Notes under the pieces: generated by a model
The model's database searches: none
What the model was told of the DNA's origin: nothing
The model's input: only the letters and a program-made list of their open reading frames with translations
Program-made: the position numbers and the translations under genes
Shown here: positions 1 to 64,000 of the stretch, piece by piece
How positions within the stretch are numbered: the first letter of the stretch is position 1
Layout of the letters: each line of letters starts with the position of its first letter
DNA from: Phycisphaerales bacterium
Lineage (GTDB): Bacteria > Planctomycetota > Phycisphaerae > Phycisphaerales > UBA1924
Direction: 5' to 3'
Assembly (NCBI GenBank): GCA_035627955.1
Contig: DASPKU010000002.1
Span: 22,277 to 86,276 of the forward strand
Length of the DNA: 64,000 bases

Positions 1-342
1 TGCGGGCGCGCCTTCGACCAGTTCCTCTCCTTCGCCTGGCCCAGCGCCAAGTGCGCGGTCATGGGCGCCAACCAGGCCACCGGCGTGCTCGCCACCATCG
101 AAGAAGCCAGCCGCAAGCGCAAGGGCGAGGTCATCGACGAGGCCACCCACAAACAGATCCTCGCCGCCGTGCACGCCGGCTACACCGAGCAGGCCGACAT
201 CCGCCACGGCGCCGCCCGCGGCTGGGTCGACTGCCTCATCGAACCCCACAAGACCCGCGACGAGCTCATCGCGGCGCTCGAGGCCGCGAACCAGGGGTGG
301 GACTACAGCAAGCCGTTCAAGACCGGCGTGCTGCAGACGTGA
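1..342 (+). CDS. acyl-CoA carboxylase carboxyltransferase (beta) subunit, C-terminal fragment; 5' end lies outside the window
   Basis: Frame 1 is open from base 1. The tail ...WPSAKCAVMGANQATGVLATIEE...KPFKTGVLQT resembles the conserved C-terminus of propionyl/methylcrotonyl-CoA carboxylase beta subunits. TGA stop at 340-342. Confidence 0.8.
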   Translation, partial: CGRAFDQFLSFAWPSAKCAVMGANQATGVLATIEEASRKRKGEVIDEATHKQILAAVHAGYTEQADIRHGAARGWVDCLIEPHKTRDELIAALEAANQGWDYSKPFKTGVLQT

Positions 343-345
343 TGG

Positions 346-690
346 TTATTGACTTGCCTCGAGCAGTTCCACTAACGGCTCGCCGCGCTTGAGCAACTCA
401 ATCGCACGCGGCAGTGTCAGCGTGAAGTACTCCTTCAACGCACGATTCGAGGTGTTGCCCACACGGATCCAGAGCACCTGCGGAGGCGCATCGAGACGCG
501 TGACCAGGTCGGCGAAGTCCTCGTCCTTCGACAGAATCACGACCCCGGGCTGTCGCAGCGCTTGAAAGATGACCGCGTCGTCCTCGGTGTGCAGCGGCGT
601 GCCACGCACGTGGCGGCACTCGATCGTAAAGGTCGTGGCGATCCAGGGAGCGATAGCAGGCGGCAGCTGGTTGTCGACCCACAAGGTCAA
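346..690 (-). CDS. DUF5615-family (PIN-like / Mut7-C-like) putative toxin
   Basis: 114 aa. LWVDNQLPPAIAPW...ILSKDEDFADLV matches the DUF5615 pattern (N-terminal xDxNLP, internal D.DF). The TTG start overlaps the stop of the upstream DUF433 gene (TTGA). Confidence 0.7.
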   Translation of the reverse strand: MTLWVDNQLPPAIAPWIATTFTIECRHVRGTPLHTEDDAVIFQALRQPGVVILSKDEDFADLVTRLDAPPQVLWIRVGNTSNRALKEYFTLTLPRAIELLKRGEPLVELLEASQ

Positions 691-926
691 GCCGCCACCT
701 GACTGTGCGAAACTCGTTTCGCCGCGAAGACCAGCGCCGCCCGGATGTCATCCCGCTCAAGGTCCGGGTAGTCCGCCAGGATCTCGTCCTCGCCAACCCC
801 CGCCGCCAGCATCTCCAACACGTCCGAAACCCGGATGCGCAGTCCGCGGATGCACGGCTTCCCGCCGCACTGCCCGGGGCGCTGCGTGATCCTCTCGAGC
901 AAGGCCTTGTGCTGCCCATTGTCCAT
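687..926 (-). CDS. DUF433-family putative antitoxin
   Basis: 79 aa. GGKPCIRGLRIRVSDVLEMLAAGVGEDEILADYPDLERDDIRAAL is the canonical DUF433 signature. ATG at 924-926. It overlaps the downstream partner by 4 nt. Confidence 0.75.
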   Translation of the reverse strand: MDNGQHKALLERITQRPGQCGGKPCIRGLRIRVSDVLEMLAAGVGEDEILADYPDLERDDIRAALVFAAKRVSHSQVAA

Positions 927-944
927 GCGTTCTAATCATACGGC

Positions 945-1520
945 ATGTCCGCCCTTGACCGAGCCGCGCACGACGAAGCCAACGGCGATCTCGCCTCGGC
1001 CCGACGCCGCCTTGCCTCCTACCTCCGCACCCTCGCCGGCAAGGGCGGCACACGCGAGCCGCTGCCCTCGCAGCTCGCCGGCGTGGAGGCCGCCGCGCAG
1101 GCCGCCTACCGCCCCGAGATCATCGAGCGCGTTGCCCGCCTCTGCCTCCGCATGGGAGACCCTGCCGCGGCGGGCCAGTGGTACTTCCTCATCGACTCCA
1201 GCGATGAGCACGCCCCCGCCTCGATCGCGCGATTCGAGGCCTCCCGCGGCCATAACCCCTTCCAGCTCTGGATCGCCCTCCCACCCTGGGCGCGCAACCT
1301 CCCGCTCGACGCCTATCCGCCCGCCGCCCGCGAGCGCATCGCCCGCATCATGCCGCCGTTCTACAAGCAGGGCCCAAAGCGTGAACGCCGCAGCAAGGGG
1401 GAGCGCGCCGCCGACCGCGCCCTCGGCTTCGGCTGCGCCTCCCTCTGGATCGGGGTCCCGGTGCTCGCCCTCGTGGGCCTCGTGACCGTCATCCTGTGGC
1501 TGGTGCGCCTCTTCCAGTAG
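945..1520 (+). CDS. hypothetical protein with a C-terminal transmembrane anchor
   Basis: ATG-initiated 191-aa ORF with high third-position GC and a hydrophobic tail LWIGVPVLALVGLVTVILWLV. I do not recognise a family with confidence. Confidence 0.5.
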   Translation: MSALDRAAHDEANGDLASARRRLASYLRTLAGKGGTREPLPSQLAGVEAAAQAAYRPEIIERVARLCLRMGDPAAAGQWYFLIDSSDEHAPASIARFEASRGHNPFQLWIALPPWARNLPLDAYPPAARERIARIMPPFYKQGPKRERRSKGERAADRALGFGCASLWIGVPVLALVGLVTVILWLVRLFQ

Positions 1521-1598
1521 CACCACGGATCCACCGCAAGCCGCGCCCGCGACTCCCCAACAACGTGTACCCTGTCCTCCCCGACCACAGGACCATCC

Positions 1599-3314
1599 GT
1601 GCGCCGCGCCGCTATCACCACCGCCTGCCTCAGCCTGCCCTTCCTGCTCGCCGCGTGCGAGGGCAACCCCTTCGCCGCCAATGATGGCGACTACGCCAAG
1701 CGCGTGGCCCTTGAGCGTCTCCGCGACATCCCGCCCTCGCGCCTCGAGGAGTTCAAGCGGCCCACGCCGCCGACTCCGCAGGATGCCGCGGCCGCCCGCC
1801 TGCGCTTCGCCGCTCTTGAGAAGCTCGATCTGCCGCTGGAGGAAGCCCGCGCCCAGGCCCTCCGCCACAACCTCGACCTCAAGGTTGCCCTCGTTAACCC
1901 CACCATCGCGGCCCAGCAGGTCTCCCTCGAAGAGGCCCGCTTCGAGTCCGCCTTCACCCTCCGCGCGGCCTACAGCGAGATCGACGCCCCCACCTCCTCG
2001 CAGCTGAGCGCTGCTCAGTCCAAGAACCTCACGCTCATCCCCGGCGTCCGCATCCCCACGCGCACGGGGGGCCAGGCCGTGGTCCGCCTGCCCATCCAGA
2101 AGAACGAGAACAACAACCCGTTCTCGACGCTCAACCCCGCATACAGCAGCGACCTGGAGTTCTCCCTCAGCCACGAGCTGCTCCGTGGAGCCGGGCGGCG
2201 CGCCAACACCGCCGCCCTCCGCATCGCCGGCTACAACCTTCAAGCGACTGAGGCCCAGACCAAGCTTGAGGTCATCCGCCAGCTCGCGGCCGTGGACCGC
2301 TCGTACTGGCGCCTCTTCCAGGCCCGGCGCGAGCTGGAGGTCGCGCAGCAGCAGTACGAGCTCGCCACCGATCAGGAGGCCCGCGCCCAGCGCCGTGTCG
2401 ACTCAGGCCTCGCGGCGCCGATTGAGGTCACCCGCGCCCAGGCCGGCAGCGCCGACCGCCTCGAAGCCATCATCGTCGCCCAGAACAACGTGCAGTTCCA
2501 GCAGCGCGAGCTCAAGCGCATCATCAACATCCCCGGCCTCACGCTCGACACCCAGACGATGGTCGTGCCAGCCTCCCCGCCCGACCCCGTCGAGTACGTC
2601 TTCGACACCTCGGCCCTCGTGAAGCAGGCGCTCGACAACCGCATGGAGATGCTCGAGCTCGAGCTCCGCCTCGCCGCCGACGCCGCCAATATCGCCTTTG
2701 CCCGCAACCAGACGCTCCCGCTGCTCACCCTCGACTACACCTACCGCGTCAACGGCCTGGGCGGCTCCACGCAGGACTCCTTCCACACGCTCCAGCGCAA
2801 CCGCTTCGAGGACTGGGAGCTCGGCCTCACCGCCGAAATCCCCCTGGGCAACGAGGCCGCCCGCTCGCGCCTGCGCTCGGCCATCCTCGAGCGCATCCAG
2901 CGGCTCTCAACGAAGCAGGCCCGCGAGCTCGCCATCACCCAGGAAGTGCTCAACGCCGTGGACGCCATCGACTCCGGTTGGCAGCGCGTGCTCGCGGCCC
3001 GGCAGTCGGTGATCCTGAACCGCCGCACCCTCCAGGCCGAGCAGCGGCAGTTCGACGTCGGTGGTTCCACCAGCACCAACGTGCTCGACGCCGCGACCCG
3101 CCTCGCCGAGGCCGAGTTCGCCGAGGCCCGCGCCCTCGCCGACTACCAGATCGCGCAGGTGGACCTCGCCTTCGCCACGGGCACGCTCCTGGGCGCCAGC
3201 AAGGTGACGTGGTCCCCCGAGCCTGAACCATCAACCGGCCAAGGAAATCCGGTGGAAGAACTCCCCAATTCCTCCGCCGCCGACAACACACCCACGCCCC
3301 CCGCCCAACCCTGA
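1599..3314 (+). CDS. TolC-family outer-membrane efflux lipoprotein
   Basis: GTG start and lipobox LPFLLAAC. Two long coiled/beta repeats with motifs typical of the outer membrane efflux protein family (LEEARAQALRHNLDLK..., ...DYQIAQVDLAFATGTL). Confidence 0.85.
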   Translation: MRRAAITTACLSLPFLLAACEGNPFAANDGDYAKRVALERLRDIPPSRLEEFKRPTPPTPQDAAAARLRFAALEKLDLPLEEARAQALRHNLDLKVALVNPTIAAQQVSLEEARFESAFTLRAAYSEIDAPTSSQLSAAQSKNLTLIPGVRIPTRTGGQAVVRLPIQKNENNNPFSTLNPAYSSDLEFSLSHELLRGAGRRANTAALRIAGYNLQATEAQTKLEVIRQLAAVDRSYWRLFQARRELEVAQQQYELATDQEARAQRRVDSGLAAPIEVTRAQAGSADRLEAIIVAQNNVQFQQRELKRIINIPGLTLDTQTMVVPASPPDPVEYVFDTSALVKQALDNRMEMLELELRLAADAANIAFARNQTLPLLTLDYTYRVNGLGGSTQDSFHTLQRNRFEDWELGLTAEIPLGNEAARSRLRSAILERIQRLSTKQARELAITQEVLNAVDAIDSGWQRVLAARQSVILNRRTLQAEQRQFDVGGSTSTNVLDAATRLAEAEFAEARALADYQIAQVDLAFATGTLLGASKVTWSPEPEPSTGQGNPVEELPNSSAADNTPTPPAQP

Positions 3315-3420
3315 ATCCAAGCCTCACACGGGGCGCATTCCAGATACCCTTCACCGACAGAAGGGCCTCGGTCTCCGTTTCGGCGATTCCATCCGCAGGA
3401 CGCGGCTCGGATCGGAGGGT

Positions 3421-5010
3421 TTGGTGCAGAGTCCCCATCTCCATGCCCCGATCGAAGGCGGCGGGTCCTTTCTGGCACGCCTCTTCGATGTCTCCGACTT
3501 CACCGCCCGCGTCATCTGCTTCAATCGCGACCCCAGCGTCGTCTGGCTGCACCTCGTCTCCGACACCATCATCGCCGCGGCCTACTTCTCCATACCGGTG
3601 GCCCTCATCACCCTCGTCCTCAAGCGGCGCGACCTCGCCTTCCCGTGGATGTTCGTCCTCTTCGGTGGCTTTATCCTCCTCTGCGGCACCACTCACGTCT
3701 TCAACGTCCTCGCCCTGCACTACCCCATGTACCGCTTCGACGGCGTGGTGAAGGCCCTCACCGCCGCGTTCTCGATCGGCACCGCCGTCGCGCTCTGGCC
3801 GCTCATCCCCAAGATCCTCACCATCCCCAGCCCGGACATGCTCCGCGAGGCCAACGCCAAGCTGGAGGGCCAGGTGGCCGAGCGCCGCAAGGCGCAGGAA
3901 GACCTCCAGCGGGCCCGCGACGAGCTCCAGCTCCGCGTCGATCAGCTCGAGAACGCCAACAAGGAGCTCGAGCTGTCGTACCAGCGCCTCCGCGTCTCGG
4001 AGCGCATGGCCGCGATCGGCACGCTCTCCGCCGGACTTGGGCACGACATGGGCAACCTGCTGCTGCCCGTGCGGGCCCGCCTCGAGTCCATCGAATCGCG
4101 CGGCGTGCCCGCCGAGCTGAAGGAAGACGTTGCCGCGATCCGCACCTGCGCCGAGTACCTTCAGCGCCTCTCCAAGGGCCTCCGCCTGCTCTCGCTGGAC
4201 CCGGAGGAGGGCGAGATGGAAGCGACTCCCGTCCGCGCCTGGTGGGATGAGGTGCGGCCGATGCTCGAGAACGCCATCCCCGAGTCCGTCGAGCTGCAGG
4301 GCGACTTTGGCGCGGATCTGCCGCCCGCGCTGCTCTCGCGCCACGGGCTCACGCAAGCCGTGTTCAACCTCGTGCAGAACGCCGGCGACGCCATGCGTGC
4401 CCGCGGGCACGGCCGGATCACCGTCTGGGCCCGCAAGGGCGCCGAGACCGACACCATCGACATCGGTGTGCGCGACAACGGCCCGGGCATGAGCGAGGAG
4501 ACCCGCCGCCGCTGCCTCGAGCCCTTCTTCACCACCAAGACCCGGGCTATCTCCACCGGCCTGGGGCTCGCGCTGGTCAACGGCATCATCCAACGCGCCA
4601 AGGGCACGATCGAGGTCCGCACGCAGCTGGGGCAGGGCTCCGAGTTCATCCTCCACCTGCGCGCCGCCCGCTCGCTCCGGCGGAGTGATGCGCCGCCGCT
4701 GCGGGCGGTGGTGTCGATTCCCGACGCCCGCCTCCGCAGCTTCACCTCCGAGCTGCTGAAGTCGCTGGGCTTCGAGGTTGTCGTTTCGGACGCGCCCGCC
4801 GACGGCTCCGCGAGCGTCTGGGTCGTTGATGCCAGTACCGGCTCACGCGATAAGGTGCAGGAGTTCGTGCGCGGCAGCGATCAACGCCGCGCCCTGATGC
4901 TCGGCGGCGACGGCTCGGACACCGACCGCGTCCGCATCGTCCGCGAGCCTCGCCCCACCGCCGTGCGCGCCGCTCTCGACCAGGCTGCGCACGAGCTGGG
5001 GCTGCGGTAA
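3421..5010 (+). CDS. sensor histidine kinase with an ethylene-receptor-like N-terminal membrane domain and a C-terminal receiver-like region
   Basis: Three N-terminal TM helices with SDTIIAAAYFSIP and FILLCGTTHVFNVL. Then a coiled coil, an H-box (GLGHDMGNLLLP) and an HATPase_c domain (N-box NLVQNAGDAM, G-boxes DNGPGM / GLGLALV). Only TTG/GTG starts are available (3421/3424). Confidence 0.85.
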   Translation: MVQSPHLHAPIEGGGSFLARLFDVSDFTARVICFNRDPSVVWLHLVSDTIIAAAYFSIPVALITLVLKRRDLAFPWMFVLFGGFILLCGTTHVFNVLALHYPMYRFDGVVKALTAAFSIGTAVALWPLIPKILTIPSPDMLREANAKLEGQVAERRKAQEDLQRARDELQLRVDQLENANKELELSYQRLRVSERMAAIGTLSAGLGHDMGNLLLPVRARLESIESRGVPAELKEDVAAIRTCAEYLQRLSKGLRLLSLDPEEGEMEATPVRAWWDEVRPMLENAIPESVELQGDFGADLPPALLSRHGLTQAVFNLVQNAGDAMRARGHGRITVWARKGAETDTIDIGVRDNGPGMSEETRRRCLEPFFTTKTRAISTGLGLALVNGIIQRAKGTIEVRTQLGQGSEFILHLRAARSLRRSDAPPLRAVVSIPDARLRSFTSELLKSLGFEVVVSDAPADGSASVWVVDASTGSRDKVQEFVRGSDQRRALMLGGDGSDTDRVRIVREPRPTAVRAALDQAAHELGLR

Positions 5011-5107
5011 GAACCGCGACCGTGAGGGAGCGATACGCCCGCGCCTGGCGGGCGTGGGTGTGTTCTGCACCAGCGGCGAAAGCCCCCGTCCCTTACGGTC
5101 GCGGTTC
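5011..5107. repeat. inverted repeat (19-nt arms, about 59-nt spacer) filling the convergent gap between the kinase and the response regulator
   Basis: Arm gaaccgcgaccgtgaggga (5011-5029) against tcccttacggtcgcggttc (5089-5107); 18 of 19 positions are complementary. Confidence 0.6.
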
Positions 5108-5118
5108 CTATCGGCGTC

Positions 5119-5550
5119 TCAGTGCACCCGCCGCCGCTTCAGTTCCGCCTCCACCTCCGACCCCATCGCGAACCCGCCCTTGGCCACCTGCTGGATGGCC
5201 GCGAGGATCGTCTCGGTGTTCTCGTTCTTGCTGACGTAGCCCCAGGCCCCCGCTTCCACGGCGCGGTCGATGTAGTCGGCCCGCACGTACCCGCTCAGCA
5301 TGATGACGCGGGCGTCGGGGCATTCCCCGGCGAGCTCCGCCAGGGCCTCGAACGAGTCCTTGCCGGGCATGTCGATGTCGAGCAGCACCACGTCCGCCCG
5401 CTTCTCCTTCACGGTCTTTACCAGGTCCCGCGCCTCGGGCAGCCACCCCGCCCATTCGAACGTCGGATCGAGCGACAGCTTGCGGCGGATCGCCTCCGCG
5501 ACAAAGTCATTGTCGTCGACGCAGAGCACACGGATCGCTTGCTCGGACAT
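5119..5550 (-). CDS. single-domain response regulator (CheY-like receiver)
   Basis: MSEQAIRVLCVDDNDF...VVLLDIDMPGKDSFE...VIMLSGY... shows the acidic pocket, the phospho-Asp and the conserved S/T and K context. ATG at 5548-5550. The longer track ORF (to 5799) runs through a tRNA gene. Confidence 0.85.
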   Translation of the reverse strand: MSEQAIRVLCVDDNDFVAEAIRRKLSLDPTFEWAGWLPEARDLVKTVKEKRADVVLLDIDMPGKDSFEALAELAGECPDARVIMLSGYVRADYIDRAVEAGAWGYVSKNENTETILAAIQQVAKGGFAMGSEVEAELKRRRVH

Positions 5551-5696
5551 GGACCTCGTTCCCGTCTCCGGAATTGGACTGGCAGATGATTCCATACTCG
5601 TACGTTGATTCAAGGCAGTACGAGGTGGCGGGTCCCGGGATGAATCCAATCTCACCAGTTCCTCAGAACCGGAGCGCCCGCCGAAGGGGAAACAAG

Positions 5697-5783
5697 CGGT
5701 GGGGAGGGGATTCGAACCCCTGATACCCTGACGGGTATACCGGTTTTCAAGACCGGCGCATTCGACCACTCTGCCACCCCACC
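5697..5783 (-). tRNA. tRNA-Ser (anticodon UGA)
   Basis: Manual fold of the reverse complement. Acceptor GGTGGGG/CCCCACC, D arm GCA-GAGTGGTCGAA-TGC, anticodon stem CCGGT/ACCGG with loop CTTGAAA (anticodon TGA), long variable arm TACCC/GGGTA, T arm AGGGG-TTCGAAT-CCCCT. CCA is not encoded. Confidence 0.85.
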
Positions 5784-5796
5784 CAGATGCCCGTGC

Positions 5797-5818
5797 CAAG
5801 ACCGTGCTGACGGTCGTG
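5797..5818 (-). terminator. GC-rich hairpin downstream of the zinc-finger gene; a near-identical copy lies at 39635..39658
   Basis: caagaccgt-gctg-acggtcgtg, a 9-bp stem with one mismatch. There is no clear U tract. Confidence 0.35.
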
Positions 5819-5835
5819 CCTGGGTGCCCACCAGT

Positions 5836-6174
5836 TTACTCCGGCTTCTTCCACCCTGATTCCGGGTCCTTCTGCATGATGGCCGCGGACTGCCGGATGC
5901 ACTTGGTGCACGCCCACGTGTCCTCCCGGAACCCGCGCCAGTGCGGCGTCTCCTGGTGCTGCAAGCAGAGCGCGCACGTGACCACCTCGGGCGCGGGCTC
6001 CCCGGCCCCATTTTTCACCACCATCGTGTACGCGATCGACAGGCATTGGCCGCAGATGAGCGACCCCCGGTGCCCCTCCACCATCGGGCGCGTGTCCGTC
6101 CAGTGGTTCCCGCAGAAGTCGCACAGGAAGTCCTCGGGCTGCAGGTTGTTCTCGTCGGTGCCCTCGCGGCGCAT
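5836..6174 (-). CDS. ClpX-type C4 zinc-finger domain protein (two CxxC...CxxC modules)
   Basis: CDFCGNHW...LICGQCLSIA resembles the ClpX N-terminal zinc-binding domain. A second module is CALC...CTKC. The internal ATG at 6172-6174 is preferred over the 6291 track start, whose upstream part is Arg/Ala-rich. Confidence 0.6.
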   Translation of the reverse strand: MRREGTDENNLQPEDFLCDFCGNHWTDTRPMVEGHRGSLICGQCLSIAYTMVVKNGAGEPAPEVVTCALCLQHQETPHWRGFREDTWACTKCIRQSAAIMQKDPESGWKKPE

Positions 6175-6336
6175 GCGGGAGGGTAAGCACCCACCGGCAG
6201 CCTGAGCGTCAGCGAGGGCATCGCCGCGCCTCGCGGCGATACGTGCGGCTGGGGTGCACCTCGGCGCGCCGCGACTCCACCGCCTCTCCATGGCCGCGAA
6301 GCGCGGCCATGCCCTTCCTCACGGTCGGGCTTCCTG

Positions 6337-8280
6337 TTACGTGGGAAACTGGTGCTGCGCCAGCGCCCTATACACTTCGCACCGCCCCATCAGGTCCTCG
6401 TGCGTTCCCTGGTCCACCACCTGCCCCGCCTCCATCACCACGATCGAGTCGCAGTTGAGCACGGTGCTCAGCCGGTGCGCGACGATCAGGCACGTCCGCC
6501 CGCGGGAGAAGTCCGCGATCGCCGCGGCGATCTGGGCCTCGCTCTCGGCGTCCACCATGCTGGTCGCCTCGTCCATGATCAGGATCGCCGGGTCCCGCAG
6601 CACCGCCCGCGCGATCGCCAGCCGCTGCCGCTGACCGCCAGACAGGCTCAGCCCCTGCTCCGCCACCGGGGTGTCGTAGCCCCTGGGGAGATTCACTATG
6701 AACTCGTGGGCGTGCGCCTGCTTGGCCGCGGCCTCGATCTCCGCCTCGCTCGCCCCAAGCCGGCCATAGGCGATGTTCGAGCGGATCGTCCCCGCGAAAA
6801 TCGCCGTCTCCTGCGTCACCACGCCCACCTGCGACCGCAGGCTCCGCAGCGAGAACCCGCGCACGTCGTGACCGTCCACCAGCACCGTCCCCGCATCCGG
6901 TTCGAACAGGCGCGGCACCAGGCTCAGCAGCGACGTCTTCCCGCACCCGTTGGGCCCCACGAACGCCACGCGCTTGCCGTGCGGGATCCGCAGCGACACG
7001 CCCCGCACCGCGGGCGCGCTCGCCCCCGGGTACGTCAGCACCACATCGCGAAACTCCACCGACTCCGCATGCCGCGGCAGGCGGGCCAGCTTCTCGCCCC
7101 CGGCGACGAGCCCGCCATGCCCTGGCTCCGGCTCCGCGTCGATCAGCTGCCGCAGCCGCTCCGCGGCGGGCGCCGACGCCTGGATGTCGTTGATCAGGCC
7201 GGTCAGCGGCTTGAGAGACGCCCCCGCCACCGCGAGCGAGATCATCGCCAGGATGAAGTCCGCGGGGTCAACCTGCACCTCCTGCACGCCCCCGAACCGC
7301 CCCATGTCGATCTTGATCCCCTTGATGATCACCCACCCGGCCGCGAGCGTGAGCCCGCACAGCAGGAAGATGGAGAGCATCTCAGTCAGCGGGCTGGCCA
7401 GCGCCCGGGCTGTGCGCACGCGGTTGAGCTCGCGCATGACCTGCTTGTTCGCCCGGTGGAAGCGCCCGCCCTCGTACACCTCGTTGGTGTACACCTTCAC
7501 CACCCGCAGCGCCTGCAGGCTCTCGGTCGCGCTCCCCAGCAGCTCCGACTGGCTCTGCAGGGCCGCGTTCGCCGCCCGTTTGATCTTCTTGCCCAGCTTG
7601 CGGATCACCGTGTACAGCGCCGGCGCCACCAGCACCGCGCTCACCGTCACGAACCAGTTGTAGTACAGCGCGGCCGCGAGCCCCGCCACGCCCTTAAGCG
7701 CCTGCAGCACGGCCTTGCTCATCAAGACATTCAGGCCGTTCATCAGCGTGCCCGTGTCGTTGACGATGCGGCTGATGGTGTCGCTCGTCCCCGTCCCCAC
7801 CACCCGCTTGAGCGGCGAGCGCAGGGTCGCCACGAACGCCTCGCGCCGGATGTGCGTGATCGTCCGGTTGACCACCGTGAGCGAGAGGTACGCGTGCAGG
7901 AAGTTGGCAACGCTGCCGACGACGGTGATCACCGCCAGCAGCCCCATCAGAACCGCCAAGGCCGTGAACGGCCCCTCCGGCAGGGCGTCGATGGTGCTCT
8001 GCGGCACCCGCAGCGTGAGCCGCCCCAGCGGCCCCTCAACCCGCTCAAGGGCCCCGTTGAAGTCGGTCGCGAGGTCGCGCAGGTCCTTCTGCTTCTGGCT
8101 GTCGGCCTGAAGGATCCCCTCCAGCACCGGCTTCGCACCGATGATCCCCGCTGCGAGCGTGCCGCCAGACAGCAGGGCCATGGCCAGCGTCCAGAGGACC
8201 AGGGCCCGGTAGCGCAGCATGCGGCGAGCGAACTGCCAGAACGCGTCCCGCTCCGAAGATGTCGTCTTCACTCGCGGCAT
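6337..8280 (-). CDS. ABC transporter, fused permease/ATPase (MsbA-like exporter)
   Basis: Six-TM ABC exporter domain followed by Walker A GPNGCGKTS, signature LSGGQRQR and Walker B ILIMDEATS. ATG at 8278-8280 (GTG alternative at 8289). Confidence 0.9.
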   Translation of the reverse strand: MPRVKTTSSERDAFWQFARRMLRYRALVLWTLAMALLSGGTLAAGIIGAKPVLEGILQADSQKQKDLRDLATDFNGALERVEGPLGRLTLRVPQSTIDALPEGPFTALAVLMGLLAVITVVGSVANFLHAYLSLTVVNRTITHIRREAFVATLRSPLKRVVGTGTSDTISRIVNDTGTLMNGLNVLMSKAVLQALKGVAGLAAALYYNWFVTVSAVLVAPALYTVIRKLGKKIKRAANAALQSQSELLGSATESLQALRVVKVYTNEVYEGGRFHRANKQVMRELNRVRTARALASPLTEMLSIFLLCGLTLAAGWVIIKGIKIDMGRFGGVQEVQVDPADFILAMISLAVAGASLKPLTGLINDIQASAPAAERLRQLIDAEPEPGHGGLVAGGEKLARLPRHAESVEFRDVVLTYPGASAPAVRGVSLRIPHGKRVAFVGPNGCGKTSLLSLVPRLFEPDAGTVLVDGHDVRGFSLRSLRSQVGVVTQETAIFAGTIRSNIAYGRLGASEAEIEAAAKQAHAHEFIVNLPRGYDTPVAEQGLSLSGGQRQRLAIARAVLRDPAILIMDEATSMVDAESEAQIAAAIADFSRGRTCLIVAHRLSTVLNCDSIVVMEAGQVVDQGTHEDLMGRCEVYRALAQHQFPT

Positions 8281-8400
8281 CAGGCGCACGCCGAGCGGGC
8301 GCGGGACCCTTGTGATCCCCGCCCGCGGCGTTGAACCCAGAGCGTACCCGGCCGGAGGCCGGGCCGCGTGCAGTGCGTGCCCCGGTCCACTCGCCCAGAC

Positions 8401-10674
8401 TTACGGCTGATTCGGCGCGAACACCGGATCGGTCAGCGGCAGCCCCTGGCCCGACTGGTAGCCGCGCTGCATCGTCTGCCGCCCGTTGGTGGTATCCGTG
8501 CGAACGACGCTCACGATGCCCGCCGCAGACTGCGTGAAGGACGTCTGGCTGTTGGTGCCGGTACCGAACACCTGGATGGTGTAGTTCTGGAAGGCCGCGT
8601 TGCTCGCGATCTTGGCCAGCACCGCCGCGAGTGACTTGGTGGTGACGTCGGCCCGCCCGCGGGCGCCCAGGGTCCCCGAGGCGCCGTCGATGACGGTGCC
8701 GTCGTTGAAGATGAACCGCACGGTGTACGCAAAGTTCACGTCCGGGTCCGCGAAGGGGTTGAAGAGGCTGATCACCTCGCTCTGGTTCGCGTTGCTGGGG
8801 CTCAGCTGACCCGCGAAGAACAGGCTGGGCGAGATGCTCCGCGAGAACGCAGAGGTCATGCCGTCGGCCCGCTTGCCCGCCGTCACCGTGTTGCGCCCCA
8901 CGGCGTCGAAGCTCGTGTACTGGGCCGCGATCGGAGCCGTGGATGCGTACGTGACCGCGAACGTGGTGCCGTCGGCCACGCCCAGGTCCGTGGTCGTCAC
9001 CGAGAAGTCGTTGCGGCTGTTGGGCTGCACCAGCACCGTCCGCGTGGTGGCGGTGGTGTTGCTCGCGCCCGTAGGCCAGAAGGACAGCGTCACCGAGGCG
9101 GCGCTGCTGCCCATGTTGAGCAGGCTGATCACGTTGGTGAAGTTGTTCTTGGCCTGCACGAAGGCGATTCCGCCCTGCGTGGCGCCGCCGCCCTCAACGC
9201 CGATGAGGCCGAACGCCGGCGTGTACGCGGTCTGGGGGTTCTGGCCGCTGAGCGGCAGGTCCCAGTCGCTGGCGTTCACCACAAGGTCAACAGTGGAGGT
9301 CACGCGGGCCGACAGCGTGCCCGCGGGCAGGTTGAGGTCGGCCAGCTCGATGCCGCTGCGGCGGAAGGGCTCCACGCGCCGCGTGAAGGACTGCGTCCCG
9401 GTCGAGGTGCGGAAGGTGATCGTCACCGTGCCGGTCTGATCGCTCAGGTTCTGCCAGGTGATGAACTCGCGGCTGTTGCTGTTGCGCTCGATGCGGGGCA
9501 GGTCCCAGGTCCGCAGCGGGTTGGTCCCGCTGGGCGCCGCCTGCACGTTGTAGAAGTCGCTCGAGACCGCGCCGTTGAAGTCCACGCGGTGGGCCGTGGC
9601 CGAAACGGGGATCGGGTTGACCACCGTGCTCGCGAAGGCCGACTGGACTTCGACCGAGTACGGCGTGTTGCTGCGCACCAGGTTCAGGCCCGCCTGCGCG
9701 AAGTCCGACAGCTGGATCGTCATCGACTTGCGGGCGTCGATCGTGCCCTGGGCCACCACCACGTCGCGGATGCCCGTCTCGTAGTGAACGATGATCTGGT
9801 AGCTCGCCGGCACGTTATTGCCGTTGCTGATCACCACGCTCTCGGTGCTGGCGCCGCTGCGGAAGCCCTCGGGGTACACCAGCGTCTGGTTGAAGAAGCC
9901 CGCGGTCGTCGCCGGCTTGATCACCTCCGCGTTCACGATCGTGACGAGGTCGCGCTCGCGCACACCCGTCGTTGCGTTGAACCCGGCGTTGACCGGCACC
10001 GTGCTGAAGTTCGTCGACTCGGGGCCGGCGAACTTGGCCTGACCGGTGAGGTCCGGGTGCGCCAAGCCCTGGATCGTCTGCACCACGCTCCAGCCCTGGA
10101 TGATCCGCCCGAACACCGCGTACCCGCCGTTACCCTGGGCGTCGGGGTTCAGGAAGTCGTTGTCGACGTAGTTGATAAACCACTGGCTCGTGGCCGAGTT
10201 CAGGGCGTTCGTCCGCGCCATGGCGAGCGTGCGTGCATTGTTCTCGCGACCGGTCAGCTCGCGCACGATCTGGGCGTCGGTCTGCACGGTGGACAGCCCG
10301 GCCGTGTCGTCGAACTTGAAGCCGCCGCCCTGGAGGACGAAGGGCGAGTTGTCGGGGTTGAAGGCCGAGCGGTGGAAGAATGTCTCGTCGTAACGCCCGC
10401 TGGTGACGTAGTTGAGGAAGTTCTGCACCGTGATGGGCGCGGCGCTGTTGAACAGCTCGATGTCGAAGTCGCCGTAGTTGGTCTCGATCCGGACCACCGT
10501 GTTATTGGGGCTCTCGAGGTCCGCAATGGTGGGCAGCGGGCTGTTGGCCAGCAGCTTCCGCTGCTCCAGGCTCTCGAACGCGCTCACCTGCGGCGCCTTC
10601 CCGGTTCGGGTGGCCAGCAGACGCGCGAGCAGACCGGTGATCGACCGACCAGGGGACGCAATCATCGACAGCAT
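8401..10674 (-). CDS. secreted cyclophilin-type peptidyl-prolyl isomerase fused to a C-terminal beta-rich region of more than 500 aa with unknown function
   Basis: ATG at 10672-10674 and leader ...FESLEQRKLLAN. Cyclophilin motifs are present (VRIETNYGDFDIELF..APITVQNFLNYV..FHRS..VLQGGGF..LAMAR..SQWFIN). The remainder is Thr/Ser/Asn/Val-rich with no family I can name. Confidence 0.8.
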   Translation of the reverse strand: MLSMIASPGRSITGLLARLLATRTGKAPQVSAFESLEQRKLLANSPLPTIADLESPNNTVVRIETNYGDFDIELFNSAAPITVQNFLNYVTSGRYDETFFHRSAFNPDNSPFVLQGGGFKFDDTAGLSTVQTDAQIVRELTGRENNARTLAMARTNALNSATSQWFINYVDNDFLNPDAQGNGGYAVFGRIIQGWSVVQTIQGLAHPDLTGQAKFAGPESTNFSTVPVNAGFNATTGVRERDLVTIVNAEVIKPATTAGFFNQTLVYPEGFRSGASTESVVISNGNNVPASYQIIVHYETGIRDVVVAQGTIDARKSMTIQLSDFAQAGLNLVRSNTPYSVEVQSAFASTVVNPIPVSATAHRVDFNGAVSSDFYNVQAAPSGTNPLRTWDLPRIERNSNSREFITWQNLSDQTGTVTITFRTSTGTQSFTRRVEPFRRSGIELADLNLPAGTLSARVTSTVDLVVNASDWDLPLSGQNPQTAYTPAFGLIGVEGGGATQGGIAFVQAKNNFTNVISLLNMGSSAASVTLSFWPTGASNTTATTRTVLVQPNSRNDFSVTTTDLGVADGTTFAVTYASTAPIAAQYTSFDAVGRNTVTAGKRADGMTSAFSRSISPSLFFAGQLSPSNANQSEVISLFNPFADPDVNFAYTVRFIFNDGTVIDGASGTLGARGRADVTTKSLAAVLAKIASNAAFQNYTIQVFGTGTNSQTSFTQSAAGIVSVVRTDTTNGRQTMQRGYQSGQGLPLTDPVFAPNQP

Positions 10675-10964
10675 GCCTGACTCCAATCGGCGGCGACAGC
10701 GGCGGCCATTCCGGCCCGCCCCGCGCCCCCGGCTTGTGCATGTACACGGGCGCACGACCCGCGGTTCCGGGCGCCGCCCCACTCGGGCGCACCCGCACTC
10801 AATCCTACTCGAACCAGGTGACTTTGGCGCACCAAAATGCATGCGCTTTCAGTGCTTAGCGCGCAAGTCCCGTGCTGTCTCCCGCCCGTTTCTCCCCTCC
10901 GCGCCCGCCGATTCCCGGCGCAACACCCGAATGGGAGGGGGTTTGGCGTGTATACTCGCCACCA

Positions 10965-12581
10965 ATGGATCAGTCCCCGCTCCGCAGCCGCCCCGCCGTC
11001 GTCGGCCTCGAGGCCCTCACCGCCGGAGCGAACGGCACACACGCCATCCACACCAACGGCTCGCATGCGACCCACACCCCCCATGGGCGTCCGTGGAAAG
11101 TCGCCGCCATTGTCCCCTGCTTCAACCGCCGCAGCGACCTTGTGCTCCTCCTCAAGGATGTCGCCCGCCAGGACCTCCGCCCCGTCAAGGGCCGCCCCAT
11201 TCAGCTGTGGCTGACCGTGGTTGATAACGCATCGACCGATCCGCTTTCTACGATCTCTATTCCCGATGGGCTGACGGTGGAGTTCGTGCGGCTTGAGAAG
11301 AACACCGGCGGCTCGGGCGGTTTCAACGCCGGCATGTCCCATGTCCTCTCCGGTGCAGGTCTTACGGCCGAGCTCGGGCAGCCCGACTTCCTCTGGTGGC
11401 TCGATTCCGACGCCCGCGCCGGGCGCAAGTGCCTGCGCGAGCTGGTCAAGGTGCTCGCCCGCCACCCCCGGGTCGGCGGCGTCGGGTCGGCCCTGGGCGA
11501 CATCCCCACCGGCGACACCTGGGAGACCGGCGCCAAGATCACGCGGAAGAACGGCTACATCAAGCCATGCCGGCCCACCGATAAGCGCTTCCCCAACGAG
11601 GCCGACTACCTCGCCGCGTGCTCGGGCCTGGTCCGCCGCACCGCCGTGGAGCGCACCGGCCTCTTCCCCGAAAACTTCATCTACTACGACGACATCGACT
11701 GGTGCATCCAGATGACGGCCAAGACCGGCCTGAAGATCGTGGGCGCCCCCAAGAGCCGCGCGTACCACCCCCCAGGCAACCGCCGCTACGTCACGTGGGG
11801 CCGCTACTACATCGCCCGTAACTGCTTCTCGCACATGGACGTGATGAAGCTGGGCAACTGGACCCGCTTCAAGCGCGCCCTCCGCGAGCTGCCCCGGGCG
11901 GTCGGCCAGGCCATGATGGGCCTGGAGGAACTCGCCGAGCTGCACATCAAGGGCCTCGCCGACGCCAAGGCGAAGAACTTCCCCAAGATCGAGCCCCGCG
12001 ACCTCGTCAAGCCGCTGGGGTTCAAGCCCTTCAAGGACATCCAGCAGGTGATCGACGCCGCGAAGGCCGAGCTCCAGAAGGAGGGCATCAGCAGCCCCAA
12101 CCTCTGGGTGCACCCGCTGCTCAAGAGCAAGATCCCGGGTCTCGAGGCCTTCCGGCGCGAGCTCCGCCGCGTGAAGTTCGAGTGGCCCACCGAGCGCTCC
12201 GTGTGGCGCAACCGCGCCCTCGAGGGTCACTTGTGGAAGGACTTCGTCGAGGCCGCATGGCGGGGGCTCACCTCCCCCACCGCCGACGTCGCGATCGTTC
12301 CAACCGGGTGGCCGACCTCCTGGTTCCGCGGGCGCATCCTCATCCAGGTCACGACCGAAGGGCTGCTGGTGCGGCGCGTGCGTCCCATGCGGCAGGCGGT
12401 CAAGGCCGCGAGCATCGCGTGGCGCGGCTTCGGCCTCGCCGTGGGAATCGGCCTGCGCGGCCCGCACACGATGCAGCTTCCGCCGGCACCCGCATTCCGC
12501 CCGGTCCTCAAGCCTGTCCCGGCGGAAGAGCACATCCCCACGGAGGTCGTCCCGCAGGCGATTCCCGCGGCTGTGGGCTGA
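10965..12581 (+). CDS. family 2 glycosyltransferase with a long C-terminal extension
   Basis: VAAIVPCFNRRSDL...VVDNASTD...GGSGGFNAGM...WWLDSDA (GT-A fold, DxD). Third-position GC rises sharply only after the ATG at 10965. A TATACT box 8 nt upstream suggests a short or absent leader. The track start at 10872 remains possible. Confidence 0.75.
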   Translation: MDQSPLRSRPAVVGLEALTAGANGTHAIHTNGSHATHTPHGRPWKVAAIVPCFNRRSDLVLLLKDVARQDLRPVKGRPIQLWLTVVDNASTDPLSTISIPDGLTVEFVRLEKNTGGSGGFNAGMSHVLSGAGLTAELGQPDFLWWLDSDARAGRKCLRELVKVLARHPRVGGVGSALGDIPTGDTWETGAKITRKNGYIKPCRPTDKRFPNEADYLAACSGLVRRTAVERTGLFPENFIYYDDIDWCIQMTAKTGLKIVGAPKSRAYHPPGNRRYVTWGRYYIARNCFSHMDVMKLGNWTRFKRALRELPRAVGQAMMGLEELAELHIKGLADAKAKNFPKIEPRDLVKPLGFKPFKDIQQVIDAAKAELQKEGISSPNLWVHPLLKSKIPGLEAFRRELRRVKFEWPTERSVWRNRALEGHLWKDFVEAAWRGLTSPTADVAIVPTGWPTSWFRGRILIQVTTEGLLVRRVRPMRQAVKAASIAWRGFGLAVGIGLRGPHTMQLPPAPAFRPVLKPVPAEEHIPTEVVPQAIPAAVG

Positions 12582-12608
12582 ACGCCCGCGCGCGGATAGT
12601 CTCACGCC

Positions 12609-13484
12609 GTGCTCTCGGTCGTCATCCTCTCCTACAACCGGCGCGAAGCCCTCCGCCGCACGCTTGGTGAGCTGCGCGCCCAGGGACTGTTTGACTCCGC
12701 GCAGATCATCGTCGTCGACAACGCCTCGTCCGACGGCTCGCCCGACATGGTGCGGGCCGAGTTCCCCGCATGCGAGGTGCTCGCGCTCACGACCAACGCT
12801 GGCGTCGCCGGCTTCAACCGCGGGGCCGAGCGCGCCCGCGGCGACATGCTGCTCATCCTCGACGACGACGCCTGGCCCGAGCCCGATGCACTTGTCGCCG
12901 CGCTGGAGATGCTCCGCACCAAGCCCGCGACCGGGGCGGTCGCGCTCCTCCCCAAGCACCCGGTGTCGCAAGTAGAGGAATGGCGGCACGAGAAGCTGCC
13001 GCAGTCGCGCTGGCCCGTCATGGGCTGCGGCAACCTCATCCGCACCGAGGTCTGGCGGGCGGTCGGCGGCTATGAGGAGGGCTTCTTCCTCTACCGCAAC
13101 GACACCGACCTCGCCCTCAAGCTGCTGGCCGCGGGGTTCGACGTGTGGTTCGACCCTACGTGGATCGTCTGGCACGACAGCCCGGGCGCCAGCCGCAAGA
13201 GCGACCGCTGGCTCACCCTCGCCACCCGCAACTGGGTCTGGCTCGCCCGCCGGCACGGCCGCCGCTTCTCCAAACGCATCGGCGCCCTCGCGGGCATCGC
13301 CTGGGCCGTGCGCCTCGCCGGCCTCTCCCCCCGCCGCCAATGGCTGGTCGCCCGCGGCGCCTGGACCGGCTGCTGGACCCGCCCGCCTCAAGTTCCCGCG
13401 GCATGCCATGTGGACGGGAAGGCGTTCCGTGACCTGGTGAAGCGGCAGGTTGGTGGAAGATGGCGCGCTCGCCGACCCGTGTGA
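12609..13484 (+). CDS. family 2 glycosyltransferase
   Basis: LSVVILSYNRREAL...IVVDNASSDGS...LILDDDAWP...GCGNLIRTEVW; GTG start. Confidence 0.85.
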   Translation: MLSVVILSYNRREALRRTLGELRAQGLFDSAQIIVVDNASSDGSPDMVRAEFPACEVLALTTNAGVAGFNRGAERARGDMLLILDDDAWPEPDALVAALEMLRTKPATGAVALLPKHPVSQVEEWRHEKLPQSRWPVMGCGNLIRTEVWRAVGGYEEGFFLYRNDTDLALKLLAAGFDVWFDPTWIVWHDSPGASRKSDRWLTLATRNWVWLARRHGRRFSKRIGALAGIAWAVRLAGLSPRRQWLVARGAWTGCWTRPPQVPAACHVDGKAFRDLVKRQVGGRWRARRPV

Positions 13485-13591
13485 AACTCGTGCCTTGATG
13501 CCTCTCTTCCAACCGCCTCGGCTCCAATCTCCTCGGCGCCTCAGCCCGAACTCACCGCCCCCTCCTCCCCGCACCCGCATGCTTCCGCCGC

Positions 13592-14797
13592 ATGGACCTG
13601 CGGTCAGGGCATCCGTACTGGCCACTGGCTGACCCTCCCCAGCCGCGTTACCCCGCCCTCACCAAGGACATCGCGTGCGATGTCTGCGTCGTCGGCGCGG
13701 GCATCTCCGGCGCCCTCGCCGCGTACGAGCTCGCCCGCGCCGGCCTCAGGGTTGTTGTCGCCGACCGCCGCCAGCCCGGTCGGGGCTCCACGGCCGCGAG
13801 CACCGCGCTCCTCATGTACGACCTCGATGTTCCTCTCCACGAACTCGCCGACCGCATCGGCGAGGAGAAGGCCCAGCGCTGCTACCGCGTCGGCGTCGAG
13901 GCGATCGACCGCATTGCCGAGATCGCCGCGGACCTGCTCGACCCCTGCGGCTTCGAGCGGCGCCCCTCGCTCTTGATCGCCCACGACCCCAAGGCCAACG
14001 AGATGATCGAACGCGAGGTGGTCGCCCGGCGGGAGGCCGGGCTCGAGGTCACCCCGCTCACGCGCGATGAGATCGAGGCCCGCTACTCCTTCACCGCCCC
14101 GGGAGCCCTGTGGTCCCCCGCCGCGGCGGAGATCGACGGGTACCGCTTCACCCATGCCCTGTTAGATGACGCCTTCGACCACGGCGCCCTCATCTACGGC
14201 CACACCCGCGTCGGCCTGCCGGAGTCCGGCCCGCCCTACCGCCTGCCCACCGACAGTGGCGGCGAGATCACCGCCGAGCACGTCGTGCTCGCCGGCGGCT
14301 ACGAAGCCATCGAGGCCGTGGGCATGCCCACACGCAACAAGCTGATCTCCACTTACGCCGTGGCCACTACGCCGGTTGAGGCCTTCAAGGGCTGGGAGGA
14401 CCGCGCCCTGCTCTGGACCACCAGCAAGCCTTACCTGTACCTCCGCACCACACCCGACAACCGCATCATCGTCGGCGGCAGCGACGAGCCCCTCACCGAT
14501 CCCGATGAGCGCGACGCACTGATCGGCGAGAAGGCCAACGCGCTCATGGCCCGCCTGTGGCACCTCTTCCCCAAGCTCCGGCCTGAGCCCGAGTACGCCT
14601 GGGCGGGGTTCTTCATCGAGACGCCCGACGGCCTGCCCTACATTGGGGCTGTGCCCGGGAAGAAGGGCGTGTACGTGAGCCTCTGCTATGGCGCTAACGG
14701 CACCACCCTCGCCGCGGCCGGGGCCCGCATCATTCGCGAGATGATCGTTGAGAAGACCAGCAAGGACGCGCACCTCTTCGGCGTGGACCGCGCTTAG
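13592..14797 (+). CDS. FAD-dependent oxidoreductase (DAO family)
   Basis: Rossmann motif DVCVVGAGISGALAAYELARAG..VVVAD near the N-terminus. Its length and C-terminal pattern are typical of glycine/D-amino-acid oxidase-like enzymes. Confidence 0.85.
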   Translation: MDLRSGHPYWPLADPPQPRYPALTKDIACDVCVVGAGISGALAAYELARAGLRVVVADRRQPGRGSTAASTALLMYDLDVPLHELADRIGEEKAQRCYRVGVEAIDRIAEIAADLLDPCGFERRPSLLIAHDPKANEMIEREVVARREAGLEVTPLTRDEIEARYSFTAPGALWSPAAAEIDGYRFTHALLDDAFDHGALIYGHTRVGLPESGPPYRLPTDSGGEITAEHVVLAGGYEAIEAVGMPTRNKLISTYAVATTPVEAFKGWEDRALLWTTSKPYLYLRTTPDNRIIVGGSDEPLTDPDERDALIGEKANALMARLWHLFPKLRPEPEYAWAGFFIETPDGLPYIGAVPGKKGVYVSLCYGANGTTLAAAGARIIREMIVEKTSKDAHLFGVDRA

Positions 14798-15015
14798 GGC
14801 CGCCCGCAGCCGCCGCCCGGCTTGCCGCACGCGCAGCTGCCCGTGTGCACATGCCCGCCGCTGGAGGACGACCCGCCGCCCGCGAACACCGAGTGCTTGC
14901 GGCTGAACTTCCGCCCCTTGCCCTCAGGGTCCGTCACCGGCTTGTCGGCGTCGGCCATCGGGCGAATCAGCTCGATCACGGTCCCGTCCTCGGCTTCGTA
15001 CTCGTACAGCGGAAT
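14794..15015 (-). CDS. FmdB-like small protein lacking the zinc-ribbon cysteines; probable ATT start
   Basis: Reading upstream of the track ORF gives (ATT)-PLYEYEAEDGTVIELIRPM...GGGSSSSGGHVHTGSCACG. That is the MPxYEY N-terminus and the SSSS/Gly-Cys tail of the FmdB (CxxC_CxxC_SSSS) family. An in-frame TAA lies 3 codons before the ATT, and no ATG/GTG/TTG lies in between. Confidence 0.5.
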   Translation of the reverse strand: MPLYEYEAEDGTVIELIRPMADADKPVTDPEGKGRKFSRKHSVFAGGGSSSSGGHVHTGSCACGKPGGGCGRP

Positions 15016-15121
15016 GCCCCAACTTTACGGCCGTCCCGCAGGCATGGCGGCATCCGGCGGGCGCAAGTCGCCCTTGTTCCGACGCCCATATCCGCTATCC
15101 TGACCGCCCGGAGGTTCCACC

Positions 15122-15505
15122 ATGCCCGCGCTGATCATCACCGAAGGCAAGCAGAAGGGTCTTTTCCTGCCCCTGGGCCACAGCACGGCCGTGGTGGGTC
15201 GCGACCCCGCGATCGCGCTCCAGATCGAGGACCAGCTCGCCTCCCGCAAGCACTGCCAGGTCCGATTCGACGAGACCCGCAACGGCTACGTTCTGACGGA
15301 CATGAAGAGCGCCAACGGCACCAGGATCAACGATCGCGTCATCACCGGCGAGACGGTGCTCAACGACGACGACGAGATCACGATCGGCTCCACCAAGCTG
15401 CTGTTCACCATGTCCACCCCCGCGGACGGCCCCAGCGCCATGGAAGTCCTCAAGAGCGCCCGCGAACGCCACCACAGCACCATCGCCAGCCCGACGCGCC
15501 GGTAA
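15122..15505 (+). CDS. FHA domain-containing protein
   Basis: ...AVVGRDPAIALQIEDQLASRKHCQV...GYVLTDMKSANGTRINDRVI...DDDEITIG is the canonical FHA signature (GR...SR.H...NGT..N). Confidence 0.85.
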   Translation: MPALIITEGKQKGLFLPLGHSTAVVGRDPAIALQIEDQLASRKHCQVRFDETRNGYVLTDMKSANGTRINDRVITGETVLNDDDEITIGSTKLLFTMSTPADGPSAMEVLKSARERHHSTIASPTRR

Positions 15506-15507
15506 GG

Positions 15508-15598
15508 CCCCGTCACTTCGTTCCGGGCTCGTTCCGAACGGGCAAGCACATACTCACGCGACAGCCGTTCGGGACGAGCCCCGAACGAAGTGAGTGGG
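15508..15598. repeat. 'GAGCCCCGAACGAAGTGAG' palindromic element, locus A (two inverted arms of about 33 nt)
   Basis: cccgtcacttcgttccgggctcgttccgaacgg (15508-15540), then a spacer, then ccgttcgggacgagccccgaacgaagtgagtggg (15565-15598). The same arm sequence recurs at 23973, 26012 and 38555-38777. Confidence 0.85.
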
Positions 15599-15668
15599 CT
15601 TACTGCACTCGTCCTCGATAATGGCCTTTCCCCTTCGCCTTTACCGCATTGCTGGTAGCCTGTGCCCC

Positions 15669-16901
15669 ATGCGCTACGCCCCGCTGCTGCTCGTCCTGCT
15701 CGCCGGCTGCTCCGCCGCTCCCCAGACCGCCAGCCCCGGCATGATGCAGCCGGAGCGCCCGCGCGTCACCATCCCCCCCAACGCCACCCCCGTGACCGTG
15801 ACGCCCGAGATGAAGTCCGACGCCATCACCAAGGGCATCGCGGTCATCCTGAAACTGCAGCAGGGAAACAACAACGCCGAGTGGCCCTACGAGGGCGTCT
15901 ACCGCGTGCGTGGCCAGATCCCTTGGGGCTACCGCGTCGGCGGAACCGCCATCTGCACCCTCGCGCTGGTCGAGGCCCCCGGCTACAAGGACGACGCCAC
16001 GCGCCAGGAAGCGGTGAAGAAGGCCTGCAAGTTCATCTGCGAGAGCCGCACCGAGAAGGACCTCTCGCTCGAGACCTACAAGGAGAGCTACGACGTCCGC
16101 AGCTGGGGCCACCTCGAGGCCGTGGCCACGTTCTCGCGCATGAAGCAGCTCGAGGCGTTCCCCGCCGGCATGGAGCAGGAGATCGAGGACGCCATGGCGT
16201 TCTACCTCGACGCCCTGCACAAGCTGGAGATGCCCAAGGTCGGCGGGTGGAACTACGCCCGCCCCGGCGCTCCCTCGACCTTCATGACCGCCCGCGCCCT
16301 GCAGGCGCTGTTCGAGGCGAAGGCCGCGGGGTACACCGTGGACCCGGAGGTCGTGAGCCGCGCCCTGGCGTTCCTCGAGAAGTGCAAGAACGCCACCGGC
16401 GCCGTGATGTACGCCGGCACGCCCCGCGGCGAGCCCCGCAAGTCCGACGGCGTCCCCGGCGCCACCGGCCGCATGTGCTCGGTCGAGTCCACGCTCTTCC
16501 TCGCCGGGCGGTCCAACACCCCTGCCATGCGCGGCGCGTGCGACGCCTTCATCGTGCACTGGTCCTGGCTCAACCAGCGCCGCGTGCAGACCGGCACCCA
16601 CGTGCCGCCCTACGGCGTCGCCCCGTACTACTTCATGTTCGCCCACTACTACGCCGCGACCGCCGCGGAGCTGCTCCCCGCTTCTGAGCGCGAGGAGTAC
16701 CACCGCCGCATCAACGAGCTGCTCTTCAGCGTCCGGAATGAGGATGGCTCGTGGAACGACCGTGTGTTTGAGCGCAGCGCCGCCTACGGCACCGCCATGG
16801 CCATGCTCGCCATCATGGCCCCCGACCGCCGCCCCGCGGCCAAGTGGGACGGCGCGCCAGTGGCCGCGAAGGAGCCGGAGAATAAGACGGCGACGCCCTG
16901 A
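15669..16901 (+). CDS. prenyltransferase / squalene-oxidase-repeat (terpenoid cyclase fold) lipoprotein
   Basis: ATG at 15669 and lipobox LLVLLAGCSA. Repeated aromatic-rich alpha/alpha-toroid motifs (GGWNYARPG, DGSWNDRVF). Confidence 0.7.
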   Translation: MRYAPLLLVLLAGCSAAPQTASPGMMQPERPRVTIPPNATPVTVTPEMKSDAITKGIAVILKLQQGNNNAEWPYEGVYRVRGQIPWGYRVGGTAICTLALVEAPGYKDDATRQEAVKKACKFICESRTEKDLSLETYKESYDVRSWGHLEAVATFSRMKQLEAFPAGMEQEIEDAMAFYLDALHKLEMPKVGGWNYARPGAPSTFMTARALQALFEAKAAGYTVDPEVVSRALAFLEKCKNATGAVMYAGTPRGEPRKSDGVPGATGRMCSVESTLFLAGRSNTPAMRGACDAFIVHWSWLNQRRVQTGTHVPPYGVAPYYFMFAHYYAATAAELLPASEREEYHRRINELLFSVRNEDGSWNDRVFERSAAYGTAMAMLAIMAPDRRPAAKWDGAPVAAKEPENKTATP

Positions 16902-16932
16902 GCGCACACGCGGCCGAGCCACAGGGCGAGGA

Positions 16933-18513
<1,581 letters not shown>

Positions 18514-18576
18514 TGTTAGGCATGCCGCGCAGCCGAAGGCGCGAGCAGCCGCACGACAACCAACGCAAGAACAGGC

Positions 18577-19023
18577 TCAGGGCGCCGAATCCGCCGTCCG
18601 CCGCCCGTTGTTGTGCTTGCCGCCCTCCTTGGGCGAGTCCTGCACCAGCGACTGCAGCGTCACGCCCTCGAGCGACTTCATCACCATCGTCTTGACCTGC
18701 GCCAGGGTGTCCTGCAGCGTGCCCACATCATTTGGCGGGCCGTAGCTCAGGCTGACGCGGTCGTGCGTCGTCAGCTCACCCACCGTCTGGACGATCTCCA
18801 GCAGGTTGATGTCCCCCGCCTCGCGCGCCAGCATGTAGCCGCCGCCGACGCCCCGGCGCCCGCGGATCAGCCCCGAGCTCGCCAGCTGCTGAAGCACCTT
18901 CGCGAGGTAGTTGGCAGGGACATTGGTTTTGGTGGCAAGGGTGGTGGTAGGGACGAGCTCGCCGGGGGCAGTGGCGAGGCACGCCATCGCGCGTAGCGCG
19001 TATTCAGTGGTTTGCGAGAACAC
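18577..19023 (-). CDS. Rrf2-family transcriptional regulator
   Basis: (GTG)FSQTTEYALRAMACLA...ATKTNVPANYLAKVLQQLASSGLIRGRRGVGGGYMLA. Confidence 0.9.
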   Translation of the reverse strand: MFSQTTEYALRAMACLATAPGELVPTTTLATKTNVPANYLAKVLQQLASSGLIRGRRGVGGGYMLAREAGDINLLEIVQTVGELTTHDRVSLSYGPPNDVGTLQDTLAQVKTMVMKSLEGVTLQSLVQDSPKEGGKHNNGRRTADSAP

Positions 19024-19128
19024 ATCGCTCTCCGGCCGGGCCCCCCCGAGCGCGGCGATGAAAAGAAGAAAACATGAAGAGTCACACGACGCCCCACCAA
19101 AGTAACAGAAATCCGGCGTCGCAAGAAC

Positions 19129-21198
19129 CTAGCTTGTCACAGTGGAAACCTTGGTTTTTCCACAAATTGCGGTTATCGGAGTGCTTTTCTCGCCCGGATC
19201 GGTGGTGATGCCCTTCCCCCACAGCAGCAGAAGGGAGTTCAGCACCACCAGCAGCGTCCCGCCCTCGTGGGCCAGCACCCCTACCGAGAGCGGCACTACC
19301 CGACCAGTCAACGAACCAACCAGCGTCGCCGCCGCCATCAGCACGATCACCGACACCGCGAATACCAGGTTCCGCTTCACCGTCGACCGCGCCTTGCGGG
19401 CCAGCCCCACTGCCCACGGCACCGCGGCCAGGTTGTCCGACAGCAGCACGATGTCGCTGCTCTCCAGCGCCGCGGCGGTGCCGATCGTGCCGATCCCCAC
19501 CGACACATCCGCCGCCGCCAGCGCGGGCGCGTCGTTCACGCCGTCGCCGATCACCCCCACCCCTCCCGACGCCCCCGTCTTGAGCTTCCGAACCGCCTCC
19601 AGCTTGTCCTGCGGCAGCAGCTCGGCCTCGAAGCCGTCGAGCCCCAGGGACTCGGCAATCCGCCCCGCCGTGAGACGGTTGTCCCCGGTCAGCATCACCA
19701 CCGGCTTGATGCCAAGGGCGTGCAGCTCGCGCACGAGCCCCGCCGCCCCCGGGCGCACCTGGTCGGCCATGATCAGCACGGCGGCGTCTCCGCCGGGGTC
19801 CTCCTCGGTCCCTGCTCCGGTCCCCGCACGGGCCACCACGACCGCCACGTGCCCGCGGTGCTGGATTTTGGTCAGCACCTCCTTGACGCGGTTGCGCAGG
19901 CACACGGGGATTACCTCCTCGGTGAACGCGTAGCTCCCCAGCCGCACCAGGGCCCCGCCGTCGGCCTGCCGCCCCTCGATGCCCCGTGCGGTGACGTGGT
20001 TGACGTCTGTCATCTCCACCGTCCCCACGCCCCGCTCCATCGCGGCCTCGCGCACCGCTGCGGCGATTGGGTGGGTCGAGTCCGCCTCCAGGCTGGCCGC
20101 GATCGCCAGCAGCTCGCGACCGTCGCTCCACGCCACCGGGTGCACCTCGTACAGGCGCGGCCGGCCGAATGTCAGCGTGCCCGTCTTGTCGAACGCCACC
20201 GCCGCCAGCCCGGCCAGCCGGTCGATGGACTGCCCACCCTTGAACAGCACTCCCTCGCGCGCGGCCCGCGCAATCGCCGCGAGCGTGGCCGTCGGCGTCG
20301 CGATCACCAGCGCACACGGCGACGCCACGATCAGCAGCGTGATGGCCGTGTACGCGGCGTCCGTCCACTCCCGCGCCAGCCCGAGCCACCACACGACAAA
20401 CACGACGACCGAGACCGCCATGACGCCCATTGCGTACGGCTCGCTCAGCCGGTCGATAGTCCGCTGCACCGGCTCGCGCTGCTCGCGTGCCTGGGTTACC
20501 AGGTCGAGGATCTTCTGGAGGCTGCTTTCTTTCACAGGTCGAAGCACGCGCGCAACGAGCGGGTCGTCGGTGTTGATCGTGCCGGCGTACAGCTCGTCGC
20601 CCGCCTTCACCGCCCGTGGCATCGACTCGCCGGTGATCGCCGACTGATCGATCGTCGACTGCCCCTCCACCACCACCGCGTCCGCTGGCACCCGCTCGCC
20701 CGGCCGCACCCGCAGCGACTCACCGATCACCAGCGACTCCGCGGGCGCCTCCACCCACTCGCCATCCCGCAGCACCAGGGCCTCAGTGGGCATCAGCTTG
20801 TGCAAAGCCTCCACCTCGCGCTTCGTGCGCTCCATCGCGAGGTCCTCCAGCGCCCCCGCGAGCACAAAGAGGAACAGCAGCAGCGCGCCCTCCTCCGGGT
20901 GGCCGATGTAGGCCGCGAGGCCGGCCCCCACGATCATGAGCACGTCGATGTCGAACTTCTTCTCGCGCAGGGACGCCCACGCCGCGCGACCGCCGTACAC
21001 CATCCCGATGGCCAGGCTCGCCCAGATGAACCCCTCGGCCCACCCGAGCTTCAGCCACACGTGCAGCACGTAGCCGAGCGCCAGCAGCACGCCTGCGACG
21101 ATCGACGCCCGCAGCTCAAACCGCGCCGTAAACACCGCCCGCGGGAACGCCCACGTCACCGGAGGATGGACCTCGCTCGCCCGCACCGGCTGCATCAC
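19129..21198 (-). CDS. heavy-metal P1B-type ATPase (SPC motif, no N-terminal HMA domain; P1B-4-like)
   Basis: DKTGTLT, TGES, MLTGDN and GDGVNDAPAL are present. TM6 carries the motif VASPCALVIATP. The N-terminus goes straight into TM helices. Confidence 0.9.
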   Translation of the reverse strand: MMQPVRASEVHPPVTWAFPRAVFTARFELRASIVAGVLLALGYVLHVWLKLGWAEGFIWASLAIGMVYGGRAAWASLREKKFDIDVLMIVGAGLAAYIGHPEEGALLLFLFVLAGALEDLAMERTKREVEALHKLMPTEALVLRDGEWVEAPAESLVIGESLRVRPGERVPADAVVVEGQSTIDQSAITGESMPRAVKAGDELYAGTINTDDPLVARVLRPVKESSLQKILDLVTQAREQREPVQRTIDRLSEPYAMGVMAVSVVVFVVWWLGLAREWTDAAYTAITLLIVASPCALVIATPTATLAAIARAAREGVLFKGGQSIDRLAGLAAVAFDKTGTLTFGRPRLYEVHPVAWSDGRELLAIAASLEADSTHPIAAAVREAAMERGVGTVEMTDVNHVTARGIEGRQADGGALVRLGSYAFTEEVIPVCLRNRVKEVLTKIQHRGHVAVVVARAGTGAGTEEDPGGDAAVLIMADQVRPGAAGLVRELHALGIKPVVMLTGDNRLTAGRIAESLGLDGFEAELLPQDKLEAVRKLKTGASGGVGVIGDGVNDAPALAAADVSVGIGTIGTAAALESSDIVLLSDNLAAVPWAVGLARKARSTVKRNLVFAVSVIVLMAAATLVGSLTGRVVPLSVGVLAHEGGTLLVVLNSLLLLWGKGITTDPGEKSTPITAICGKTKVSTVTS

Positions 21199-21298
21199 GG
21201 AAGGCTAGGGTGCCACCGAGATGCCTTCATCTCGGTGGTCTCTACCGGCTGGGGCGTCCTATGCCTCCTCTGCACTCCTCTGAGTCCTATCCGCACCC

Positions 21299-22048
21299 TC
21301 AGCAGCTATGCCCCCCGATCACCCTGAAGAAACTCTCAATGTCCTGGTCGGTCGCGATATCCCCATCCCCGTTGAAGTCCGCGCTCCCGCACGACTGGCA
21401 GCACGACCCGCCGATGCACGCAAAGAACGCCTCAATGTCCTGGTCGGTCGCGGCGTCGCCGTCGCCGTTGTAGTCCGCGCTCCCGCACGAACTCCCGCGC
21501 ACCTCGACGCTCACCGCCACGCCCTCCTGGCACGACCACTGCCCGTCATTGCCGCGAAGGGCCACGTACCCCGAGGCCGAACCCGACCAGTTCCACACCG
21601 GGTTGCGCCGCAGCGGCGTCGCGCTCTCCGCGACGATCCAGTAGCTCTGCCCCGCCCCCAACATCAAGTTCTCTTCGCACGCCAGCGCGTGCCGCACCGG
21701 CTGCCAGGGCACTGGGGCCACCGAACACACCCAGCTCACCAGCGGCTCGGGCGACGGGCCGATGCCGTCGCCATCATTGTCCATGTCCGCTCGCAGCGTC
21801 ACGTTCAGCGTCGGCGCGATCTCCTGCCCGGCCGTCGTGTTGCACATCAGCCACAGCGAGACTTCGCTCACCGAGCAGTTGCGATCGGGCGTGAAGCGGA
21901 TCGCCACCGACTGGGCGTCCCACACATCAAACCCCGTCACGCCCATGGGTCCGCCGAAGGGGTCGCCCGTTGAATAGATCGGCTCATCCGCCGCGGCGAT
22001 CGGGCACACCAGCGGCACGCAGGCCACGAACAGAAGGGCTCGGTGCAT
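21299..22048 (-). CDS. secreted protein with a duplicated C-terminal GC-type dockerin-like module
   Basis: Signal peptide MHRALLFVACVPLVCPIAAA. The tail is CGSADYNGDGDAATDQDIEAFFACIGGSCCQSCGSADFNGDGDIATDQDIESFFRVIGGHSC (EF-hand/dockerin-like DxNxDGxxxxxD, twice). Confidence 0.65.
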   Translation of the reverse strand: MHRALLFVACVPLVCPIAAADEPIYSTGDPFGGPMGVTGFDVWDAQSVAIRFTPDRNCSVSEVSLWLMCNTTAGQEIAPTLNVTLRADMDNDGDGIGPSPEPLVSWVCSVAPVPWQPVRHALACEENLMLGAGQSYWIVAESATPLRRNPVWNWSGSASGYVALRGNDGQWSCQEGVAVSVEVRGSSCGSADYNGDGDAATDQDIEAFFACIGGSCCQSCGSADFNGDGDIATDQDIESFFRVIGGHSC

Positions 22049-22142
22049 ACCGCACCGTTCCACCACCACCCGTCCACCGCGTCACCCTGAACCCCGATTC
22101 ACCAAGCCTTTGGCCAACGCCCGTCGGTGGTTCGCGCGAAGG

Positions 22143-22267
22143 CACTTACCGCAGAGCACGCAGAGGGCGCAGAGAAAAGCACTTGGAACAGCGTGCCCGG
22201 CGCTCACCCCATTCCAATCCGCCTCTGTTTTTCTTCTCTGCGTTCTCTGCGTGCTCTGCGGTTAGTG
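22143..22267. repeat. 125-bp palindromic element (32-nt arms built from three CGCAGAG 9-mers)
   Basis: cacttaccgcagagcacgcagagggcgcagag (22143-22174) against the reverse complement of ctctgcgttctctgcgtgctctgcggttagtg (22236-22267); 29 of 32 positions match. Confidence 0.75.
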
Positions 22268-22269
22268 CT

Positions 22270-23811
22270 TTACACGTGCAGCGCCCGCGACTCCGCCGCC
22301 AGCGCCGCCTCGTGCACCGCCTCGTGCATCGTCGGGTGGGCGTGGATCGTCGCGATGAGCTCCTCGGTCGTCGCCTCCAGGCGGCGGGCCAGGCTCAGCT
22401 CGGCAATCAGCTCCGTGGCCGCGTCGCCCATAATGTGCGCCCCCAGGATCTCGCCCCGCGGCAGACCCCGGATGATCTTCACGAACCCGTCCGTGTGGGC
22501 CGCGGCGATCGCCTTGCCGTGCGCCTGGAACGCGTACTTGCCCACCTCATAGTCCTTGCCCTTCACCTTGCCCTCGGCGATCAGCTTCTGCTCGGTGTAG
22601 CCCACGCTCGCCACCTGCGGCTGGCAGTACGTGCACCCCGGCAGCACCGAGTAGTCGATCGGGTAGGGCTCGTGCTTGGCCTTCTTGTCCTTCCACGCGA
22701 TCCGCTCCACGCACGTCACGGCCTCTTCCATCGCCTTGTGCGCGAGGCACGGCGGCCCGATGACGTCGCCGATCGCGTAGATGCCCGGCAGGTTGGTCGC
22801 GTACGTGATCGGCTCGGCCTTGGTCGCGCCCGGCTTGTAGTCGGTCACGATCCAGCCGCGCTCGGTCTTGAGACCCAGCTTCTCGTCGAACAGCCCGTCG
22901 GTGCGGGCCGCCACGCCGATCGCCAGCAGCACGCGGTCGGCCTCCAGCGTCTCCTTCTTGCCCTCGTCCGCCTTGCCGTTGACCACCGGCGCGACCGTCA
23001 CCTTCACGCCGTTGGCGGTCTTCTCGATGTTCGTCGTCGTGGTGCCCGTGCGGATGTCGTAGCCCTGCTTCTTGTACAGCTTGGCCATGCCGTCCGAGAC
23101 GTCCTTATCCTCAACGGGCAGGATGGTGTCGAGCATCTCCACGATGGTCACCTGCGTGCCCAGCTGCTTGTAGAAGTACGCGAACTCCATCCCGATGGCG
23201 CCGCTGCCCACGATGATCAGCTTGTTGGGCCGGGCCTTGTTGTACATCGCCTCGCGAGCCCCCCAGATCTTGTCGCCGTCGAACCTGGCGAACGGCAGGT
23301 CGCGGGCCACCGAACCCGTCGCGATCAGCACGTTGTCGCAGGTGATCGTCTCCTTCACCTTGCCCGGCTTGGCCGGAGCGCTGGACAGCTCCTCCTGCAC
23401 CTCGCACTCGGCGATCTCCACGCGGCACTTGCCGCCGGCGCCCGTGCGACCACTGATGATCTTCGCGTTGGCCACGAAGTGCTCGATCTTGTTCTTCCGC
23501 ATCAGGTACTCAACGCCCTTGTTGAGCTTGGCCGCGACGTCGCGCGAGCGCCCGATGACCTTGTCCCACTGCACGTTGATCTTGCCGTGGATCTGCAGGC
23601 CATAGGCCTCGCCGTGACTGAGCTTCTCCATCAGCTCGGCGTTGGTCAGCAGCGCCTTGGATGGGATGCAGCCCCAGTTGAGGCACACGCCGCCCAGCTT
23701 GGCCCGGTCCACGATGGCGACCTTGTACCCCAGCTGCGCCGCCCGGATCGCCCCAATGTACCCGCCCGGACCGCCGCCAATCACCACCATGTCAAAGTGC
23801 CGCTCAGCCAC
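22270..23811 (-). CDS. lpdA: dihydrolipoyl dehydrogenase
   Basis: DMVVIGGGPGGYIGAIRAAQLG, redox-active GGVCLNWGCIPSKALL, an NAD site IIVGSGAIGMEFA, and the C-terminal HAHPTMHEA interface motif. Confidence 0.9.
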   Translation of the reverse strand: MAERHFDMVVIGGGPGGYIGAIRAAQLGYKVAIVDRAKLGGVCLNWGCIPSKALLTNAELMEKLSHGEAYGLQIHGKINVQWDKVIGRSRDVAAKLNKGVEYLMRKNKIEHFVANAKIISGRTGAGGKCRVEIAECEVQEELSSAPAKPGKVKETITCDNVLIATGSVARDLPFARFDGDKIWGAREAMYNKARPNKLIIVGSGAIGMEFAYFYKQLGTQVTIVEMLDTILPVEDKDVSDGMAKLYKKQGYDIRTGTTTTNIEKTANGVKVTVAPVVNGKADEGKKETLEADRVLLAIGVAARTDGLFDEKLGLKTERGWIVTDYKPGATKAEPITYATNLPGIYAIGDVIGPPCLAHKAMEEAVTCVERIAWKDKKAKHEPYPIDYSVLPGCTYCQPQVASVGYTEQKLIAEGKVKGKDYEVGKYAFQAHGKAIAAAHTDGFVKIIRGLPRGEILGAHIMGDAATELIAELSLARRLEATTEELIATIHAHPTMHEAVHEAALAAESRALHV

Positions 23812-23972
23812 TGGATAAGCCTCCGGAACCGCCCGGAATCCGAGCGGGCCGGAGTATAGCTCTTGGGTACCCCGCCGCTCCGCGGCGGCTCTTCCCGCGT
23901 GCCATTGCGTCTCAAGCGTGCCATGGCGACGTCTTCGTCGCTATGTCCTCGCACGGCACCCAACTTCCTGGC

Positions 23973-24072
23973 CCGTTCGCAACGAGCCCCGAACGAAGTG
24001 AGTGGGCGGTGCACGCCTTGCGCGCCGTTGGCGGGAAGGCCCGTCACTTCGTTCCGGGCTCGTTCCGAACGG
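23973..24072. repeat. 'GAGCCCCGAACGAAGTGAG' palindromic element, locus B
   Basis: ccgttcgcaacgagccccgaacgaagtgagtggg (23973-24006) and cccgtcacttcgttccgggctcgttccgaacgg (24040-24072). The right arm supplies the last roughly 9 codons (..VRNEPGTK) of the nuclease-like CDS. Confidence 0.85.
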
Positions 24073-25102
24073 TCGCCGTGTTCCCCGCGCCCGCCGCTTC
24101 CCCCTCCACCGCCCCGTCATACCTCACAAAGTCATCGACATCCTTCTGCGTCGGCTCCGCGCTCTCCCACGCCGCCCGGTACATCGCCCCCAGCATCGAC
24201 GCCCCGCTCGCCAGCCGCTTCTCGATGAACTCCTTGCCCCTCGCCTGCTCCAGCTCGCCCGTCTTCTTCAGCTCGTACAGCGGCTCGACCTCCACGAACG
24301 AGGTCTCCAGGTAGTTCAGCACGTCCTCCCACGGCGCCCGCGCCTCCACCTGCACCTTGCCGTCGACAAACTTCCGCACGTCCGAAGCCTTGATGCGGTG
24401 GTGCGTGATGATCTTGCCGTCGATGTACGAGTGAAAGCCGCGGTCGGTGGTGTAGCCCTTGGGGTTCTCGCCGACCCAGCCGTGGTGGTGCTTGGTCATG
24501 TGCAGCGGCTGGGCCGCGTCGCCCACGTAGTGCGAGAGCACGCCCATGTTGTAGATCGCGTTCTCCTTGGCGAGCTGCAGCTGGTGCGCCCGGCGCGGGT
24601 CGTTGAGCTTCTCGAGCACGCGCACGGTCAGGAACGCGTTCTGCACCTTCGCGTACTGCTCGGTGATGCCGTAGGGGAGGAAGCCGGGCAGCTCGTCGGT
24701 CTTCGCCGTGTCGCGCGCGGGGTTCACGGGCCGCCCCTTGAAGTCCTTGCCGGCGCGCTCCTTGGCGAGCGCCATCGCCTTCACGTACTCGTACCGCAGC
24801 GTCGGCAGCGTCTTGAGGCTCAGCCCGTACGGCGCGAGATCCTCGACATCCAGGTAGTGCTCGGGGTTGTTCAGGTGCGTGAGCTGGTTGATCTTCGTGC
24901 CACGCCAGCGGTCCGGCACCACGGCCCCATCGGCCACCTTCTTGATCGTCTCCTCGCCCTTCAGCCACTCGGGCCCGCCCCTCATCGACTCCACCGCCAG
25001 CGTCGTGATCAGCCGGTGGCCGTAGGCGTCCCACCCGAGGGCCGGCAGGGCCACGCACGCGGTCACAAACGCACTCAGCAGCACCTTGGAAACCGTTCGC
25101 AT
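24044..25102 (-). CDS. S1/P1-type zinc nuclease / zinc phospholipase C superfamily protein (secreted)
   Basis: Signal peptide MRTVSKVLLSAFVTACVALPALG, followed by a mature N-terminus WDAYGH (W-x-x-x-G-H). HYVGDAAQPLH matches the family's H..GD..QPLH metal motif. Confidence 0.6.
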   Translation of the reverse strand: MRTVSKVLLSAFVTACVALPALGWDAYGHRLITTLAVESMRGGPEWLKGEETIKKVADGAVVPDRWRGTKINQLTHLNNPEHYLDVEDLAPYGLSLKTLPTLRYEYVKAMALAKERAGKDFKGRPVNPARDTAKTDELPGFLPYGITEQYAKVQNAFLTVRVLEKLNDPRRAHQLQLAKENAIYNMGVLSHYVGDAAQPLHMTKHHHGWVGENPKGYTTDRGFHSYIDGKIITHHRIKASDVRKFVDGKVQVEARAPWEDVLNYLETSFVEVEPLYELKKTGELEQARGKEFIEKRLASGASMLGAMYRAAWESAEPTQKDVDDFVRYDGAVEGEAAGAGNTATVRNEPGTK

Positions 25103-25164
25103 GTCCAACTGTAGTGACGCCCGCCTGGCCCCGATCCGGGCCGCAATCCGGTACAACACGCTGT

Positions 25165-26001
25165 ATGTCGACCCCCCGGCAGAAACCCCGCACGATCCTC
25201 CGCCTGCTCAGGCGAGTCCTCGTCCTGCTCCTCGTAACCTACGGCGTGTGGCTCACCGCCTGCTCCGCCCTGGAGACCAAGCTCGTCTACCCGCGCTCCT
25301 TCGCCGGCCCGCCGATGCAGGACTCCCTCATCCCGCGCGACGTCGAGCAGCTCTGGATCGACACCGATGCCGGCCGCACCGAGGCCTGGTTCATCCCCTC
25401 GCGCTCCGTCCGTCCCATGCCCTGCGTCGTCTTCTTCCACGGCAACGCCGAGCTCATCGACCACAACTACCAGCTCGCCGAGCAGTACCGTGACCGCGGC
25501 TTCTCCACGCTGCTCGTGGAGTACCGCGGCTACGGCCGCTCCTCCGGCACGCCATCGCAGACCGCCATCGTCGCCGACGCCGTCAAGTTCGTTGACAGCA
25601 TCAAGGACAAGGCCGGCGTGGACCCCTCCCGTCTCTTCTACCACGGCCGCTCGCTGGGTACCGGCGTGGCCGCGCAGGTCGCGAAGGAACGCCCGCCCGC
25701 CGCCCTCATCCTTGAGTCCCCCTTCACCAGCATCGCCTCGTTTGCCAAGTCCTACGGCGTGCCGTCCTTCCTCGTGCGAAACTCCTACCGCACCGACAGG
25801 GTCCTGCCCACCCTCGCCTGCCCCATCCTGATCCTGCACAGCCGCGGCGACGAGATCGTGCCGTTCTCCCACGGCGAGCGCCTCAAAGCCCTGGTCCCCA
25901 CCGCAACCCTCATCGAGCTCACGGGCGGCCACAACACCCCCCTCGGCGAGCAGGAGGCGTACTGGGAGTCGATTGACGCGATGCTCAAACCGCTTCTGTG
26001 A
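25165..26001 (+). CDS. alpha/beta hydrolase (BEM46/ABHD13-like) with an N-terminal TM anchor
   Basis: FFHGNAELI...YRGYGRSSG...nucleophile elbow GRSLGTG...ILHSRGDEIVP...GGHN. Confidence 0.8.
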   Translation: MSTPRQKPRTILRLLRRVLVLLLVTYGVWLTACSALETKLVYPRSFAGPPMQDSLIPRDVEQLWIDTDAGRTEAWFIPSRSVRPMPCVVFFHGNAELIDHNYQLAEQYRDRGFSTLLVEYRGYGRSSGTPSQTAIVADAVKFVDSIKDKAGVDPSRLFYHGRSLGTGVAAQVAKERPPAALILESPFTSIASFAKSYGVPSFLVRNSYRTDRVLPTLACPILILHSRGDEIVPFSHGERLKALVPTATLIELTGGHNTPLGEQEAYWESIDAMLKPLL

Positions 26002-26011
26002 GCGCAACGAT

Positions 26012-26109
26012 CGTTCGTAACGAGCCCCGAACGAAGTGAGCGGGCAGGGTCTTCACCGGCGCACATCGCGCAAAGAACCCGTCACTGCGTTCCGGGCTCG
26101 TTCCGAACG
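26012..26109. repeat. 'GAGCCCCGAACGAAGTGAG' palindromic element, locus C
   Basis: cgttcgtaacgagccccgaacgaagtgagcggg (26012-26044) and cccgtcactgcgttccgggctcgttccgaacg (26078-26109), in a convergent gap. Confidence 0.85.
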
Positions 26110-26127
26110 TCACCGCCTACACACGCC

Positions 26128-27117
26128 TCACACCTGCCCCGCGTACGTCTTAAAACTCGCCTTGAACGGCGCCGGCTCGATCCCCGTGTGCTCGCGGAAC
26201 TTCGTGAGGCTCGCGGTCGTGTCCATCGCCCCCATCTTCGCCATGCCCTCGTCGAAGGGCAGCAGCCCGCCCATCCCCAGGGCCTTCGCGCCCTTGGCCA
26301 CGTTCGCGCCCACGTGCGAGGGCAGCCCGAACACCGGCTGGTTCTCGTGCGCCCCATGGATGTGGTCGCGCATGAACCGCAGCATGTCGGGGAAGCTCAG
26401 CGTCTCGCTGCCCACGAGGTTGTAGACCTCGCCGAAGGTCCGCTGGTTCTCCAGCGACACCACGAACGCGTGGGCCACGTCCCCTACGTACACCGGCGCC
26501 ACCTTCGGGTCGATGTCGTGCACCGGCCCCAGCGGCACCCGCTTGTCCTCAACGCTCCGCGTGAAGTACGGGATGAACACGTACGGCGCCGCGTGCCCCT
26601 TCGCCCACCCCTTCACCATCTGCACGAACTCGCCGTCGGGCCCGTGGATGAACGAGGGCCGGAAGATGGTCCAGTCCAGGTCGCTCAGCCGCACCAGCAT
26701 CTCCGCCTCGAACTTCGTCCGCTGGTACTCGGTCTGCCCCGCGTCGGTGGCGTTAATCGCCGACATCTGCACGAACCGCCGCACGCCCCGCTCCTGGCAC
26801 TTGGCCACCAGCATCCGGGTCGCGTCCACGTGAATCCGCTGGAACGTCTGCGGCCGCTGCCCGGAGTCGCCGCGGGTTTCGCGGATGATGCCCAGCAGAT
26901 TGATGCACGCCCCGCACCCTTCGAGCAGCTCCTCCGCCTTGCCCGCGTCGGAGATGTCCCCCACCACCAGCACCGGCCCGTTCGGCAGCACCTCGCGGGC
27001 CTTCTCACGGCTGCGCACCAGCGCCCGCACGCCGTAGCCCCTGGCCAGCAGCTCGCGCACCATCCACCGGCCCACAAACCCCGACGCACCTGTGACGGCA
27101 ACGGTCTTCGTACCCAT
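26128..27117 (-). CDS. NAD(P)-binding atypical SDR (NDUFA9 / NmrA-like epimerase family)
   Basis: VAVTGASGFVGRWMVRELLARGYGVRALVRS Rossmann motif; length and pattern fit complex-I NDUFA9-like proteins. Confidence 0.8.
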   Translation of the reverse strand: MGTKTVAVTGASGFVGRWMVRELLARGYGVRALVRSREKAREVLPNGPVLVVGDISDAGKAEELLEGCGACINLLGIIRETRGDSGQRPQTFQRIHVDATRMLVAKCQERGVRRFVQMSAINATDAGQTEYQRTKFEAEMLVRLSDLDWTIFRPSFIHGPDGEFVQMVKGWAKGHAAPYVFIPYFTRSVEDKRVPLGPVHDIDPKVAPVYVGDVAHAFVVSLENQRTFGEVYNLVGSETLSFPDMLRFMRDHIHGAHENQPVFGLPSHVGANVAKGAKALGMGGLLPFDEGMAKMGAMDTTASLTKFREHTGIEPAPFKASFKTYAGQV

Positions 27118-27129
27118 AGGGCCTACACC

Positions 27130-28083
27130 TTAGGTGGTCTTCCTGATCCGCGCGGCCGTGCGCTTGCCGACCCGCCGGGGCGGGAAAATGGCCGTGCCCT
27201 GAGTGTCCTTCTCCCGCGGCACCGGCCCGATGTCGCGGATCCGCGTGAACGCCGACTTCGCGTTGTCCGCCGAGAACTCGCTGCCGATGAACCTCCGGCC
27301 CATCGCGTGGGCCATCACGCCCGTGGTGCCGCTGCCCAGGAAGGGGTCGACGACCAGGTCCCCCGGGTTGCTGCACGCCGCGATCACGCGCTCCAGGTAC
27401 ACCTCGGGCAGCTGGTTGTCGTGGTTCTCGCGCCGCTCCTTGTTGTTGCCCTGGATGCGCCCCCAGTACCGCCCGTACCACACGTCCATCGGCACCCGCA
27501 TCCCCGCGGGCATGCCGTCCTTCTTGTCCATGGTGCGCGGGTCAAAGTACGTCGTCGCCCGGTCGGAGGGCTCCAGCACGGCTTCGCTGTTCCACGTGCG
27601 CTCGCCACCCGGCTTCACAAACCACAGCGCGTGCACCTTGCTGTTGATGAACCGCGCCTTGGTGTTCTGCCCGAAGCGGTAGTGCCAGATGCACCAGTTC
27701 TCCATCTCCAGGCCGCGCTTCTTGAGATGCACGACGATCTCCGCGCAGGTGTCGTCGGGGATGTTCACCCAGAACGACCCGCCCGGCCGCAGCAGGGCGA
27801 TGCACGTGTCCAGCCACTCCTCCGTGAACCGCAGGTAGTCCTCGCGGGGCATCGCGTCGTCCCACTTGTCGTACGCGCGGTTCCAGTTGAAGGGGGGGTC
27901 GGCGAAGACCAGGTCCACCGTCCCGTTCAGCTCCGGCAGGCGGGCGAACACCTTGCGGCAGTCGCCCACGTAAACCTTGCAGGAAGGCTTCCCGGCAACA
28001 TCGATCTCGTGCTTCGGGCGCAGGCCCTGCTGACCCTGCTGGGCGCGCTCGACAACCCCTCGCTTGGCATCCACCGCGGTCAT
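27130..28083 (-). CDS. beta-class DNA methyltransferase (N6-adenine or N4-cytosine); no cognate endonuclease seen
   Basis: Motif IV DLVFADPPFN precedes motif I VVDPFLGSGTTGVMAHAMGRRFIGSE, which is the circular permutation of the beta class. Confidence 0.85.
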   Translation of the reverse strand: MTAVDAKRGVVERAQQGQQGLRPKHEIDVAGKPSCKVYVGDCRKVFARLPELNGTVDLVFADPPFNWNRAYDKWDDAMPREDYLRFTEEWLDTCIALLRPGGSFWVNIPDDTCAEIVVHLKKRGLEMENWCIWHYRFGQNTKARFINSKVHALWFVKPGGERTWNSEAVLEPSDRATTYFDPRTMDKKDGMPAGMRVPMDVWYGRYWGRIQGNNKERRENHDNQLPEVYLERVIAACSNPGDLVVDPFLGSGTTGVMAHAMGRRFIGSEFSADNAKSAFTRIRDIGPVPREKDTQGTAIFPPRRVGKRTAARIRKTT

Positions 28084-28317
28084 GACCTCTCCTCAACAGC
28101 CTTGCAGCATCGGCCGGACGCGGCCGGCACGCACAATATCACACCCGCGCCACCCCGCGCCAGCCGCCCGGAAACCCGCACGCGCCGACCACCTGCCGAA
28201 CCTATGATCCCCGCAGGCCGCCCCTGGGGACTCCCCTTGTCCGGGCGCGCCCTTTCCCACGCACGGTGTGACACGGCAAACCGCACCGGCCCCGACGCCC
28301 CCGCACAGAAGGCCCCG

Positions 28318-29847
28318 ATGACGCAGCACCACACGACCGACTCCGACCCGCAATTCCCCCACACCCCGCACGAGCCCGCACCCGAGACCCAGGCCCAGGT
28401 CCCCGACCCGCACACGCCCGAGGAGCTCGAGCGCCTGGCCACCCTCAAGAAGCACCGGGCCGAGGTCTTCGACGAGACCAAGACCTTCGCCGACCTGGGC
28501 ATCCGCAACAGCGTCCTCAAGGGCATCGAGGAGCTCGGGTTCAAGCACCCCACCCTCACCCAGAGCCAGCTCTGCCCGCCCATCATGGCCGGCGGCGACA
28601 TCCTCGGCCAGGCCCGCACCGGCTCGGGCAAGACGGCCGCGTTCTCGCTGCCGCTGCTCTGCAAGCTCAACAAGGACGACCCCTTCCAGGCCCTCATCCT
28701 CGCCCCCACCCGCGAGCTGGCCATCCAGATCACCGCCGAGATCGACGAGCTGGGCAAGCACACGCCCATCCGCGCCACCACCGTCTACGGCGGCCAGGCC
28801 GTGCGGACGCAGGCCGGCAAGCTCAGCAAGGGCTCGCACATCCTCGTCGGCACGCCCGGGCGCGTCATGGACATGCTCGAGCGCGGCATCATCCACTTCA
28901 ACAACATCCGCCACGTCGTCCTCGACGAGGTGGACCGGATGCTCGACATCGGCTTCCGCGAGGACATCCGCAAGATCCTCGAGAAGACCCCGCCCCAGCG
29001 GCAGACCGTCTTCGTCTCCGCCACCATCAGCCCCGACATCGAAAAGCTCGCCCGCCGCTACATGAAGGACCCGCAGAAGGTGGTCGTGCACTCGGGCTCC
29101 CTCACCGTGAGCCTCGTCGAGCAGCACTACCTCGCGGTCAACCCCTGGGACAAGAAGCGCCTCCTCCTGCACCTGCTCACCCACGAGGAGCCCGCCCTTA
29201 CCATCGTCTTCTGCCGCCTCAAGCGAACCGTCGACGAGCTCGCCACGGGCCTCACCCAGCGCGGCGTCGAGGCCCACGCGATCCACGGCGACATGCCCCA
29301 GGGCAAGCGCAACTCCACCATGAAGAAGCTCCGCGAGGGCCATCTCGCCGTGCTCGTCGCATCCGACCTCGCCAGCCGCGGCATCGACGTCGAGGACATC
29401 TCCCACGTCATCAACTTCGACCTGCCCGACGACCCCGAGGTCTACGTCCACCGCATCGGCCGCACCGCCCGCGCCGGCAAGAAGGGCGTCGCGTGGTCCT
29501 TCGTCACGCCCGAGCAGGGCGAGCTGCTGACCGAGATCGAGATGCTCATCAACGCGGAAATCCCGCGGATGGACTACCCCGACTTCAAGCCCAACCCCCG
29601 CCCCGAGGGCTACCGCGACCCGCTCCCCGGCGGCCGGCGCGAGGGCGGCCTCACCCTCGCCAACGGCCCCGCCGCCCCAGCAGCCGCGCCCGAGCAGAAG
29701 ACCAACCGCATCAAGGACTCGCTCAACCCCGACCTGCCCGTCGCCGAGCCCGACAAGGTCGACGAGACCAAGTTCCCCGGCGGCATCGTCCCCACGAAAC
29801 TCCCACCCAAGCGCCTCATCCGTGGCATCAAGAGCAACCGGCGCTAA
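28318..29847 (+). CDS. DEAD-box ATP-dependent RNA helicase
   Basis: Q motif (FADLGI..GF..PTLTQ), AQARTGSGKTAAF, PTRELA, VLDEVD (DEAD-box variant), SAT, HGDMPQ..R, and HRIGRTARAG. The ATG at 28318 is the only sensible start inside the 1219-aa track ORF. Confidence 0.9.
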   Translation: MTQHHTTDSDPQFPHTPHEPAPETQAQVPDPHTPEELERLATLKKHRAEVFDETKTFADLGIRNSVLKGIEELGFKHPTLTQSQLCPPIMAGGDILGQARTGSGKTAAFSLPLLCKLNKDDPFQALILAPTRELAIQITAEIDELGKHTPIRATTVYGGQAVRTQAGKLSKGSHILVGTPGRVMDMLERGIIHFNNIRHVVLDEVDRMLDIGFREDIRKILEKTPPQRQTVFVSATISPDIEKLARRYMKDPQKVVVHSGSLTVSLVEQHYLAVNPWDKKRLLLHLLTHEEPALTIVFCRLKRTVDELATGLTQRGVEAHAIHGDMPQGKRNSTMKKLREGHLAVLVASDLASRGIDVEDISHVINFDLPDDPEVYVHRIGRTARAGKKGVAWSFVTPEQGELLTEIEMLINAEIPRMDYPDFKPNPRPEGYRDPLPGGRREGGLTLANGPAAPAAAPEQKTNRIKDSLNPDLPVAEPDKVDETKFPGGIVPTKLPPKRLIRGIKSNRR

Positions 29848-29856
29848 TGCCCCCAA

Positions 29857-29949
29857 AAGAGCCGATCGCGCAAGCGATCGAACGCTGTCTCTTGGGTTCT
29901 CTCAAGGACTGAACCGCCCCCGAAGAGCCGATCGCGCAAGCGATCGAAC
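29857..29949. repeat. two identical 27-mers (aagagccgatcgcgcaagcgatcgaac), each a CGATCGC-GCAA-GCGATCG hairpin, 66 bp apart
   Basis: Copies at 29857-29883 and 29923-29949. A third, inverted and slightly diverged copy lies at 40725-40748. Confidence 0.85.
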
Positions 29950-29966
29950 TCTTCTCCGTGGCATCT

Positions 29967-30734
29967 CTACGCGCTCGCCAACACCCTCAACCCACCCCCC
30001 TCCGCCCCCCACACCGCCCCGCACTCCGGGCACCGCACCCTCCCATCCGCACCCACCATCCCCTGCAACTCATACCGGCAGCACCCGCACTCCCCCCGCG
30101 CGAGCCGCCGGCGCGCCACCGCCAGCCGCACATACGGCGGCGAGCCATAGGCCAGGAACGGCAGCAGCAGCCCCACGACCAGCGACAGCCCATTCAGAGC
30201 CACACCGTCCCAACGCACTTCGCGCACAAGCGCATTCCCGTTCCGCACCGACGCGGCCTGTTCCGGCATCGTCACCGCAAGCCGCCCCAGAAACAGCTCG
30301 CGCACCCGGGCAAGCTCGGCATCGCTCCACTCCTTCCCCGCCTTCAGCCCCAGCGGGTCCATGACGATCCAACGGCGAGACTCGTACCACGTCGGGTACC
30401 ACCGCCCGAAGACCTCGTCCACCTGCACATACTGCACGTCCAGCAGGTCGTACGCATTCTCCTGCGTCAGTCGCGATAGCCGGTCCCAGCTCATGAACTG
30501 CGGGTCCAGCACCTCGTACCCGCCGTCCCCCCTCCGCAGCACGAACACCTGCTCGGTGTACGTCGGATACCGCACCTGCCGCTTCCGGAACGGACCCAGC
30601 GAGCCGCGATCCCACGAGTCCGCGTAGTAGCAGCTCATCCCCACCAGCGCCAGCAGCAGCACCACCACCAGCGGGTTCCGCAGGTGCCACGTCCAGCGCT
30701 CAAACCGGTTCCGCGGCGGGCAAGGAGCCTTCAC
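29967..30734 (-). CDS. membrane protein with a C-terminal CxxCxYxLxG...CPECG zinc ribbon (paralog family)
   Basis: N-terminal TM (LVVVLLLALVGMSCYY), a second TM (LSLVVGLLLPFLAY), then ECGCCRYELQGMVGADGRVRCPECG. GTG start. Confidence 0.6.
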   Translation of the reverse strand: MKAPCPPRNRFERWTWHLRNPLVVVLLLALVGMSCYYADSWDRGSLGPFRKRQVRYPTYTEQVFVLRRGDGGYEVLDPQFMSWDRLSRLTQENAYDLLDVQYVQVDEVFGRWYPTWYESRRWIVMDPLGLKAGKEWSDAELARVRELFLGRLAVTMPEQAASVRNGNALVREVRWDGVALNGLSLVVGLLLPFLAYGSPPYVRLAVARRRLARGECGCCRYELQGMVGADGRVRCPECGAVWGAEGGGLRVLASA

Positions 30735-30798
30735 GCCACGATCCTAACCACCCCCACCATTCCACAGATCACACCCAACCTACCGATACACTCCCCTC

Positions 30799-31131
30799 GT
30801 GCCCGACCCGCACCCGCACAACCCCCACAACCACCTATCCGCCGACTACATCCGCAACGTCGCCCGCCTCTCGCGCCTCCAGGTCACCGACGCCGAGGTC
30901 CCCGAGCTCCAGACCCGCCTCTCCGCCGTCGTCACCTACGTCGACCGCCTCCGACGCCTCGATCTCGAGGGCGTCGAGCCGCTCGCCAACGTGGCGGACA
31001 CCGTCAACCGCCTCGACGCCGACACCCCCGCCCCCACCCTGCCCAATGACGTGCTGATGCGCATGGCCCCCGACGCCCTGCCGCCGTTCATCAAGGTCCC
31101 CAAAGTTCTCGACGAAGGAGGAGGCGCATGA
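30799..31131 (+). CDS. gatC: Asp/Glu-tRNA amidotransferase subunit C
   Basis: ...YIRNVARLSRLQVTDAEVPELQTRLSAVVTYVDRLRRLDLEGVEPL... is the typical GatC pattern. GTG start. gatA lies downstream. Confidence 0.85.
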   Translation: MPDPHPHNPHNHLSADYIRNVARLSRLQVTDAEVPELQTRLSAVVTYVDRLRRLDLEGVEPLANVADTVNRLDADTPAPTLPNDVLMRMAPDALPPFIKVPKVLDEGGGA

Positions 31132-31595
31132 CCGCCCCCATGACCGCGACCCGCACCGCCGCCACCATCACCACCGCCCTCGCCCTCACCCTCGCCGCAG
31201 GCTGCGAAAAGAAGCAGGCCCAGGCCGCCGCCCAGCAGCAAGCCCAGATCCGCGCCACCGAAGGCACCGCCACCGCCCAGAAGCGCTGGCCCGAGTTCCT
31301 CGAAGCCTTCAGCAAGGCCACCGACCACAGCTCCTTCAAGGTGAAGGCCACCATCCAGGGCAACGCCAACCAGACCGGCGAAGCGTGGGTGAACGTGCAG
31401 TCGGTCGTGGGCACCTCGGTCGCGGGCCCGCTGCTGGCCGACGCCGCGGGCCACAAGAAGGGCGACCGCGTCACCGTCACCGCCGACAAGGTGAAGGATT
31501 GGGCCTACACCGCAAACGGCAAGACCGTCGGCGACTTCACCGCCCCGCCCGTCGACCCCAACGCCCCCGCCGCCGATTCGAAGGCGAAGAAGTGA
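31128..31595 (+). CDS. lipoprotein with a DUF2314-like domain
   Basis: Lipobox LTLAAGC. GEAWVNVQSV..VAGPLLADAAGHKKGDRVTVTADKVKDWAY..NGKTVGDFT resembles the DUF2314 pattern (E.WV.V...G.L.N.P...G..V.....I.DW). ATGA overlap with gatC. Confidence 0.55.
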   Translation: MTAPMTATRTAATITTALALTLAAGCEKKQAQAAAQQQAQIRATEGTATAQKRWPEFLEAFSKATDHSSFKVKATIQGNANQTGEAWVNVQSVVGTSVAGPLLADAAGHKKGDRVTVTADKVKDWAYTANGKTVGDFTAPPVDPNAPAADSKAKK

Positions 31596-31602
31596 GCTGC
31601 CC

Positions 31603-33084
31603 GTGACAGGGCGCGTGACCAGGCCAGACGCCATCTCCACCGCCCGCGCCGTGCAGGCGCGGGAGGTCAGCGCTCTCGCCGTCGCCCAGCACTCCCTCGC
31701 CGCCCTCGAGCAGCACGCCCACCTCAACGCTTTCATCTCCACCTTCCCCGAGCGCACCCTCGCGGCCGCCGCCGACGTCGACCGTCGCGTCGCCATGGGC
31801 GAGCAGCTGCCCCTCGCCGGCGTGCCCATCGCCATCAAGGACAACATCTGCCTCGGCCCGCCCTACGGCGGCACCACCACCTGCGGCAGCCGCATGCTCG
31901 CGAAGTACGAATCGCCCTTCACCGCGACAGCGGTCCAGCGGCTCATCGACGCCGGCGCCGTGATCGTCGGCAAGACCAACATGGACGAGTTCGGCATGGG
32001 CTCCTCCACCGAACGCTCCCACTTCGGCCCCACCCGCAACCCCCACGCCCCCGACCGCGTCCCCGGCGGAAGCTCCGGCGGTTCCGCCGCGGCCGTCGCC
32101 GCCGGCATCGCCCCCGTGGCCCTGGGCTCCGACACCGGCGGCTCCATCCGCCAGCCCGCGTCCCACTGCGGCGTTGTCGGCGTCAAGCCCACCTACGGGC
32201 GCGTCTCGCGCTATGGGCTGGTCGCCTACGCCAGCAGCCTGGACCAGATCGGCCCGCTCGCCGCCACCGTCCGCGACGCGGCCCTCGTGCTCGAAGCAAT
32301 CTGCGGCATCGACCCCCACGACGCCACCGCGCACCAGCCCCCGCCAGGCCTGGTCGCCTGCCTCGATCAACCAATCGAAGGCCTGGTCGTCGGCATCCCC
32401 CGCCAGGCCCGTGGCCCCGGCAACAGCCCCGACATCACCCGCGTTCTGGACGAAACCGCCGTCCGCCTCCGCGAGCGCGGCGCCCGCGTTATTGACATCG
32501 ATCTGCCCCTGCTCGATGACGCGATCGCCGCGTACTACATCATCGCCCCCGCAGAGGCCTCATCGAACCTCGCCCGCTTCGACGGCGTCCGCTTCGGTCA
32601 CCGCGCCCAGCTGAAAGCAGGCGAAGGCCTCTACGAGCTCTACTGCCGCAGCCGCGCCGAGGGCCTCGGCCCCGAGGTCAAGCGCCGCATCATGCTCGGC
32701 ACCCACGTGCTCAGCAGCGGCTACTACGAGGCCTACTACAACACCGCCCTCAAGGTCCGCCGGCGCGTGCTCGACGACTTCAACGCCGCCTTCACCGGCC
32801 GCGCCGGCCACCCCGCCTGCCACGCCATCCTCATGCCCACCGCCCCCGGCCCCGCGTTCAAACTTGGCGAAAAGACCACCGACCCCCTCGCGATGTACCT
32901 CGAGGACGTCTACACGGTGGCCGTCAACCTCGCCGGCCTCCCAGCCGCCACAATCCCCTGCGGGCAGGCTGCCGTTGAAGGTGCCCGGCTCCCAGTCGGC
33001 ATGCAGCTCATCGCCCCCGCGTTTGACGAATGCACCCTGCTCCGCGTCGCGGCGATGATCGAAACCTCCGCAGCGGGCGTGTGA
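31603..33084 (+). CDS. gatA: Glu-tRNA(Gln)/Asp-tRNA(Asn) amidotransferase subunit A
   Basis: Amidase signature GGSSGGSAAAVAAG...GSDTGGSIRQPAS; full-length GatA-like architecture. Confidence 0.95.
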   Translation: MTGRVTRPDAISTARAVQAREVSALAVAQHSLAALEQHAHLNAFISTFPERTLAAAADVDRRVAMGEQLPLAGVPIAIKDNICLGPPYGGTTTCGSRMLAKYESPFTATAVQRLIDAGAVIVGKTNMDEFGMGSSTERSHFGPTRNPHAPDRVPGGSSGGSAAAVAAGIAPVALGSDTGGSIRQPASHCGVVGVKPTYGRVSRYGLVAYASSLDQIGPLAATVRDAALVLEAICGIDPHDATAHQPPPGLVACLDQPIEGLVVGIPRQARGPGNSPDITRVLDETAVRLRERGARVIDIDLPLLDDAIAAYYIIAPAEASSNLARFDGVRFGHRAQLKAGEGLYELYCRSRAEGLGPEVKRRIMLGTHVLSSGYYEAYYNTALKVRRRVLDDFNAAFTGRAGHPACHAILMPTAPGPAFKLGEKTTDPLAMYLEDVYTVAVNLAGLPAATIPCGQAAVEGARLPVGMQLIAPAFDECTLLRVAAMIETSAAGV

Positions 33085-33195
33085 TACCGCCAGTCCATAT
33101 GAAGCCCGCAAGGCAAGTGACGGGCCCGCGGCTCTATTCATGAGCCCACTCCCCCACACCGACCGACCCCAACCTCGTCTCCGCTAGAATCCGCC

Positions 33196-34326
33196 ATGGC
33201 CTACGCCGTGCTCGCCCGCCGTTACCGTTCCCAGGAGTTTGCCGAGGTGGTCGGCCAGCAGGCCATCGCCAACACCCTGGCCAACGCCATTAAGGCCAAC
33301 CGCGTCGCCCACGCCTACCTCTTCGTCGGCACCCGCGGCGTTGGCAAGACCACCATGGCCCGCCTCTTCGCCAAGGCCCTCAACGGCGGCTCCCCCGAGA
33401 TCGACGCCCTCATCATGAAGGGCCACGACACCGACGTCATCGAGATCGACGCCGCCAGCAACAACTCCGTCGAGCAGGCCCGCGAGCTGATCGCCAACTC
33501 CGTCTACAAGCCCCTCCGCGGCAAGTACAAGGTCTACATCATCGACGAGGTCCACATGCTCTCGACCGCGGCGTTCAACGCCCTGCTCAAGACCATGGAG
33601 GAGCCCCCCGAGCACGTCGTGTTCATCCTCTGCACCACCGAGACCCACAAGGTCCCCGCCACCATTCAGTCCCGCTGCCAGCGCTTCGACTTCCGCAATA
33701 TCCCTTCGTCGCTGGTCGCCGAGCACCTCACCCGCGTCATCAAGGACGAGAAGCTCACCGCGGACCCCGAGCTCGTGCACCTGGTCGCCCACCTGGGCAA
33801 CGGCTCGATGCGCGACTCTCTCACGCTGCTCGAACGGCTGATCGCCTCGGGCCAGACGCACCTCACAGTCAAGCTGCTGGAGGAGCTGCTGGGCCTGCCC
33901 GAGCGGAGCGTGTTGTCGGACCTCATTGACGCCCTCGCCAGCGGCGACCCGGCCGTCGCGCTCGCCAAGGGCGCCGACATGCTCTCGCGCGGGATCGGCA
34001 TCGACCAGCTGCTCGAGACCCTGCTGCACCGCCTCCGCGACCTGATGATCATCGCCGCGTGCGGCCCGCAGACGCCGCTGGTAGAGCTCTCGGACTCCGC
34101 CCGCAAGGACGAGGTCGAGCGGGCCGGCAAGTTCGACGCCGCGGGCCTGGTGCACATGATCGCCCTGTGCGAGAACGTGCAGCGGGCGGCGAAGAACTCC
34201 GCCGTGCCGCGGGCCCTGCTCGACGCCTTGCTGGTGCGATTGGCGATGACAGACAAGATCGCGGACATCACCGCCGTGATGGCCGGCGCCCCGCGCAACG
34301 GAGCCGCTCCAGCAAAAAAACGCTGA
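33196..34326 (+). CDS. dnaX: DNA polymerase III subunit gamma/tau, zero-frame product (gamma-length, domains I-III)
   Basis: AHAYLFVGTRGVGKTT Walker A, IIDEVHML, SRCQRF sensor. The frame ends ...APAKKR-TGA immediately after the A AAA AAA heptamer at 34314-34320. Confidence 0.9.
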   Translation: MAYAVLARRYRSQEFAEVVGQQAIANTLANAIKANRVAHAYLFVGTRGVGKTTMARLFAKALNGGSPEIDALIMKGHDTDVIEIDAASNNSVEQARELIANSVYKPLRGKYKVYIIDEVHMLSTAAFNALLKTMEEPPEHVVFILCTTETHKVPATIQSRCQRFDFRNIPSSLVAEHLTRVIKDEKLTADPELVHLVAHLGNGSMRDSLTLLERLIASGQTHLTVKLLEELLGLPERSVLSDLIDALASGDPAVALAKGADMLSRGIGIDQLLETLLHRLRDLMIIAACGPQTPLVELSDSARKDEVERAGKFDAAGLVHMIALCENVQRAAKNSAVPRALLDALLVRLAMTDKIADITAVMAGAPRNGAAPAKKR

Positions 34327-34928
34327 CGGCGACAGGTGTCCTGGGTGGCACCGGTCTCCCGACCGGTGTTCCAAAGCCTGCCGCCGTTCCCGCGCCTGCA
34401 CCCCTCGCCCCACGCCCCGCGGCCGCGCCACCCGCGATGCGCCCCGCCGCACCCACGCGCCACGAGGTCGAGGCCAAGCCGCCCATTTCCGGCGTCACGC
34501 GTTTGCCCGGCAACCTGCCTGAGGACCCCGTCGCCCTCTGGAACATGGTGACCGAGGCGTGCCAGAAGCAGCACCGCATGCGGATCCTGGTGGGCAGCCT
34601 CAAGCTCGTCACCAAGGACGAGCACAAGGCCGTGCTCGAGGTCTCCGACGAGATGCGGACCGCCGCCCAGTCCGCCGAGCGCGACCTGTGCACGCTGCTG
34701 AGCATCGCCTGGGGCCAGAACCTCGCTATCGAGCTCAAGACCGCCAGCGGCGAGAAGGTCGAGCCCCTCCCCAAACCCGCCGCTGCCACCACTTCGCCGG
34801 GCGCCGCACCCAACCCACCCGCCACGCCAACTACCCCCATTAGCGACCATCCGCTGATCAAGCAGGCCACCGAGCTCTTCGGCGCCAAGATCATCAGCAC
34901 CCAGCCGCGGAAGAAGCAGGGGGAGTGA
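34314..34928 (+). CDS. dnaX: dnaX tau-specific C-terminal region, readable only after a -1 shift at 34314-34320
   Basis: The -1 frame continues KKTLTATG...Pro/Ala linker...WNMVTEACQKQHRMRILVGSLKLV...DHPLIKQATELFGAKIIS. That is a typical tau domain IV/V and the conserved DnaX C-terminal tail. Confidence 0.7.
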   Translation, partial: KKTLTATGVLGGTGLPTGVPKPAAVPAPAPLAPRPAAAPPAMRPAAPTRHEVEAKPPISGVTRLPGNLPEDPVALWNMVTEACQKQHRMRILVGSLKLVTKDEHKAVLEVSDEMRTAAQSAERDLCTLLSIAWGQNLAIELKTASGEKVEPLPKPAAATTSPGAAPNPPATPTTPISDHPLIKQATELFGAKIISTQPRKKQGE

Positions 34929-34975
34929 AGCACAGCTCCCGGGCGGTTCAGCTGCTACTGCCGCTCGCCTGCCTC

Positions 34976-35400
34976 GGGCTCCGAAGGAGCCCCGGAGTGT
35001 TGCCACCAGTGGAGCAAGCGGCGCTTCGCCGCGAGCGCAACTGGTGGAAGGCAGGCCCCTCATATACCTTCCTTCCTTCGCATGCCGCTCCAACGGAGCG
35101 GCGGAGGGCCCAGGCCCCCGCCGCACGCCCCTGTCCTCCTCCCCCGCCCCCGCTCCAACGGAGCGCCGGAGTGTTGCCACCAGTGGAGCGCAGCCGCGCT
35201 TCGCGGCAAGCGCAACTGGTGGAAGGCAGGCCCACCCCTTACCTTCCTTTCTCTGCTTACCCGCTCCAACGGAGCGCCGGAGGGCCCAGGCCCCCGCCGC
35301 ACGCCTCTGTCCTCCTCCCCCGCCCCCGCTCCGAAGGAGCCCCGGAGTGTTGCCACCAGTGGAGCAAGCGGCGCTTCGCCGCGAGCGCAACTGGTGGAAA
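34976..35400 (+). repeat. array of three REP units of about 75 nt at a period of about 176 bp
   Basis: The units begin near 34976, 35151 and 35328. Each contains a GCTCC-GAAG/AACG-GGAGC hairpin, then CGGAGTGTTG, then CCACCAGTGGAGC...GCGCAACTGGTGG (an 8-bp stem enclosing an inner GCGGCG-CTTC-GCCGC hairpin). The inter-unit segments are also repeated. Confidence 0.85.
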
Positions 35401-35460
35401 ACAGCCCCCTCCATTACCCTCCCCCTTCCCATTGCGCTCCAACGGAGCGGCGGAGGGCCC

Positions 35461-35913
35461 ATGGCCGGCACATTCTCCCAGCTCCTGCTCCACGTTGTCT
35501 TCTCGACGAAACGCCGCGACCCCTGGATCACAGCCGAGATCGCACCAAGGCTCCATTCCTACATGGGCGGCATTGTGCGGGCCGAAAAAGGAACGGCCCT
35601 GAACATCAACGGCGTTGACGACCACGTGCACATGTACATCCGCTGGCGTCCCGACGTGTGCATCTCCGACCTCATGCGGGTGGTGAAGTCCCGCTCCTCA
35701 GCCTGGGTCCATGACGAGTTCCCCCGGCTCAGCCGCTTCGCCTGGCAGGAGGGCTACGCCGCGTTCACCGTGAGCAAGTCGCAGGAGCCGGCAGTCATGC
35801 GCTACATCGATACGCAAGCCGAGCACCACCAGAAGATGGACTTCCGCACGGAGTACCTGCAATTGCTGCGAGCGCATGACTGTGAGTTTGATGAGCGGTA
35901 TGTGTTCGACTGA
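35461..35913 (+). CDS. REP-associated tyrosine transposase (RAYT; IS200/IS605 Y1 HUH family)
   Basis: LLLHVVFSTKRRDPWI N-terminus, HUH motif DDHVHMYI, and catalytic Tyr motif RYIDTQ. 150 aa, flanked by REPs. Confidence 0.85.
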   Translation: MAGTFSQLLLHVVFSTKRRDPWITAEIAPRLHSYMGGIVRAEKGTALNINGVDDHVHMYIRWRPDVCISDLMRVVKSRSSAWVHDEFPRLSRFAWQEGYAAFTVSKSQEPAVMRYIDTQAEHHQKMDFRTEYLQLLRAHDCEFDERYVFD

Positions 35914-35916
35914 ACT

Positions 35917-35938
35917 CCTCCGCCCCTGAAGGGGCGGA
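35917..35938 (+). terminator. hairpin immediately after the RAYT stop
   Basis: ctccgcccc-tgaa-ggggcggag, a perfect 9-bp stem 4 nt after the TGA. No U tract follows (it is followed by agcaaaagaag). Confidence 0.4.
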
Positions 35939-35972
35939 GAGCAAAAGAAGACAGGGGTTTGGGGCGTGCCCA

Positions 35973-36048
35973 CCTTCCACCAGTTGCGCTCGCCGCGAAG
36001 CGCGGCGTCGCTCCACTGGTGGCAACACTCCGGGGCTCCTTCGGAGCC
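35973..36048 (-). repeat. REP unit in inverted orientation downstream of RAYT
   Basis: ccttccaccagttgcgctcgccgcgaagcgcggcgtcgctccactggtggcaacactccggggctccttcggagcc is the reverse complement of the upstream REP consensus. Confidence 0.85.
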
Positions 36049-36121
36049 GGGGACACAGATGCTGACTTAGAACCAAATTTCTGGCGCAAGCCCGCCCCCA
36101 GCCTCAGAGACGGCGCGCCAC

Positions 36122-36505
36122 CTACCTCACCACCTCATACCGCCCACCCTCAACCCCCAGGCGCCCCAGCACATCCGTCCGCGCATACAGCACCCGCCCG
36201 GCGCGGAGCGTCGCCGCGAACCCGAACTCCCCCGCCGACGCCTCCACGTGCAGCAGCCCCTCATCCGCCACAACAGCAGACGAACCCTCCGCGATCACAA
36301 CCTCGCGGGCACCATCGCTCAAAACAACCCGGCTCACCCCCGCTTCCAGCACCCACCGCAGCTCCACCTCACCATCCCCCGCCTCCACCGGCCACACGCG
36401 CGACGCCGCGTCGCGCGACACCGCCCACGCGACGGTCACCACGCGCTGCCGCTTGCGCGGCCCCCGCGTGCGCGGGCCCTTGGTGGCGCGGTTGACGGCG
36501 CTCAT
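36122..36505 (-). CDS. hypothetical protein
   Basis: 127-aa ORF overlapping the stop of the upstream regulator gene by 4 nt, with coding-like GC3. No family recognised. Confidence 0.45.
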   Translation of the reverse strand: MSAVNRATKGPRTRGPRKRQRVVTVAWAVSRDAASRVWPVEAGDGEVELRWVLEAGVSRVVLSDGAREVVIAEGSSAVVADEGLLHVEASAGEFGFAATLRAGRVLYARTDVLGRLGVEGGRYEVVR

Positions 36506-37125
36506 TCACGCCCTCCTCGCGCATCCGGCGTAATCACCTCATGCACCCGGTTCAGCAGCGTCGCCGCCACCTGCAGCCCCCGCCCCGCCGGCGACACGAA
36601 CCGCTGCCCCAGCCGCTCGAGCGTCTGGAAGAACTCCAGCATCTCATCCAGCCGCGCGTTGTGCTCCGCCAACGCCCTCTTCTGCTCCGCGTTCAGCGCC
36701 GCCTCCGAGCCGCCCTCGGTCTTGCGGTTCTTGCCGCGCTCCAGCGGGCCGGTCATGTCGCGGATCTCGTGCATCGACGCCAGCAGCGGGTCCACCTCGC
36801 GCGTGATCCGCTCGCGCACGATGGCGCGGAACATGGCCCACACGTCCTGCTCGGCCTTGAAGTACTCCTTGCGGTCGCCCCGCTTGTGCGCCCGCTCCAC
36901 GATCCCCCAGTCCAGCAGGGCCCTCAGCGACATCGACGCATTGCCGCGTGAGATCTCCAGCCGGTCCATGATGTCATCGGTGCACAGCTCCTGCCCGCTG
37001 ATGTACAGCAGCGCATGAACCTCGGCCATCGTCCGGGAGATGCCCCAGGCGCCGGCCATCTGACCCCAGACCGCAATAAAGCGGTCCTGGGCCTCCATGA
37101 GGGCCTTGGGGGCGGGTGTCTCCAT
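36502..37125 (-). CDS. GbsR/MarR-type winged-helix transcriptional regulator
   Basis: FIAVWGQMAGAWGISRTMAEVHALLYISGQELCTDDIMDRLEISRGNASMSLRALLDWGIVERAHKRGDRKEYFKAEQDVW matches the GbsR-family pattern. Confidence 0.75.
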   Translation of the reverse strand: METPAPKALMEAQDRFIAVWGQMAGAWGISRTMAEVHALLYISGQELCTDDIMDRLEISRGNASMSLRALLDWGIVERAHKRGDRKEYFKAEQDVWAMFRAIVRERITREVDPLLASMHEIRDMTGPLERGKNRKTEGGSEAALNAEQKRALAEHNARLDEMLEFFQTLERLGQRFVSPAGRGLQVAATLLNRVHEVITPDARGGRE

Positions 37126-37164
37126 GCCTGATTGTGGGAGGGGGGCGGGCGGAAGTCCACTGAA

Positions 37165-37184
37165 CTTTCAGAAGTATTTGAAAG
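37165..37184. promoter_or_regulatory. AT-rich inverted repeat CTTTCA-N8-TGAAAG, 40-60 nt upstream of the GbsR-like gene (candidate operator/promoter)
   Basis: ctttcagaagtatttgaaag is one of the few AT-rich patches in this window. Confidence 0.3.
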
Positions 37185-37209
37185 CACCGGCAGCCCGCCC
37201 GGCACGCCG

Positions 37210-38496
37210 CTACAGGCGCTCGAACCCCGGCAGCGGCCCCACCAGCGGCAGGCAGTACTCCACGAACGCACGGCTCACGTTGTTCCGCCCGGTGAGGAAC
37301 GCGGGGGGCATGTGGCGGGTCTTGGCCGCGACCGCGCTGAGGTCCACCCGCCGGTAGGTGGACAGGTACGGCTGCCCGTTGTCCCGGCCCAGCCACCGCT
37401 CGCTCCCGCTGCCCTGCCGCACAATGGCGACGCTGCCGTCCTGGTGCCCGCCCATCGCGAGCTGCGCCGCGAACTGCCCGCACCGGCGCGCCTCCTGCTG
37501 GTCGATCGGGCTGGGATCAGGCCAGCACCGCTGCACGTACCCGAAGGTGTCCGCACGCACCCGCGGCGCCTTGCCCCCCGCGGGCGTGAGCCTCGCCTTC
37601 AGGAAGTCGGCGAGCGCATCGCCCAGGGCCCCGCTGCCCGAGAGCTGCACATTGCCGTGCGAATCGGTCTGCGCGTTCTTGATGAGCGAGGCGCCGATGG
37701 GCTGGCCCGTGGGGTCCATGATCCCTTCACTCACGGCGATGTGGCAGCGGCCTTTCTTCGCGTAGATCGCCTCCACATCCGCGGCGAACTCATCGAGGCT
37801 GAACGGCACCTCGGGGCAATAGATCAGCTGCGGCCCGTCGGTCGACTCCTCGGGCGCCACCGGGTTCAGGTCGCGGTCGTGCCGGCGGGCCAGCGCGCTC
37901 GCGGCCGTCAAGAATCCCGCGTGCCGCCCCATCACCACGTTGATCTTGATGCCCGGCAGCGAGATGTTGTCGAGAAAGTCCGCCATGCACGCCATCGCCA
38001 CAAACCGCGCCGCCGACGGGAACCCCGGCGTGTGGTCGTTCTCCATCAGGTCGTTGTCCACGGTCTTGGGCACGTGGAAGCAGCGGAGGTCATACCCCGT
38101 CCTCACCGCCATCTCGCGGACAATGCGGCACGTGTCGCTGCTGTCGTTGCCGCCGATGTAGAAGAAGTAGCGGATGTCGTTCCTCTTGCACGCCTCCAGG
38201 ACGCGCTCGCAGTATGCCGGGTCCGGCTTGTCGCGCGTGGAGCCCAGCGCCGCCGAGGGCGTCGCCGCCAGCCGATCCAGCCGGTCCTGGTGCATGTCGG
38301 TGAGGTCCGCGAACTCGCCCTTGGTGAGCCCGCGCACGCCGTGCCGCATGCCCAGAATGCGTGGCACAAACCCGGCCGCGTGCAGCCCGCCCCGGAGGCC
38401 TTCGACAACGCCGACAAGGGACTGGTTGATGACGGCGGTCGGCCCGCCGGACTGGCCAATGACAGCGTTGCCGCGGATGAGGTCGGAGGGGGGCAT
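37210..38496 (-). CDS. pfp: phosphofructokinase, probably PPi-dependent (diphosphate--fructose-6-phosphate 1-phosphotransferase)
   Basis: AVIGQSGGPTAVINQS, FFYIGGNDSSDT and HVPKTVDNDL. The Lys in PKT.DND is typical of PPi-PFKs. Confidence 0.85.
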   Translation of the reverse strand: MPPSDLIRGNAVIGQSGGPTAVINQSLVGVVEGLRGGLHAAGFVPRILGMRHGVRGLTKGEFADLTDMHQDRLDRLAATPSAALGSTRDKPDPAYCERVLEACKRNDIRYFFYIGGNDSSDTCRIVREMAVRTGYDLRCFHVPKTVDNDLMENDHTPGFPSAARFVAMACMADFLDNISLPGIKINVVMGRHAGFLTAASALARRHDRDLNPVAPEESTDGPQLIYCPEVPFSLDEFAADVEAIYAKKGRCHIAVSEGIMDPTGQPIGASLIKNAQTDSHGNVQLSGSGALGDALADFLKARLTPAGGKAPRVRADTFGYVQRCWPDPSPIDQQEARRCGQFAAQLAMGGHQDGSVAIVRQGSGSERWLGRDNGQPYLSTYRRVDLSAVAAKTRHMPPAFLTGRNNVSRAFVEYCLPLVGPLPGFERL

Positions 38497-38554
38497 AGGG
38501 GCAAGGGTACACCGGCAGAATGAGTGGGTAGCTCGCGAGGGTCACCACGGAGGA

Positions 38555-38777
38555 CGTTCGCAACGAGCCCCGAACGAAGTGAGCGGGCCGCGCCGCCCTC
38601 GTCACAGGTTACTCGGGGAACCCGTCACTGCGTTCCGGGCTCGTATCGAACGGGCACGCTGCTGTCCCGCGCGAATGTCGTTCGCAACGAGCCCCGAACG
38701 AAGTGAGCGGGCCGTGCTGCCCTCGTCGCCGATTCTCCGAAGGACCCGACACTGCGTTCCGGGCTCGTATCGAACGG
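38555..38777. repeat. 'GAGCCCCGAACGAAGTGAG' palindromic element, locus D: two complete hairpin units in tandem (period 124 bp)
   Basis: Arms at 38555-38587, 38621-38653, 38679-38711 and 38745-38777. The two forward arms are identical, and the spacers are also related. Confidence 0.9.
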
Positions 38778-38785
38778 GCAAGGCC

Positions 38786-39586
38786 TCACACCACCAGCGA
38801 CTGCCCCCCGTCGATCACCACCTCCGTGCCCGTGATGTGATCCGCCTCGTCGCTGACAAGGAACGCGACCAGCTTCGCCACCTGCTCGGGCCGGCCGGGC
38901 TGCTTGCCGGTAAGGGGGATCTCCCCCTTGGGGAACCGCACGGGATGCCCGGCCTCGTCGATGTCGCGCTTCTCGGTGTTCTCGTCAATATTCGTGTCAA
39001 TCGAGCCCGGGCACACCGCCGCGACCCGCACGTGGTGCTTCGCCAGCTCCAGCGCCAGCAGCTTGGTCATCGCGACCAGCGCCGCCTTGGTCGCCGAGTA
39101 GATCACGGTGCCCGGGTCGTTGAACGTGTGCACGCCGTTGATGCTCGAGCAGATGACCACCACCCCCTGCTGCTTCTCGCTCGCCCGCTTCTTGATTTCC
39201 GGCACCGCGGCCTTCAAGGTGATAAATGTCCCCTTGAAGTTCGTGTCCACAGTCTCGTCAAAGTCCTCGACGGTCAGCTCCTCGAGCGGGCCGGCCGCGC
39301 CATTGATGCCCGCATTGGCGAACACCACGTCAAGCCCCCCGAAGCGGTCCACCAACTCCTTCACCGCCAGCTGCATCCCCTTCTCATCGCGCACGTCCGC
39401 AATCAGCGCCATGGCCTCGCCGCCCGCGTCGGTGATCCGCTGCACGACCTGGTTCGCCTCCTCGGGTGTGCGGGTCAGGACGCCCACGCGGTGGCCGCGC
39501 TGGGCGAGGAGCTCGGCCGTTGCAGCGCCGATGCCCGAGCCGGCCCCGGTGATGAGGGCAACCTTCTTGATGGGTTGAGAGATCAT
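38786..39586 (-). CDS. short-chain dehydrogenase/reductase (SDR)
   Basis: KKVALITGAGSGIGAATA, NAGI, and YSATKAAL (catalytic YxxxK). ATG at 39584-39586 is chosen just upstream of the Rossmann motif. Confidence 0.85.
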   Translation of the reverse strand: MISQPIKKVALITGAGSGIGAATAELLAQRGHRVGVLTRTPEEANQVVQRITDAGGEAMALIADVRDEKGMQLAVKELVDRFGGLDVVFANAGINGAAGPLEELTVEDFDETVDTNFKGTFITLKAAVPEIKKRASEKQQGVVVICSSINGVHTFNDPGTVIYSATKAALVAMTKLLALELAKHHVRVAAVCPGSIDTNIDENTEKRDIDEAGHPVRFPKGEIPLTGKQPGRPEQVAKLVAFLVSDEADHITGTEVVIDGGQSLVV

Positions 39587-39634
39587 GGATGCAGGGTGCA
39601 CCCGGGGCATGAGAGGGCGTTGAAAGGGACGTGC

Positions 39635-39658
39635 CACGACCGTGCTCTGACGGTCGTG
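39635..39658 (-). terminator. hairpin cacgaccgt-gctctg-acggtcgtg downstream of the UbiA-family gene; related to 5797..5818
   Basis: Perfect 9-bp stem. The flanks (gtgcca...gtc) are shared with the copy at 5794-5820. Confidence 0.35.
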
Positions 39659-39719
39659 TCTTGTGGACAGTCGTGGGAGCGACGAAGACGTCGCCCCAGC
39701 GCCAGTCACATCGCACGCA

Positions 39720-40652
39720 TCAGAAGAACAGGTCCGCCACGCCCAGCGCCCCCAGCACGCAGCTGACGACGCCATTCAGTGTGAAGAACGCCATATTGAG
39801 CCCGGCGAGGCCGCGCCGCGCCCCGCGGTACACGATCACGTGCTCGGTCACGAGCAGGGCGAGCACGGCCACCACCCCCGCGCCCAGCAGCGGCCCAAAG
39901 CTCGCATGCGACCGCCAGGCCATGATGAGGGCGGCGCCCGCCCCCAGGTGCAGGAAGATGCTGACCGCGCGGGCCCCGGCAGATCCGAGCGCAGCCGGGA
40001 TGCTCCGCAGCCCCCGCCCCTTGTCGAAGCCCTCATCCTGCAACGCGTAGATCACATCGAACCCCGCCACCCAAGCGACCACAAACCCCGCGATCCACCA
40101 CAAACTCGGCGTCGTCCGCAGCGCCTCGGGCCACACCGCCAGCGCCGCCGCGAGAGGCGCAATCGCCAGCGACGTCCCCAGGAACACGTGGCAAAGGGCC
40201 GTGAACCGCTTGGTATAGGAGTACAGCGCGATCCACCCCAGCACCGGCACGCTGAGGGCGATGGGCCACCAGTTGTCGTACAGCAGCCTGAACCCCCCGC
40301 ACGCCGCAATGAACACCGCCGCGCATGCCAGGGCCACTCCCCACCCCTGCGCCGCCGAGAGCCGCCCCGCGGCGAACACCCGCCGCTGCGTCCGCGGGTT
40401 CTGCGCATCAAACCCGCGGTCCGCGAGCCGGTTGACCAGCATCGCCCACGTGCGGGCCGTCACCATGCACACCAGGATCAGCGCGAACTTCCCCCCGAAG
40501 CTCACCCACGACAACCCTGACGCCACCTGCGCAATGAACGCCGCCAGCACCGCAAACGGCAGCGCAAACACCGAGTGCGCCAGCTTGATGTCCGCGGCGA
40601 TCAGCCGCAGTGAAGTCCTCGGCGACGAACTTTGTGCAGCAGCAGTGCTCAC
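39720..40652 (-). CDS. UbiA-family aromatic prenyltransferase (4-hydroxybenzoate polyprenyltransferase / MqnP-like)
   Basis: About 9 TM helices, with the motif NRLADRGFDAQNPRT (NxxxDxxxD). GTG start. Confidence 0.85.
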   Translation of the reverse strand: MSTAAAQSSSPRTSLRLIAADIKLAHSVFALPFAVLAAFIAQVASGLSWVSFGGKFALILVCMVTARTWAMLVNRLADRGFDAQNPRTQRRVFAAGRLSAAQGWGVALACAAVFIAACGGFRLLYDNWWPIALSVPVLGWIALYSYTKRFTALCHVFLGTSLAIAPLAAALAVWPEALRTTPSLWWIAGFVVAWVAGFDVIYALQDEGFDKGRGLRSIPAALGSAGARAVSIFLHLGAGAALIMAWRSHASFGPLLGAGVVAVLALLVTEHVIVYRGARRGLAGLNMAFFTLNGVVSCVLGALGVADLFF

Positions 40653-40661
40653 CCATTGAGC

Positions 40662-40680
40662 ATAGGTCTAGAAGACCTAT
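40662..40680. promoter_or_regulatory. perfect 19-bp palindrome ATAGGTCT-AGA-AGACCTAT, 10 nt upstream of the UbiA-family start codon
   Basis: Read directly from the sequence. A further GGACCTAT half-site lies at 40691-40698. Confidence 0.35.
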
Positions 40681-40724
40681 CCGACCCAGAGGACCTATTG
40701 GACCACGGCCACAACACCTGCCCA

Positions 40725-40748
40725 CGCGATCGCTCGCGCGATCGGCTC
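40725..40748. repeat. inverted copy of the CGATCGC-GCxA-GCGATCG hairpin repeat
   Basis: The reverse complement gagccgatcgcgcgagcgatcgcg matches gagccgatcgcgcaagcgatcgaa (29859-) at 21 of 24 positions. Confidence 0.7.
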
Positions 40749-40803
40749 CTCCAAGACGATCATCTCCAAACACCGACGGCCCCGTGTTCCCACGAGGCCG
40801 CCC

Positions 40804-40843
40804 GGAGAGAGAGAAAGAGAGATCGCAAGCGGGCAGCGCCCGC
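40804..40843 (-). terminator. intrinsic-terminator-like hairpin with a pyrimidine/T-rich tail after the HDOD gene
   Basis: On the minus strand, GCGGGC-GCT-GCCCGC is followed by ttgcgatctctctttctctctctcc. Confidence 0.4.
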
Positions 40844-40848
40844 CCTGT

Positions 40849-41736
40849 TCACATGCCCAGCACGTTGCTCAGGTCCTTGCTCTGCGCGATCAGCGTGGCG
40901 CGGATCTCGGCCACCTTCTCCGCCGGCAGCTTGAGGAAGTCGAGCACGTCGGCATCGATGTTCGTGTTCAGCAGGTCCTGGCGGAACCCCAGCCCCGTGT
41001 CCGCGGCGAGCCGATCCGCGACGTGGATGATCGCCACGAGCGTGCGGCTCTCGGTGGGCACCTCCATGGGCTTGTGGTGGAAGCCGGTGACGATGCCGAA
41101 GCTCTTGGGGAACTTCCACTTCTCGCAAAGGGCTGCGCCGAACTCCTGGTGGTTGGCCTCGAACACCGCGTTCTCCGCCTCAATCATGTCGGTCGCGGGC
41201 ACGCCCTTGTTGTCGGCGCCCACGCGGCGGAGCACGTCGATCAGCTTGTTGCGGTCTGCCTGCATCTCCACCATCACGCCGATGTCGTGGATCAGCCCCG
41301 CGAGGAACGCCTCGTCGGCCAGCCCGATCCGCAGCGAGTTGGCCACCATCTTCGCCGCCGCGGCCGTGAGGTTCGAGTGCGTCCAGATCTCACGCGCTGA
41401 GAACGTCGGCGTGAGGTCCCCGCCGCGGAAGAGCTTCGCAAGGCTCGCCGCGATCGCGATGTTCTTCACGGCGTTCAGGCCGAGCATCACGATCGCCCGG
41501 TTGATCGAGCCGATCTGCCCCGGCAGGCCGTAGAACGACGAGTTGACGACCTTGAGGATGCGGCTGCACAGCGCCGGGTCGCCGGAGATGACCTTGTGCA
41601 GGTCCTGGGCCGTGGACTTGGGGTCTTCCACGAGCTCGACCACCTTGACGGTGATCTCGGGCAGCGTGGCGATGTGGCTGATCTCGCGTATCGCGTTGGC
41701 GACGATCTGGTCCCGCTCTTTCGTGACGGTGCTCAT
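40849..41736 (-). CDS. HDOD domain signalling protein
   Basis: LPEITVKVVELVEDPKSTAQDLHKVISGDPALCSRILKVVNSSFYGLPGQIGSINRAIVMLGLNAVKNIA. GGAGG lies 6 nt upstream of the ATG at 41734-41736. Confidence 0.8.
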   Translation of the reverse strand: MSTVTKERDQIVANAIREISHIATLPEITVKVVELVEDPKSTAQDLHKVISGDPALCSRILKVVNSSFYGLPGQIGSINRAIVMLGLNAVKNIAIAASLAKLFRGGDLTPTFSAREIWTHSNLTAAAAKMVANSLRIGLADEAFLAGLIHDIGVMVEMQADRNKLIDVLRRVGADNKGVPATDMIEAENAVFEANHQEFGAALCEKWKFPKSFGIVTGFHHKPMEVPTESRTLVAIIHVADRLAADTGLGFRQDLLNTNIDADVLDFLKLPAEKVAEIRATLIAQSKDLSNVLGM

Positions 41737-41851
41737 GCGTAGCTCCTCCCGGCGCTCAAACCGCCGGTAACAGAGCATCGGCCGGAACCTGGGGTCACTT
41801 TCGCGGACTTGCCGGGTTTGCCGTTCTCGATTGAGGTGCAGCTGTGGCGGG

Positions 41852-43048
41852 CTAGTAAGCGTTGCGTTTCCGCAGCACCCATGGCTGGTGCGGGCTCACC
41901 TCCGCCAGCACCTTCGCGATCCGCTCCCCCGCGTGCCCGTCTCCATAGGGATGAACGAGCCCTCCAAGATCGAGTTCTCGGGCCTTGCCCACCGCCGCCC
42001 GCACCTCCGCCGCCCGCTCATGCTCCACGTGCACCACGTTCCCGCACCGCTCCCGCCCGCCCTGACGCGGCCCGATGTCCACCACCGGCACCCGCAGCGC
42101 CGCCGCCTCGATCAGCCCCGCCGAGCTGTTCCCCACCAGCACGCCCTTGTGCTTCGCGAGGTGCTTGAGCAGCCCAACGAACCGCTCGCGCGGCAGGTGC
42201 TGCACGATCGGGACACCCGCGCTCTCGATCGCCCGCAGCACCCCCTCGCGCCCCGGGTCGTGGTTGGGGTGCAGCGCCAGCACCCGCTCGCCTCTAAGGC
42301 CCTCCAGCACTTCCGCAGCCGCGGCCTCCTCTACTTCGGAAGGTCTCCCAACCGGGTGCAAGAGCAACAGAACGGGGAGGCGGGCTTTCAGCCCGCGCGA
42401 TCCCTCCTCTGCCTTCTTTGCGTGCTGAAAGCCCGCCCCCCCATACAGCTCATCAACTCCGCTCTGGCTCAGCTCCTCCACCGCTGCAAGGCCATCAATC
42501 GCCGGCGACCCCACCACATGCACCCGCTCGCGCGCCTCCCCCATCCGCACGATCCGCTCCGCGCTCTGCTCGCTCGCCGCGAAGTGCACGTGCGCCAGCT
42601 TCGTGATCGCGTGCCGCATCCCTTCATCCGCGACACCCTCGGCCCGATCGCCCCCGTGGATATGAGCCACCGCGTACCCCGCCACGCTCGCCGCCGCCGC
42701 GGCCGCGAACGCCTCGATGCGGTCCCCCAGCACCAGCACCCAGTCCGGCCGCAGCTTCTCGTATGCCCGCGTAAACCGCCCCACACCGCGCCCCAGCGCC
42801 TCGGCATCCTCGGCCCGCCCCGTCTTCCCCGCGATCTGCATCGGCACGACCTCGGCAATGTTGAACGACGCCTTCACCTCGCGGAAAGTCAGCGCCGGCG
42901 AGATCAGGTGCGCCCCCGCAGCGATCACCGCCAGCTCCAGGTCCTGCCTCGCCGCGATCGCCAGCCCCACCGGCCGCAGCAGCCCGAACTCCGCCCGTGT
43001 GCCCGTTACGAGGGCGACGCGCGCCCGCCCCTTCAACGGTGGGTCCAT
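41852..43048 (-). CDS. neuC: UDP-N-acetylglucosamine 2-epimerase, hydrolysing type (NeuC/LegG-like)
   Basis: VALVTGTRAEFGLLRPV, HIHGGDRAEG..DEGMRHAITKLAHVHF, LLLHPV. An alternative TTG start at 43096 overlaps the neuB stop. Confidence 0.85.
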   Translation of the reverse strand: MDPPLKGRARVALVTGTRAEFGLLRPVGLAIAARQDLELAVIAAGAHLISPALTFREVKASFNIAEVVPMQIAGKTGRAEDAEALGRGVGRFTRAYEKLRPDWVLVLGDRIEAFAAAAAASVAGYAVAHIHGGDRAEGVADEGMRHAITKLAHVHFAASEQSAERIVRMGEARERVHVVGSPAIDGLAAVEELSQSGVDELYGGAGFQHAKKAEEGSRGLKARLPVLLLLHPVGRPSEVEEAAAAEVLEGLRGERVLALHPNHDPGREGVLRAIESAGVPIVQHLPRERFVGLLKHLAKHKGVLVGNSSAGLIEAAALRVPVVDIGPRQGGRERCGNVVHVEHERAAEVRAAVGKARELDLGGLVHPYGDGHAGERIAKVLAEVSPHQPWVLRKRNAY

Positions 43049-43092
43049 GGGCGTGGGGCGCACGCTGGGCTCGTCGGTCCAGCCGTCGCCGA

Positions 43093-44256
43093 TCAACGCT
43101 CACCCCCGCCCACAAGAGCCGCGATCCCTTCCAGGTCCTCCGCCACCAGCGGCACGTCCGCCTCGATCGGGCGCAACGCCTTCTTCCCCACGACATCATC
43201 CAGCAGGTACGCCGGCAGGCCCGTCCCCGGCCGCTTCACCGTCACATCCTCGCGCCGCAGCACCTCCCCGGCGCCGACCGCCCGCGTGCACACGACGCTC
43301 TGGCGCGACACCCGCCGCACATCCTCCTCGATGGGCAGCACGCGCTTGGTCTTCACGTACTCGCCCTGCCGCGCCGTCAGCTTCTCCGCCCCCCCGATGA
43401 ACCGCGTCAGGTCCTCGGGCGGGTGCTCCTTCTTGAGGTGCTCCTTCGCCGCGAACGCCTGGATCGCGAACTCCACGTACTCGCCCATCTCGCGCGCATC
43501 CAGCGAGGCGATGTGGTCCGGCCCCACCGCCAGCTTGCTGTACGTCATGTGCTTCTCGAGCACCTGGGCCCCCAGGGCCACCGCTACCGCGGAGGTCATC
43601 ACGTCCGGGGTGTGGTCGCTGTAGCCCACCACGCCCGGCCAGATGTCCGCGATGGCCGAAATGCCACCGAGCTCCCCCTGCCCCAGCGGGGTCGGGTAGC
43701 TGCTCACGCACTGCAGCACGCCCAGCCGCTCCCCCACGGGCCTCAGCCACGTGAGCGCCCTGGCCACCTCCTGCAGCGTCGAAGCCCCCGTGCTCACGAT
43801 GAGCGGGCGCGTCTCCTTCGCCCCACGCATGCCCGCGAGGGCCTCCAGCAGCGGCCGGTTCACGATGTCCGGCGACGCCGTCTTGAACGCGTCCCACGCC
43901 ATCTTCTTCGCGGCCTCGACATGCTCGAGGCTGAACACCGTCACGATCGCGTGCAGCCCCTTCTCGTGCGCCCGCTCGATCACCTGCTCCATCCCTGCAA
44001 GCGGCAGCTCCAGCCGCCTGAGCATCGCGACCGGGTCCTTCTCGCCCGCCGTCTTCTGGTACGCCGCGAGCTTGGACGCGCGGCTCATCAGCCGCTCGGC
44101 CTCGAACAGCTGCAGCTTCACCGCATCCACGCCCGCTCGCGCCGCCGCGTCCGTCAGCTCCAGCGCGCGCTCCACCGACCCATCATGATTCACACCAAGC
44201 TCGGCGATGACGTACGCCGGCTGGTTGGGCCCTATCTCACGCGTGCCAATCCGCAT
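43093..44256 (-). CDS. neuB: N-acetylneuraminate (nonulosonate) synthase with a C-terminal SAF domain
   Basis: YVIAELGVNHDGSVERALELTDAAARAGVDAVKLQ, FKTASPDI, LIVSTG, CVSSYPTP and GYSDHT, plus a SAF-like tail (RRVSRQSVVCTRAVGAGEVLRREDV). Confidence 0.9.
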   Translation of the reverse strand: MRIGTREIGPNQPAYVIAELGVNHDGSVERALELTDAAARAGVDAVKLQLFEAERLMSRASKLAAYQKTAGEKDPVAMLRRLELPLAGMEQVIERAHEKGLHAIVTVFSLEHVEAAKKMAWDAFKTASPDIVNRPLLEALAGMRGAKETRPLIVSTGASTLQEVARALTWLRPVGERLGVLQCVSSYPTPLGQGELGGISAIADIWPGVVGYSDHTPDVMTSAVAVALGAQVLEKHMTYSKLAVGPDHIASLDAREMGEYVEFAIQAFAAKEHLKKEHPPEDLTRFIGGAEKLTARQGEYVKTKRVLPIEEDVRRVSRQSVVCTRAVGAGEVLRREDVTVKRPGTGLPAYLLDDVVGKKALRPIEADVPLVAEDLEGIAALVGGGER

Positions 44257-44270
44257 CGAGGCAAGGGTAC

Positions 44271-44993
44271 TCACCCCGCCCGCAGCAGCGTGTCCGCCAC
44301 GATGAGATCGACGCGTGAATCGATGTCGACCACGCTCCCCTCGGGGTTCATGAGCCCGCGCCGGTCGGCCCCGAAGAACGCGTGCGGCCCCGGCGGCACC
44401 CCCGGCACCTCCAGGAACAGCGCCCGCCGGGTGACCGCGAGCACGCCGCCATCCGGGATCGCGGCCGCGGGAAGGTCCTGCCGCCGGAACACGTTGTGAT
44501 TCAGGACCTCGCCCTCCCACGGCACAACCTCGCCCTTGCCATTCAGGCGGGCCGTCCACCAGGGGTGGTGCTTGCCCACCGGCGCATAGCTCTGCACCGA
44601 ATCCGCACCGGTTGTCCGCAGCATCTCCACCGCGCGGTCGATCAGCCCCGCCGGGCGGATCGGCACATTGGCGTAGAGGATGACGACGATTCCCACCTCC
44701 GTGGCCGCGGCCTGCACCGCATGGCGCGCGGCGTCATCGACGCGTGCGTAGTCGGTCGCGAGGTCCGCCGGCCGCACCACCGCGCCCACCTCCATGCCCT
44801 TGGCAATGGCGAGGGCCTGCGGGTCGTCGCTGCTGACCAGGATGCGCGACAGGCTGGTCGCCTGCTTGGCCGCCTCGATCGTCCACTGGATGCACGGCTT
44901 GCCCGCGACGGGCGCGACGTTCTTGCCGGGAACGCCCTTGCTGCCCGAGCGGGCGAGGATGACGGCGAGCGCCTTGGTGCTTTCAGTTTTCAT
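44271..44993 (-). CDS. neuA: acylneuraminate cytidylyltransferase (CMP-nonulosonate synthetase)
   Basis: ALAVILARSGSKGVPGKNVAPVAGKPCIQWTIEAA...ILVSSDD. Confidence 0.85.
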   Translation of the reverse strand: MKTESTKALAVILARSGSKGVPGKNVAPVAGKPCIQWTIEAAKQATSLSRILVSSDDPQALAIAKGMEVGAVVRPADLATDYARVDDAARHAVQAAATEVGIVVILYANVPIRPAGLIDRAVEMLRTTGADSVQSYAPVGKHHPWWTARLNGKGEVVPWEGEVLNHNVFRRQDLPAAAIPDGGVLAVTRRALFLEVPGVPPGPHAFFGADRRGLMNPEGSVVDIDSRVDLIVADTLLRAG

Positions 44994-45032
44994 CTTGATG
45001 CCTCGATGCCCCGTGCCTTGATGCCTTCTTCG

Positions 45033-48000
45033 TCACCCGACCTCTTCACACCCGACCTCAACCTCCACCAGATCACCACACCCATCGCGCACGCTGCCGT
45101 CCGCTGCGATCACCCGCGTGCTCCACTGTTGCCGCTCGCGCACGTTCGGGGGCAGCGGCAGCGGCTCGATGCGCTCCCCGGGGATGGGGGCCGGCAACGG
45201 ATCGATCACCCCCGAGTCCGCGATCATGAGAGCGCGGGTGTAGAAGTCCTCGATCTGCTCGTACACCGCGTCCCGCCGCGTGATCCGCGGCACGACCCAG
45301 AGCGACGGCAGGCCTTCGACCATCCGGCGGTGCTCGATCAGGTGGGCGATGCCGTCGCGGACCCGGTCGAAGCCGTGCCGGCCCGTGAGAGCGGCATAGG
45401 TCATTGCGTCCTCGGCGAGCAGATCGATGCTGACGATGTCGACGCGTGCAGCAAGGACCTCGCGGGCCGCGCTGACGCCCTCGATCAGCGGCGTGCGCAG
45501 GTGCACGCCCACCGCCCCCGCGCCGCGGGCGACCTCCACCAGCCGCAGGGCGTCATCGAGTGAGTCGCCGTGATCCACAATGGTCACGCACGGCGTGCCG
45601 CCGGTGCGGCACAGCTGCTCCAGCAGCTCGTCGTTGCGCCCGCCAGCATGGACGGTGATGTGCTCGGGAGCGCCCCGCCAGCCGTGCAGCGCATCAGCGA
45701 CGGCCGCGCACCCCGCGCCCTGCACACGCCCGTACACGCGCCGGACCATCTCCAGCCGCTCGGGCGAATCCGGCACGCACCGCAGCAGCAGGTCGCGCAC
45801 CTTGGGCTCAACGCTCACGCACACGGGCTTGGCGATCGGGTCCATCTGCGGCGCATGCGGCAAGTAGCCGATCAGCCCGCCGATGCTCGCCAGCGGCGTG
45901 TTCGCCGCGCTCAGCTCCGCCAGCACCCGCCGCGACACCACGCACGCGCCCAGCCCCGGGGGCGCGTGCGCGAACGTGAGTTCGTGGGCCTCGGGCCGCT
46001 CCAGGTGCCGCTCGATCACACCATCAACCAGTGCCGGATCAACCAGCGACCACGCGGCCCCCACAAACGCCGCGCTCGCGAGCCCCCGCCGCTCCATCGC
46101 CGGCGCCGCCACCCGGGGCGACACCGCCTCGTCATAACACGAGAGGTTCGCCAGCCCACCCCGCCAGCAGTGCCGGGCCCACAGCCGCCCGACCCCCACG
46201 CCGCGCGTGCGATCGCGCAGCATTCCGCCGTCGATCGGCTCGAACTCCACGCGCAGCCCCGCCGGAGCCCGCCCCACCAGCTCGCGGGCGACCTCGACAT
46301 CCGGGCACAGCAGCAGCACGCCCGCGACCCGCCCGCACCGCGCCAACCGCGCGAGCGTCGCCTGCAGCAGGTTGACGCCGGGCGTCAGCTCCGCCCCAAG
46401 GTCCCGCGGCAGGCCGATGTTGCCAACATCGGTATCGACATGAGCGATCACCCAGAGGCGACCCTCACCTGCATTCAAAGTACGAGGCCGGCGCGCAAGC
46501 TCCGGACGATTCTCTTCGTTGCAATCAGATGTGCCGCGCGTTTCTTTCGAGGATTCCCGCGCACTCCCCGCCCATACCCCCCGCACCAGCTTCTCCGCCG
46601 CCTCCTCCAGCAGCCCGCCCACATACTCCGCCGCGTCCGCGAGCCACCGCACGTTCACAAGATCGCGCTCGATCTCCCGCTTCTGCTTCTCCATGGGCGA
46701 CAGCGTCGGGTCAATCTGAATCGCCCGGTCCGCACGGTACCGCTTGAACTGCCCCGTCTGGTTCACCCACTGCACGATGCCGAACGCCACCTCCGCCGCG
46801 GCCTCCTTCGCCATGCCGCTCACCCGCTCGATCAACCGGTTCACCCGCGCCTGATCCTGCTGGTGCTCGAGCATTTCCTCCAGCACCTCCCCCGCCTCCC
46901 GCCCCAGCGCCGCGATCCGCCCCGTGCTCTCCCGCAGCGAAGCAAGCCGCGAGCGCACAGCGTCCAGGCGTTTGGAAAGCGCACCGCCCTCCAGTCCCGC
47001 CGGCGTCCCGGGCACGCGCATCGGCTCCCGCGCGTGCGCCTCCAGCGCCTCGTGCAGCGTCATCACCCGCGTGTGCTGCTTCAGCACCCCGCCCTCGGTG
47101 GCATCGATCGTCGTCAGCCCCCGTGCCGCGTCGCTCATGAACTCGCGCTCGAACTGCACGAGGTACGTCGACATCTGCTCGTCGGTGTAGATCGGCCGCC
47201 CCTGCTGGTCCTGCACCTTCCGCAGCAGCGGCCGCATGCGGGCGATCCGCTGCCACTCCAGCATCTCCAGCGTGTTGAACTCGTTCAGCTCGCCCGACCA
47301 CACCTGGTGGATCGCCGCGCCCGGGGCGTAGTACTGCCCATCCGTGAACCCCAGGTCCTGCCCGATGAGCACGACAGGATCACACCCCATGTGCCGCGCC
47401 AGGTAGTACGCCAGGTGCGCCACCGTCGCCCCCGGCGGGATGTACCGGTCCTGGTGGCACCGGTCTCCCGACCGGTGCTCCTGCCCACCATCGACACCGG
47501 TCAGGAGACCGGTGCCACCAAGAATCCCGTCCAGCACCACGTCCCCCGCGCACCGCACCGCCCCCGGGAATGCCTCCAGGATCGCCCGGTTGCACTTGGG
47601 CTCCGCCACCAGGGTGACGCCCTCGACATCCGCGCCCATCAGCCCCTCATAGAACCGCCGCGAGATCTCGTGATAATCCAGCGCCGTCACAAAGTGCGGC
47701 CTGATCCCCTTGGCCAGCAGCGTCTTCAGCACCGTCTGCACCGCGATGATCACCACCCGATCCCGCACGCCCGGGCGCGCCAGCAGCTCGACATTCCGCC
47801 GAAGGCTCGGCCCCGCCGAAACCACCACCGCCGGCTTCCCCTTGCACGCGTCCTTCAGGTCCGCCACCCCCGGCACCGTCGCGTACCACGCAAGGTTCAG
47901 CAGCAGGTTCCGCAGCGTCTGGTCCACCTGCACCAGCGTCGTCATCACATTCGTCCGCACGGCCCGCATCACCGTCGTGAACGCCGCGCCAAACCGCTCG

Positions 48001-48533
48001 CCCGCGTCCCCGATCCGCGCCTTGCTCGCAGGGTGGTCCACCAGCGTCGTCCCCGCGGCCAGCACGGCCTCGATCCCGCTCGTCGCCGCGGCGATCGCCC
48101 CCGTGTCGTCCGCATCCGTCACCACCGCCACATTCGACACCGCCAGCCACGAGCAGTCCAGCCGCTCCAGCACCGCCCGCAGCAGCGCCACATCCGGCTC
48201 GAACACCACCACCGCCCCGTGACCCTTCAGCCGCTTCGCCAGCGCCGCAACATGATGCCCCAGCCCGAACCCGCGCACCACCACCGCCGCGCTCGCGCCG
48301 ATATCAATCGACTGCGCGAACTTCTCCGCCTCCGCCAGCGGCGCCCGCAAGCTCGCCAGCTGCCGCCCGTTCAGACTCCCCGTCACCCCTCCATCAGGCG
48401 CAACCAGCAGCCCCAGCCCCGCGCAAGGCCCAGCCGCGCGCACCGCCTCCACCGCCCGCGCCGACCGCCCCCGCAGCAGCCGCAGGTTCTTCTCCAGCCG
48501 CTCCCGGCTTGGCCCCGGCACCGCACTGTCCAT
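45033..48533 (-). CDS. Maf-family (DUF115 / MptE-like) putative nonulosonic-acid glycosyltransferase with a C-terminal extension of about 500 aa
   Basis: N-terminal LEKNLRLL. Core motif KPAVVVSAGPSLRRNVELL...VIIAVQTVLKTLLAKGIRPHFVTALDYHE...VLIGQDLGF. ATG chosen at 48531-48533 (an alternative lies at 48569). The extension shows nucleotidyltransferase-like and TIM-barrel-like segments; that assignment is my inference only. Confidence 0.75.
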   Translation of the reverse strand: MDSAVPGPSRERLEKNLRLLRGRSARAVEAVRAAGPCAGLGLLVAPDGGVTGSLNGRQLASLRAPLAEAEKFAQSIDIGASAAVVVRGFGLGHHVAALAKRLKGHGAVVVFEPDVALLRAVLERLDCSWLAVSNVAVVTDADDTGAIAAATSGIEAVLAAGTTLVDHPASKARIGDAGERFGAAFTTVMRAVRTNVMTTLVQVDQTLRNLLLNLAWYATVPGVADLKDACKGKPAVVVSAGPSLRRNVELLARPGVRDRVVIIAVQTVLKTLLAKGIRPHFVTALDYHEISRRFYEGLMGADVEGVTLVAEPKCNRAILEAFPGAVRCAGDVVLDGILGGTGLLTGVDGGQEHRSGDRCHQDRYIPPGATVAHLAYYLARHMGCDPVVLIGQDLGFTDGQYYAPGAAIHQVWSGELNEFNTLEMLEWQRIARMRPLLRKVQDQQGRPIYTDEQMSTYLVQFEREFMSDAARGLTTIDATEGGVLKQHTRVMTLHEALEAHAREPMRVPGTPAGLEGGALSKRLDAVRSRLASLRESTGRIAALGREAGEVLEEMLEHQQDQARVNRLIERVSGMAKEAAAEVAFGIVQWVNQTGQFKRYRADRAIQIDPTLSPMEKQKREIERDLVNVRWLADAAEYVGGLLEEAAEKLVRGVWAGSARESSKETRGTSDCNEENRPELARRPRTLNAGEGRLWVIAHVDTDVGNIGLPRDLGAELTPGVNLLQATLARLARCGRVAGVLLLCPDVEVARELVGRAPAGLRVEFEPIDGGMLRDRTRGVGVGRLWARHCWRGGLANLSCYDEAVSPRVAAPAMERRGLASAAFVGAAWSLVDPALVDGVIERHLERPEAHELTFAHAPPGLGACVVSRRVLAELSAANTPLASIGGLIGYLPHAPQMDPIAKPVCVSVEPKVRDLLLRCVPDSPERLEMVRRVYGRVQGAGCAAVADALHGWRGAPEHITVHAGGRNDELLEQLCRTGGTPCVTIVDHGDSLDDALRLVEVARGAGAVGVHLRTPLIEGVSAAREVLAARVDIVSIDLLAEDAMTYAALTGRHGFDRVRDGIAHLIEHRRMVEGLPSLWVVPRITRRDAVYEQIEDFYTRALMIADSGVIDPLPAPIPGERIEPLPLPPNVRERQQWSTRVIAADGSVRDGCGDLVEVEVGCEEVG

Positions 48534-48675
48534 CCTTCCCGCCAATCGCGCCTCCCCCTTGAACCTCATGAACCCCCACGCCCTTCGCGCGGTACAACTC
48601 CACGGCCAGCCCATGGCACAACCCGGGCGCACGGCGCCCCGCCTTGTGATCGGCCGTCCGCCAAAGGACACTGGA

Positions 48676-49377
48676 ATGATGCCAAACTCCCGCCCGCTGT
48701 CCCGCCTGCTACCCCCCGTGCTCGCCTGCACCCCACTGCTCCTCGCCGCGCCCGCCCTCGCCCAGGCCCGCCTTGACGCCGAGGCCCCCACGCCCCTCAA
48801 CCCGCCCAACCCGCTGATCCACTACACCCTCGAGAACCCCTGGCCACTCGCCATCCTTCTGATCGTCGTCGCCCTCATCCTCTACTTCTCTCTCAGCGCG
48901 CGCGACCCCAAGAAGGCCCGCCGCCTCGCCCCCATCCCCCTGCTGCTCGCCATCGCGTGCATCGGCGCGGGCTACGCCATCACCACCGCCCGCGAGCAGG
49001 TCCGCAACCTCACCAAGGCCCTCGTCACCAGCGTCGCCACCGGCGACGGCCCCGCCGTCGACCGCGCCCTCACCCCCTCCGCCCGTCTCTTCTCCCCCGC
49101 CACCCCCGCCGGCATGGACAAAGACCAGATCATCAACCGCGTGCAGACCATGCTCGGCCCCAACGGCGTCGTTCGCGTCGACGATCTCGCCGTGCTCGAA
49201 GCACAGGTGGACGCCTCCTCCAAGGACCGCGCGCTGGTGCAGGTCAAGGTCCGCGTCACCGCCCAGGGCACACCCGTCATCTCCTGGTGGCGCCTCGACG
49301 CCGTCCCCGCCGGCAACACCTGGCAGTTCTCCGGCATCAAGTTCATCTCCGCCAACTGGAACATCCCGGGCGTCTAG
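48676..49377 (+). CDS. hypothetical membrane-anchored protein
   Basis: ATG at 48676, a signal/TM segment (LLPPVLACTPLLLAAPALAQA) and two further TM helices. The C-terminal domain (about 120 aa) is of unknown family. Confidence 0.5.
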   Translation: MMPNSRPLSRLLPPVLACTPLLLAAPALAQARLDAEAPTPLNPPNPLIHYTLENPWPLAILLIVVALILYFSLSARDPKKARRLAPIPLLLAIACIGAGYAITTAREQVRNLTKALVTSVATGDGPAVDRALTPSARLFSPATPAGMDKDQIINRVQTMLGPNGVVRVDDLAVLEAQVDASSKDRALVQVKVRVTAQGTPVISWWRLDAVPAGNTWQFSGIKFISANWNIPGV

Positions 49378-49386
49378 AGACAGGTC

Positions 49387-49492
49387 TCTCGCGGAGACGC
49401 GGAGGCGCGGAGATAAGGCAGGATCAGATTCCCCGATCCTGCCTCTCGCTCGTCTTTCTGCCTTCCCTCCGCGTCCCCGCGTCTCCGCGAGA
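49387..49492. repeat. compound palindrome filling a convergent gap (26-nt outer arms of GCGGAG 8-mers plus an inner perfect 10-bp hairpin)
   Basis: tctcgcggagacgcggaggcgcggag (49387-49412) against ctccgcgtccccgcgtctccgcgaga (49467-49492). Inner hairpin aggcaggatc (49416-49425) / gatcctgcct (49435-49444). Confidence 0.8.
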
Positions 49493-49494
49493 AA

Positions 49495-50412
49495 TCACTC
49501 CGGGATCGGCACCAGGAAACTCGGCTGCGCGCTCGCCTTCGCCTGGTTCTTCACCTTCACCAGCAGCTGCGCCCCGTTCACCAGGTTGAACGGGTACTTC
49601 CGCCGCGCCTCGCTCAGCGCAAACGACTCCCGCCCCGGCTTGGTCACGTCGTGGTCCTTGGGCCCGAACACCCCCACCGTCACCATGCTCCCCCGTTGGC
49701 CGTGGTAGTAGAACGCCTCCTCACCCTCGCGCCGCAGGTTGTTCACGGCCTGTTCCGCGTTCTTCCTGAACTCCGCCAGCTCCTCCGGCTTGGGGTGGTT
49801 CACATTCAAACGCGTGTACATCGCGATCTGCAGCGTGTACAGCGCATCCTTCCCCCGCGCCTTCTTCACGCTGCTCAGGTTGTACTCGGGGATCGACCCC
49901 TCCAGCGCCTCAAACGGCGGCGGCACCATCACCGCACCCCGGAACGGCCGCTCCCCATCGACCTCGATCCCCTGGATTCGCTCCAGGTCCCGCCCCGCCT
50001 GCGGGTCATCCGGCCCCGAGTACCGCCCGTACGCCACCACCACGCTCTTGCCGCGCTGCTCGGTGTACGCCTGCGGCAGCCCCCCCACCGTCCGCACCTT
50101 CTGCAGCGCCGTCGCCGCCAGCTCATTCGCCTGCTCGCCGCTGGCCGCGACAATCACGATCGACCACGCCGCCTGCCGCGCCTCACCGCCCGGCGCCCTG
50201 GGCGCGCTGTTCATCACCTCCGGCGCTTCCTTCGCAAAGGGCTCGAACGCGAGCTTCGGCTGCTCCGCCGGGCGAGCCTCAGGCTTCGCCTGGTCCTTTG
50301 CCGCTCCACCGCCGCACGCCCCCAGCATCACCACCAGCGCGCACAGCGACGCCACGCCCCACGCCCGTGCAAACCTTGAAACTTTGAGGCACGAAAAAAA
50401 CCCTGCTCGCAT
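49495..50412 (-). CDS. lipoprotein with two SPOR-like repeats
   Basis: Lipobox VVMLGACGG. It has two segments with the SPOR-like pattern (WSIVIVAASGEQANELAATAL...VVVAYGRY; YTLQIAMYT...MVTVGVFG). Confidence 0.5.
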   Translation of the reverse strand: MRAGFFSCLKVSRFARAWGVASLCALVVMLGACGGGAAKDQAKPEARPAEQPKLAFEPFAKEAPEVMNSAPRAPGGEARQAAWSIVIVAASGEQANELAATALQKVRTVGGLPQAYTEQRGKSVVVAYGRYSGPDDPQAGRDLERIQGIEVDGERPFRGAVMVPPPFEALEGSIPEYNLSSVKKARGKDALYTLQIAMYTRLNVNHPKPEELAEFRKNAEQAVNNLRREGEEAFYYHGQRGSMVTVGVFGPKDHDVTKPGRESFALSEARRKYPFNLVNGAQLLVKVKNQAKASAQPSFLVPIPE

Positions 50413-50652
50413 GCTCGTAGGCCCCTCTCGTGTTATCACCATAAGTCCGCACGCCCGCGATTGTTGCACCCACTTTAGGCCCGCCGCCGTATTTTGCAGT
50501 GTTCGGTGACGCACCGGCCGATAGCTGTGTCGCTCATCCCGGGATCATGTGTGCCCGGTTGAGTTGAAGACGCGAGGATCGCGTTCTGAAGGATGGCCTG
50601 GGGGCCCCTGGACGACCGCCCACTGCGCCCTGACCAAGGAGCTTCGCGCTTC

Positions 50653-50928
50653 ATGTCCGAACTCGCACCCATCGGCCCCGGCCGCCTCGCCAGCATCAAC
50701 CCCGCCACCGCGGCCGCCGCCCGCGCCGCCTACCGCCCCGCCACCAGCGTCGAACGCGGCGATGACGAGGTCCACGTCTCCACCGCCGCCCACCTCATGG
50801 CCAAGCTCCGCGAGAACCCCATCCGCGAAGACCTCGTCGCCGAGGTCCGCGAGCAGATCCAGCAGGGCACCTACGAAACCCCCGAGAAACTCGACGCCGC
50901 CATTTCCGAACTAGAGGGTGACCTCTAA
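50653..50928 (+). CDS. flgM: anti-sigma-28 factor FlgM
   Basis: 91 aa. The C-terminal LVAEVREQIQQGTYETPEKLDAAISEL matches the FlgM signature (V..ik..I..G.Y.v....iA..l). AAGGAG lies about 12 nt upstream of the ATG. Confidence 0.7.
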   Translation: MSELAPIGPGRLASINPATAAAARAAYRPATSVERGDDEVHVSTAAHLMAKLRENPIREDLVAEVREQIQQGTYETPEKLDAAISELEGDL

Positions 50929-50948
50929 CCGATAGATCTCCATAGGGT

Positions 50949-50974
50949 GGCACGATCCGTCTTCGGGTCGTGCC
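50949..50974 (+). terminator. 11-bp hairpin 21 nt after the flgM stop
   Basis: ggcacgatccg-tctt-cgggtcgtgcc (one G-U pair). No U tract. Confidence 0.35.
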
Positions 50975-51019
50975 CCTCCAACAGCCAACCCAGCGGCAGA
51001 CAACCCAATCCACACAAAC

Positions 51020-51067
51020 CCCGAGGAGCGGGCCCCCCAAAGGCTCGACTCCTCGGTTCGGTTTTGA
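51020..51067 (+). terminator. hairpin with a T-rich tail (intrinsic-terminator-like)
   Basis: ccgaggag...ctcctcgg (8-bp stem, 20-nt partly paired loop), followed by ttcggttttgag. Confidence 0.35.
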
Positions 51068-51249
51068 GCACGCCTCCGCGCCGCGGCCGCGGCGCACGCC
51101 CTTAGCCGGGGCGTGGCGTCCTCGACACCCCCGGATCGCTCGTCGCCCACATCGTCTTCGCCCCAGCGGGGCGAGTGAAGGTTTCCAAGTGTGGCTCTGC
51201 ACCCCAGGGGGCAGCACCCGAGCATCCCGTTCCTACCCGTTCCCCCTCG

Positions 51250-51856
51250 CTACCGCTCCGAACGCGCCGGCTCCCTCCCCACGAGCGCCCTGCTGATCAC
51301 CGCGCCGGTGCCCCTCGCAGGCGACGCCGCGTACATCAGCGGGGTATTCCCCCAATAGTCCAACGCTTCGGGGTTGGCGCCATGCTCCAGCAGCAGCTCG
51401 GCGACCTCGGGCCGCTCATAGAGCGCGGCGTAATGAAGCGGCGTCTTGAGTTCTCCGGGTGCTGGCTGGCTGGGGTCCAGCCCCGCGTCCAGGAACACGC
51501 TGGTAAGTGGAGCCCCCCCGAAACCGCGTACGAGATCAGCTGCGGGTCGAGCTTCGCCCCGCCCTTCAGGAGTTCACGTGTCGCCTCCACGCCGCCGCGG
51601 CTCACCGCGAGCCAAAGCGGCGTTTGAGGCATGTCGAACTTCTCGAACAAGAGCATCGCCGGAACAATCCGCCTGTTCGGAATGGTCGCGACCGCGTTGG
51701 GATCATGCCCCGCGGCGAGAGCCGCCCTCACCCCGTCCGCATCGCACCGATGCGCCGCCTTGTGCAGATCCGTGGCATCGCCCCAGCCCGCGTTGTGCGG
51801 CCGGCGCAACCAACGAGGTGCACAAGGCAAACCACGAGAATCGCGATGATCCGCAT
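51250..51856 (-). pseudogene. ankyrin-repeat (lipo)protein gene disrupted by frameshift(s)
   Basis: The coding signal is spread over three frames. These are signal/lipobox MRIIAILVVCLVHLVGCAG (ATG 51854-51856), ankyrin repeats GDATDLHKAAHRCDADGVRAALAAGHDPN...TPLWLAVSRGGVEATRELLKGGAKLD, and ...LKTPLHYAALYERPEVAELLLEHGANPEALDYWGNTPLMYA. The second junction coincides with a C7/G7 run at 51513-51519. Confidence 0.55.
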
Positions 51857-52003
51857 CACCAACTCTAGCTCGGCGTGGGGCGAAGTGATCCTCTCGACGA
51901 CCTGCCACTGAGCAATGTCACTATTTGCGGCCAGGCTGGCGCGGCAAAGATGCTCAATCGCCGCGAGCGCAACCGCCGCACCGGCGTAACGCCAGTGACA
52001 CCC

Positions 52004-52108
52004 CCGCCGTGCTCCTGAGCACCGGAGGTGCGCCCAACCGGTAGCCCAGGGCGCGAGCCCTGTGTTCCGTTCGCGCAACGCATCCGAGCGCCGAAGGGGC
52101 GGCACTTC
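52004..52108 (+). repeat. 105-bp multi-hairpin repeat, copy 1 (direct repeat of 52904..53008)
   Basis: ...gcaccggaggtgc...cagggcgcgagccctg...cgttcgcg...; about 90% identical to copy 2, which lies exactly 900 bp downstream. Confidence 0.85.
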
Positions 52109-52185
52109 ATTCGGCACCATGCTGTGCCGTGCCGCTCAAGTGCATCCCACCTGATACATGCCCTGAATGCGACCGTCGTCGAACT

Positions 52186-52791
52186 CTACCGAACAAGTAT
52201 CGGAAGCTTGTTACCGCCCCGCGCCCTGCCGTACTGCGCCTGCGCCTCCTTGTCCTCGGACAGCGGCTTCGAATCCGCGGGCAGGCTGTGCCGAAGCGTC
52301 GCGAATGCACCCGCCCACACCCGCTCGAACTTCCGAGTTGAGTCCGCCGTGTCGATGCTCTCGAACGTGTCCTTCGCCATGTCCCCGCGCGTGTACTCCG
52401 TCATGACGCCGCCCTTGACAGCACCGATGGTCATACTGCCTGCATCCGGCGCGAGGCCGCGGTTCTGCGGGACGCCGGGATCAAAGAACCCGATGGTCTC
52501 CAGTTCGGCAACCAGCGCCCGCACCTTCGCCCCGTCAACACGCGCCGCCCGCTGTTTCCGGTCTGGTTGTTTCTGATCCTCCGGAAAGATAATGAGCCCG
52601 TCATCCCACGCGGCCAGCAACAGCCCGCTGTGCCCAGGCCCGTGACCGGCCTTCTGATAGATGTAGAACGCCACCTCGGGCTTCGACGTGCCCGCACGCT
52701 GTGTGCTCTCCTGCCTCCCGTGAGGCGCAACTCCCACAACACACGGAACCATCACCAACGCTGTGGCAAGGACGGCGCTGCAGATCCTCAT
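52186..52791 (-). CDS. secreted hypothetical protein
   Basis: Signal peptide MRICSAVLATALVMVPCVVG. 201 aa with visibly lower GC than its surroundings. No family recognised. Confidence 0.5.
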   Translation of the reverse strand: MRICSAVLATALVMVPCVVGVAPHGRQESTQRAGTSKPEVAFYIYQKAGHGPGHSGLLLAAWDDGLIIFPEDQKQPDRKQRAARVDGAKVRALVAELETIGFFDPGVPQNRGLAPDAGSMTIGAVKGGVMTEYTRGDMAKDTFESIDTADSTRKFERVWAGAFATLRHSLPADSKPLSEDKEAQAQYGRARGGNKLPILVR

Positions 52792-52903
52792 GGCGGCCTC
52801 CCTTTCTCAGTCTATCGACGCCCAAACGTCGCGCCTGTAACTACCGCGCGCATTGCCGGCCTTCACGGTGATGCGTCGACCGCGTTCGGGCCCGCGGTCG
52901 CTC

Positions 52904-53008
52904 CCGCCGCGCTCCTCAGCACCCGAGGTGCGCCCAGCCGGTAGCCCAGGGCGCGAGCCCTGGGTTGCGTTCGCGCAACGCATCCGAGCCCCCGAGGGGC
53001 GGCACTCC
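52904..53008 (+). repeat. 105-bp multi-hairpin repeat, copy 2
   Basis: gcacccgaggtgc, ccagggcgcgagccctgg, gttgcg-ttcg-cgcaac, gcccccgaggggc. Confidence 0.85.
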
Positions 53009-53080
53009 GTGGCGCTCGATTGTCGCAGTTCTTTACGAACGCGCGCCTTCCGCACCATCGCTCGTTTTCCGGTGTTGTGC

Positions 53081-53902
53081 TCACCGTCGCAGCAGCACCG
53101 GACTCAACCGCCGAAACACGCCGACCATCAGCCACATCGAAACAGCATAGCCAACCGCCGCAATCAACCACCACGGCCGCCGCGGGTACCACCATTGCCA
53201 CCGCTCATCGGGCTCGCCCAGCGTGCTCCCCGTCGCGCACACCGCCAGCATCTGATCCATGTATGCAGCGGAGCTCACGATTGCATCACGTATCCCAGGA
53301 TTGGCGAACCCGCTCCCCCACTCCTCCAGATCGGCCACGGTGACAGTGTTCGCCAGCTCCATGCGACGCCCCCGAGCATCCGTGAGCACCGCCCGCCTCA
53401 GCAAGTCCAACAACCGCACCGTCGCGACCTCGCCCTCATCGGTCCGCACCGTCATCGTCACCGACGGCCGCGGCACACACACCGGCCAGGTGCCATAGTC
53501 CTGAGAGCTCTCTCCATCCCTTGTCCCCCGCGCCCTGAACTCCGCAGTCCACCCCTCGTGCACGAGCGTGTACCGAATCGAATCCACATAGGTCCGCGGC
53601 GAGTACTCCATCACCACGAGGACAAACACCCCCGTGTACAACGCCATCAGCAGCACGCGACAGAACCACTTCAATACAGCCGGAGGGTCATACAAGTACT
53701 CGTGGCTTCCCCCGCGAAGCGCTCCCTCGCCAGCCAACTCCTGACCGCACTCTGGGCAGCGCTCGACACTCAAGCCTTCGAGCGAATACCGGCACTCAGC
53801 GCAGCAGTCCACGCCGACGAACCTGCGCGCGATTCCAAACGACGTGATCAAGACGAGCACGAATGCAAACAGCAGCAGCCCCGCGATGACTGCAACGTGC
53901 AT
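53081..53902 (-). CDS. membrane protein with an N-terminal TM helix followed by a CxxCxYxLxGL...CPECG zinc ribbon (paralog family)
   Basis: MHVAVIAGLLLFAFVLVLITSF..VDCCAECRYSLEGLSVERCPECG, with further TM helices (VLLMALYTGVFVLVV; WWLIAAVGYAVSMWLMVGVF). Confidence 0.6.
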   Translation of the reverse strand: MHVAVIAGLLLFAFVLVLITSFGIARRFVGVDCCAECRYSLEGLSVERCPECGQELAGEGALRGGSHEYLYDPPAVLKWFCRVLLMALYTGVFVLVVMEYSPRTYVDSIRYTLVHEGWTAEFRARGTRDGESSQDYGTWPVCVPRPSVTMTVRTDEGEVATVRLLDLLRRAVLTDARGRRMELANTVTVADLEEWGSGFANPGIRDAIVSSAAYMDQMLAVCATGSTLGEPDERWQWWYPRRPWWLIAAVGYAVSMWLMVGVFRRLSPVLLRR

Positions 53903-53970
53903 ATCGGAGCGTACCGCACCAAGGCGCGGCCAGTTTCAGCCCTCCTGCTGCAGTTCCCCGCCCCGCCGGC

Positions 53971-54025
53971 CATGACCCTCCCATGTCCTCCTATGCCTCC
54001 CATGACCTCCTATGACCTCCTATCC
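53971..54025. repeat. five tandem degenerate repeats of about 10 bp, YATGNCCTCC (GGAGGNCATR on the minus strand), in a divergent intergenic region
   Basis: catgaccctcc catgtcctcc tatgcctcc catgacctcc tatgacctcc. Confidence 0.7.
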
Positions 54026-54078
54026 CACTCTCCGCCAACTACTTACACCGATGCCATCCAAATTCCAAACAACTCCCC

Positions 54079-54106
54079 TTGACACCCCAACCAAATCCCG
54101 TATTCT
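54079..54106 (+). promoter_or_regulatory. sigma-70-like promoter (TTGACA, 16-nt spacer, TATTCT) ending 10 nt before an ATG
   Basis: TTGACA at 54079-54084 and TATTCT at 54101-54106; the ATG of the downstream ORF is at 54116. Confidence 0.35.
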
Positions 54107-54115
54107 CCCCCCATC

Positions 54116-54871
54116 ATGGTCGCCCCGAGCCCACACCCAGACCTCCCGCAGCGGCACCTGCTGACCGCGCTCCTGGAGCTCGACGCCGACCTCCCCGCCG
54201 TAGCCGCCCGCACGCGCACGCCCCTCGATGAGCTGACCGCCTGGGCACACTCGGGCTCCGTGCAGCCCTGGCTCCAGGCCCACCGCCAGTTCGCCACCAT
54301 CGCCCGCGAGCTCCAGGACCTCCGCCGCTCCTCCCGCGCCCTCGACCACCTCGAAGAGCTCGCCAAAACCACCGACAACCCCATCGAAAAACGCCGCATC
54401 CTCACCGCCATCCTCCGCGGCTCCACCACCATCCTCCATGCACGCCGCGCTCCGAAGCCTGTCCCGGAGGGAGGGGCGAGTCCCTTCGACGCGTTCAGTG
54501 GGCAACTGGGCGAGCACACGCCTGGCGTCTCGAGTGGGCCCGCCCGTCCGCACCAGGCGCCGGCAGTCCACAACGTCAAGTCTGCGAACCCGCTCGACAT
54601 CCTCAAAGAACTGGAAGCCGCCGAGGACTTCCTCCGCGCTCAAAGCACAGCGCCGCCGAACCAATCAACCCAGCCCAACCCCCACACACCGACCCCACCG
54701 ACACCGCCGCGCACGCCGTCAATGACAACACCACCGCCTCTTCACCCGCCCACCTCCGCGCCGACCCTGCTCACGCCCCTCTACCACCAGGACGCGCCGG
54801 TCGCAAAGCCGCGCCACCCGCGCCGTTCCGCCGCGCACCTGCTCGCTGCCGCCGGCCTCCCCGCCCCCTGA
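54116..54871 (+). CDS. hypothetical protein (helical N-terminal half, Pro-rich low-complexity C-terminal half)
   Basis: ATG-initiated ORF directly behind a promoter-like element. No family recognised. The coding call is weak for the C-terminal half. Confidence 0.4.
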   Translation: MVAPSPHPDLPQRHLLTALLELDADLPAVAARTRTPLDELTAWAHSGSVQPWLQAHRQFATIARELQDLRRSSRALDHLEELAKTTDNPIEKRRILTAILRGSTTILHARRAPKPVPEGGASPFDAFSGQLGEHTPGVSSGPARPHQAPAVHNVKSANPLDILKELEAAEDFLRAQSTAPPNQSTQPNPHTPTPPTPPRTPSMTTPPPLHPPTSAPTLLTPLYHQDAPVAKPRHPRRSAAHLLAAAGLPAP

Positions 54872-54989
54872 CTGCGCCAGCGCATCACAACAGACGCAAC
54901 TCCAGCGCACACGGCGTCAAGGTTGTCACTTGCCGCATGTGCGTTGCCAGACTAGATGCCTAGGTGGCTTAACCGAGGCGTCCAGGCGC

Positions 54990-56126
54990 TCAAGGATTGC
55001 CTTGCCCGCACTCCCCCGCCACCTCCACCACCGCCCCCGCCACCCCCTTCACCACCAGCGTGAACCGGCGCGGGTCAATCGTCTCCACCGTGTCCGTCGG
55101 CTTGTGGTAGTTGGGGTTCCGGAAGTTGGCCGTGTCGGTCAGCATCACCGCCGGCACGCCCGCGCCGTAGAACGGTGCATGGTCCGACCGCAGCAGGTCC
55201 GGCAGCGCCATCGGGAACGCGTACGCGTTCACCTTCAGCTCCTTCGCCGCGCCGGTCATCCCCTTCTCCAGCGCCTTCACGAACGCGGCGTCGCGCTGGA
55301 ACCCAACGAGCGCAATCCCGTCCCCCACCGTCGGCGGCTCGAACACGCCCTTGATCGGCGGGATCGGACTCTTCTGGCTCCCCGGCTCATCGGAGAAGTA
55401 GCCGATCGACTCCAGGCTGATCATGCCGATGATCTTCTCCTTCGGCTTCGCGTCCGCGGCCGCACCCTTCCCCTCCTGCGCCGCCGGGCCTTCCTCCGCT
55501 TTCCGCTCTCCGCTTTCCGCCTTCCCGCTCTCCGCTCCCTGCTCTCCGCTCTCCTTCTTCCCGATCACCCCCCTCTCGCGCAGCTCCTTCACATACTGCG
55601 ACGCCCCCACCAGCCCCACCTCCTCGAGGTTGAAGAACACCAGCCGCACCGTCCGCTTCATCGGCTCGTCCTTCAGCACCCGCGCGAGCTCCAGCAGCCC
55701 CGCCGTGCCAGAGCCGTTGTCGTCCGCGCCCGGCGTCCCCGGCACCGCATCAAAGTGCGCCGCCACGATCAGCACCTCGCCCGGCAGCTCCTTCCCCACG
55801 ATCTCCACGCTGATGTTGCGGTACGTGTGCTCCTCGGGCTTCGCCGGCTCCTCGCCCGCCTCCCGGTTGAACCGGCGCGCCGGCAGCGCCCACTTGAACT
55901 CGTGCACCTTGGGCGTGTACCCCAGCTCCTTGAGCGCCGCGATCAGCTGTTCCTCGGTCTTCTTCAAACCCTCGCGCGACGCCGCATCACCCAGCGCCGC
56001 CCGCGCCGTCGGCAGCGACCGCAGCGTCGCCATCAACCGCTCCTGCTCCACCTTCTCCTCAGGCCCGGCCACCGCCGCGCCCGCCAGCACACACACCAGA
56101 GCCGCAGTCCACACCTTCTGCATCAC
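54990..56126 (-). CDS. M28-family aminopeptidase (secreted)
   Basis: Signal peptide. Motifs VLIVAAHFDAVPGTPGADDNGSGTAGLLELARVL, FFNLEEVGLVGASQYV and SDHAPFY. Confidence 0.85.
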   Translation of the reverse strand: MMQKVWTAALVCVLAGAAVAGPEEKVEQERLMATLRSLPTARAALGDAASREGLKKTEEQLIAALKELGYTPKVHEFKWALPARRFNREAGEEPAKPEEHTYRNISVEIVGKELPGEVLIVAAHFDAVPGTPGADDNGSGTAGLLELARVLKDEPMKRTVRLVFFNLEEVGLVGASQYVKELRERGVIGKKESGEQGAESGKAESGERKAEEGPAAQEGKGAAADAKPKEKIIGMISLESIGYFSDEPGSQKSPIPPIKGVFEPPTVGDGIALVGFQRDAAFVKALEKGMTGAAKELKVNAYAFPMALPDLLRSDHAPFYGAGVPAVMLTDTANFRNPNYHKPTDTVETIDPRRFTLVVKGVAGAVVEVAGECGQGNP

Positions 56127-56192
56127 ACACCTCTTTCACTCGCCCCACTCTGTGCGACTTTCTCCGTGCTCTCCGTGCCTCCGTGTTTGGTC

Positions 56193-57161
56193 TTACTTCC
56201 CCCGCAGCCGCTCCGCCGCGATCATCGCCGCCCCGAAGACCCCGGCCGTGTCCGCGAGCTGGCTCTCCACCACATCCACCTTCTTACACGCGGCCGGGAA
56301 CGCGTGTTCACGCACCGACGCCTCCACCCGCTTCACATACTCCTTGCCCAGCGCTTCCGTCAGCCCGCCCCCCAGCACCACCCGGGGCAGGCTCAGCACC
56401 GTCACCATGTTCGCGATGGCCATTCCCAGCTCGTGCGCCGAGTGATCCACCACCTGGCACACCAGCTTGTCCGGCTTGCCGCTCCCGTGATAGAACTGCG
56501 CCAGCGTCTTGCTCTTGATCTTGTTGTACTCCTGCCCCACCTCCGACGTCAGCCGCGTCTTGTGGTTGCTCTTGATCAGGCGCACCAGCCGGTCGACCAC
56601 GGCCGTGCGCGAGCACGCGTTCTCCAACGTGCGATCCCCCAGCGCCCGCCCAGGGTGCAGCACCGTGTGCCCGATCTCCCCCGCGCTGAAATGGCAGCCG
56701 TAGTACAGGGACCCGTTCAGGATCAGCCCCCCGCCAATCCCCGTGCCCACCCACACACCCAGCAGGTCCTTCGCGTTCTTTCCTGCCCCGATCCGGTTCT
56801 CCCCCACGACCGCGACGTTGACGTCGTTATCAAGGAACGTCTTCACCTTCAGCTTGCGCGTGAGGATGGCCGCGAGCGGCACGTCATTCCACCGCAGGTT
56901 CACGGCCTCAACCACCACACCCTTCACCGGGTCCACCGCCCCCGGCGCGCCGATGCCGATCGCGCCGACGCCGGCAACCGTCGTCCCTGCGTTCTGGCAC
57001 GCCTCCTCGATCCCCTCGACGATCCGCGCCACGACCGCGTCCTGCCCCTCATCCGCCTTCGTCTTCCGCTTGGCCTGCCCCAGCATCTTCCATTCGGGCG
57101 ACACCAGCCCGATCTGCATGTTCGTGCCGCCGAGATCGATCCCGATAAGAGGCTTGGGCAT
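56193..57161 (-). CDS. ROK-family sugar kinase (glucokinase-like)
   Basis: IGIDLGGTNMQIGLV, GIGAPGAVD, and GTGIGGGLILNG...GEIGH. AGGAG lies about 8 nt upstream of the ATG at 57159-57161. Confidence 0.85.
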   Translation of the reverse strand: MPKPLIGIDLGGTNMQIGLVSPEWKMLGQAKRKTKADEGQDAVVARIVEGIEEACQNAGTTVAGVGAIGIGAPGAVDPVKGVVVEAVNLRWNDVPLAAILTRKLKVKTFLDNDVNVAVVGENRIGAGKNAKDLLGVWVGTGIGGGLILNGSLYYGCHFSAGEIGHTVLHPGRALGDRTLENACSRTAVVDRLVRLIKSNHKTRLTSEVGQEYNKIKSKTLAQFYHGSGKPDKLVCQVVDHSAHELGMAIANMVTVLSLPRVVLGGGLTEALGKEYVKRVEASVREHAFPAACKKVDVVESQLADTAGVFGAAMIAAERLRGK

Positions 57162-57236
57162 GAGGGACTCCTGAGAGCCCCAAACGTTAGTCGTGGTCAA
57201 TCGTCAGCACCGCTGGCGCGAGTCCATCTGATCTAT

Positions 57237-57272
57237 ACGTCCTATCAGTCCTATAGGTCCTATGAGTCCTAT
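57237..57272. repeat. four perfect-period tandem 9-mers NNGTCCTAT (ATAGGACNN on the minus strand)
   Basis: acgtcctat cagtcctat aggtcctat gagtcctat, located between the dnaE stop and the glucokinase start. Confidence 0.85.
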
Positions 57273-57278
57273 CGACGC

Positions 57279-60200
57279 CTAGTCCGCTCCCCCACCCCCG
57301 CGCTTTTTGCCCTCCCACGGCTTCTTCTCCGTCTTCTCGAACGCCACGCCGCCCACCAGCCGCACCATCCCCGGCCCCAGCTCCGTTTCCACGGCCTTGA
57401 TCAGGTCCGGTTCCAGTCGAATCCGCAGCTGCGCATCGGCCGCGAGAATCGCGACCTGGTCTTGCGTGCCGATCACCAGCTCGATGGGCAGCATCGGAAC
57501 CGCGACGGTCGGCTGCTTGGGCGGGGCGGTGATCAGCCCCGCCACCTGCTTCAGCACCGTTGGCGCCGACCCGTTCAGGCGCAGCTCGTCCACCATCAGC
57601 CGCACCTTGCCGCCGTCGAGTGGTACGCCGTCGATGGGCGCGAGCCGGTCGATCACCAGCTGCGGGTCGCCGCGTTTGAGGTCCACGCGCCCCAGCACAA
57701 ACACGACCTTTTCTGCCTCGGCGAGGTGGCCGTACTTCGCGTAGCCGTCGGCGAAGAGCGGGCAGTCGCACGCGCCGAAGGAGTCTTCGACGGTGAGGAT
57801 CGCCATTTTCTGCCCGGCATTGCGCCCGTTCTTGAGCACGATGGTGCGGGCCGACTGCACCATGGCCGCGATCACCGCGCGCTGGTCCTGCTGCATTTCC
57901 TTGATGCTCGCCGTGTTCGCGGTGGTGAAGATGCCGGCCCAGCTCTTCCACCGCTCCAGCGGGTGGCTGGACACATAGAACCCGAGCGCGTCCTTCTCGT
58001 TCGCGAGCGTTTCGGTCTCGCTCCAGGGCTCGGCCTTCGCGAGCGTGATCACGGGCGCCTTGGCCGCGGCCGCAGGGCCCGGCCCGCCAAAGAGCGCCGC
58101 CTGACCCGCCGCCTTGTCCGCCGCAGCCCGCGCCCCCGCGCTGAGGGCTTGCTCGATGGACGCGACCATCGCGCTGCGCGTCGCCCGCCCGTGCACGCCG
58201 TCGAACGCGCCGCACTTGATCAGCGCCTCCAGCGTGCTCTTGTTCACGCTGCCCGGGGGCATCCGCTCGCAGAAGTCAAACAGGCTCGTGAACGGCCCGC
58301 TCTTCTGCCGCTCGGTGATGATCGCTTCGATGGCCTTATCGCCCGCGCCCTTCAGGGCCTTGAGGCCGAAGCGCACGTGGCCCTGTCGCGCGATCCGGGG
58401 CTCGCTGTCGTCGTACACCACCGCGAAGTCCGACAGCGACAGGTTGATGTCCGGCGGGCGGACCTCGACCCCAACCTTGACCTGCACGCCCGTGTCCGCG
58501 TCGATGAACCGCGTGCGGCGGCAATCTTCGAGGTAGGGGATCCAGTCGCTGACCTTGTTCGCGCCCGACTCGTACGTCAGGAACGCGGCCATGTACTGAT
58601 TGGGAAAATACGTCTTCAGGTACGCCGTCTGGTACGCCACGATCGCGTAGCCGGTCGAGTGGCTCTTGTTGAAGCCGTAGCCGGCGAACTTGAGGATCAG
58701 CTCGAACAGCTCCTCGGCGCCCTGCTTGGTCAGCCCCTGTTTCTGCGCGCCGTCGACGAACTTGGGGCGCTCCTTCTCAATTTTGTCGTGCTTCTTCTTG
58801 CTGATGTTCTTGATGAGCGAGTAGGCGTCGCGAAGCTTGATGCCGCCCAGGCCGTGCACGATCTGCATGACCTGCTCCTGGTACACCATCACGCCGTAGG
58901 TCTCGCTGGTGTAGCGGTCGACGATGTCGTGGACCTTGGGGACTTCCTGAAGGCCGTGCTTGCGCTGGTTGTAGTCGGGGATGAGGTCCATCGGCCCCGG
59001 CCGGAACAGCGCGTTCGCGGCGATGAGGTCCTCCAGCCGGTCGGGCTTCATCTCCACCAGCAGCCGCCGCATCCCGCCGGATTCGAACTGGAACACGCCG
59101 GTGGTCTCGCCGCGACGGAAGAGCTCGAACACCTTCTGGTCGCGGAAGTCCAGGCGGTCGAGGTCGAGCGGGTGGGCGCGCGAGGCAGGCTCTTTGCCGC
59201 TCTGGATGGAGGCGTAGTCCGCGCCGCGCCCAACCGCCTTCCAGATCTCCTCCTCGCTGAGCGTCTCGCGGATGAGCTTGAGCGCCCGCGCCACGATCGA
59301 GATCGTGCGCAGGCCCAGGAAGTCCATCTTGAGCAGGCCCATCTTCTCGCAGGTGGGCCCGTCCCACTGCGTGACCACTTCGTTCTCGGCCGAGCCGCTG
59401 GCGCGGTAGAGCGGAACGATCTCGTGCAGGGGGCGCGTGGCGACGATGACGCCGGCTGCGTGCACGCTCGCGTGGCGGGCCTGGCCCTCGATGCCCATCG
59501 CGTTGTCGATGAGCTGCTTGACCGTGCCATCGCTGTCGTACAGCTTCTTGAGGTCGGGCTCGGCGGTGAGCGCGTCCTCCAGCGTCATGCCCAGTGTTTC
59601 CGGGATCAGCTTCGCCAGCCGGTCGACGTCTGCGAGCGGCATCTCCAGCACGCGCCCGACGTCACGCACGGCCGCGCGGGCCTTCAGCGTTCCGAAGGTG
59701 ATGATCTGCGCCACGTGCCCGTACTTGTTGCGGACGTAGTTGATGACGTTCCCGCGCCCGTCCTGGCACAGGTCGATATCGATATCGGGGTACTCGGAGC
59801 GGTCGGGGTCGGTGAACCGCTCGAACAGCAGCCCGTACCGCACCGGGCACGCGTTGGATAACCCCAGCACGTACCCCACCATCGTGCCGACGCCCGAACC
59901 ACGGGCCAGCGCCGGCACCCCGTTCTGCCGGCCCCAGTTCACGAAGTCCCACACGATCAGGAAGTACGCGGAGATGTTCTTACCGCTGAGGATGCCGAGC
60001 TCGCGCTCCAGTCTCGCGAGCCTCGCCTCTGCTTCATCATTTGAGGTTTGAGCTTTGAGCTTTGAGCTTTCCCGCGGCCCATACCGCCACACCATCCCCG
60101 CCTCGGCCAGCAGCCGCAGCGCCTTGTCGCACTCGGTCTTCGCCTCGGCGACCAGCCCCTTCCGCTCCTCCTCGCTGCACCCGGCCGGCACCTGGAACGG

Positions 60201-61319
60201 CACCACCTCGAAGCACTGGCAGTAGGCCTTGTACCACGCGGTCAGGTCGCCCCCGAAGCGCGGATCGTCGTGCCTGGGCAGCTCACCGAGCGGCCAGCTC
60301 TCCACTCCACCTCCGCCCCCGCCCCCGCCCCCGCTCTCCGCTTTCCGCTTTCCGCCTTCCGCTTTCACCCTCACCCGCACCGACGGCGCATGGTTCGCCC
60401 CGATCGGCAGCGTCACATTGCACCGCTCCGCGATCTTCACTGTGTTTGCGATCGCCTCGCGCCCCGCCTCGCCGTACTCCTCCATCACCTCGCGCATCTC
60501 GCGCGGGCTCTTGACGTAGAGCTCGGTCGGGTACTTCATCCGCTGCGTGTCGTGCTTGCTCTTGCCGGTGCTGATGCAGATCAGCGTGTCGTGGCTGTCG
60601 TGGTCCTCGGCCCGCAGGAAGTGCGAGTCGTTGTCGCACACCAGCGGCAGAGAGAGCTCCTTGGCCAGCTTGATGAGCAGCGGGTTGATCGCGTTCTGCT
60701 CCGGCACGTGGTGCTGGAGCTCGATGTAGAAGTTCCCCTTGGGCAGGTGCTCGGCGTGCCACCGGGCCGACTCCACGGCCGCGTCCCAGTGCTTCTTGTC
60801 GCTGCTGCGCACGTAGCTCAGCAGGTGCTCGCCGATCTCGCTGCCAAGGTGCCCGTTGATCGCGATCAGCCCCGCGCTGTGCTTGGCGAGAATCTCGCGG
60901 TCGATCCGCGGCTTGTAGTAGAACCCCGTGAGGTACGCCTCGCTGCACAGGTACAGCAGGTTCCGCCACCCCTCGTCGTTCTCCGCCAGCAGCACAAGGT
61001 GGAACCCGCCCTCGCCCCCGCCGCTGTACGTCCGGTCCGTCCGCGGCTTGCCCGGGGGCGTCACGTACGCCTCCACCCCCAGGATCGGCTTGACCCCCTT
61101 GTCCTTGCACGCGGTGTAGAAGGCCACCGCGCCGAAGATGTTGCCGTGGTCCGTGACCCCCACGGCCTTCATCCCCAGCTCCGCCACCCGCGCCACCAGC
61201 TTGTCGATCCGGTTCCCGCCGTCCAGCAGCGAGTACTCGGTGTGCAGGTGCAGATGCACAAACTCGCCCATATCGGGCTTCGTACCAGGTGCAGGGGTGG
61301 TGGTCGGTCCATCGGCCAT
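57279..61319 (-). CDS. dnaE: DNA polymerase III alpha subunit
   Basis: PHP domain (FVHLHLHTEYSLLDG), polymerase core (YFLIVWDF, DIDIDL, HAAGVV), and an OB fold. 1346 aa. Confidence 0.95.
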   Translation of the reverse strand: MADGPTTTPAPGTKPDMGEFVHLHLHTEYSLLDGGNRIDKLVARVAELGMKAVGVTDHGNIFGAVAFYTACKDKGVKPILGVEAYVTPPGKPRTDRTYSGGGEGGFHLVLLAENDEGWRNLLYLCSEAYLTGFYYKPRIDREILAKHSAGLIAINGHLGSEIGEHLLSYVRSSDKKHWDAAVESARWHAEHLPKGNFYIELQHHVPEQNAINPLLIKLAKELSLPLVCDNDSHFLRAEDHDSHDTLICISTGKSKHDTQRMKYPTELYVKSPREMREVMEEYGEAGREAIANTVKIAERCNVTLPIGANHAPSVRVRVKAEGGKRKAESGGGGGGGGGVESWPLGELPRHDDPRFGGDLTAWYKAYCQCFEVVPFQVPAGCSEEERKGLVAEAKTECDKALRLLAEAGMVWRYGPRESSKLKAQTSNDEAEARLARLERELGILSGKNISAYFLIVWDFVNWGRQNGVPALARGSGVGTMVGYVLGLSNACPVRYGLLFERFTDPDRSEYPDIDIDLCQDGRGNVINYVRNKYGHVAQIITFGTLKARAAVRDVGRVLEMPLADVDRLAKLIPETLGMTLEDALTAEPDLKKLYDSDGTVKQLIDNAMGIEGQARHASVHAAGVIVATRPLHEIVPLYRASGSAENEVVTQWDGPTCEKMGLLKMDFLGLRTISIVARALKLIRETLSEEEIWKAVGRGADYASIQSGKEPASRAHPLDLDRLDFRDQKVFELFRRGETTGVFQFESGGMRRLLVEMKPDRLEDLIAANALFRPGPMDLIPDYNQRKHGLQEVPKVHDIVDRYTSETYGVMVYQEQVMQIVHGLGGIKLRDAYSLIKNISKKKHDKIEKERPKFVDGAQKQGLTKQGAEELFELILKFAGYGFNKSHSTGYAIVAYQTAYLKTYFPNQYMAAFLTYESGANKVSDWIPYLEDCRRTRFIDADTGVQVKVGVEVRPPDINLSLSDFAVVYDDSEPRIARQGHVRFGLKALKGAGDKAIEAIITERQKSGPFTSLFDFCERMPPGSVNKSTLEALIKCGAFDGVHGRATRSAMVASIEQALSAGARAAADKAAGQAALFGGPGPAAAAKAPVITLAKAEPWSETETLANEKDALGFYVSSHPLERWKSWAGIFTTANTASIKEMQQDQRAVIAAMVQSARTIVLKNGRNAGQKMAILTVEDSFGACDCPLFADGYAKYGHLAEAEKVVFVLGRVDLKRGDPQLVIDRLAPIDGVPLDGGKVRLMVDELRLNGSAPTVLKQVAGLITAPPKQPTVAVPMLPIELVIGTQDQVAILAADAQLRIRLEPDLIKAVETELGPGMVRLVGGVAFEKTEKKPWEGKKRGGGGAD

Positions 61320-61422
61320 ACCTACAGGATACCGATTCGCCCCGGCTCACCGGCCCGATTCCACTGAACCGACATCGTCACCACACTGAAACCACAAACC
61401 GCCGGCTCCCTAGAATCTTCCC

Positions 61423-61710
61423 GTGTTCACCATCACCACCATCCGCCAGAAAGCGACCTCGATGGGGCGTGTCATCGAGGTGGTGCAGCGGCAGCCCAGC
61501 TGGGTGTCCCGCGTGGCCGCGTCCGCGGGGCTCATTGTCTGCGTGCTGATCGCTCTTGCGATCCTCATCCCGGTCGCCATCGTGATCGCGGTGGTCTTCC
61601 TCGCCGGCATGGCCGTCAACGCCGTGCGCCGTCTCTTCACCCGCACCTCCGCCCCCAACGGCCTCCTCGACGGCCGCCGCAACGTCCGCGTCGTCCAGCA
61701 CGAGCCGTGA
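61423..61710 (+). CDS. small membrane protein (one long hydrophobic segment); possibly the detached N-terminus of the next gene
   Basis: AGLIVCVLIALAILIPVAIVIAVVFLAGMAV. It is in the same reading frame as the downstream zinc-ribbon ORF, separated from it only by TGA-5 codons-TGA. Confidence 0.4.
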   Translation: MFTITTIRQKATSMGRVIEVVQRQPSWVSRVAASAGLIVCVLIALAILIPVAIVIAVVFLAGMAVNAVRRLFTRTSAPNGLLDGRRNVRVVQHEP

Positions 61711-61785
61711 CCCTCCGCAGGGGGCTGACTCATCCGCTGCCGCACCTGCCACTACGACCTCTCTGGCCTGCCTCCCCACGCCGGC

Positions 61786-62259
61786 GTGATCGCCTGCCCC
61801 GAGTGCGGCCAGTCCTCGCTCATCGAGACCACCCCGCCGCGCACTTACCTCGACGCCCATTGCCGCGCCTGCGGCTACGCCCTCCAGGGCCTGGACAAGC
61901 CGGACGGTTCCGCGCAGTGCCCCGAGTGCGGCAAGGTCCGCGAGACCAACGAGCCCGACGGCCCCGGCGTGATGCCCGACTTCGGCATGGCCCTGGTCGT
62001 CATCATCGTCCCGATGATCACCTTCTGGGGCGTGTGGCACTTCACGAGCAAAGGACTCCCGAACGCTCGGCCTTACCTCGTCCCTTTCCTCTGCGCGGCC
62101 ATCCTGTGGGGCCTCTTCGCACCGCTCCTCGTTGCCAAGTACCGCGCCCGTATCTACGCCGCCCGCCCGCGGATCGTCTTCGATGAGGTGGCCGTGGGCT
62201 ATGTCAGCACGCTGCTGGCCGCGTTCCTGTTCGGAGTGTTTCTTCTGATGCTCCGCTAA
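61786..62259 (+). CDS. membrane protein with two tandem CxxCxYxLxGL...CPECG zinc ribbons (paralog family); the first ribbon begins upstream of any canonical start codon
   Basis: The track ORF starts at GTG 61786 (..IACPECG). The in-frame upstream codons 61729-61785 read LIRCRTCHYDLSGLPPHAG and complete ribbon 1. Ribbon 2 is CRACGYALQGLDKPDGSAQCPECG. Three or four TM helices follow. Confidence 0.6.
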   Translation: MIACPECGQSSLIETTPPRTYLDAHCRACGYALQGLDKPDGSAQCPECGKVRETNEPDGPGVMPDFGMALVVIIVPMITFWGVWHFTSKGLPNARPYLVPFLCAAILWGLFAPLLVAKYRARIYAARPRIVFDEVAVGYVSTLLAAFLFGVFLLMLR

Positions 62260-62289
62260 GCGCCAGCGCTGGTAGCCTCACCCCATCCG

Positions 62290-62739
62290 ATGCCCCGGTG
62301 CCCCAACTGTCGCTACGAACTCTCAGGCCTGCCCGCCGCAGGGCGGGTGGTGACATGCCCCGAGTGCGGCGAGTTCTGCTCGAGCAGGGGGCGTGTGCCG
62401 AACGGCAGGCGCTGGCTGCGGCACCTCACCATCATCACAGCGCCATCGCTCGTCGCCGCTGTGTTCATCGCGATCTTGTCGTTTCTCGTGGAGCAGGAGA
62501 TCGGGGAGTTCGGCCACCCGACCAATCGAAGTGAGGCGTGGGACCTGCCCGTCATCATCTCGGTGTGTTTCGCGTGGGTCTGGTTCATCGCCGTCACGCC
62601 GGTGCTCGTCACCCACGTGCTGCGTCAGAAGAAGTACGAGGGAACTCCCTCGGTCATCGCGGCCGCGGCATCGCCGCCGCTCTGCATCGCAGTCATGTAC
62701 CTGGGCGCCATCATCGGCGAATCGCTCGCACGGCTCTGA
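62290..62739 (+). CDS. membrane protein with an N-terminal CxxCxYxLxGL...CPECG zinc ribbon (paralog family)
   Basis: MPRCPNCRYELSGLPAAGRVVTCPECG followed by TM helices. Confidence 0.6.
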   Translation: MPRCPNCRYELSGLPAAGRVVTCPECGEFCSSRGRVPNGRRWLRHLTIITAPSLVAAVFIAILSFLVEQEIGEFGHPTNRSEAWDLPVIISVCFAWVWFIAVTPVLVTHVLRQKKYEGTPSVIAAAASPPLCIAVMYLGAIIGESLARL

Positions 62740-62740
62740 C

Positions 62741-63736
62741 TCAGCTCACCAGCGACCCCCACGCCTCCACCAGCCTCTTCGAAACCTCCCCTACCACCCC
62801 GTCGCCGATCTGCTCGCGCTCGACCCGCACAACCGGCAGCACGCCCCAGCTGCTGTTGGTCAGGAACACCTCGTCCGCGCCCAGCACATCATCAATGGAC
62901 AGCATCCGCCGCTCGACGTCCATGCCCTCCGTGCCGCACCAGTCCATCACCCACCGCCGCACGATCCCGGGGAGCACCGGGCTGGGCATCGCCGCTCCGC
63001 TGGGTACCCCGCCGCTGCGCGGCGGCTCTTCGCCCTCATCATCCAGCCCACCCCCCGCAACCTCCTCCTCTTCACCGCGGGCAATCGGCGTGTAGATCAG
63101 CCCATCCTTCACCACGAAGGCGTTGCTCACGCACCCACCCGCGAGGTGGTTGGTCACCTGGAAGATCAGCGCCTCGCCAACGCGCTTGGCCGCGGCGTTC
63201 TGCAACTCCCGCAGGCGCGGCCAATAGTTCAGCGTCTTGTGCCCTTGGAACGGGTCCAGCGGGTTCACCCGCAGGTCCGCTACGACTACCGAGCTCCCGC
63301 GCTCGAACATCTCCGCCGGGTACTGCGTCGCCGGCTGCGCCACGATCATCAGTGTCGGCGACACGCCCTCGCCGGCCGGCCCCGAGGACGACACGCCCGG
63401 CCGCCCCAGCATGTTCAGGTCGCCGCCCGTGATCGTCAGCCGCACCCGCAGCCGCTGCTGGTCGGGCATCTCCTCGCCCGCCTTCTCCACCGTCCGCCGC
63501 ACCGCCTCCTCGAGGGCGCCCACGCGCAGCGATTCCGACAATCCAAGCTGTCGGGCTGAGCCCGCGAGCCGTCCCACATGCTCCTCGAGGTGGATAGTCC
63601 GAAAACCACCACCCGCCGTCCTCACCGCCAGCAACGTCTCAAACAGCCCTACGCCGTGCTGAAAGCCCGCGTCGAACGCGGAAATCACCGCCTCGTCACG
63701 CGAAAGAAAGCGACCATTCAAGAAGACCGTGGCCAT
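62741..63736 (-). CDS. class IV (fold type IV) aminotransferase / aminodeoxychorismate lyase-like protein
   Basis: FLNGRFLSRDEAVISAFDAGFQHGVGLFETL..., ...GHKTLNY..., ...LPGIVRRWV.... It contains an acidic Gly/Glu-rich insertion. Confidence 0.8.
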   Translation of the reverse strand: MATVFLNGRFLSRDEAVISAFDAGFQHGVGLFETLLAVRTAGGGFRTIHLEEHVGRLAGSARQLGLSESLRVGALEEAVRRTVEKAGEEMPDQQRLRVRLTITGGDLNMLGRPGVSSSGPAGEGVSPTLMIVAQPATQYPAEMFERGSSVVVADLRVNPLDPFQGHKTLNYWPRLRELQNAAAKRVGEALIFQVTNHLAGGCVSNAFVVKDGLIYTPIARGEEEEVAGGGLDDEGEEPPRSGGVPSGAAMPSPVLPGIVRRWVMDWCGTEGMDVERRMLSIDDVLGADEVFLTNSSWGVLPVVRVEREQIGDGVVGEVSKRLVEAWGSLVS

Positions 63737-63796
63737 GCCCCAACCATAGCGGCCACGCTCTCAGGCCCGCGCGTGGACTCACCGGAGTGCACGCCC

Positions 63797-64000
63797 ATGG
63801 CCGCGCCCCACCTCAGCACCGACGGCCTCTCCTGGACCGCCCTCGCCATCGCCGTCCTGCTCCTGGCGGTGATCGTCCTCGTCGCTGCCGTCGTCTACGT
63901 TATCCGCCACAAGCCGCGCGACGGGCCGACCTGGGCGCCCTCGATCCTCGGCATCGCCCTGGTGGGGTTCGGGCCGGCCGTGCTCGATGCGACCAGTGGC
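63797..64000 (+). CDS. hypothetical membrane protein, N-terminal fragment (runs off the window)
   Basis: ATG at 63797. MAAPHLSTDGLSWTALAIAVLLLAVIVLVAAVVYVI... is open to the end of the window. Confidence 0.3.
   Translation, partial: MAAPHLSTDGLSWTALAIAVLLLAVIVLVAAVVYVIRHKPRDGPTWAPSILGIALVGFGPAVLDATSG

What the first reader, a model, noticed from the sequence alone, without database searches (positions are those of the whole stretch)
3538..3825. Histidine kinase with an ETR1-like ethylene-binding membrane module (Cu-ligand Cys and His conserved)
The three N-terminal helices align by eye with the Arabidopsis ETR1 ethylene-binding domain, as I recall that sequence. SDTIIAAAYFSIPVALITL aligns with SDFFIAIAYFSIPLELIYF. 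FGGFILLCGTTHVFNVL aligns with FGAFIVLCGATHLINLW. VKALTAAFSIGTAVALWPLIPKIL aligns with [24 protein letters not shown]. The Cys (codon 3682-3684) and His (3694-3696) equivalent to the Cu(I)-ligating Cys65/His69 are present, as are the helix-1 Asp/Tyr/Pro positions. Functional bacterial ethylene receptors are documented in only a few organisms. A CheY-like regulator lies convergently next door.
Basis: partly seen in the sequence, partly recalled or inferred. Interest (0 to 1): 0.65.

Follow-up and report, generated by a model that had tools for sequence, protein, structure and literature searches.

The report
Predicted bacterial ethylene-sensor histidine kinase
This gene from an uncultured Phycisphaerales (Planctomycetota) bacterium encodes a histidine kinase whose membrane part is a clear homologue of the copper-dependent ethylene-binding domain of plant ETR1, but such predicted receptors are very common in bacteria, so it is a good yet ordinary member of a known family.

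Summary
ORF 3421/3424..5010 (+) encodes a 528-529 aa sensor histidine kinase. Residues 40-134 match Pfam ETR1_N (PF25487) end to end (E 9.4e-36, 122 bits against a cutoff of 27). They are 38% identical to authentic Arabidopsis ETR1 and 49% identical to the ethylene-binding domain of Azospirillum AzoEtr1, which has been shown to bind ethylene.

All seven ETR1 residues required for ethylene binding are kept: D25, Y32, I35, P36, I62, C65 and H69 correspond to D48, Y55, I58, P59, I85, C88 and H92. The Asp partner Lys91 (K111) and an N-terminal Cys (C33) are also kept.

The domain order is three transmembrane helices, a coiled coil, DHp (H208), an intact ATPase domain and a degenerate receiver-like tail. 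There is no GAF or PAS domain.

A 143-aa stand-alone response regulator (5119..5550, -) lies next to the kinase. It also lies next to all seven orthologues examined, so it is the likely partner.

The family is large, with 7,914 50%-identity clusters, and Pfam annotates it automatically. Ethylene or Cu binding was not and cannot be tested here. Verdict: new member of a known kind, moderate-to-low interest.

The parts
3421..5010 (+). Sensor histidine kinase gene. 529 aa from TTG 3421, or 528 aa from GTG 3424, which is the start gene callers use. Residue numbers below count from 3421.
   Evidence: ORF. Identical protein P0001 is called on 4 metagenome contigs. Orthologues at 47-78% identity align over the full length.
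3517..3519 (+). Cys33 in the N-terminal tail, predicted periplasmic. It aligns with the ETR1 Cys4/Cys6 region that forms the dimer disulfide.
   Evidence: Conserved in 216 of 221 relatives and aligned to ETR1 Cys4 in the multiple alignment. Invariant in A1 and A2. The outside location is inferred from the KRR loop after TM1 and the positive-inside rule.
3538..3825 (+). Ethylene-binding-domain homologue (Pfam ETR1_N), residues 40-135, with three transmembrane helices at about residues 38-68, 75-98 and 104-125.
   Evidence: Pfam E 9.4e-36. Hydropathy. AlphaFold models place helices at 37-67, 74-97 and 103-124 in GTG numbering, with mean pLDDT 88.8 for the domain.
3562..3564 (+). Asp48, equivalent to ETR1 Asp25.
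   Evidence: Asp in 215 of 221 relatives.
3682..3696 (+). C88-G-T-T-H92, equivalent to the ETR1 C65-x3-H69 Cu(I) ligand motif in helix 2.
   Evidence: Cys in 221 of 221 relatives and His in 219 of 221.
3751..3753 (+). Lys111, equivalent to ETR1 Lys91, the polar partner of Asp25 on helix 3.
   Evidence: Lys in 211 of 221 relatives. The role is taken from PMC10266040.
3808..4020 (+). Conserved P-x-x-L-x-x-P-S-P junction followed by a coiled-coil linker of about 60 aa. No GAF or PAS domain.
   Evidence: P130, P136 and S137 (A1/A2 columns P129, P135, S136 in GTG numbering) are invariant or nearly so. The model shows long helices at 137-162 and 169-226. Pfam finds no GAF or PAS.
4003..4194 (+). DHp (HisKA-like) helical hairpin. 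The phospho-acceptor His208 (codon 4042-4044) lies in the motif SAGLGHDMGNLL.
   Evidence: Weak HisKA hit at residues 200-258. Aligns to the CckA kinase 5idj. His invariant among orthologues.
4345..4665 (+). HATPase_c catalytic domain with N, G1 (DNGPGM), F (PFFTTK) and G2 (GLGL) boxes.
   Evidence: Pfam E 1.9e-21. PDB kinase matches. Invariant motif residues.
4693..5007 (+). C-terminal degenerate receiver-like (pseudo-receiver) domain, residues about 425-529.
   Evidence: Compact alpha/beta domain with pLDDT 82-90. An HMM of it hits the PF00072-annotated C-termini of Phycisphaerales hybrid kinases at about 1e-23. Pfam Response_reg is not detected. The acceptor position varies D/E/N, and the T/S and K positions are replaced.
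5005..5113 (.). Nested inverted repeats in the convergent intergenic region. The outer arms are 25 nt. The inner GC hairpin is at 5034-5056. Plausibly a bidirectional terminator.
5119..5550 (-). Stand-alone response regulator, 143 aa. The receiver is NarL-like but has no DNA-binding domain. D12/D13, D58, S86 and K108 are intact.
   Evidence: Pfam Response_reg E 4.3e-21. A 132-143 aa orthologue lies adjacent to all 7 orthologous kinases examined. Alignment.
1599..3314 (+). TolC-like outer-membrane efflux protein (OEP), 106 bp upstream on the same strand. It is a conserved neighbour, but nothing shows that it belongs to the system.
   Evidence: Pfam OEP 3.8e-38. Upstream of the kinase in the loci of P0002, P0004, P0006 and P0007, but not of P0009, P0011 or P0012.

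Best explanation
The gene encodes a membrane sensor histidine kinase of the ethylene-binding-domain (EBD) family, in an uncultured Phycisphaerales bacterium. Shown here: three N-terminal transmembrane helices are homologous to the ETR1/AzoEtr1 EBD and carry every residue known to be needed for Cu(I) and ethylene binding. They connect through a conserved PxxLxxPSP junction and a coiled coil of about 60 residues directly to a complete DHp-CA kinase core (His208), followed by a degenerate receiver-like domain. A fully competent stand-alone receiver protein is encoded next door in every orthologous locus examined. Inferred: the dimeric EBD holds Cu(I) through Cys88 and His92, with Asp48 orienting the His. 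Ethylene dissolved in the membrane binds the copper. The change is passed on through the Asp48-Lys111 contact to helix 3 and down the coiled coil. Autophosphorylation on His208 is altered, probably inhibited by analogy with ETR1 and SynEtr1. This changes phosphotransfer to Asp58 of the 143-aa regulator. The regulator has no DNA-binding domain, so it must act through protein-protein contacts on an unknown target.
For: The Pfam ETR1_N match is full length, E 9.4e-36. Identity is 38% to verified ETR1, with Cys/His/Asp/Lys in register, and 49% (E 2e-35) to the AzoEtr1 EBD, whose first 130 aa bind 14C-ethylene saturably (PMC11819568). D48, Y55, I58, P59, I85, C88, H92 and K111 are present, and each is conserved in at least 211 of 221 relatives. 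The three-helix model has pLDDT 88.8. The kinase motifs are intact, and the closest solved structure is the CckA kinase. A receiver-only regulator lies adjacent in all 7 orthologous loci. It is convergent in four and co-directional or overlapping in three, even where the other neighbours differ. The regulator is 87-92% identical among the close loci, with all catalytic residues intact. The validated AzoEtr1 system has the same layout, an EBD kinase plus a 135-aa regulator without an output domain (PMC11819568).
Against: No binding or phosphotransfer data exist for this protein or for any planctomycete homologue. The organism is known only from metagenomes, and its habitat and exposure to ethylene are unknown (one search found no paper citing the samples). 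No copper chaperone or Cu(I) ATPase lies in the 64 kb. The only P-type ATPase has SPC/HEGGT motifs, which I know as the Co/Zn type. The regulator is not orthologous to AzoRR (21% identity), and its output cannot be deduced. The sign of the response is by analogy only. The linker in this clade is offset by one residue from the heptad series of its sister clades, so the polarity could differ.
Confidence: 0.62

Rival explanations
1. The module is a true EBD homologue that binds Cu(I), but in this non-plant bacterium it senses something other than ethylene. Candidates are another small unsaturated or pi-acid molecule (other alkenes, CO, isocyanides), or copper or redox status itself.
For: Only two bacterial EBDs have been tested (PMC11819568), against 7,914 sequence clusters. 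The host is a Phycisphaerales MAG with no evident link to plants. The local genes give no hint of ethylene biology.
Against: All residues that define ethylene binding in ETR1 are retained under strong conservation. Both tested bacterial EBDs that carry them bind ethylene, and this one is 49% identical to one of the two. Ethylene is also produced abiotically and by microbes in water and soil (PMC7700396).
Confidence: 0.22
2. The three helices serve mainly as a membrane anchor and dimerisation element, or have another activity such as the ion permeability recently claimed for plant receptors. On this reading the kinase is regulated elsewhere, for example through the pseudo-receiver.
For: The C-terminal receiver-like domain is conserved and could receive input. 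Ca2+ permeability has been reported for plant ETR1 and ERS1 (bioRxiv 10.1101/2025.10.20.683334).
Against: A simple anchor would not keep polar, metal-binding intramembrane residues (D, C, H, K) nearly invariant across 221 relatives. The protein has no other sensory domain. Permeability has not been tested for any bacterial homologue.
Confidence: 0.08
3. The similarity is a chance resemblance of hydrophobic helices, or the ORF is not a real gene.
For: None beyond the general caution that transmembrane segments can align spuriously.
Against: Pfam E 9.4e-36. BLASTP to ETR1 E 6e-18 with composition correction. Full-length orthologues in conserved synteny.
Confidence: 0.01

Closest known systems
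AzoEtr1 / AzoRR(etr1) of Azospirillum brasilense (PMC11819568)
   Same: N-terminal three-helix EBD, 49% identical, with the same essential residues. Total size is similar (525 against 528 aa). It is a histidine kinase paired with an adjacent stand-alone receiver protein of about 135-143 aa that has no output domain.
   Different: AzoEtr1 has a PAS domain between the EBD and the kinase, whereas this protein has only a coiled coil. This protein adds a C-terminal pseudo-receiver. The regulators are not orthologous (21% identity). In the window the regulator gene is convergent rather than overlapping downstream. The host is a planctomycete, not a plant-associated alphaproteobacterium.
Arabidopsis ETR1 (UniProt P49333), a subfamily-1 plant ethylene receptor
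   Same: The EBD is 38% identical and in register for D25, Y32, I35, P36, I62, C65, H69 and K91. An N-terminal Cys is present. The histidine-kinase core carries all catalytic boxes, and a receiver-type domain sits at the C-terminus.
   Different: No GAF domain. The receiver-like domain is degenerate. Output is presumably canonical His-Asp phosphotransfer to a separate regulator rather than CTR1/EIN2. The protein sits in the cytoplasmic membrane rather than the ER. It has one N-terminal Cys instead of two.
SynEtr1 (slr1212) of Synechocystis PCC 6803
   Same: A bacterial EBD histidine kinase that signals by phosphotransfer to a neighbouring response regulator (PMC11819568, PMC6682694).
   Different: SynEtr1 is bifunctional, with a light-sensing phytochrome-like domain between the EBD and the kinase. 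Its regulator slr1213 activates transcription (PMC11819568). Here there is no second sensor, and the regulator has no DNA-binding domain. I did not compare the SynEtr1 sequence directly.

Membership tests
Ethylene-binding-domain family (Pfam PF25487 ETR1_N) | Profile match above the curated threshold and over the whole domain | tested here: met
   122.4 bits against a cutoff of 27, E 9.4e-36, profile positions 2-96 of 97.
Ethylene-binding-domain family (Pfam PF25487 ETR1_N) | Three N-terminal transmembrane helices | tested here: met
   Hydropathy windows. AlphaFold helices at 37-67, 74-97 and 103-124 with pLDDT above 90.
Ethylene-binding-domain family (Pfam PF25487 ETR1_N) | Cu(I) ligands Cys65 and His69 (C-x3-H) in helix 2 | tested here: met
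   C88 and H92 align ungapped with C65 and H69 of verified ETR1 and in the 221-sequence alignment.
Ethylene-binding-domain family (Pfam PF25487 ETR1_N) | The other residues required for ethylene binding (Asp25, Tyr32, Ile35, Pro36, Ile62) and Lys91 | tested here: met
   D48, Y55, I58, P59, I85 and K111. The residue list comes from PMC11819568 and PMC10266040.
Ethylene-binding-domain family (Pfam PF25487 ETR1_N) | N-terminal cysteines that form the disulfide-linked dimer (ETR1 Cys4/Cys6) | tested here: inconclusive
   A single Cys33 is conserved in 216 of 221 relatives and aligns with ETR1 Cys4. Disulfide formation is not testable here.
Ethylene-binding-domain family (Pfam PF25487 ETR1_N) | Saturable, Cu(I)-dependent ethylene binding | not testable with these tools
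   Needs a 14C-ethylene radioligand assay and Cu(I) titration of the expressed domain.
Plant ETR1-type receptor (EBD-GAF-HK-receiver) | GAF domain between the EBD and the kinase | tested here: not met
   No GAF hit at E<=1. The EBD-to-His distance is only about 71 residues, and these are modelled as coiled coil.
Plant ETR1-type receptor (EBD-GAF-HK-receiver) | C-terminal receiver domain with the canonical phospho-acceptor pocket | tested here: inconclusive
   A receiver-related fold is present. Pfam Response_reg is not detected. The T/S and K positions are replaced, and the acceptor Asp is not conserved among orthologues.
Bacterial two-component EBD sensor kinase (SynEtr1/AzoEtr1 type) | EBD fused to a catalytically complete histidine kinase (H, N, G1, F and G2 boxes) | tested here: met
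   HATPase_c E 1.9e-21 with a weak HisKA hit. H208 and the ATP-binding boxes are invariant among orthologues. Matches the CckA kinase structure 5idj, E 5.5e-24.
Bacterial two-component EBD sensor kinase (SynEtr1/AzoEtr1 type) | Cognate response regulator encoded next to the kinase | tested here: met
   A 143-aa receiver lies at 5119..5550. An orthologue is adjacent in 7 of 7 orthologous loci. Phosphotransfer itself is not testable here.

The most novel reading that the evidence does not exclude
A free-living, uncultured Phycisphaerales planctomycete uses a minimal ETR1-type copper and ethylene sensor, an EBD wired straight to the kinase through a coiled coil. It acts with an unusually conserved stand-alone receiver protein to respond to environmental ethylene from photochemical or microbial sources. 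This would extend functional ethylene perception to a phylum and a lifestyle with no link to plants. The system would also be the simplest natural EBD-to-kinase transmitter available for structural work.
Probability: 0.45. Interest if true: 0.45.

Novelty: new member of a known kind. Interest (0 to 1): 0.3.

Why it matters
If the protein binds ethylene, it would add a third bacterial lineage, and the first planctomycete, to the short list of experimentally supported ethylene receptors. It would also support the view that ethylene is a general environmental cue rather than a plant-specific hormone. The protein is practically attractive for two reasons. Its EBD joins the kinase without any intervening GAF or PAS domain. 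No EBD structure exists in the PDB. A small, single-input receptor with a defined partner regulator is therefore a reasonable target for cryo-EM and for in vitro reconstitution of the path from ligand to kinase. The discovery value is limited, because thousands of such predicted receptors are already in the databases and are recognised by a Pfam model.

Tried and rejected
1. PDB sequence search. It found only kinase-core matches and nothing for the EBD. Foldseek with the confident EBD model against the PDB gave no significant neighbour (best E 0.8, complex I subunit K-like three-helix proteins). So there is no structural template.

2. Word-indexed homologue search with the EBD alone. It returned only 45 short fragments and no plant or named proteins, so it was of little use. 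The exhaustive HMMER search and an exact look-up of ETR1 replaced it.

3. Scan of GTDB genomes. It returned mostly kinase-domain paralogues and no orthologue from a named species. Taxonomy was taken instead from the LysRS gene.

4. Paper search for the sample and assembly accessions. It found none, so the habitat is unknown.

5. Search for a nearby copper-delivery gene. The only P-type ATPase (19129..21198) lacks an HMA domain and has SPC/HEGGT motifs. I rejected it as a Cu(I) supplier.

6. Second EBD in the window. There is none.

7. The ClpX-zinc-finger protein beside the regulator, considered as a possible target by analogy with CpdR and ClpX. It is conserved in only two of the seven orthologous contexts, so I did not adopt it.

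8. Tad pilus genes beside the regulator. They appear in one orthologous locus only, so they are not general.

9. Sigma-70 promoter scan. It found nothing.
Full report
**1. What is there**

The finding lies in ORF 3421..5010 (+), which is 529 aa from TTG 3421. Gene callers start it at GTG 3424, giving 528 aa. The identical protein occurs on four metagenome contigs, one of them a 241-kb ENA assembly contig. Coordinates 3538..3825 are residues 40-135. The window has 68% G+C. Its lysyl-tRNA synthetase (16933..18513, -) has only Phycisphaerales, Phycisphaeraceae or Planctomycetota proteins among its named best hits, at 66-74% identity. The host is therefore an uncultured Phycisphaerales bacterium. 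No paper in the library cites the sample accessions, so the habitat is unknown.

**2. Checking the observation**

- **Pfam.** ETR1_N (PF25487, 'Ethylene receptor 1-like, N-terminal domain') matches residues 40-134 over profile positions 2-96 of 97. E is 9.4e-36 and the score is 122.4 bits against a cutoff of 27.
- **ETR1 reference.** An exact-sequence look-up returned it as UniRef100_P49333 / NP_176808 'Ethylene receptor 1', so the comparison rests on the authentic sequence.
- **BLASTP.** The match is 38% identity over 99 residues, E 6e-18, and ungapped through helices 1 and 2.
- **Residue register.** D48=Asp25, Y55=Tyr32, I58=Ile35, P59=Pro36, I85=Ile62, C88=Cys65, H92=His69. After one 3-residue gap in the loop, K111=Lys91.
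- **Why these residues.** They are the seven residues reported as necessary for ethylene binding to AtETR1 (PMC11819568, citing Wang et al. 2006), plus the Lys proposed to bridge to Asp25 (PMC10266040).
- **Conservation.** In a 221-sequence alignment of relatives that includes ETR1, these columns are nearly invariant: Cys 221/221, His 219/221, Ile58 221/221, Pro59 220/221, Tyr 218/221, Asp 215/221 (5 Asn), Lys 211/221.
- **N-terminal Cys.** Cys33 is present in 216 of 221 sequences and aligns with ETR1 Cys4, one of the dimer-disulfide cysteines.
- **Transmembrane helices.** Hydropathy shows three segments. An AlphaFold model of residues 1-144 built on 44 sequences has mean pLDDT 88.8, with helices at 37-67, 74-97 and 103-124.

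**3. The rest of the protein**

After helix 3 comes a junction, P-x-x-L-x-x-P-S-P, that is invariant among orthologues and nearly invariant across the wider family. Long helices follow (137-162 and 169-226 in the full-length model). They run into the DHp hairpin, which carries His208 in the motif SAGLGHDMGNLL.

Pfam finds no GAF or PAS domain. The catalytic domain is intact: HATPase_c scores E 1.9e-21, and the N, G1, F and G2 boxes are invariant among orthologues. The closest solved structures are CckA and ZraS kinase cores.

The last 105 residues or so form a compact alpha/beta domain with pLDDT 82-90. An HMM of this domain hits the C-terminal domains of Phycisphaerales hybrid kinases at about 1e-23. 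Those domains are annotated PF00072. Pfam Response_reg does not detect the window's copy. In alignments the acceptor position varies D/E/N among orthologues, and the conserved T/S and K positions are replaced. I read it as a pseudo-receiver.

**4. Neighbourhood and partner**

The kinase gene ends at 5010. The convergent gene at 5119..5550 (-) encodes a 143-aa receiver-only protein (Pfam Response_reg E 4.3e-21). The longer mechanical ORF, which extends to 5799, overlaps a tRNA-Ser(tga) gene at 5696..5783.

I looked up seven orthologous kinases at 47-78% identity. Each has a 132-143 aa receiver-only gene at its 3' end.

| Orthologues | Orientation of the regulator gene |
|---|---|
| P0002, P0004, P0006, P0007 | convergent |
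| P0009, P0011, P0012 | co-directional, overlapping or nearly so |

The adjacency holds even where the other neighbours differ completely. These regulators are orthologous, at 87-92% identity in the close loci and 45-51% in the distant ones. D12/D13, D58, S86 and K108 are invariant. Their best NCBIfam matches are NarL/UvrY-type receivers, but they stop after the linker and have no DNA-binding domain. This conserved adjacency is the main evidence that the regulator is the cognate partner.

A TolC-like OEP gene (1599..3314) lies upstream in the four closer loci but not in the three distant ones. Nothing ties it to the system functionally. No copper chaperone, Cu(I) ATPase or ethylene-related enzyme was seen. 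The P1B ATPase at 19129..21198 has SPC and HEGGT motifs and no HMA domain. From my own knowledge that marks the Co/Zn subgroup.

**5. How it most likely works**

Shown here: homology, retention of the ligand-binding residues, a complete kinase and a conserved partner.

Inferred from ETR1, SynEtr1 and AzoEtr1 work (PMC10266040, PMC11819568):
- Topology is N-out. The KRR loop after TM1 is cytoplasmic, and Cys33 is periplasmic.
- The dimer binds one Cu(I) per monomer through Cys88 and His92, with Asp48 assisting.
- Ethylene binds the Cu(I).
- The Asp48-Lys111 contact passes the change to helix 3 and the coiled coil.
- His208 autophosphorylation changes. By analogy it is probably inhibited.
- The phosphorylation state of Asp58 on the stand-alone regulator changes in turn, and the regulator acts on an unknown protein target.

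The sign of the response and the output are the weakest steps. The distance from the PSP junction to the His is 71 residues in the window's clade and 86, 100 or 107 in sister clades. The values 86, 100 and 107 differ by multiples of 7, whereas 71 is offset by 15, which is 2x7+1. The coiled-coil register, and possibly the polarity, may therefore differ from that of the relatives.

**6. Comparison with what is known**

The EBD is 49% identical (E 2e-35) to that of AzoEtr1. The AzoEtr1 sequence was taken from S1 Fig of PMC11819568, and the extracted text appears to have dropped a few residues. The first 130 aa of AzoEtr1 bind ethylene saturably. AzoEtr1 is also followed by a 135-aa regulator with no output domain. 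The layouts match, except that AzoEtr1 has a PAS domain and the regulators are not orthologous (21% identity). Plant ETR1 differs from this protein by having a GAF domain, by its downstream CTR1/EIN2 pathway and by its ER location. SynEtr1 differs by having a photosensory domain.

The module is not rare. An exhaustive HMMER search of 1.84 billion cluster representatives found 7,914 proteins at E<=1e-3, 5,600 at E<=1e-10 and 260 at E<=1e-30. Of the 99 closest representatives, all 99 carry ETR1_N, 67 carry HATPase_c, about 34 carry PAS, 27 carry a receiver and only 2 carry GAF. An EBD fused to a histidine kinase is therefore the standard bacterial architecture. EBD proteins turned up in genomes labelled Bryobacterales, Acidobacteriota, Rhodospirillaceae, Alphaproteobacteria, Pseudomonas syringae and Phycisphaerales. 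Reviews already state that many bacteria carry predicted EBDs with diverse outputs (PMC7700396), and a conservation analysis of 1,221 sequences has been published (PMC10266040). I found no paper that combines ethylene receptors with Planctomycetes, but that is absence of evidence in a partial library.

**7. Verdict**

The protein passes every sequence-level membership test for the EBD family and for the bacterial two-component EBD kinases. It fails the GAF test for plant-type receptors. It is a new and typical member of a known kind, and standard pipelines would annotate it. Its modest interest rests on three points: a phylum without experimental data, a minimal architecture suited to structural work because no EBD structure exists in the PDB, and a very conserved orphan regulator with an unknown output. 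Ligand binding is the decisive unknown and needs wet-lab assays.

Noticed in passing
window 5696..5783 (-): tRNA-Ser (anticodon TGA) lies between the response-regulator gene and the ClpX-zinc-finger gene. It sits inside the mechanically extended 226-aa ORF 5119..5799, so the first 83 residues of that ORF are not real.
   Followed up: yes
window 4693..5007 (+): The C-terminal 105 residues or so of the kinase form a confidently modelled alpha/beta domain. It is related to the receiver domains of Phycisphaerales hybrid kinases but is degenerate. Pfam does not detect it, the acceptor Asp varies D/E/N among orthologues, and the T/S and K positions are replaced. It is a pseudo-receiver of unknown role.
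   Followed up: partly
window 5005..5113: Nested inverted repeats fill the convergent intergenic region between the kinase and the regulator. The outer arms are 25 nt (5005-5029 and 5089-5113, 88% complementary) and overlap the kinase stop codon. The inner element is an 8-9 bp GC hairpin at 5034-5056. It is probably a bidirectional terminator. It is absent from the P0002 locus, where the gap is only 24 bp.
   Followed up: partly
window 3829..4044 (+) and alignment A1: The linker from the PSP junction to the phospho-acceptor His comes in discrete lengths among orthologues: 71, 86, 100 and 107 aa, with one of 83. The values 86, 100 and 107 differ by multiples of 7. The window's clade (71) is offset by 15, which is 2x7+1, and this suggests a coiled-coil register shift.
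   Followed up: partly
window 5119..5550 (-) and L084, L086, L089: The stand-alone regulator is more conserved than its kinase. It is 87-92% identical where the kinases are 59-78% identical. It carries a GAWGY(V/L)SK motif and a short conserved tail, GGFAMGSEVEAELKRRR. This resembles a NarL-type regulator cut off before its HTH domain.
   Followed up: partly
window 5836..6291 (-): A small protein (112 aa as called by gene callers) with a ClpX-type C4 zinc finger (Pfam E 1.3e-08) lies just beyond the tRNA next to the regulator. It keeps this position in the P0002 and P0004 loci but not in more distant ones. A link to the regulator, by analogy with CpdR and ClpX, is pure speculation.
   Followed up: partly
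window 19129..21198 (-): A 689-aa P1B-type heavy-metal P-type ATPase (TIGR01525, E 1.7e-160) with no N-terminal HMA domain. It has SPC and HEGGT transmembrane motifs, which to my knowledge mark the Co/Zn-type P1B-4 subgroup. It is not a Cu(I) pump and is unlikely to supply the sensor.
   Followed up: partly
window 346..926 (-): An adjacent DUF5615 (114 aa) and DUF433 (79 aa) gene pair with overlapping ends. It has a toxin-antitoxin-like arrangement and is conserved on the sister contigs.
   Followed up: no
window 8401..10842 (-): A large protein (757-813 aa) with a cyclophilin-type peptidyl-prolyl isomerase domain, followed by a long Thr/Ser/Asn-rich C-terminal region. It is syntenic in the P0002 and P0004 loci, between an MsbA-like ABC transporter and GT2 glycosyltransferases.
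   Followed up: no
P0006 locus (JGI 3300047160, no DNA held): In one orthologous locus the regulator is followed directly by a Tad/Flp pilus cluster (TadG-like, Flp pilins, prepilin peptidase, TadE, RcpC). This is suggestive because ethylene receptors control pili and biofilm in Synechocystis and Azospirillum. But it was seen in only one of seven contexts.
   Followed up: no

Follow-up and report, generated by a model that had tools for sequence, protein, structure and literature searches.

In the Phycisphaerales clade studied here, which includes over a hundred relatives of the source bacterium, full-length tau very probably requires ribosomes to move back by one base at a conserved slippery site in dnaX; tau is the subunit that links the polymerase with the clamp loader. 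Judging from sequence comparisons, we consider it likely that this site, found in a 64,000-nucleotide stretch of DNA (the window), is a programmed −1 ribosomal frameshift whose outputs are swapped relative to those of E. coli dnaX. Public records split the gene into HYE60826.1 and HYE60827.1, and the best 120 homologues are all called as gamma-length proteins; therefore, tau is effectively missing from the annotations of the clade.

We propose the following route. Ribosomes that stay in frame would read GCA AAA AAA CGC and then TGA, releasing a 376-aa, gamma-like subunit of the clamp loader. A substantial share of ribosomes would stall with tRNA-Lys on AAA AAA, owing to a 64-nt stem-loop at the mRNA entrance, with its base 4 nt downstream, and also to pairing of an upstream GGAG with 16S rRNA. 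Both tRNAs would then shift their pairing back by one base on A_AAA_AAA, and translation would continue as ..AKK-TLTATG.. into a 577-aa tau carrying a linker, a C-terminal domain, and a conserved tail. We infer that the shift takes place on the ribosome, that it is efficient, and that the Shine-Dalgarno (SD)-like motif has a role in it.

Predicted products of the two reading frames

The frame-0 ORF encodes a protein of 376 aa and 40.7 kDa whose last codons are GCA AAA AAA CGC TGA and which NCBI records as 'DNA polymerase III subunit gamma/tau' (HYE60826.1). It matched the Pfam families DNA_pol3_delta2, DNAX_ATPase_lid, and DNA_pol3_gamma3 and the NCBIfam models TIGR02397 dnaX_nterm (3e-112) and PRK05563 (2e-120), the latter over profile positions 1–361 of 567. 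The sequence and coordinates given in the earlier note, including those of the run of seven A residues (A7), were exact (Table 1).

Table 1. Features of the dnaX locus, in window coordinates
Feature	Position	Strand	Basis or remark
dnaX frame-0 ORF, gamma-length DnaX, domains I–III	33196..34326	+	Pfam, NCBIfam, NCBI annotation
SD-like GGAG, candidate 5′ stimulator	34300..34303	+	10 nt upstream of heptamer
Slippery heptamer A_AAA_AAA, X_XXY_YYZ phase relative to frame 0	34314..34320	+	in phase in 15/15 split relatives
−1-frame ORF, putative tau-specific extension, 202 codons plus stop	34320..34928	+	hhalign, NCBIfam; needs −1 shift
Frame-0 stop TGA, ends gamma one codon past heptamer	34324..34326	+	
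64-nt composite stem-loop, candidate 3′ stimulator	34325..34388	+	−39.7 kcal/mol; base 4 nt after heptamer
Folded C-terminal domain (EDPVALWNMV...AIELK) in extension	34521..34739	+	aligns to equivalent domain of unbroken tau
Conserved tau tail motif DHPLIKQATELFGAKIISTQ	34845..34904	+	every complete −1 product

The −1 frame stays open to 34928 and adds 202 new codons; the 204 reported in the earlier note holds if the two lysine codons of the shift site are counted. The predicted −1 fusion is a protein of 577 aa and 61.6 kDa with the junction ..PAKKTLTATG.., and its junction peptide would span ..GAAPAKKTLTATGVLGG... When the −1 products of the clade were compared by hhalign with the C-terminal parts of unbroken DnaX proteins, the match had a probability of 99% and E = 5e-18, which bears out the proposal that this frame encodes the tau linker and C-terminal domain. 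Other searches returned less: NCBIfam gave a weak PRK14948 match to the extension (profile positions 440–548 of 640), Pfam found no family match in the −1 product, and pairwise blastp matches between the −1 product and unbroken tau were weak, with E no better than 0.007. The −1 ORF is thus predicted to encode the tau C-terminus, the profile–profile comparison being the one decisive line of evidence.

The folded C-terminal domain of the extension is found in the long-form relatives and missing from the short-form ones, and the profile of the long-form extensions matched structures of the DnaA N-terminal domain (E = 2e-4). The tail motif, which had been described as conserved, lies near the C-terminus in all complete −1 products but that of locus L005, where an acidic tail follows the motif, and many unbroken outgroup tau proteins have a similar motif close to their C-terminus. 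In E. coli, the tail of tau binds the polymerase alpha subunit; by analogy, the conserved tail of the clade's tau would do the same. A metagenome scan with the C-terminal product recovered one locus only.

The slippery heptamer and its flanking elements

The heptamer lies at the domain III/IV boundary of dnaX. The window contains two A7 runs, compared to a mean of 0.23 in shuffles of this 68%-GC sequence, and A occupies the third position of 7% of four-fold codons. All 17 other lysine codons of the frame-0 ORF are AAG and none is AAA; thus, the sole two AAA codons make up the shift site. The A7 heptamer site is more than a chance occurrence. In E. coli, A_AAA_AAA shifts less readily than A_AAA_AAG (PMC5009743).

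Among the split relatives for which DNA was available, 13 of 15 carry A_AAA_AAA, and the other two, L084 and L085, which come from independent samples, carry C_CCA_AAA between identical flanks at the homologous position, so that their run is A4 and the −1 reading continues as PKTLTA... Run length is A7 throughout the split loci with an A run except for L004, which has A8 and still requires a −1 shift. The frame-0 stop falls 0–1 codon from the site in 14 of these 15 loci and 5 codons downstream in L005. Locus L087 reads A_AAA_AAA_TGA and has no downstream stem. One further case, L086/P0061, has no heptamer of any kind and was set aside as uninformative because its contig ends 51 nt after the stop codon.

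The SD-like element in Table 1 is an addition to the earlier note. A GGAG, GAGG, or GGGG lies 7–12 nt upstream of the heptamer in all 12 split loci tested; an SD-like motif is also visible in L092–L094, and GGAGGA is present in L007 and L008. Duplex energies with a generic anti-SD sequence fell in the top 1–20% of each locus's background, with a combined p = 4e-6 that is optimistic in that the tests pool related sequences; the matches are 4–6 bp each, in a linker that is G-rich. Rfam detected no rRNA in the window, and thus no 16S 3′ end there from which the anti-SD could be read, and the sole tRNA in the window is a tRNA-Ser, with no tRNA-Lys. As neither the 16S 3′ end nor any tRNA-Lys gene lies in the window, SD pairing and the part played by tRNA-Lys are put forward here as proposals. 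A small upstream hairpin, GGAG-CCG-CUCC, was considered as a stimulator of slippage and dropped, as by eye it is not conserved in relatives.

Downstream of the heptamer, the stem-loop has as its apex a 9-bp hairpin (34348–34369) that contains the 8-bp hairpin CACCGGTC-TCCC-GACCGGTG at 34349–34368. The earlier note had reported this 8-bp hairpin correctly and had placed it farther away than classical stimulators; instead, it belongs to the 64-nt stem, which begins at a classical spacing. The 72-nt stretch around the stem (34321–34392) had z = −4.59, and none of 200 shuffles was as stable. Across loci, the stem z ranged from −2.7 to −5.4; of the 12 loci tested, 11 have a stem that starts 3–7 nt past the heptamer, as do L092–L094. 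By minimum free energy, the 60 nt downstream were more stable than the local background, with a Fisher p = 5e-7 that is likewise optimistic because related sequences are pooled. RNAalifold, run on eight sequences, returned no consensus stem, only a trivial 4-bp helix, and thus no formal covariation support; it failed to find the stem because indels in loop length misalign the 3′ arms. The case for the stem instead draws on the stability of each sequence relative to shuffles and to local background. When the folds of the window and L083 were compared by eye, two apical pairs had changed on both sides and were still paired, and two others were broken. An Rfam search over 34150–34550 with E up to 10 gave no match to the DnaX frameshifting element; its two weak matches, nhaA-I and mir-564, are unrelated and far below their gathering scores.

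Conservation of the site and rival explanations

The best 120 homologues (67–100% identity, Phycisphaerales) are all gamma-length, at 372–413 aa, and 117 of them end in KK, 0–1 codon, and a stop; these clusters come from many studies and assemblers. Every one of the 15 split relatives with DNA needs a −1 shift at the same position, and these loci come from various assemblers on contigs that include ones of 2.9 and 4.6 Mb. Among the homologues compared, no close relative (≥65% identity) has an unbroken dnaX ORF; a separate genome scan under-sampled close relatives. A comparison of the site in related genomes had been proposed in the earlier note, which counted unbroken relatives free of a slippery run as evidence against its reading. 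We found that A7 plus stop recurs in independent assemblies and in the split relatives, and no unbroken relative of that kind turned up: close relatives are split, and the more distant unbroken ones all carry slippery runs at the same position. The proposal that gamma is the default product and that a −1 shift is needed for tau thus gains support from the clade-wide comparison.

Homopolymers are classic sites of indel errors and the window comes from a metagenome assembly, and the true run could on these grounds be A8, giving a single ORF. The shift site, however, is identical in two independent ENA assemblies, and the same ending recurs in nearly all of the homologue clusters counted above. 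An A8 run would also leave the conserved frame-0 stop directly after the run unexplained; L004, whose run truly is A8, needs the −1 shift all the same, and L084 and L085 have no homopolymer in which to make such an error. We regard this explanation as effectively refuted, with a negligible remaining probability. A separate matter is whether the gene is simply split or truncated, such that the clamp loader uses the 376-aa protein alone and the downstream ORF is either internally started or a decaying remnant. Gene callers do annotate part of the extension as a separate 163-aa 'hypothetical protein' (HYE60827.1, 34437–34928) from an ATG at 34437, and GC3 periodicity gives the −1 frame no advantage over the others within the Pro/Ala-rich linker (GC1/2/3 = 0.75/0.69/0.71). 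Substitutions between the window and L083, which numbered 6, 5, and 13 at −1-frame positions 1, 2, and 3, favoured that frame weakly. Against independent initiation, L004, L005, and L085 have no ATG within the extension, and L089 has its first NTG past the conserved domain, at codon 120 of 172; because these four loci lack a suitable start upstream of the conserved domain or tail, the extension does not appear to be made by initiation of its own. Decay is countered by an extension that stays open for 71–222 codons past the shift site and ends in the conserved tail in every locus readable to its stop. The C-terminus of tau tethers the polymerase to the clamp loader, a task that a free C-terminal peptide would be unable to perform, and a split gene would not explain why the heptamer with its phase, the stop beside it, and the stem are all conserved. 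We therefore judge a split gene to be very improbable.

Transcriptional slippage is the rival with the most in its favour, and even so we consider it unlikely. Under this explanation, RNA polymerase would add one A on the A7 run, and the resulting A8 mRNAs would yield tau by standard translation. Most members have an A7 homopolymer and L004 has A8, lengths that could permit some slippage; related Planctomycetota have A9–A10 at the same position, resembling slippage sites of the Thermus type; and transcriptional realignment has been argued for two-ORF dnaX genes with A10 and extended to shorter runs (Antonov et al. 2013, PMC3711429). L084 and L085, however, have only four A residues and still need the −1 frame. 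All 15 split loci keep the run in a single codon phase, whereas the A9–A10 runs of unbroken relatives occur in all three codon phases, and the run stays at seven without growing to 9–10. Slippage would, in addition, give no role to the conserved downstream stem or the upstream SD-like motif. Ribosomal frameshifting is thus favoured on comparative grounds, because the X_XXY_YYZ phase is fixed, C_CCA_AAA replaces the A run in two relatives, a GGAG-like motif lies 7–12 nt upstream, and a stable stem starts 3–7 nt downstream. This clade provides the clearest comparative evidence that we found for a tau dependent on ribosomal frameshifting, as its natural C_CCA_AAA variant breaks the homopolymer and keeps the tandem-slippage pattern.

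Relation to known dnaX systems

The inverted logic claimed in the earlier note appears to be real here and is not new: dnaX genes whose tau requires recoding have already been described in other phyla (Antonov et al. 2013, NAR 41:6514, PMC3711429; Atkins et al. 2016, PMC5009743). The published two-ORF set comprises Chlorobi, Bacteroidetes, and Coraliomargarita, and the dataset behind it held only two Planctomycetes genomes and named no planctomycete case (PMC3711429); the reversed organization is thus known from 2013 in other phyla and was not reported in this lineage of Phycisphaerales. As in those genes, the two ORFs are −1 apart, the frame-0 ORF ends in the gamma stop immediately past an A-rich site where domain III ends, and the longer product, tau, requires the shift. 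A10 is present in 9 of the 12 published poly-A two-ORF cases, which were attributed to transcriptional realignment (PMC3711429), whereas A7 in a fixed phase, the C_CCA_AAA variant, and the conserved candidate stimulators point to the ribosome here. One published A7 case, Chlorobium phaeobacteroides, has E. coli-like stimulators (PMC5009743). Neither source reports an experimental demonstration for two-ORF dnaX of either kind (PMC3711429, PMC5009743). Earlier two-ORF dnaX genes, mostly A10, were credited to RNA polymerase, and the present clade suggests that tau can depend on ribosomal frameshifting instead.

E. coli dnaX, with A_AAA_AAG, an SD sequence 10 nt upstream, and a stem-loop ~6 nt downstream, shares with our site the gene, the domain boundary, and the spacings of a three-part architecture whose SD part is a candidate here; in both, the gamma frame meets a stop one codon past the site. 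The outputs are opposite, however: in the window's clade, frame 0 would give gamma and the −1 frame tau. The heptamer here also ends in A where that of E. coli has G, the stem is longer (a 64-nt composite), and no Rfam family is at or near threshold. Thermus thermophilus dnaX, too, has an A run at the gamma/tau boundary and two DnaX products. According to what PMC1088944 relates of it, that gene relies on slippage at an A9 run during transcription (Larsen et al. 2000), with tau templated in frame 0, stops in both alternative frames, and the event occurring at RNA polymerase. The clade differs in having seven A residues (four in two relatives) in a fixed phase; the Thermus pattern fits the A9–A10 sites of other Planctomycetota.

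In sister Planctomycetota, tau is encoded in frame 0, and the corresponding position holds either a run of A8–A10 or an A7 cassette of the E. coli type. L007 and L008, the unbroken relatives closest to the clade, share its SD-like motif, A_AAA_AAA, and stem; their tau is in frame 0, and their −1 frame meets a stop after 1–2 codons. Because sisters keep tau in frame 0 with runs at the same spot, the window's clade looks like a frame-swapped derivative. A more tentative idea, which we hold as a possibility rather than the expected outcome, is that dnaX of one phylum has gone through each of the three known two-product logics at a single homologous position: slippage-type A9–A10 in most sampled Planctomycetota, E. 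coli-type in L007 and L008, and frame-swapped in the window's clade. Were this so, an essential replisome subunit would depend on efficient −1 frameshifting in this clade, a recoding site of roughly 50% efficiency would make the choice of default frame nearly neutral, and the tau:gamma ratio would be set, and possibly regulated, by the decoding of rare AAA codons. With three site types at one position in related lineages, the 'single-indel role reversal' put forward by Atkins et al. 2016 can be tested directly. L005 groups with L007 and L008, apart from the main split clade, and on the basis of this placement the frame swap may have occurred more than once.

The dnaX shift site and its two predicted products

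Frame 0 of dnaX in the window ends right after A AAA AAA while the −1 frame stays open, as the earlier note described; we find it open from the site up to position 34928. The N-terminal ORF matched Pfam DNA_pol3_delta2, DNAX_ATPase_lid, and DNA_pol3_gamma3 (DnaX domains I–III) and NCBIfam dnaX_nterm (3e-112), and the predicted −1 fusion comprises 577 aa (61.6 kDa) with the junction ..PAKK-TLTATG... All 17 other Lys codons of this ORF are AAG. In the 68%-GC window, two A7 runs are present compared to 0.23 expected by chance. The only other one (50394–50400) falls in a part of the window whose long ORFs look spurious, and it is possibly intergenic.

Features of the predicted dnaX recoding sites (window positions unless a relative's locus, L007 or L008, is named)
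Feature	Coordinates	Strand	Remarks
dnaX frame-0 ORF	33196–34326	+	376 aa, 40.7 kDa; ends GCA AAA AAA CGC TGA
SD-like GGAG	34300–34303	+	10 nt upstream of heptamer
A7 run	34314–34320	+	first A is third base of an Ala codon, so the X_XXY_YYZ heptamer is in phase with frame 0
Composite stem-loop, 64 nt	34325–34388	+	−39.7 kcal/mol; base 4 nt 3′ of heptamer
E. coli-type cassettes of unbroken relatives	L007:3658–3725, L008:3634–3690		in-phase A_AAA_AAA

Judged by homology, the −1 ORF encodes the C-terminal part of tau. The −1 product had no match in a Pfam search, and pairwise BLAST against outgroup unbroken DnaX gave weak but collinear alignments. In a profile–profile comparison by hhalign, however, the clade's −1 products matched the C-terminal portions of 25 unbroken DnaX proteins with 99.0% probability (E = 5e-18, 129 columns), over an ~70-aa domain plus the tail motif DPL[IV]K.A.ELF.A.[IV]V. 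Relatives carry two types of extension: long forms (174–224 aa), like that of the window, keep domain and tail, whereas in short forms (73–125 aa; loci L003, L004, L005, L085, and L087) the ~70-aa C-terminal domain has been lost, leaving a linker and the conserved DPLVK..ELF tail. The tail motif is retained throughout. The extreme C-terminus of E. coli tau is the binding site for the polymerase alpha subunit, and by analogy the tail of the −1 product may bind alpha as well. The long-form profile also weakly matched DnaA N-terminal domain structures (E = 2e-4), which is a lead on fold class only.

Conservation of the split arrangement

The 120 best hits to the fused protein (67–100% identity) are all 372–413 aa in length; none is a full-length relative, although a fused one would have outscored them. 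In 117 of these homologues, at most one codon separates a C-terminal KK from the stop; two of the other three close with PK-R-stop, and the third is a fragment too incomplete to be informative. We obtained DNA for 15 split relatives (loci L003–L005, L083–L085, L087–L094). The comparison of relatives proposed in the earlier note came out in favor of its core reading, gamma by default and a −1 shift for tau: all 15 split loci have an in-phase heptamer, a frame-0 stop 0–5 codons past it (most often one), and a −1 frame that stays open beyond the site. One further locus (L086:376–1599, encoding the 390-aa P0061) diverges at its C-terminus (..EAGSRKG) and lacks a slippery heptamer; its contig ends 51 nt past the stop, and it is therefore unclassifiable.

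These data exclude a homopolymer assembly error concealing a true A8 run and a single ORF. The source organism is a Phycisphaerales (Planctomycetota) MAG. The 29-nt site is identical in contigs of two independent ENA assemblies and the arrangement recurs among the relatives' loci, where a conserved stop directly after the run would make no sense if the run were really A8. Moreover, L004 does have an A8 run and still requires a −1 shift, and the site of L084 and L085 contains no homopolymer.

The probable route to tau

Recoding of some kind very probably makes tau in this organism, and ribosomal −1 frameshifting is its likely route. The current NCBI annotation, which contains no recoded tau, implicitly assumes independent translation of the downstream ORF: beside the 376-aa HYE60826.1 ('DNA polymerase III subunit gamma/tau'), the adjoining tau-frame fragment (34437–34928) is a separate 163-aa 'hypothetical protein VD997_02430' (HYE60827.1). 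This explanation is unlikely, as the extensions of L004, L005, and L085 lack any ATG, the first NTG of the L085 extension falls inside the tail motif, and that of L089 falls at codon 120 of 172, past the conserved domain.

Members with A7 or A8 may make some use of transcriptional slippage, but it explains neither the C_CCA_AAA members, nor the fixed phase, nor the flanking elements. L084 and L085, from independent samples, read CG C_CCA_AAA CGC TGA at exactly the homologous position, where the CGCTGAC flank is shared, preserving the tandem-slippage pattern and giving PKTLTA.. in the −1 frame. Their four A's are too few for slippage as known from Thermus dnaX, which occurs on A9 (PMC1088944), and thus favor ribosomal frameshifting, as do the fixed heptamer phase (15/15) and the fixed run length (A7, with one A8, in A-type split loci). 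The base preceding AAA AAA is A in 13 of 13 A-type loci, with a 7% background of third-position A in four-fold codons.

Downstream structure and a candidate upstream SD-like motif also favor ribosomal −1 frameshifting. The earlier note had placed its 8-bp hairpin (34349–34368) too far downstream for classical spacing, but this was a misjudgment, as the hairpin is the apex of the composite stem-loop that begins just past the heptamer. The 72-nt stretch holding this stem (34321–34392) had z = −4.6, and none of 200 shuffles reached its stability. Of the first 12 loci, 11 have a stem beginning 3–7 nt past the heptamer, as do L092–L094, and these stems differ in sequence; the exception is L087, in which TGA abuts the heptamer and no downstream stem is present. 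Compared to local background, the 60 nt past the site ranked in the most stable 8% at 8 of 11 loci (Fisher p = 5e-7, an optimistic value because related loci are pooled). All loci tested have, 7–12 nt upstream, an SD-like motif comparable to the window's GGAG (combined p = 4e-6, each match being short); this GGAG is a candidate 5′ stimulator that would pair with the 16S anti-SD. With the candidate SD-like motif counted, the arrangement matches the three-part architecture described for the E. coli dnaX cassette (PMC3711429, PMC5009743). An Rfam search at the site found no family at or near threshold, which sets the element apart at the sequence level from the E. coli-type DnaX family.

Related sites and probable origin of the arrangement

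No shift site was expected in relatives with unbroken dnaX, but most have one at the same domain III/linker boundary. A8–A10 runs occur at dnaX codons ~373–420 in other Phycisphaerae (Sedimentisphaerales and Tepidisphaeraceae) and in Gemmata, Aporhodopirellula, Pirellulales, and Planctomycetaceae (loci L006, L009–L012, L014, L015, L017, L020, L041, L055, and L072). These runs fall in any of the three codon phases, have a stop no more than 12 codons downstream in each alternative frame (except at the A8 locus L012), and have no consistent stem after them. They match the Thermus pattern and look, by sequence, like Thermus-type transcriptional-slippage sites for gamma; we found no paper on such dnaX A-runs in Planctomycetota. 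The nearest unbroken relatives, L007 and L008 (53–54% identity), instead appear to share the E. coli logic of tau in frame 0 and gamma via a −1 shift, with GGAGGA 8–9 nt upstream of A_AAA_AAA, a strong stem from the heptamer or a few nt past it (z = −3.3 and −2.7), and a −1 stop after 1–2 codons.

In an approximate neighbor-joining tree without support values, L007/L008, the split locus L005, and the A10 locus L006 are sister to the main split clade, and all are nested inside A8–A10 lineages. Given this nesting, the favored reading of the window arrangement is that it derives, by frame swapping, from an ancestral recoding site. L005 (L005:1390–1421), whose frame-0 stop lies 5 codons past the heptamer, groups with L007/L008/L006 rather than with the main split clade, which hints, in this tree without support values, at an independent or intermediate swap.

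The reversed arrangement is already known as a concept; the lineage is new. Antonov et al., 2013 (PMC3711429) reported 17 genes in 12 genera, naming poly-A cases in Chlorobi, Bacteroidetes, and Coraliomargarita, of which nine are A10 and attributed to transcriptional realignment, and Chlorobium phaeobacteroides has A7; their dataset held two Planctomycetes genomes, with no planctomycete case named. Atkins et al., 2016 (PMC5009743) restates these dnaX findings, and our full-text literature search found no paper linking Phycisphaerae to dnaX recoding. The arrangement, having been predicted and partly described, will thus not greatly surprise recoding specialists. The window clade adds unusually good comparative evidence for a ribosomal mechanism: the case is clean, spans the clade, bears on annotation, and includes a natural control for mechanism, and the evolutionary series that it opens up can be tested.

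Downstream of dnaX, window positions 34970–36055 hold three tandem ~175-nt repeats (34978–35500) and an inverted copy (35956–36055) flanking a Y1-transposase (PF01797) ORF. No Y1-transposase ORF is among the genes called downstream of dnaX in L092–L094. The window region looks like a REP/RAYT-type array inserted directly downstream of dnaX.

Follow-up and report, generated by a model that had tools for sequence, protein, structure and literature searches.

A 25-nt palindromic module that occurs three times in the window (the whole 64,000-nt stretch of DNA analysed here, to which all positions refer) belongs to a family of small REP-type hairpins which, judged from the genomes compared, appears to be private to, and expanded in, this soil Phycisphaerales species. 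REP elements are usually treated as extragenic. The family described here persists inside genes, where it adds a short peptide to loops of unrelated, mostly single-copy housekeeping proteins, and one copy lies in the hairpin of a presumed frameshift signal in dnaX. The explanation that we favour, and regard as probably correct, is that of a non-autonomous REP-type hairpin element, moved in trans and tolerated in one codon phase in permissive loops. Intragenic REPs and Rickettsia RPEs have already been described, and the module belongs to this known class; its stand-out features are an intragenic share at the random level, a single codon phase, erosion at orthologous sites in a congener devoid of Y1 transposase genes, and the copy in the dnaX hairpin.

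Module copies in the window and in the genome

The 25-mer GGTGGCACCGGTCTCCYGACCGGTG has three exact matches in the window (Table 1), while the number of matches expected from 100 shuffles is none. The first copy is composed of a GTGG tag and the hairpin CACCGGTC-TCCC-GACCGGTG; with its weakly conserved flanks included, it extends over approximately 34338-34373. The initial annotation had reported the same module in dnaX and in a Maf-like gene, and the 25-nt match is indeed exact. The upstream gtcctg is common to both plus-strand copies, as had been noted, with one extra g in dnaX; however, the shared stretch in the Maf-like gene begins at 47448 and not at 47446.

Table 1 Features of the window relevant to the module, with the basis of each assignment.
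Feature	Positions	Strand	Basis
dnaX	33196..34928	+	Pfam DNA_pol3_delta2, DNAX_ATPase_lid, DNA_pol3_gamma3; ORFs; -1-frame tails of congeners
A7 run, slippery heptamer A_AAA_AAA, phase right for a -1 shift	34314..34320	+	sequence
Extended RNA hairpin (predicted), starts 4 nt past the slippery run	34321..34394	+	fold -43.4 kcal/mol, z = -3.8
Module copy 1, loop type TCCC	34344..34368	+	exact match, family logo, translation
Maf-like gene, 1258-aa protein	45033..48809	-	Pfam PF01973, E = 3e-33
Module copy 2, loop type TCCC	47453..47477	+	exact match; in Maf-like gene, read antisense
Module copy 3, loop type TCCT	47495..47519	-	exact match; read sense by the minus-strand Maf-like gene

The host genome is that of a Phycisphaerales planctomycete (4.26 Mb, 68% GC, 23 contigs). 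A genome-wide search, which had been suggested together with the initial finding, yielded 46-47 copies within four or fewer mismatches, distributed over 35 sites, in both orientations and both between and within genes. Among the copies within two or fewer mismatches, 34 of 45 (76%) carry one of two exact master sequences, which differ in the loop alone (TCCC versus TCCT). Forty related genomes contain 0-3 degenerate copies each.

The family logo consists of an invariant 25-nt core with a weak tGcCyTT upstream and a yTCC downstream, capable of partial pairing with the 5' GGTGG, so that the effective unit measures about 30 nt, or 10 codons. The fall from the invariant core to the weakly conserved flanks is sharp, which counts against the explanation favoured here. 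The stem comprises 8 perfect base pairs, or 10 when wobble pairs are included, and is closed by a 4-nt TCCY loop. Directly 5' of the stem stands GTGG, invariant in 45-47 of the 47 copies. Compensatory stem variants were also found (CCCCGGTC/GACCGGGG and CACTGGTC/GACCAGTG). Five pairs of copies are arranged tail to tail (convergent, tags outward) with spacers of 10-28 nt, each pair combining one TCCC and one TCCT arm. At several other sites the copies form tandem arrays with a period of 30-39 nt, and tandem or half-unit duplications occur at the IleRS, CoaE and glycogen-debranching enzyme sites, among others.

In these properties the family resembles REPs: it is a short repeated stem-loop with an unpaired 5' GTRG-type tag and inverted heterodimers. 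It departs from them in not being predominantly extragenic and in having no RAYT flanked by the same REP. The doublet typical of REPINs is found at 5 of the 35 sites, one of them the Maf-like gene, where it folds as a single hairpin; the remaining sites hold singlets or tandem copies. The criteria for MITEs (terminal inverted repeats, target-site duplication, a length of 70-500 bp) do not fit an element of 25-37 nt with unduplicated flanks. The tGcCyTT upstream and the yTCCt downstream were considered as a target-site duplication and rejected, being a weak consensus and not duplicates of individual copies.

Di Nocera et al. 2013 (PMC3733652) described the GTAG superfamily of REPs, including intragenic copies in "REP-decorated" proteins, and documented a GTGG tag in the GTAG-20 family of Opitutus terrae (PVC superphylum). 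The module shares with GTAG REPs the stem-loop of 20-40 nt, in which a 5' GT(A/G)G tag is left unpaired and a stem of 6-9 bp carries a short loop, the sub-families with compensatory stem changes, the tail-to-tail dimers and heterodimers with variable spacers, and the presence of several families within one genome. In both cases the decorated genes include those of tRNA synthetases, of pseudouridine synthases and of replication proteins, with about 10 aa added by a single copy and 20-30 aa by a dimer. Unlike the published families, of which a minority of copies is intragenic, the module is intragenic in half to two thirds of cases, that is, at the random rate; moreover, it keeps to one codon phase, has no module-flanked RAYT, and has a copy in the recoding hairpin of dnaX.

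Codon phase and location in host proteins

By inspection, approximately 22 of the 35 sites (~63%) are intragenic. An automatic classifier, a GC3 frame test that looks for one open frame and coding-type composition on both sides of a copy, assigned 24 of 46 copies (52%) to coding sequence. The same classifier returned 56% for 1000 random 25-mers, hence the share of the module equals the random rate, but it returned only 0-20% for the eight other hairpin families examined in this genome, two RAYT-flanking ones at 0% each among them. These results show that the module persists inside genes, unlike the other REP families of the genome. The contrast is internal: one genome carries nine hairpin families and nine Y1 transposases, and one family alone is located inside essential genes.

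The hosts identified with curated models are Fmt, AroD/E, ClpB, PheT, SdhA, PDH-E2, GuaA, NuoF, NadA, IleRS, CoaE (at its N-terminal edge), NuoN, a glycogen-debranching enzyme, a RarA-like ATPase, an RluD-like synthase, RimO and ThrRS; SucD was named from solved structures. They are mostly single-copy housekeeping genes, and because most of them have no second copy or paralogue in the genome, the decorated genes must be functional.

None of the six frames of the module contains a stop codon. The first copy at each of the 22 intragenic sites is nevertheless read in the same codon phase (P ~ 3e-11, with a chance of 1/3 at each site), and so are 28 of the 29 intragenic copies, the exception being the second arm in the Maf-like gene. 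The shared codon boundaries are GGT-GGC-ACC-GGT-CTC-CCG-ACC-GGT. The resulting peptide is GGTGLPTG(V/A)P in the sense and xTG(R/Q)ETGAT in the antisense orientation, whereas the peptides of other frames, KVAPVSRPV, HRSGDRCHQ and APVGRPVPP, occur once each. The LPTG of the module was considered as a sortase motif and dismissed, since that motif is LPXTG. The module shows no preferred orientation with respect to its host genes (14 sense and 8 antisense sites, p = 0.29). The tag strand coincides with the locally C-rich strand, as judged by the sign of the GC skew, at 22 of 30 single-orientation sites (p = 0.026), an association that weakly suggests a strand-specific process.

The Maf-like gene illustrates how the module is accommodated. 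The label "Maf" is appropriate in the sense of a motility accessory factor or MptE-like protein (PF01973), not of the Maf nucleotide pyrophosphatase. Its MptE-like (Maf / DUF115-type) domain covers residues 301-490, with the module pair inside at about residues 431-453. The pair had been described as a palindrome with 25-nt arms and a 17-nt spacer, and both the arms and the spacer (47478-47494) are as described. Copies 2 and 3 form a tail-to-tail C/T heterodimer that folds into one long hairpin (-82 kcal/mol, z = -9.7). The peptide GGTGL(P/L)TGV had been attributed to both proteins, and both do contain it; in the Maf-like protein, however, GGTGLLTGV is encoded by the inverted copy 3, read in the sense direction from 47519 to 47495, and not by the copy identical to that of dnaX. 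The latter, copy 2, is antisense, lies outside the usual phase of the family and encodes HRSGDRCHQ. The insert amounts to a net +51 nt relative to two congeners and +42 nt relative to the third. An AlphaFold model of the domain, based on 12 sequences (pTM 0.78, core pLDDT ~90), has a single internal low-pLDDT coil at the site, residues 163-182 of the model (block means 36-43), which coincides with the module pair at 161-183. The model thus places the pair in a predicted disordered loop of the MptE-like domain, between well-folded elements, in agreement with the loop or linker location proposed initially.

Orthologous proteins support the view that the module is an insertion. It is absent from 11 of 11 Maf-like and 9 of 9 SucD orthologs, and from the orthologs at 15 further host sites, which were recovered in three congeners by a concatenated query. 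At all 17 host sites aligned with congeners (these 15, Maf-like and SucD) the module falls in a length-variable loop and no congener has it intact; net lengths differ by 21, 27, 51 nt and other amounts. Clean empty sites could not be defined among the congeners, given synonymous differences of 0.07-0.53 and variable loops. SucD has about 12 extra residues relative to the E. coli protein and solved structures, and GuaA about 32 relative to every solved GMP synthase, its alignment breaking exactly at the module pair; both inserts appear as gaps against the solved structures. Distant orthologs that possess the same residues without the nucleotide palindrome, which would have indicated a conserved protein motif, were not encountered. 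Taken with the genome-wide search and the structural model, the ortholog comparison supports the initial idea of a small palindrome tolerated within coding regions, the mobility of which is probable. Presence or absence was not polymorphic in two metagenome assemblies, in which contigs hide rare variants.

A precedent for such insertions is provided by the Rickettsia RPEs (Ogata et al. 2000, as cited in PMC10969869 and PMC3733652), which these sources present as in-frame palindromes, nearly half of them intragenic. As with RPEs, the 22 intragenic sites of the module are all frame-preserving and lie in unrelated functional housekeeping genes, and the added peptide, thought in RPEs to be compatible with the fold, is located in loops (the Maf-like coil, the SucD and GuaA gaps, the 17 variable loops). 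The dimensions are different: RPE-1 is about 100-150 bp long and encodes 30-50 aa, the short RPE-4 and RPE-6 are CGTC-tagged, and the hosts are AT-rich, obligate intracellular alphaproteobacteria with no known transposase for the element, whereas the module is about 30 nt long, GTGG-tagged, and resides in a free-living planctomycete of 68% GC. It does not match RPEs in size or tag. The module extends the phenomenon of RPEs and of the "REP-decorated" proteins of Opitutus to a free-living, GC-rich planctomycete, and makes the rules of in-frame insertion (peptide chemistry, loop location, targeting versus selection) comparable within one genome.

The module copy in the presumed dnaX frameshift region

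The dnaX gene of this organism is divided between two frames. The 0 frame (33196-34326) encodes a 376-aa gamma-like product with clamp-loader domains I-III, and the -1 frame (34320-34928) about 200 aa more, comprising a linker and the conserved tau C-terminal domain, which is found in the -1 frame in all four genomes of the genus. The module had been described as in frame in dnaX; this holds for the -1 (tau) frame, where it reads GGTGLPTG(V), but not for the 0 frame, which stops upstream of it. At the junction stands GC A_AAA_AAA CGC TGA (34312-34326), with the 0-frame stop TGA (34324-34326) two codons past the A7 run and a Shine-Dalgarno-like GGAG at 34300-34303, 10 nt upstream of the run.

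These elements are conserved. AAAAAAA CGC TGA is identical in the four genomes of the genus, and an A7 or A8 run with a nearby stop is present in three further relatives. In all seven related genomes GGAG or GGGG lies 9-11 nt upstream, and a hairpin starts 4-6 nt downstream. A slippery heptamer in the right phase, an SD-like element before it and a stem-loop after it are the components of a -1 frameshift signal, and their arrangement around an A7 run would favour ribosomal over transcriptional slippage. Two-ORF dnaX genes in which recoding is needed for tau were described by Antonov et al. 2013 (PMC3711429). As in those genes, the A-run is situated at the end of domain III with the 0-frame stop just after it, so that gamma would be the product of standard decoding and tau would need a -1 shift; among the genera named for two-ORF dnaX in the accessible part of that paper, Phycisphaerales do not appear. 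The SD-like GGAG about 10 nt upstream and the stem-loop 4-6 nt downstream are also features of the E. coli dnaX signal. Unlike in known dnaX signals, two of the four species of the genus have a REP insertion as the apex of the stimulator.

The hairpin has basal stems at 34325-34331/34382-34388 and 34333-34337/34376-34380, and the module constitutes its apical part (34342-34373). When the module is removed in silico, a clean 12-bp stem stays, GACGGCGACAGG/CCTGCCGCCGTT, with a predicted energy of -20 to -23 kcal/mol. Complementarity of the flanks at the dnaX site (-20.4 kcal/mol) is the strongest among the 35 sites. In two of the three congeners (designated G001 and G002) the dnaX hairpin is present without the module, and in the third (G003) an eroded module occupies the same apex while the stem survives through G.U pairs. 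The module-less hairpins of G001 and G002, the in silico deletion and the flank complementarity therefore indicate that the presumed stimulator was there first and that the element inserted into its loop. Lengthened in this way, the presumed stimulator may act differently and the tau:gamma ratio may be altered; the position of the copy in the frameshift hairpin is suggestive of exaptation. Such a case would represent a mobile hairpin that landed in, and possibly tunes, a programmed frameshift signal. In practical terms, gene callers will split dnaX here and may mis-handle decorated genes.

Insertion into pre-existing hairpin loops was also considered as a trait of the whole family and rejected, as the mean flank complementarity is -9.8 kcal/mol compared with -9.9 kcal/mol for random positions (p = 0.65). 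An Rfam search at the dnaX site gave sub-threshold chance matches only, and the sole metatranscriptome that shares words with the organism contained none of its sequence at the locus.

Origin and maintenance of the family

Some insertion sites are shared with the congeners. Eroded copies were found at identical codons in ClpB and ThrRS of G002, in NuoF of G002 and G003, and in dnaX of G003. Relative to the master, the congener copies carry 5 substitutions and an indel in ClpB, 6 substitutions in ThrRS and 5 in dnaX, at least 16 in total, whereas the copies of ClpB, ThrRS and dnaX in this genome show no differences from it. Flanking synonymous sites of the three genes differ by 0.07-0.39 between the congeners and this genome. 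Some insertions are thus as old as the split from the congeners, yet pristine here, for which simple recent transposition is insufficient without re-seeding, gene conversion or constraint. At the SdhA site G001 has a related variant hairpin, and the G002 site is empty (GGC GGT/AAG, the slash marking the junction). The AroE copy was tried as a further ancient one, shared with GGCGGC-type matches of G001 and G002, and discarded, as those matches are intergenic and non-orthologous.

Y1 transposase genes (PF01797) number nine in this genome, three in G001, five in G003 and none in G002, which is also the congener with the most remnants. Nine Y1 genes and 76% masters here, compared with no Y1 gene and eroded copies in G002, is the combination expected when a RAYT is lost, albeit in a single comparison that establishes a correlation only. 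REPIN populations have been reported to erode in number and in master match after RAYT loss (bioRxiv 10.1101/2021.07.10.451892), and the G002 pattern matches this decay. The module resembles the REPIN-RAYT system (Bertels and Rainey 2011, PMC3116915; bioRxiv 10.1101/2021.07.10.451892) in its high master share where Y1 genes are present and its erosion in relatives that lost them, in vertical inheritance at orthologous sites, and in inverted doublets that form long hairpins. It is unlike that system in that it occurs mostly as singlets or tandem copies and has no flanking cognate RAYT, and in that REPINs are described as extragenic. The module flanks none of the nine Y1 genes in the genome; beside each strong RAYT candidate stands a different hairpin. 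The nearest Y1 gene is the RAYT of the window, which lies 1.1 kb downstream of the dnaX copy and is flanked by another family. The eroded copies at identical codons, together with one congener that lacks Y1 genes, amount to a natural experiment on the maintenance of REPs.

From these results, a mechanism may be proposed. A small REP-type DNA hairpin (GTGG tag, 8-10 bp stem, TCCY loop) has expanded and stays near two masters, and one of the nine Y1 transposases (IS200-like, RAYT-type) would move it in trans in single-stranded form; by analogy with REPIN-RAYT systems, Y1-driven mobilisation in trans is the most likely route, although the search for traces of movement gave no target-site duplication, no polymorphic empty site and no cognate transposase. 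In one phase, both orientations encode a short, flexible, hydrophilic peptide rich in Gly, Thr and Pro. In-phase copies in surface loops and linkers of functional, mostly single-copy proteins would be tolerated, and the others presumably purged. The dnaX copy lies in the linker specific to tau, and in the RNA it occupies the apical loop of a stem-loop that existed before it.

The uniform phase and the loop location might instead originate from targeted insertion beside GGYGG(C/T) and not from selection afterwards, an alternative that deserves consideration but that we find clearly less probable. In a genome of 68% GC, most GGYGG(C/T) motifs would be pairs of Gly codons, in phase and situated in flexible loops; the host would have supplied part of the GGTGG "tag", and old remnants would serve as targets again. 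IS200/IS605-type Y1 enzymes are known to insert 3' of a short specific motif, and targeting fits this behaviour. In congeners, an empty site often has Gly codons directly before the junction, as in SdhA of G002 (TCC GGC GGT/AAG) and E2 of G003 (TGG GGC GGT/), and further junctions include RluD of G001 (CGC GGC/), IleRS (GGC/) and dnaX of G001 and G002 (..AAG/). Also in line with targeting are the two different hairpin inserts at the same SdhA codon, here and in G001, with the site empty in G002 and the flanks at 7% synonymous divergence, and the tandem and half-unit duplications at IleRS, CoaE and the debranching enzyme. On the other hand, aligner gap placement favours Gly-to-Gly matches, which makes the test partly circular, no GGYGG motif is found at NuoN, at GuaA (G001) or at several antisense sites, the intergenic copies have no codon context, and no cognate enzyme was found. 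Spread, or upkeep of identity, by homologous recombination, gene conversion or replication slippage at hairpins, with no dedicated transposase, would explain why shared-site copies are pristine here but have accumulated substitutions in the congeners, why no module-flanked RAYT is found, and why IleRS carries half-unit tandem duplications typical of slippage. Nevertheless, a core of 25 nt between divergent flanks is ill suited to RecA-type conversion, new sites are not created by conversion, exact copies in the presence of Y1 genes and decay in their absence represent REPIN-RAYT behaviour, and conversion would not be expected to produce a strand bias that follows the GC skew, so we consider this origin unlikely.

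The idea that the host keeps the module because it is useful in itself, be it as a protein motif, a pausing hairpin, a binding site or a selected part of the dnaX stimulator, is a still weaker candidate. The dnaX module does cap a conserved stimulatory hairpin, the wobble pairs that keep the stem of the decayed G003 copy point to a constraint at the RNA level, the compensatory stem variants agree with such a constraint, and GGT codons are kept here though disfavoured in the genome, whereas they drift to GGC or GGG in G002. Within genes, however, the two orientations are about equally frequent and encode peptides unrelated to each other, the hosts have no function in common, a third of the sites lie between genes, orthologs, including dnaX of G001 and G002, manage without the module, and flank complementarity is not a property of the family as a whole. 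A composite of these ideas, in which phase-specific insertion beside Gly-Gly codons (GGYGGC) is combined with active Y1 upkeep and co-option of the dnaX stimulator, seems doubtful to us; if true, the element would be a transposon that gives proteins a ready-made flexible loop, and its dnaX apex would set the tau:gamma ratio of the replicase. Assemblers can be misled by short exact repeats, and the genome, in 23 contigs, is an assembly of the metagenome type; the probability that the module is an artefact of assembly or sequencing, such as an adaptor or a chimeric join, is nonetheless negligible. The copies vary, with compensatory changes among them, the intragenic ones are all frame-preserving, and genomes of other species, assembled separately, have decayed copies at the corresponding codons. 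In addition, independent Logan assemblies of two soil-metagenome runs reproduced the A7 run and all junctions between unique flanks and module with zero differences.

Host genes SdhA and SucD

A single codon of SdhA was found in three states in three congeneric genomes: it carries the module in the genome under study (G000), a 57-nt variant hairpin in G001, and nothing in G002, where the site is empty. The flanks of this site differ between G000 and the other two genomes at only 7% of synonymous sites, compared with 13-53% for the other host genes compared. Such low divergence could be due either to very strong codon constraint or to a recent exchange of the SdhA gene.

In addition to the module, SucD contains a 16-aa insert, PKTGSGESGADPYTNAG, relative to its E. 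coli counterpart. Since this insert is kept throughout the whole family of relatives, it is an older feature of the lineage and bears no relation to the module.

Outside genes, two of the module copies directly follow apparent tRNA 3' ends (ggttcgaatcc.. / ggttcaagcc..) and occupy a terminator-like position.

Locations of the features discussed
Feature	Location	Remark
SdhA	G000 C4:49104-50984	
SucD	G000 C21:45152-46132	
Intergenic module copies	G000 C1:55209; C12:227345	
dnaX, two-ORF gene	window 33196-34928	
REPtron	window 34970-36055	1.1 kb downstream of dnaX module
IS200-like Y1 (RAYT) gene of REPtron	window 35470-35913	
Other hairpin/REP-like families, example sites	window 15504-15599; 23965-24077; 26003-26115; 38546-38782	

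dnaX and the adjacent REPtron

The 0 frame of dnaX, which yields the gamma product, ends shortly after an A7 run, and a -1 shift is required for tau. Seven related genomes share with it the slippery site, an SD-like motif some 10 nt before that site and a hairpin following it. This two-ORF organisation is of an already known kind (Antonov 2013, PMC3711429), but the gene of the window would be split by annotation.

On its flanks, the Y1 transposase gene of the nearby REPtron carries copies of a repeat other than the module, with units of ~175 nt: three are direct and a fourth is inverted. Across the genome this repeat is present in ~30 copies, none of them intragenic. The reverse complement of this repeat contains TGGTGGCAAC, which is similar to TGGTGGCACC of the module.

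Other repeats of the genome

The module shares the genome with at least eight further hairpin or REP-like families, among them CACCGAGATG..CATCTCGGTGGCACG (~106 copies), TGGGTACCCCGCCGCTCCGCGGCGGCT (~71) and AACGAGCCCCGAACGAAGTGAGCGGGC (~60), the last of which flanks a second Y1 gene (C2:108718). By the automatic classification, the TGGGTACCCC family is 20% coding-embedded, more than the remaining ones.

The most frequent repeated 30-mer, GGCACCGACCAGGACATCGAGGCGTTCTTC (~170 copies; window example at 21291-21482), lies in coding sequence, where the repeat has the form ..DFNGDGD.GTDQDIEAFFACLGG; it occurs in many proteins and probably represents a module of the calcium-binding or dockerin-like type.
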